A stretch of 12,819 nucleotides of DNA from Ignavibacteria bacterium (lineage in GTDB: Bacteria; Elusimicrobiota; Endomicrobiia; PHAN01), in the NCBI GenBank assembly GCA_041694835.1, contig JBGFRZ010000087.1, positions 1 to 12,819 of the forward strand, read 5' to 3'. Made by a program: the position numbers and the translations under genes. This document shows positions 1 to 12,819 of the stretch, one piece after another (positions within the stretch are counted from its first letter, which is position 1; each line of letters begins with the position of its first letter). The notes beneath the pieces were generated by a model. The model did not search any database, was not told where the DNA came from, and saw only the letters and a program-made list of their open reading frames with translations.

Positions 1-2
1 CC

Positions 3-116
3 GCAAAAAACGATATCACTTCTTTGAAAAAGGTGGTAGAAACAGCAAATAGTCTCACTCATGAGCAAAATAAAAAAAAGGTAATACCTAATCAAAGTGC
101 ACCAAATTTAGTATAA
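3..116 (+). CDS. 3' end of an unidentified ORF entering from the left edge, probably truncated by the IS (last ~12 codons come from the IS left end)
   Basis: Frame open from 3 (AKNDITSLKKVVETANSLTHEQNKKK|VIPNQSAPNLV*) to TAA at 114-116, crossing the IS boundary at 80. Short, so it could be chance. Confidence 0.35.
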   Translation, partial: AKNDITSLKKVVETANSLTHEQNKKKVIPNQSAPNLV

Positions 117-898
117 TTTCAGGCATGCGAAAATGTCCCGCATGCGGATATAGTTGGGCATGGGAAATTGGCATCCGTTTCAAGTGCCGCAAATGCAAAA
201 CGTACTACACGAATAAGGTTCTTTGGAATAAAAGCCGTCTTCCCGAGTGTGTAAAACTCAAACTTCCGGAGTATTTTGTGCTTGGGGCTCCGGCTTATCG
301 GCTTCGCTTTCGTGGTGGCGCTTGCCGCAGCAGTATTGAACGATTTTTCCGAATTATCAGAAGGCGGGCTTTCGACCCACGAGGAATGCAGGGAATCTCT
401 CATCGGTCAGATTGAGTGCGACGAGACGATGTTCGGCGGAAAACGAGCGGGAAAAAGAGGATGGGGCGATGGCGGAAAGATAATCGTTCCGGGTATACTG
501 AAACGAAATGGAATTGTGCGGGTTTTTCCGGTACTTGGCCGCGATGGGGAAAGAATTATCCCGGCAGTTATAGAAGCCACAAAACCTGGCAGCCTTTACT
601 ATACCGATGACTGGCATGCGTATGGTTCCTTGTCCGTAAGAGGTGAGCACATTGTTGTTCGGAAAGAAAAAGGAAAACCCAAAGGGCGAGACCATATTAA
701 CAGTATCGAGGGATTTTGGAGTTATGCCAAAAACTGGCTTTATCAATACCGTGGTGTGCCCAAAAAGTTTTTCCATCTTTATTTAGATGAAATTTCTTTT
801 AGGTTTAATTACAGACATGAGGACATTTTCCGTCGGATTCTTAAACTCTTGAAGACAGTTACATGCTAAATTTTGGTGCTTTTTCATAAGGCATTACC
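80..898 (+). mobile_element. IS1595-family insertion sequence (819 bp), degenerate
   Basis: Imperfect terminal inverted repeats: 80-111 GGTAATACCTAATCAAAGTGCACCAAATTTAG vs reverse complement of 866-898 GGTAATGCCTTATGAAAAAGCACCAAAATTTAG. They enclose a transposase. No target duplication (flanks AAAAAAAA / ATAATTAT). Confidence 0.9.
125..869 (+). pseudogene. IS1595-family (ISXO2-like DDE) transposase, split by a +1 frameshift near 360-380
   Basis: ORF 125-415 has the Zn-ribbon CPAC..CRKC. ORF 276-869 has IECDET, GKRGWG, YYTDDW, HINSIEGFWS..K and YLDEISFRFN. Removing one C of CCC at 376-378 joins the frames (...RRAFDHEECRESLIGQIECDE). Confidence 0.88.
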
Positions 899-930
899 AT
901 AATTATTACCTTATTTTTCGTAAAGTCCCC

Positions 931-1012
931 TGTCTCATGTCTAAAATCTGTAGTCTAAGTTCATCTCCCAACCTCATCAACTTATCACTCAAAACTCATC
1001 AAATCATATCAA
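931..1012. repeat. Degenerate short-period tandem arrays (7-mer, then ~8-mer)
   Basis: 931-958 TGTCTCA TGTCTAA AATCTGT AGTCTAA; 961-1012 repeated CTCATCAA/CTTATCAC-like units. Confidence 0.5.
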
Positions 1013-1239
1013 AATAACCGTATGCACATAATTTTTGCTGTCTCAATATGTTTTTTTACTTCTTCAGGCACGTATCCTGAAACAGAGAATTTTAGTAATC
1101 GTTCCCGTATATAATTTGTTGTGTAAGCATTCCTTCTAATACCATTTAGAATCATAGATGTAAATCCTATACTTGCTTTATCTTGTTTTACCAATTCTTC
1201 AACTGGAATAACTTTATCGTGTTTTATTGTATTCCTCAT
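1009..1239 (-). pseudogene. 5' fragment of a hypothetical gene, frameshifted and truncated
   Basis: Protein-like segment PVEELVKQDK...RERLLKFSVSGYVPEEVKKHIETAK directly follows the 985-aa gene. After the A-run near 1031-1035 an alternative frame continues LCAYGYFD, then runs into the repeat array. Confidence 0.4.
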
Positions 1240-4171
1240 ATAATTGTCTCAAGAATTCATATTCACGACTGACATAGATCTCACATATATTTTCTGCTTC
1301 TTCTATTTGTTCGTTAACTTTTGAATCATACAAATATTTTACTATTGAATGAATATTTTCCTCTCTAAAATCTGGCGTGGTGTTTTTTAGCATTTCTAAA
1401 TATACTTTCCCTACAAAATTTATACTTTGCTTTTTGTCTTTTAACTCATTAAGATATTCAATAAAGAAGGATGAATGAAAACTGACATCAACATATAAAG
1501 CAGATATTTTCAACCAGTCAAAATTTTCAGAATTAATTTCTGGTAAAAATACAGTCAAATTACACAATTCTGATAGTATTTTTTTATCTTCATTATTTAA
1601 CTTCTTTTGTTTCTCTTTATATTTATTTTCATGGACCCATCGCCAGAAATCAATTATTTTATTTTCTATCTTTGTTCTTTCTTCATCTTCAATTGACTGT
1701 TCTTGTTCCTGCTCTCTTCTCTGCATCCAGAAAAAACCAATCATTTCTTTTATTTGAGAGGTGTCCCATCTACCAAGAAGTTTCCTGAATAAACTCTTGT
1801 TGTCATCTATGTCCTCAATTCCACGCAAATATCCTATACAGATATGTTGAACAAGTTGGTCTAAGGAATATTTTCCTTTGAATTGATAATCTATTGCTTT
1901 TTCATAATGAGGTTTCATTAATATATATAACTCATTATCAATCCTCCCATTGGATAAATACCCATCCATAAATGCTTCCCATAATTGTTCTTTTTCGATA
2001 GTGAATGTTCTTATCTTATCTTTGGTCCACTTTTTGTCCAAATGATAATAGAAATCCAGTAAATGTCTACCAAGCCAGACATAACTTTCTATTATTTCAT
2101 TATTCAAAAGTTCTTCATATTTCTTCTTGATGTTTACTTCCCAACTGACTCTTTGTTTGGTTTTTGATTTTTCTTCAAATCGTTTAATCCTTAATGCCAA
2201 TATAAATAATGCTTCTGTTATTTTTCCAAAAGATGAATTCAACGCGTGTCCTACAAAATCTCCTGTAATAGGTTGTTCACTTAAAATCTTTTCCTTGTCT
2301 GCCAGCAAATTATCTAATATTTGAAATAGTATTTCTTGTGCTTTCGTAAAATGCTCTTCTGAAAATGCCCAATCATCATCTTCGGTTCCCTGTATAATAA
2401 GTTCACCTATCATGCCTACCACCCAGAGGTGGTTTGCTTTCCAATCATCACCTTCAATTTTATATTTATCATCCCAAAAGTCTTTAGGTGTTATATATTC
2501 TTTAGTGAAATTAAAAAGTTTTCCCCAATCAATTATTTTCTTCTTTTCCCATGCATCTCGTATTCCCCAGAGAATATCATATACATACAAATATCCTGTT
2601 TTTAAGAATGGATTCAAATCATCAATAAATTTTTCTGGTTTCTCTTGAACACTGCTCTTTAAGATATCTGATAGCCCACCTATAGTCGGACCTTTCCAGA
2701 AATTAACTGTTTTGAATGTTCTTAAATATTCTGCCAATTCTTTATTGCACATTTTTAATATCGTTTCTTTGTTTAATGGTGATGGGCCGGGACCTACACG
2801 GACTTCTTGTTCTTTAAAATTGAGTTCATCTTCTTCTTTGGTGATACTTTTATACTTTTCATATAGAGGTTTGAAATACTTATCATCTTTTAATGCTGAA
2901 TACCATTTTTGTTTTTGATATGCAGAATAGTATTCTTTATATTTTTCTTCAGGGTGGGGTTTGTCAGGAACTTTTGTTTCTATAATATTTTTAATTTTTT
3001 CTCTTTCTTCTAGTGAAAACTGATTGCCATATCTTTGTAATATCGTATAAACTTCTGCTTCATAATGTGGATCGTTAAAAATATGAATTGCTATCTCATC
3101 TTTGACAACTAACCCCCAAAGTATTTCTTTATAATTATCCCAATAGGTTCCAATTATAAATAGAGTCAATCTAAGAAATAATGGATATTGATATTCACTC
3201 AGAAACTTTTCAATTATTTTTAAGGTTACATCTTTATTTTTCTCTGATTTCGCTACTAAAACATCTCTTAAAATCAGTGTGAGGACCTGTTCTGAATTGT
3301 ATATATGAGGAGTAGCAAACAAAGAAGAAAACCAGATATAAGATAAATCAACTATACCGCTCGGCTGTTCTTTCTCAAAAATACTTTTTAATTTATCCGC
3401 TAAATTGAATATAACATTTTCACTACATTTTTCACCGATTTTTGAAGCAATTTTCTTATTTATAAATGATTTTATAAGCCAATGTGTATCTACAATTGTT
3501 TTAGGTTCATATTCAAGTTTTTCTTCATCTGTTCTTTTCTCTTCTGGTTTGTCAAAGATATGCTTATACTTTTCTCTTATTTCTTTTTTATATTGTTCAG
3601 TATATTTAGGAACCCATTTTATTTGAGTAACGATATTTACAATCTTTTCTGCTTTTCTCCAATCATTAGAATTGTTACTATTTAATAACTTTGGTAGAAG
3701 TTTTTCTATAATTTCTGAAACAGGTAATATATTATCAAACTTTGAATCAAGCCAGACAGGGGTTAAATCTAATATCTCATCGTTAATTTTATCAGTTGGT
3801 AAATTACATAGTATTTTTACAAAATACCGCCAGGTGCGATAGTTATCTAAACATTTATTATGTTCAATATGATATTTTGTAACATTTTTAATAATTTCAA
3901 GTAATTCATCAGCATATTTCTCATTCTCAGGTTGTGCAATCTGTTGAGAAACTCTTTCTAAATAATCCAAAACATTCCAGTGGGGAATCGTCCAATATCC
4001 CTCTTTATCAGCAGGTTTTGGACACGGCGCTTTTCCGGGCGAGAAATAACCTTTTTCTTTTAATGGATAAAACCATTTAATATCTGAAACTTTATTAAAG
4101 AAATAGTTTTCGTATAAAATATCATCACTTATTAGTCCTAATACTGCTTCTTCCTTTGCTGAAAGAGTCAT
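1214..4171 (-). CDS. Large (985 aa) predicted alpha-helical protein, putative sensor/partner subunit of the SIR2 defence effector
   Basis: Long intact ORF. ATG overlaps the SIR2 stop (ATGA, 4168-4171), with GAGGT 6 nt upstream. Motifs YFF..V....WF..L...GYF.P...P.P, GPSPL....L.M, F..GP...GL...L...V...P..F and ALNS..GK..EAL recall C-terminal regions of long sirtuin/NLR-like defence proteins. No Walker A GK[ST]. Function is inferred. Confidence 0.85.
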   Translation of the reverse strand: MTLSAKEEAVLGLISDDILYENYFFNKVSDIKWFYPLKEKGYFSPGKAPCPKPADKEGYWTIPHWNVLDYLERVSQQIAQPENEKYADELLEIIKNVTKYHIEHNKCLDNYRTWRYFVKILCNLPTDKINDEILDLTPVWLDSKFDNILPVSEIIEKLLPKLLNSNNSNDWRKAEKIVNIVTQIKWVPKYTEQYKKEIREKYKHIFDKPEEKRTDEEKLEYEPKTIVDTHWLIKSFINKKIASKIGEKCSENVIFNLADKLKSIFEKEQPSGIVDLSYIWFSSLFATPHIYNSEQVLTLILRDVLVAKSEKNKDVTLKIIEKFLSEYQYPLFLRLTLFIIGTYWDNYKEILWGLVVKDEIAIHIFNDPHYEAEVYTILQRYGNQFSLEEREKIKNIIETKVPDKPHPEEKYKEYYSAYQKQKWYSALKDDKYFKPLYEKYKSITKEEDELNFKEQEVRVGPGPSPLNKETILKMCNKELAEYLRTFKTVNFWKGPTIGGLSDILKSSVQEKPEKFIDDLNPFLKTGYLYVYDILWGIRDAWEKKKIIDWGKLFNFTKEYITPKDFWDDKYKIEGDDWKANHLWVVGMIGELIIQGTEDDDWAFSEEHFTKAQEILFQILDNLLADKEKILSEQPITGDFVGHALNSSFGKITEALFILALRIKRFEEKSKTKQRVSWEVNIKKKYEELLNNEIIESYVWLGRHLLDFYYHLDKKWTKDKIRTFTIEKEQLWEAFMDGYLSNGRIDNELYILMKPHYEKAIDYQFKGKYSLDQLVQHICIGYLRGIEDIDDNKSLFRKLLGRWDTSQIKEMIGFFWMQRREQEQEQSIEDEERTKIENKIIDFWRWVHENKYKEKQKKLNNEDKKILSELCNLTVFLPEINSENFDWLKISALYVDVSFHSSFFIEYLNELKDKKQSINFVGKVYLEMLKNTTPDFREENIHSIVKYLYDSKVNEQIEEAENICEIYVSREYEFLRQLYEEYNKTR

Positions 4172-5163
4172 TTAATTACCTCATCAATCAATTTTACTCT
4201 ATTAAAAAAGTTTTGTGGTCTTGCTTTAGGTCCTATTTGTTTTGCCCATTCGTAAATTACAGTAGCAAGATGTTCATACCCATTTTCATCTATTGGATAA
4301 GGTAATAATTGGATCCCTAAATCTGCATAATATTTTCTTTGGAACTCCAATAAATTTATTTCTTTTTTAAATATTGGATAAAGCATAAAATGTCTCAATT
4401 CACCTTTTGCAGTTTGAGATTTGCTAATCATAAATTCCAATATTTCATATTCTTCCAATCCATAGCCAACGAATAGAACAGTGTAAAATTTAAAAACTTC
4501 TTCAATTAACACTGCTGGTTTAGAATCTCTTTCATAATGTTTCATATAATCAACAATTGTCATTATCATATTTCTCTCATCTTTTACGCTTCCATGAAGA
4601 TGAATCACCACCCCATTGTTCAAATTCGATACTAATAGTTGTTCCTGTGAGTAAAGAATTTTACTCCTTTTACTCTGCTCTTTTCCACTACTTGGTTGTA
4701 ATGCTATTTCTGAAACAGTTGATGTTTCTGGATAAGGTTTCTGAGCAATCTGGTCTAAATGGTCGTCATAATTTGTTGTTATATAAATACCATTAAAAGC
4801 ATAAAGAGATTCGTATATTTTATATTTCTTATTTAATGATTCATCCCCTTTCAAAAGAGATTTTATATTGGGTGATTGTATATTTTTCTCTTCAAGTATC
4901 TTCCTGCAAATTGTTAATAGTTTTCTTACGTCTAACTTACTAAGATTTTCGTATTCGCAATAGTTAATACACTTATTTTCATATAAATATTTTAAATAAT
5001 TAAGAGCAAAAGTCTTCCAAGACGGACACCCAATAATTCGGGATACCCCTGCTCCAATAAACAAAACTAAATTCCCACTTGTTGCTGCTGAAAAAATGCC
5101 ATCCGGGACTTTAGGAATATCTGGAATATCTTTAATACTATCTTTAGTCTCAATTGTAGACAT
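4168..5163 (-). CDS. SIR2-family (SIR2_2-like) NAD+-consuming domain protein, defence-associated sirtuin effector
   Basis: Motifs LVLFIGAGVS...G.PSW, YITTNYD (Asn codon 4771-4773), IHLHGS (His codon 4594-4596) and VLFVGYG. ATG at 5163 preferred; in-frame GTG at 5175 is an alternative start. Confidence 0.92.
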   Translation of the reverse strand: MSTIETKDSIKDIPDIPKVPDGIFSAATSGNLVLFIGAGVSRIIGCPSWKTFALNYLKYLYENKCINYCEYENLSKLDVRKLLTICRKILEEKNIQSPNIKSLLKGDESLNKKYKIYESLYAFNGIYITTNYDDHLDQIAQKPYPETSTVSEIALQPSSGKEQSKRSKILYSQEQLLVSNLNNGVVIHLHGSVKDERNMIMTIVDYMKHYERDSKPAVLIEEVFKFYTVLFVGYGLEEYEILEFMISKSQTAKGELRHFMLYPIFKKEINLLEFQRKYYADLGIQLLPYPIDENGYEHLATVIYEWAKQIGPKARPQNFFNRVKLIDEVIK

Positions 5164-5167
5164 AATT

Positions 5168-5375
5168 TTATACACTCTTTGCTTTTTCTAAGCGGTTTTT
5201 GACGAGTTCACAGATAGACCAGTAAACTTCTTTGCGTTCCTGCTCGGTTAAACCTAAAATATCAAAAATAATATCATCAAGTTCTTTGCGGTCAGGTAAT
5301 GGTTTGGGTTCCTGCTCACGAATAGGCTGTTTGGGATTGATACCACATTCTTCAAAAATTGACAATATTTCTCTT
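5168..5375 (-). pseudogene. C-terminal remnant of a probable Type IIG / N6-DNA-methylase restriction-modification fusion gene
   Basis: SIFEECGINPKQPIREQEPKPLPDRKELDDIIFDILGLTEQERKEVYWSICELVKNRLEKAKSV matches the R.ELD..IFD.LGLT..ER..VY...LV..RL.KA tail I recognise from Eco57I-like/IIG RM proteins. The first codons of the ORF-track call (MILYP) come from the adjacent IS end. Confidence 0.7.
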
Positions 5376-5651
5376 GGGTATAGTATCAATTCGAGCTACT
5401 AAAATGTAAGTTTTATGCTCAAAAAGCAATCTCAAAATTTGAGCAATTTGTTGTTTAATTGTAAAATTCTATGGTTATATCTCCACACATATTCAGCCAA
5501 ATAAAGTGGCAAATAATAGGGCTTCCATTCATACTTGCAATTATAACAACGATACTTCTGTCGTAGGATATTATATGCTTTGTTAAAAGAACATTCAGGA
5601 CATACTACATTTTTTCATACCACCATTTTAACATATCTGGTTACTATACCC
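5376..5651 (-). mobile_element. Internally deleted IS1595-family derivative (276-bp MITE-like element)
   Basis: Inverted ends GGGTATAGTA (5376-5385) / TACTATACCC (5642-5651), with further TAAAATG matches inside. Minus frame 5611-5432 reads NVVCPECSFNKAYNILRQKYRCYNCKYEWKP-YYLPLYLAEYVWRYNHR..., a Zn-ribbon joined directly to the transposase C-terminal motif. ATG at 5618 is out of frame by one A in an A6 run. Confidence 0.85.
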
Positions 5652-5653
5652 AA
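5625..5653 (-). promoter_or_regulatory. Putative sigma70 promoter in the mini-IS end, pointing toward the SIR2 operon
   Basis: Minus strand TTGGGT-17 nt-TAAAAT with extended -10 TGn (TGTTAAAAT); ATG follows 6 nt later. Confidence 0.5.
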
Positions 5654-5770
5654 AGGAATATCTTCGACTGCAGCACACTCTTTGATGAGAGAGGGGTCGG
5701 CAGAAAAACTGTCAAACCAAACAATTCAACATTTTTAAAAACAAAACAAGGCAAAACTTCCAGATCGAAA

Positions 5771-5860
5771 CGGGGACGCTGAACAACACACGCGATCACC
5801 CGTATTTCATACGGGGATGCTGAACAACACACGCGATCGCCCGTATTTCATACGGGGACG
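5771..5860. repeat. 41-bp tandem repeat (2 full units plus the tRNA-Asp end), each unit carrying the 3' terminal 8 nt of tRNA-Asp
   Basis: 5771-5811 and 5812-5852 CGGGGAyGCTGAACAACACACGCGATCrCCCGTATTTCATA (2 differences). The third CGGGGACG at 5853 is the tRNA acceptor end. Confidence 0.95.
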
Positions 5861-5928
5861 ACGGGATTTGAACCCGCGATCTCGGCCTTGACAGGGCCGC
5901 ATGTTAAACCAAGCTACACCACGTCCCC
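5853..5928 (-). tRNA. tRNA-Asp (GTC), CCA not encoded
   Basis: Acceptor stem GGGGACG/CGTCCCC + discriminator G; anticodon arm CGGCC-CTGTCAA-GGCCG; T arm GCGGG-TTCAAAT-CCCGT. Confidence 0.97.
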
Positions 5929-5935
5929 TATAAAG

Positions 5936-5995
5936 CAGTGATTAATGTCAGTAGAGACACTGACAGCTGACACTGATAACACTGACCACAGACAC
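5936..5995. repeat. Degenerate ACTGAC short-period array with an inverted arm, in the tRNA spacer
   Basis: ACTGAC, GCTGAC, ACTGAT, ACTGAC, ACAGAC at 5959-5993; inverted TGTCAGT at 5946-5952 and CAGTG at 5936-5940. Confidence 0.6.
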
Positions 5996-6008
5996 TTTTT
6001 TATCTTCT

Positions 6009-6104
6009 AAACAATGGATGATGTTCCGATTTGTCGGGACAACCTTTCAGGCTTGCCCGTTAAAAACAATGGATGGTGTAGGATTTGGACCTACGACCTT
6101 TCGG
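6009..6104 (-). repeat. Two decayed tandem copies of the 3' half of tRNA-Val (pseudo-tRNA fragments)
   Basis: 6068-6104 matches 6131-6167 at 33/37 nt. 6009-6050 is a more diverged copy (AAACAATGGATGrTGT...GATTTG...ACrACCTTTC). Confidence 0.85.
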
Positions 6105-6132
6105 TCCCGCCCCCCGGCGCCGTTAGAAATAA

Positions 6133-6204
6133 TGGACAGTGTAGGATTTGAACCTACGACCTTCCGGGTGTAAACCGGGCGCTCTCCCGCTGAGCTAACT
6201 GTCC
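6133..6204 (-). tRNA. tRNA-Val (TAC), CCA not encoded
   Basis: GGACAGT-TA-GCTC-AGCGGGA-GAGC-G-CCCGG-TTTACAC-CCGGA-AGGTC-GTAGG-TTCAAAT-CCTAC-ACTGTCC-A cloverleaf. Confidence 0.96.
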
Positions 6205-6210
6205 ATATAC

Positions 6211-6285
6211 AAAGTTAAAGGTCAAAGGCAAAAAGTTAAAATTACAACAAAACACTTCAACCTTTAATCTTACACCTTTAACCTT
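6211..6285. repeat. Inverted pair of 7-bp-period arrays (imperfect long hairpin) between gdhA and tRNA-Val
   Basis: Left AAAGTTA AAGGTCA AAGGCAA AAAGTTA (6211-6238); right TTCAACC TTTAATC TTACACC TTTAACC TT (6256-6285). Confidence 0.75.
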
Positions 6286-6296
6286 CCATTTGTCTT

Positions 6297-7544
6297 TCAC
6301 ACCCAGCCGCGAAGTTTCATTGCTTCTGCAACTCTTGCGATGCTGACAAGATATGCCGCCAGCCTCGGGTGGACATTTTTTGATTTGTGCATCTCAAACA
6401 TTTCGTGAAAGGCTTTGGTCATTTTTCTGTCAAGTTTTTCGTAGACCTCATCGACCGTCCAGTAGTAGCCGTATAAATTTTGAACCCACTCGAAATAAGA
6501 AACTGTAACCCCACCCGCGTTAGCAAGAAAGTCGGGTATCACAAATTTTACGTTTTCATGAAGAATGTGGTCGGCTTCAAGATTCGTCGGGCCGTTGGCA
6601 AGTTCGCAGATTATCTTGGCTTTGATTTTGCCGGCGTTCTTCTCGGTGATTACATTTTCAAGTGCCGCAGGAATAAGAATATCGACATCAAGTTCGAGAA
6701 TTTCTTCGTTTGTGATTTTTTTCCCTTTTGAATAAGTCGCAACCGTTTTTTTGTCGCTCTTGTGTTCAAGCAGTTCCTTAAAATTGAGTCCATCTTTGTC
6801 GTATATTCCGCCCTGTGAGTCGCTAACGGCCACAACTTTAGAACCGAAGAGTTCAACGGCTAAACTATGAGCGTGCTGACCCGCATTTCCATAACCTTGT
6901 ATGGCAATTGTCGTCTGAGATAATTTCAGTCCGAGACGGTTTGCGGCTTCTCTGAGCGTGAACATTCCGCCCCTTGCGGTGGCGTCACCTCTTCCGAGAG
7001 AACCTCCGAGGGGAATCGGTTTTCCAGTTATTACCCCCGGCGAGTTGAACTGCTTAATTTTTGAAAATTCATCCATCATCCAGCCCATTATCTGAGGAGT
7101 CGTATAGACATCGGGAGCAGGTATATCCTTCTCGGGACCGATGATTTGCGCCACCGCACGGATGTATCCGCGAGCAAGACGTTCAAGTTCTCCGGGCGAC
7201 ATTTCCTTAGGGTTGCAGATTACTCCGCCTTTTCCGCCGCCATAAGGTAAATCGACTATCGCACACTTCCATGTCATCCACGCAGATAGCGCTCTTACTG
7301 TGTCAATCGTTTCTTCGGGGTGAAATCTTATTCCACCCTTGGTGGGCCCTTTTGCATCGTTATACTGAACTCTAAAGCCCTGAAAGACCTTCGTCTTTCC
7401 GTTGTCCATTTTAACAGGTATGCTCACATGCAATTCCCTCATTGGAATTCTGAGCATTTTGTGGGTTGAATCATCCAAATTCAAAATTTTTGCCGCTTCG
7501 TCCAGTTGCGCCTGAGCAAGTTCAAACGGATTTTTGCTTGACAT
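6297..7544 (-). CDS. gdhA: Glutamate dehydrogenase (Glu/Leu/Phe/Val dehydrogenase family)
   Basis: GPTKGGIRFHP, GGGKGG, DIPAPDVYT, IQGYGNAG, ELANGP, PDFLANAGGVTVSYFEWVQN; 415 aa; Shine-Dalgarno GGAGG at 7553-7557. Confidence 0.96.
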   Translation of the reverse strand: MSSKNPFELAQAQLDEAAKILNLDDSTHKMLRIPMRELHVSIPVKMDNGKTKVFQGFRVQYNDAKGPTKGGIRFHPEETIDTVRALSAWMTWKCAIVDLPYGGGKGGVICNPKEMSPGELERLARGYIRAVAQIIGPEKDIPAPDVYTTPQIMGWMMDEFSKIKQFNSPGVITGKPIPLGGSLGRGDATARGGMFTLREAANRLGLKLSQTTIAIQGYGNAGQHAHSLAVELFGSKVVAVSDSQGGIYDKDGLNFKELLEHKSDKKTVATYSKGKKITNEEILELDVDILIPAALENVITEKNAGKIKAKIICELANGPTNLEADHILHENVKFVIPDFLANAGGVTVSYFEWVQNLYGYYWTVDEVYEKLDRKMTKAFHEMFEMHKSKNVHPRLAAYLVSIARVAEAMKLRGWV

Positions 7545-7620
7545 GCCTGTCTCCTCCCTTATTAGTTTTTTTGACAGCAGTTTAGTTCTCTATAAACTTG
7601 CCCGCCGGGACATAAAATTA

Positions 7621-7688
7621 AAAAGTTTCAGGTTTCAAGGTTCCATAGTTTCAAGGTTAAAACCTAAAACCTTTGAACTTTTTGAATT
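7621..7688. repeat. Inverted ~8-bp-period arrays in the gdhA 5' leader
   Basis: GTTTCAG GTTTCAAG GTTCCATA GTTTCAAG GTT, followed by complementary AACCTAA AACCTTTG AACTTTTTG AATT. Confidence 0.65.
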
Positions 7689-7691
7689 ACT

Positions 7692-7720
7692 ATGATACAA
7701 AATTATTTAAAAGTTGTCAA
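7692..7720 (-). promoter_or_regulatory. sigma70-type promoter of gdhA
   Basis: Minus strand TTGACA (7720-7715), 17-nt spacer, TATCAT (7697-7692); predicted start near 7685. Confidence 0.75.
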
Positions 7721-7850
7721 ACCCCGTTAGAAGTTTGGGAGTGGTGTCTTTCCACTTATTCTGGAAGTTTTAGTGTTGATTGTCAAATTCATCCTGTCAT
7801 AAAAGTTGCCTCTATTTCTAAACGGGGTCAAACAAACGCAGCAGGTGTGA

Positions 7851-7871
7851 TTTGTGACAAAAATCACATTT
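7851..7871. promoter_or_regulatory. CRP/FNR- or Rex-type palindromic operator
   Basis: TGTGA-CAAAAA-TCACA at 7853-7868 (reverse strand AAATGTGATTTTTGTCACAAA). Confidence 0.55.
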
Positions 7872-7989
7872 TGGATAAAATGAATTCCTAAAACATTTTA
7901 TACTAGTGCCCCATCTGAAAATTCGATATTAACCACTATAAATCCGGAAGAACCTATTCACCACTTCGTTAAATAATTAGGGTCTGAAT

Positions 7990-10815
7990 TTACAAAGATT
8001 TGCCAGGGTTTTTTTGAATGTAATTTTTTAGATATTTACCCGTATGCGATTTTGGATTTTTGAGCAATTCTTCGGGTGGGGTGGCCGCGATGAGAATCCC
8101 TCCATTTTCTCCGCCCTCGGGGCCGAGGTCTATAATCCAGTCGGCTGTCTTAACAACTTCAAGGTTGTGTTCTATGACTACGACTGTGTTTCCTTTGTCG
8201 ACGAGAGAGTGAAGCACATTCAAAAGTTTTTCCACATCTGCAAAATGGAGCCCCGTAGTCGGCTCGTCGAGAATATACAGCGTTTTCCCCGTAGATTTGC
8301 TGCAGAGTTCACTTGCAAGTTTTACTCTCTGGGCTTCACCGCCCGAGAGCGTTGTGGCGGCCTGTCCGAGCTTTATGTATCCAAGTCCGACATTGTTTAG
8401 TGTGGAAAGTATTCTAAAAACTTGTGGTATGCTTTCAAAAAATTTTACGGCATCTTCGACCGTCATATCGAGGATTTCCGATATATTTTTTCCTTTGTAT
8501 TTTATTTCGAGCGTTTCCGTGTTAAATCTCGCCCCGTGGCATTCAGAACATTTTACATAAACATCAGGTAAAAACTGCATTTGTATTTTTAGCACCCCGT
8601 CGCCGGCGCAGTTATCGCATCTCCCTCCGCGAACATTGAAAGAAAATCTCCCCGGCATATAACCCCTTTTTCTGGCGGTCGGCGTTAGAGCCATAAGTTT
8701 TCTTATATAATCGAAAGAGCCCGTATATGTTGCGGGATTCGACCTCGGGGTTCTTCCGATGGGCGACTGGTCAATTACAATTACTTTATCAAACGTTTCC
8801 CAATTTTTGAGTTCCCTGTGTTTTCCGGGAACTTCTTTGGATTTGTAAAGTTTTTGGGCTAATGCCTTGTAGAGAATTTCATAAATGAGCGTGGATTTTC
8901 CTGAACCAGAAACCCCTGTAACACAGATGAAATTTCCGATTGGAAACTTTACATTTATTTTTTTTAAATTGAATTGTTCAGCCCCCAAAATTTCGATGAA
9001 TTTCGACTGTTCTCTTCTTTTTTCGGGAGTGGGTATTTTAAGTTTTCCGTTGAGATATTTCGCCGTCAGCGATTTTTCAGATTTGACTATCTGCTCGAGC
9101 GAGCCCTCCGCTACAATATTTCCGCCCAGCCCCCCAGCGCCGGGCCCGAGGTCTATAATCCAGTCGGCGGTCCTTATCGTCTCTTCGTCGTGTTCTACAA
9201 CAATGAGTGTATTTCCAATGTCTCTGAGTTCTTTTAATGTCGAGAGGAGTTTTTCATTGTCCCTTTGATGAAGTCCGATAGAGGGTTCGTCGAGAACATA
9301 AAGTACGCCCGTCAGTCGGGAACCTATCTGAGTGGCGAGCGAAATTCTTTGCGCTTCTCCGCCGGCGAGGGTTTGGGTTTCGCGGTCGATTGTCAGATAA
9401 TCCAGCCCCACATTCACAAGGAAACCAAGCCGTGATTTAAGTTCTTTTAGTATGTTCTGACTTATTACACTTTGCGTGTTGGTAAGTTTAAGTGAGGCGA
9501 AAAAATCGTAAAGTTCCTTCACCGACATTGCCGATATGTCCGATATATTTTTTTCCGCTATTTTGATAGAAAGGGCTTCTTTTTTAAGTTTTTTTCCACG
9601 GCAGGCGGGACACACGCTCGTTCTCATGTATCTTTTTTGTATCTCTTCTTTGACATAATCCGACTCCGTTTCGTTGTATCTCCTCAAAAGATTAGATATG
9701 ACGCCCTCAAACTCGTCGTCGCCGTAAAATATGATTTTTTGTATTTCGGGGGAAAGTTTATTAAAGGGCGTGTTCATATTTATTTTGTGTCTGCGGGACA
9801 AATCAGACAACATTTCCCCGTAATATCCCTTCCACGAATATTTCCATCTGTGCGTCTTTGTTGTTATTGGTTCCATCCACGGATGGATGGCGTGTTCATT
9901 CAAAGAAAGGTGGGTGTCGGGAACAATCAGATTTTCGTCGATTTCGATTTTTTTACCAAGACCTCCGCAGTCGGCACATGCTCCATAGGGGCTGTTGAAA
10001 GAAAATAATCTCGGCTCTATTTCCGATATTGAAATTCCGCAATCCGTGCAAGAGTTTTTCTGACTGAAAATTTGCGAAGCCGCCGCTTTTTGTGACTTTT
10101 CCGATATGTGAATCTCGAGTAATCCGCCGGATTCTTTCAAAGCCGTCTCTACTGAATCAGAAATTCTTTCCTTGGATGTCACACCGAGTTCGATTCTGTC
10201 TATTGAGACGGAAATTGTGTGCTTTTTGTACCTGTCGAGTTTGATTTTTTCATCAAGCGAACGGATATTTCCGTCGACGAGAATCCTGACATAGCCGGAT
10301 TTTTTCAATCGCGTGAACAACTCTTCGTATGTCCCTATTCTGCCTCTAACAAGCGGGGAAAATATGTGAATTTTTGTCCCGGGCCCAAACGAACTGATTT
10401 TTTTTATAATCTCAGACGAACCCTGCGAAGTTATCCTTTTTCCGCACTCAGGACAATGAACAGTTCCAAGCCGTGCAAAAAGCAATCTGAGGTAGTCGTA
10501 TATTTCCGTCATTGTGCCGACGGTTGAGCGGGGGTTATGCGCCGGGGGTCTTTGTTGGATTGCTATGGCGGGCGAGAGTCCCTCAATAAACTCCACATCG
10601 GGCTTTTCCATCAGTTCAAGGAATTGTCTCGCATAAGCCGAAAGCGACTCGACATACCTTCGCTGCCCTTCGGCGTAAATCGTGTCAAAAGCCAAAGACG
10701 ATTTTCCCGAACCCGAAAGACCGGTTATGACGACCAATTTGTTTTTTGGTATTTCGAGGTTGATGTTTTTTAAGTTGTGTTCTTTTGCGCCCTGTATTAC
10801 AATTTTTTCGAGCAT
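7990..10815 (-). CDS. uvrA: Excinuclease ABC subunit A
   Basis: Two ABC cassettes ([19 protein letters not shown][AS]GGEAQR, LDEP), [19 protein letters not shown], zinc fingers [27 protein letters not shown]; 941 aa. Confidence 0.99.
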
Positions 10816-10847
10816 AAGGTTATTGACACTTTGCTAAAAGGCATTTC

Positions 10848-10994
10848 ACCACAGAGGCGCAAAGACACAGAGAAACTGCATAGAGATTAAATTCCCGTCG
10901 GTAATTTCGGTGCCTGTCCCGATGACAATCGGGGTAGTTCTTGAGCTACCTCGTTTTTTCTCTGCGACTCTGTGGTATCCTGCCATGGCGGGAT
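10848..10994. repeat. Cluster of inverted 8-mer CACAGAG/CTCTGTG arrays and REP-like hairpins upstream of uvrA
   Basis: CCACAGAG GCGCAAAG ACACAGAG AAA (10849-10875) vs TTT CTCTGCGA CTCTGTGG T (10957-10976). Hairpins CCCGAT-GACA-ATCGGG (10918-10933), GGTAGTTC-TT-GAGCTACC (10933-10950), ATCCTGCC-AT-GGCGGGAT (10977-10994). Confidence 0.75.
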
Positions 10995-11010
10995 TCAATA
11001 ATCTCATTAT

Positions 11011-11186
11011 GAGATTATTGAAAAACCCATCTTTTTCACTTAAAGAGCAGTTTCTTAACGGTTAAAAGTTTCAATCAGACCGCAAAACTCCTCGCTTTGC
11101 TCGTCAGACATTGCGGTCTAAACGATTTCAACTTTTAACCTAAAACTGCCAAATCGTTCAAAAGATTAAGGTTTTTCAACGAGCTC
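11011..11186. mobile_element. 176-bp non-coding MITE-like element with nested inverted repeats and a 5-bp flanking direct repeat
   Basis: Ends GAGATTATTGAAAAACC / GGTTTTTCAACGAGCTC; ATTAT on both sides (11006-11010, 11187-11191). Inner stems ATCTTTT, GCAGTTT, GGTTAAAAGTT and AGACCGCAA each have a symmetric complement. Confidence 0.75.
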
Positions 11187-11208
11187 ATTATATAAAATTC
11201 AACAAATT

Positions 11209-11217
11209 TGTTATAAT
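11209..11217 (+). promoter_or_regulatory. Extended -10 promoter for rimI, probably leaderless
   Basis: TG-T-TATAAT at 11209-11217, ATG 6 nt later at 11224, no Shine-Dalgarno. Confidence 0.65.
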
Positions 11218-11223
11218 TCGTGT

Positions 11224-11652
11224 ATGAAATTCGAAAAATTGGGCGCTGAGCATATAAGAGAAGTTTATGAGATAGAAAAACTCTCTTTTAACGACCCCCA
11301 TACGATGAGTATGATAGCCTCATCGATACTCAATCCCGCCTGCGAATTCTGGCTTTTAATCGAATCCGAAAAAGTAGTCGGATTTATAGAGTTCTGGATA
11401 ATGTACGAGGAATCTCACATTATAGACATTGCCGTTCATCCGGAGTTCAGAAAGAAGGGATACGGGCAAAAACTTATAGAGTTCATGCTCGAAAAATCGA
11501 GAATGTCGGGAACTAAAAAGGTCTTTTTAGAGGTGAGACCGTCGAATAAGGATGCCATAAATCTCTACAAAAAATACGGATTTTCCGAGAGCGGCGTGAG
11601 AAAAAAGTATTACAGGGACGAGGACGCTATCATAATGAAAAAAGATATATGA
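11224..11652 (+). CDS. rimI: Ribosomal-protein-alanine N-acetyltransferase (GNAT)
   Basis: IEKLSF..P, ESHIIDIAVHPEFRKKGYGQKL, VFLEVRPSN..AINLYKKYGF...GVRKKYY..EDAIIM. Confidence 0.9.
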   Translation: MKFEKLGAEHIREVYEIEKLSFNDPHTMSMIASSILNPACEFWLLIESEKVVGFIEFWIMYEESHIIDIAVHPEFRKKGYGQKLIEFMLEKSRMSGTKKVFLEVRPSNKDAINLYKKYGFSESGVRKKYYRDEDAIIMKKDI

Positions 11653-12819
11653 ACAAAAAATCGCTTCTGTTATTGAGTGTTTTGGCGACGATAGTTTCGG
11701 CGGATTATAAGCAGTCGTATCTTTACTACATAAACGCCCAGCTTTTAATCTCCGAGTCGAAATATGGCGAAGCCCTTGAAGAGCTCAAGAAAACCATAGT
11801 CGCCGACCCGGATGCGGAAAGCGCTTATATGGACATGGCCATGTGTTATTTGAAACTCGGCGAGATTGACACCGCCATTAAAACCGCTGACGACATCGCC
11901 AAGAAGTTCGACAACCTCGATTCTTACAAATTCCTCGCTGGGCTATATTTCATAACGTCCTTGTACAAAGAAGCGGCGTATTACTACGAGAAAATTCTGG
12001 AGGCCGAGCCTTCGAACGATGAAGCGCTGATTTACCTCGCGAATTATTATCATGCCATAAACCCCAAAACTGCTCTCAACTACTGGGACAAGATAGCAGC
12101 GTATAAACCCGGGGATCCCGCGGTATACTTGAAGATAGCAGAAACCTACGAGAGGTTGAAAGATTATGAAACCGCCATAAAAAATTACACAAAGTCGCTC
12201 GAAATAGAACCGTCTTTCAAAGAGGCGCATCTTGCGCTTTCAAAAATTTATGAAATACTTAAAGACACCGCTGCTGCGGTGGCGGAATACAGAAAATATC
12301 TGGAAGAAGACCCGGAAAACATATCAGTTTTAAACTATCTGGGCGCTCTTTATTTCTCGAACACCGAAATCGAAAACGCCGAAGAAATCTTCAAAAAAGT
12401 GGTCGAGATTTCGTCCGACTCGGCTTCGGGATATATCTGGCTCGGAATAATAGCCGTCGAGAAAAAAGATGTCGAAAGCGCGATTGCGAATTTCAAAAAG
12501 GCCGTTAAAATCGAGCCATCAGCGGCAGTTTATCAGTATTTGAGCGAGCTTTACATGCGGGAAAAAGATTACAAATCAGTGAAGATATACCTCGAAAAGG
12601 CGATAAAACAAAACCCTTCGGATCCAAAACTTAAGTTTCTGGCTGGACTCTTATATATGGACCAGAAAAAATATACGAAGGCCTTGTCATATTTTGCCGC
12701 CGCCATTAAGCTTAAGGGCGATCTTTACGACGCATATTTTTACTCCGCCATATCGTACGACAACATAAATGATTTCAAATCGGCGCGAAAGCAGCTTGAG
12801 GAACTTATAAGAATAAATC
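11649..12819 (+). CDS. Tetratricopeptide-repeat protein with N-terminal signal peptide (3'-partial, absent from the ORF track because no stop in window)
   Basis: ATG overlaps the rimI stop (ATGA). MNKKSLLLLSVLATIVSA-DYK signal peptide, then repeated TPR units (EALEELKKTIVADP, AAYYYEKILEAEP, AIKNYTKSLEIEP, AVAEYRKYLEEDP, AIANFKKAVKIEP). Frame open to the edge. Confidence 0.92.
   Translation, partial: MNKKSLLLLSVLATIVSADYKQSYLYYINAQLLISESKYGEALEELKKTIVADPDAESAYMDMAMCYLKLGEIDTAIKTADDIAKKFDNLDSYKFLAGLYFITSLYKEAAYYYEKILEAEPSNDEALIYLANYYHAINPKTALNYWDKIAAYKPGDPAVYLKIAETYERLKDYETAIKNYTKSLEIEPSFKEAHLALSKIYEILKDTAAAVAEYRKYLEEDPENISVLNYLGALYFSNTEIENAEEIFKKVVEISSDSASGYIWLGIIAVEKKDVESAIANFKKAVKIEPSAAVYQYLSELYMREKDYKSVKIYLEKAIKQNPSDPKLKFLAGLLYMDQKKYTKALSYFAAAIKLKGDLYDAYFYSAISYDNINDFKSARKQLEELIRIN

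Follow-up and report, generated by a model that had tools for sequence, protein, structure and literature searches.

A SIR2 gene and a large helical partner in an AT-rich island

Two overlapping genes occupy the minus strand of the window, the whole 12,819-nucleotide stretch that we analysed. The upstream one (4168..5163(-)) encodes a predicted SIR2 NADase of 331 residues, from an ATG at 5163 to a TGA stop at 4168-4170. Its reading frame, 4168..5175(-), opens at an in-frame GTG further upstream (5175), which would give a protein of 335 residues; the ATG is the likely start. The translation carries FIGAGVS, ITTNYD and HLHGS, and Pfam places SIR2_2 in it (E 2e-17), in agreement with the initial annotation, which had singled out GAGVS, TTNYD and HLHGS in a SIR2 protein of this size. 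The putative catalytic residues Asn131 (codon 4771-4773(-)) and His190 (codon 4594-4596(-)) are aligned with N133 and H171 of DSR2, respectively. In a set of 33 SIR2 partners with genes of their own, N131 never varies and H190 is found in 90% or more. Judged by alignment, the product is a SIR2-fold enzyme that keeps both the catalytic asparagine and the catalytic histidine.

The downstream gene (1214..4171(-)) encodes a protein of 985 residues, an all-α solenoid in its predicted model, which we refer to as the sensor. Pfam assigns it to no family and finds in it no ATPase, PIWI or TIR, in line with the initial reading, which saw no Walker A, PIWI or TIR motif in the partner. At the gene junction (4168..4182(-)), a GAGGT at 4178-4182 is followed by a 6-nt spacer and by the sensor ATG at 4169-4171, which runs over the SIR2 stop codon (4168-4170) as ATGA. 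Both the overlap and the GAGGT had been reported before and are read directly in the sequence, as is a TAA in the sensor frame that directly precedes the sensor ATG. The junction has the layout of translational coupling.

The pair is AT-rich, with 28-30% GC against 42-47% in the flanks. The low-coordinate boundary of this island is an IS1595-family transposase gene broken over two frames (125..869(+)): 276-869 matches Pfam DDE_Tnp_IS1595 (E 1e-20) and 125-415 gives a weak match to Zn_ribbon_IS1595. The other boundary holds tRNA-Asp (5853-5928(-)) and tRNA-Val (6132-6205(-)), both identified by ARAGORN. Next to them, the 3' half of tRNA-Val is partly copied at 6057-6104 and 41 nt are duplicated in tandem at 5770-5851; these direct repeats, D1 (88%) and D2 (95%), look like integration scars. 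A possible IS1595 remnant at about 5420-5625(-) has a weak tblastx likeness to the left copy (E 0.006). Further out, the ORFs of 415, 941 and 142 residues are intact; the first two, read by eye, we take to be gdhA and uvrA, respectively. The earlier statement that both genes of the pair are intact while all island neighbours are broken is therefore correct for the pair, the transposase and the methylase described below, and not for these outer ORFs.

A 76-residue ORF at 1009-1239, overlapping the 3' end of the sensor gene, was considered as a third component and rejected: it belongs to no Pfam family and occurs in 0 of 52 related loci. When flanking ORFs were clustered, no gene apart from the methylase cluster was common to more than four loci, and no conserved third gene was seen.

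Directly upstream of the pair remain the last 73 codons of a type IIG (Eco57I/MmeI-type) DNA methyltransferase gene (5171..5389(-)), ending 4 nt before the SIR2 start. Their product is 60-73% identical to the far C-terminal ends of the proteins encoded immediately upstream of SIR2 in loci L026, L027, L007, L025, L009, L006 and L023; the upstream genes of L027 and L025 bear Pfam Eco57I and MmeI_Mtase. By tblastn, the remnant also matches, at 48% identity, a DNA methyltransferase annotated on a Thermococcus plasmid. The 73-residue remnant itself has no Pfam match, and the type IIG protein of L029 has no significant tblastn match in the window. Relatives retain intact the methylase neighbour that is deleted here. 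The module probably came in by horizontal transfer, placed downstream of a restriction-modification gene of type IIG that was later deleted down to its last 73 codons.

Such a history could have left the pair, identified below as a split DSR1, intact but stranded, silent or decaying at this locus. The reduction of the leading methylase to a remnant abutting SIR2 points this way, as do the IS1595 remnants and tRNA scars flanking the island and the same-strand methylase gene found upstream in 22 of the 52 related loci; any operon promoter would have been lost together with that gene. Against it, both frames (331 and 985 residues) are stop-free and the predicted catalytic residues are kept. Many related loci have no restriction-modification gene directly upstream, and the pair can therefore stand alone. 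In addition, promoter-like hexamers lie on the minus strand at 5268-5295 and 5362-5389, by consensus match only. A scan for promoters and terminators gave counts near the shuffled expectation; the 33 promoter-like matches, compared with a shuffle mean of 26.0 (sd 4.7), are not convincingly above it. Altogether, we hold it improbable that the module is stranded.

Correspondence to DSR1

The PADLOC Dsr1 model PDLC04166, of 1227 positions, spans both proteins colinearly, end to end. The SIR2 protein accounts for about positions 1-300 (E 6.4e-81), with its best stretch at 138-300; a six-frame genome search adds a SIR2 stretch on positions 4-137. The sensor takes up positions 308-1226 (E 1.7e-153). 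In the six-frame search, neither ORF is truncated relative to the model or interrupted by a stop.

Two fused relatives can be aligned colinearly with the pair, without loss of residues. In P0006, SIR2 residues 26-328 correspond to 27-327 and sensor residues 2-984 to 324-1336; in P0040, SIR2 residues 1-329 correspond to 1-329 and sensor residues 6-980 to 346-1328. The second gene encodes an α-solenoid module of about 900 residues that is the C-terminal sensor (about 920 residues) of fused DSR1-type proteins. This bears out the initial view of a DSR1-sized protein cut in two. The accompanying claim of a candidate new anti-phage system has to be given up, because the PADLOC Dsr1 model covers the pair and thereby matches it to a named system. 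We conclude that the two genes probably represent a naturally split, two-subunit form of a DSR1-type defence-associated sirtuin; the pair is a known defence system in a two-piece variant, not a new kind.

The NCBIfam Dsr1 equivalog NF041818 has a cut-off of 1400 bits. The SIR2 protein (P0001) reaches 30.6 bits with it, far under this value, and the sensor (P0002) has no match at E up to 1; for this reason, we place the pair in a distant branch of Dsr1. Fused relatives of the branch, at 24-66 bits, are likewise under the cut-off. The same profile is matched by 3 of 40 stand-alone sensors (best E 1.5e-18), and region 588-757 in the sensor part of P0006 is colinear with its positions 592-762; sensor relatives are also colinear with PDLC02183. 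By these profile matches, the homology of the sensor to the canonical Dsr1 models is remote. Canonical Dsr1 (NF041818), sought in 401 genomes from the class of G001, was matched in none, the controls also giving 0.

The missed NCBIfam cut-off, the lack of a Pfam family for the 985-residue protein and a full-text literature search in which no account of a split DSR turned up would all suit a two-gene SIR2 system of an entirely new kind, with no relation to named ones. Such a system is nevertheless very improbable: PDLC04166 matches both proteins from end to end and gives 1678 bits on a fused protein of 1227 residues (P0182), and the relatives of the sensor are colinear with canonical Dsr1 models.

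Split and fused relatives, and a possible mode of action

Our survey covered 51 loci, taken from species-representative genomes, in which the 5' end of a sensor gene is present. A separate, abutting SIR2 gene is found in 35 of them, a separate SIR2 gene with a TIR-tipped sensor in four, and a fused SIR2-sensor in another four; close homologues are thus not all fused, and a separate SIR2 gene of either arrangement is present in 39 loci. All 35 plain split junctions fall between -17 and +43 nt, and 18 of them have a 4-nt overlap by our own start calls. The nearest relative, P0003 (70% identical), opens with MTLSA at the same methionine. Of 3694 cluster representatives, the best 150 include 98 sensors that stand alone and 7 joined to SIR2. 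The split form is commoner than the fused one in the DSR1 branch studied, and its layout is conserved in numerous phyla of Bacteria and Archaea; the branch occurs mainly in uncultured anaerobes and archaea.

The notion that a fused DSR1 gene has lately been frameshifted, or was misassembled, at the junction, leaving a pseudogene or an artefact, is hardly credible and already largely refuted, for although fused relatives exist for both halves (P0006, 68% identical in the sensor; P0040, 56% in SIR2), the junction has its own GAGGT and ATG behind an in-frame TAA, P0003 shares the start methionine, separate SIR2 genes and 4-nt overlaps recur at the frequencies above, and both ORFs run stop-free over the full Dsr1 model. 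The two-gene layout advanced in the initial annotation is real. In a search of sequencing runs, a single DNA run contained 4% of the words and no RNA run was listed.

The AlphaFold2 model of the sensor is confident (pLDDT 87.9) and has helices throughout, with a low-confidence loop at 453-457. Its sequence profile retrieves 0 chains from the PDB at E up to 1, in a library that includes the DSR2 entries. Compared with the PDB by Foldseek, the model resembles generic HEAT/ARM solenoids (RRP12, importin-β, CAND1 and exportins; TM at most 0.31), and these matches suggest no specific fold assignment. The helical character expected at the outset is present in the model; DSR2, proposed then for comparison, is absent among the 48 matches listed.

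Complex prediction with sensor residues 1-660 and the SIR2 protein gave a score of 0.46 (runs at 0.42, 0.46 and 0.50), against 0.22 for the best control. Of 80 solved complexes, 58 came up to this mark, as did 2 of 110 mismatched pairs; scores of 0.60 or below hold only 7 of those 80 solved complexes, plus both mismatches. Agreement in contacts among the runs is 42% or more, and the partner has a pLDDT of 74 or higher. The prediction weakly supports a complex of SIR2 and sensor. The sensor may gate the NADase in trans, as the initial annotation had supposed.

In the mechanism that we propose, SIR2 and sensor would assemble as a complex in which the NADase is kept inactive by the sensor. Once the solenoid had bound a phage structural protein, the SIR2 subunit would be turned on; NAD+ would then be degraded, and phage replication aborted or slowed. 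According to the preprint of Garb et al., DSR1 depletes NAD+ upon infection and protects against phage. The Dsr1/Avs7 sensor is described, in a 2026 preprint (PMC12803255), as recognising the phage major capsid protein, the reported trigger of E. coli Dsr1. Since the present pair belongs to a distant branch, that trigger may not apply to it.

The same sensor clade bears SIR2, TIR, PIN or unknown N-terminal modules, and these architectures are intermixed on the tree; from L008 (split SIR2) to P0057 (TIR-fused), the total tree path is about 0.08 changes per column. That such closely related sensors carry different modules shows rapid effector exchange. A broader reading goes further, and we rate it as unlikely: the free-standing sensor would be ancestral and dominant in the branch, single-chain DSR1 a derived fusion, and the solenoid a general trans-acting receptor docking swappable effector subunits. 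If so, separation would permit a mode of activation that a fused protein cannot have: binding of the phage protein would release the SIR2 subunit, which would then self-assemble into an active oligomer. Dual-effector sets would be possible, compare the four loci that combine a separate SIR2 with a TIR-tipped sensor, and the repeated place behind restriction-modification genes would make the module a second line of defence, transcribed together with first-line immunity.

The split DSR1 that we favour has consequences of its own. Descriptions and catalogues treat DSR1 as a one-protein system; in this genome and in most relatives of the branch, it consists of two proteins. The NCBI Dsr1 equivalog reaches neither gene, and copies of the split form may be missed in counts or annotated only in half. 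The split form is also convenient at the bench: expression, titration, swapping and purification can be done on the sensor and the NADase one at a time, so that the gating of a SIR2 enzyme by a phage-protein sensor is open to direct study.

Comparison with known systems

SIR2-HerA, the SIR2/pAgo system SPARSA and Thoeris (ThsA/ThsB) share with the pair a separate SIR2 NADase and a partner protein; contrary to those systems, the partner here has no HerA ATPase, PIWI/APAZ, SLOG or TIR by Pfam. As regards Thoeris, no SLOG or TIR is found by Pfam in the pair or in the other window ORFs scanned, and the PADLOC models of ThsA and LmuA give weak matches to the SIR2 domain only (ThsA, E 3.8e-8). As regards SIR2-HerA, the sensor holds no ATPase family and is modelled as an all-α solenoid.

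DSR2 provides the closest solved SIR2 domain (e.g. 8k98, E 1.5e-6), with an identical ITTNYD and the catalytic histidine aligned. Its sensor, too, is an α-solenoid and recognises a structural protein of the phage, as the sensor here would. DSR2 is, however, a single chain made of SIR2, MID and an α-solenoid CTD; our sensor has no sequence match to DSR2 chains, nor is DSR2 among the Foldseek matches listed.

With the Avs7/Dsr1 sensor family, the pair has in common a large helical repeat sensor swapped among N-terminal effectors. For the shared TPR sensor of that family, PMC12803255 names NADases, nucleases and kinases among the effectors and describes fused forms; in its main text, the words stand-alone, operon and adjacent gene are absent.

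With DSR1, represented by the PADLOC Dsr1 models PDLC04166, PDLC04167 and PDLC02183 and by NCBIfam NF041818, the pair shares an N-terminal-type SIR2 NADase module with catalytic Asn and His, and a helical sensor of about 900 residues. DSR1 joins them in one chain, whereas here they are two polypeptides, made from ATGA-coupled genes.

Gene layout and match to DSR1

The window is one complete contig (12,819 bp) of a 1.9-Mb source genome in 89 contigs. GC content is 28-30% at 1001-5000 against 42-47% in the flanks. Both genes lie on the minus strand. The SIR2 ORF (4168..5175) is opened by GTG; its likely ATG start at 5163 yields a 331-aa protein, whose translation contains the motifs FIGAGVS, ITTNYD and HLHGS. 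The ORF of the predicted sensor (1214..4171) encodes 985 aa. Read directly, the sequence of the junction runs GAGGT, AATTAA, ATGA: the SIR2 stop TGA (4168-4170) overlaps the ATG of the sensor gene (4169-4171), that ATG is preceded at a distance of 6 nt by the Shine-Dalgarno-like GAGGT, and a TAA immediately 5' of the ATG closes the sensor-gene frame. All sequence elements named in the initial annotation are thus present, namely both ORFs, the SIR2 motifs, the ATGA overlap and the GAGGT spacing. At the 3' end of the sensor gene, a 76-aa ORF (1009-1239, minus strand) overlaps it by 26 nt; since Pfam assigns this ORF no family and none of 52 related loci has an equivalent, it probably does not belong to the system.

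SIR2_2 is the sole Pfam family in the pair, found in the 331-aa protein (E 2e-17); a Pfam search of the 985-aa protein returned no family. The PADLOC Dsr1 model PDLC04166 (1227 positions) matches the SIR2 protein over roughly its first 300 positions (E 6.4e-81) and the 985-aa protein over positions 308-1226 (E 1.7e-153). For both genes, searching the genome in six frames leads to the same result. Since both proteins match this model, which scores 1678 bits on the fused 1227-aa protein P0182, the pair is a protein of the DSR1 type, cut precisely where SIR2 meets the C-terminal module. The earlier proposal of a DSR1 cut in two is borne out, with one PADLOC Dsr1 model spanning both proteins; that of a new system is not, as both halves match that model.

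Distribution of the split and exchange of effectors

Both proteins are colinear with fused relatives, with nothing missing. In fused P0006, SIR2 residues 26-328 align to 27-327 and sensor residues 2-984 to 324-1336; in fused P0040, the corresponding alignments are 1-329 to 1-329 and 6-980 to 346-1328. In a word-indexed search, the 985-aa protein had 119 listed relatives: 8 with SIR2_2 (1262-1358 aa), 18 with TIR and 93 without a Pfam domain, 89 of these 93 being no longer than 1086 aa. The closest relative among the matches listed, P0003 (70%), starts MTLSAREKAVL, at the same methionine as MTLSAKEEAVL in the window. Searched among longer proteins, the SIR2 protein has 120 fused relatives listed, all with SIR2_2 (best listed, P0040, 56%). 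At E ≤0.001, an exhaustive profile search yielded 3694 cluster representatives, of which 1225 lie at E ≤1e-30. The best 150 of the 3694 comprise 98 stand-alone sensors, 19 TIR-fused and 7 SIR2-fused proteins, 13 with another N-terminal extension of at least 100 aa, and 13 fragments or ambiguous cases; four of these last 13, each above 1200 aa, may be fusions assigned to the wrong group.

Scanning a single genome for each species gave 52 loci, which span many phyla and extend to archaea; L044 is a 3' fragment only, and the remaining 51 were classified by architecture. In 35, a separate SIR2 gene abuts the sensor gene, with gaps of -17 to +43 nt and a 4-nt overlap in 18, by our start calls; among these 35, the sensor genes of L017 and L055 are frame-broken, the SIR2 piece of L040 has only 97 aa and the SIR2 gene of L010 is cut by the contig end. 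Four loci carry a fused SIR2-sensor (L015, L021, L029, L047), four a TIR-sensor upstream of which no SIR2 gene was seen (L004 at a contig edge) and one a small separate TIR gene (L014). As judged from gene layout, the split is conserved broadly.

In four further loci, a SIR2 gene of its own stands immediately before a TIR-tipped sensor (L009, 4608-5498; L012, 4598-5470; L019, 4571-5437; L036, 4563-5498; sensor match from 6001 in each), which places two NAD-related effector modules with one sensor. One locus bears a PIN_12 domain (L039:4067-4882, E 4.8e-21) fused to a sensor of the same family. In two, the sensor stands behind hsdR and has an N-terminal module of 158-168 aa (L032:5497-6000, L033:2948-3421), in which no Pfam family was found.

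A maximum-likelihood tree was computed by a quick method for 72 sensor regions, from 46 locus rows of at least 600 aa (window included) and 26 database proteins; L017, L055 and L044 were left out, as were L023, L029, L042 and L050 (<600 aa). Architectures are intermixed on it. For the 14 fused-SIR2 rows the tree requires 10 changes, and starred branches force no fewer than 9 of these; shuffling gives a mean of 13.0, and 4 of 500 shuffles are as low as 10. The window falls in a starred group of 6 rows, with four stand-alone proteins and fused P0006, although individual placements by this quick method, which lacks bootstraps, are not to be over-read. SIR2 and sensor modules also recombine: by identity to the window proteins, P0006 is closer in the sensor (68%, against 26% in SIR2) and P0040 in SIR2 (56%, against 49% in the sensor). 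Elsewhere on the tree, L008 (sensor from 6001) and P0057 have nearly identical sensors, with end branches of 0.039 each; the former has a split SIR2 and the latter an N-terminal TIR fusion, which points to a very recent effector swap.

Restriction-modification context and island borders

A 73-codon ORF (5171-5389, minus strand) stops 4 nt before the SIR2 start. Its identity is 60-73% to the very C-terminal ends of the genes that immediately precede SIR2 in 7 related loci; four of these genes are full-length (1174-1214 aa, or 347 aa) and three contig-cut or fragments. A further match of this ORF is to a Thermococcus plasmid gene annotated as a DNA methyltransferase. Upstream genes lie at L027:1437-4961, L025:1156-4800 and L006:1371-4997, the first two carrying Pfam Eco57I and MmeI_Mtase. 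By these alignments, 5171-5389 is what remains, at the C-terminal end, of a ~1200-aa Eco57I/MmeI-type methylase, intact in relatives and deleted in the window. Since same-strand upstream methylases of this cluster (type IIG or type I HsdM) occur in 22 of the 52 loci, and HsdR or HsdS genes adjoin the module in L032, L033 and L054, the module often sits at the 3' end of restriction-modification operons.

One island border is a frame-broken IS1595 transposase (125-869, plus strand). The other holds tRNA-Asp and tRNA-Val, together with a partial duplicate of tRNA-Val (3' half, 88%, 6057-6104) and a 41-nt tandem repeat adjoining tRNA-Asp (5770-5851), all within 5770-6205; duplicate and repeat are probably attachment-site scars of integrated elements. 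A short frame at 5420-5625 (minus strand) resembles an internally deleted IS1595 transposase, its zinc-ribbon start joined to the C-terminal end, with weak similarity to the broken copy at 125-869 (tblastx E 0.006); if it is real, IS remnants bracket the island. The region looks like a mobile island that has integrated and decayed.

Predicted complex, proposed mechanism and relation to known systems

The AlphaFold2 model of the sensor (40-sequence alignment; mean pLDDT 87.9, pTM 0.58) consists of helices along its whole length and has a disordered loop at 453-457. Foldseek against the PDB retrieved generic HEAT/ARM solenoids alone (TM ≤0.31), and a PDB search with the sensor sequence profile found no chain. 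For complex prediction, sensor residues 1-660 and SIR2 were each supplied as an alignment. The pair received weak support, scoring 0.46 (runs 0.42, 0.46 and 0.50) against 0.22 for the best control. Of 80 solved complexes, 58 reached the mark, as did 2 of 110 mismatched pairs, but at 0.60 or below these were only 7 of the 80 and both mismatches. At least 42% of contacts agree between runs, with partner pLDDT of at least 74. The prediction is compatible with binding, not proof of it.

The closest solved proteins to the SIR2 protein are DSR2 chains (E 1.5e-6). Its ITTNYD aligns with ITTNYD of DSR2 (N133), and its HLHG histidine with DSR2 H171, the residue changed in deposited 'DSR2 H171A' entries. 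In 33 SIR2 partners encoded by a gene of their own, N131 and D133 never vary, and at least 90% retain H190 and the GAG motif; such conservation marks these partners as working enzymes under constraint.

The sequence shows that both halves are homologous to DSR1, that the catalytic residues are kept and that the gene layout is coupled. In the description of the Garb et al. preprint, DSR1 is one protein with a SIR2 domain, by which NAD+ is depleted upon infection, transiently and without culture collapse in the phi29 case. A 2026 preprint (PMC12803255) reports a bilobed TPR sensor common to Avs7 and Dsr1, which the major capsid protein of the phage triggers and whose effectors are diverse and exchangeable. 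The two window proteins may assemble as a complex, whose solenoid would be bound by a phage structural protein; this binding would turn on the SIR2 subunit, and NAD+ would be degraded.

Our full-text literature search found no description of a split DSR, and the words stand-alone, operon and adjacent gene are absent from the main text of PMC12803255. Against NF041818, the NCBIfam Dsr1 equivalog (cut-off 1400 bits), the SIR2 protein reaches only 30.6 bits and the sensor has no match; by this measure the pair is a distant branch relative to canonical Dsr1. The branch is tied to canonical Dsr1 via its sensor, since 3 of 40 stand-alone sensor relatives match NF041818 (best E 1.5e-18), and sensor regions of fused relatives match NF041818, PDLC02183 and PDLC04167 at colinear positions, as where P0006 588-757 aligns to NF041818 profile positions 592-762.
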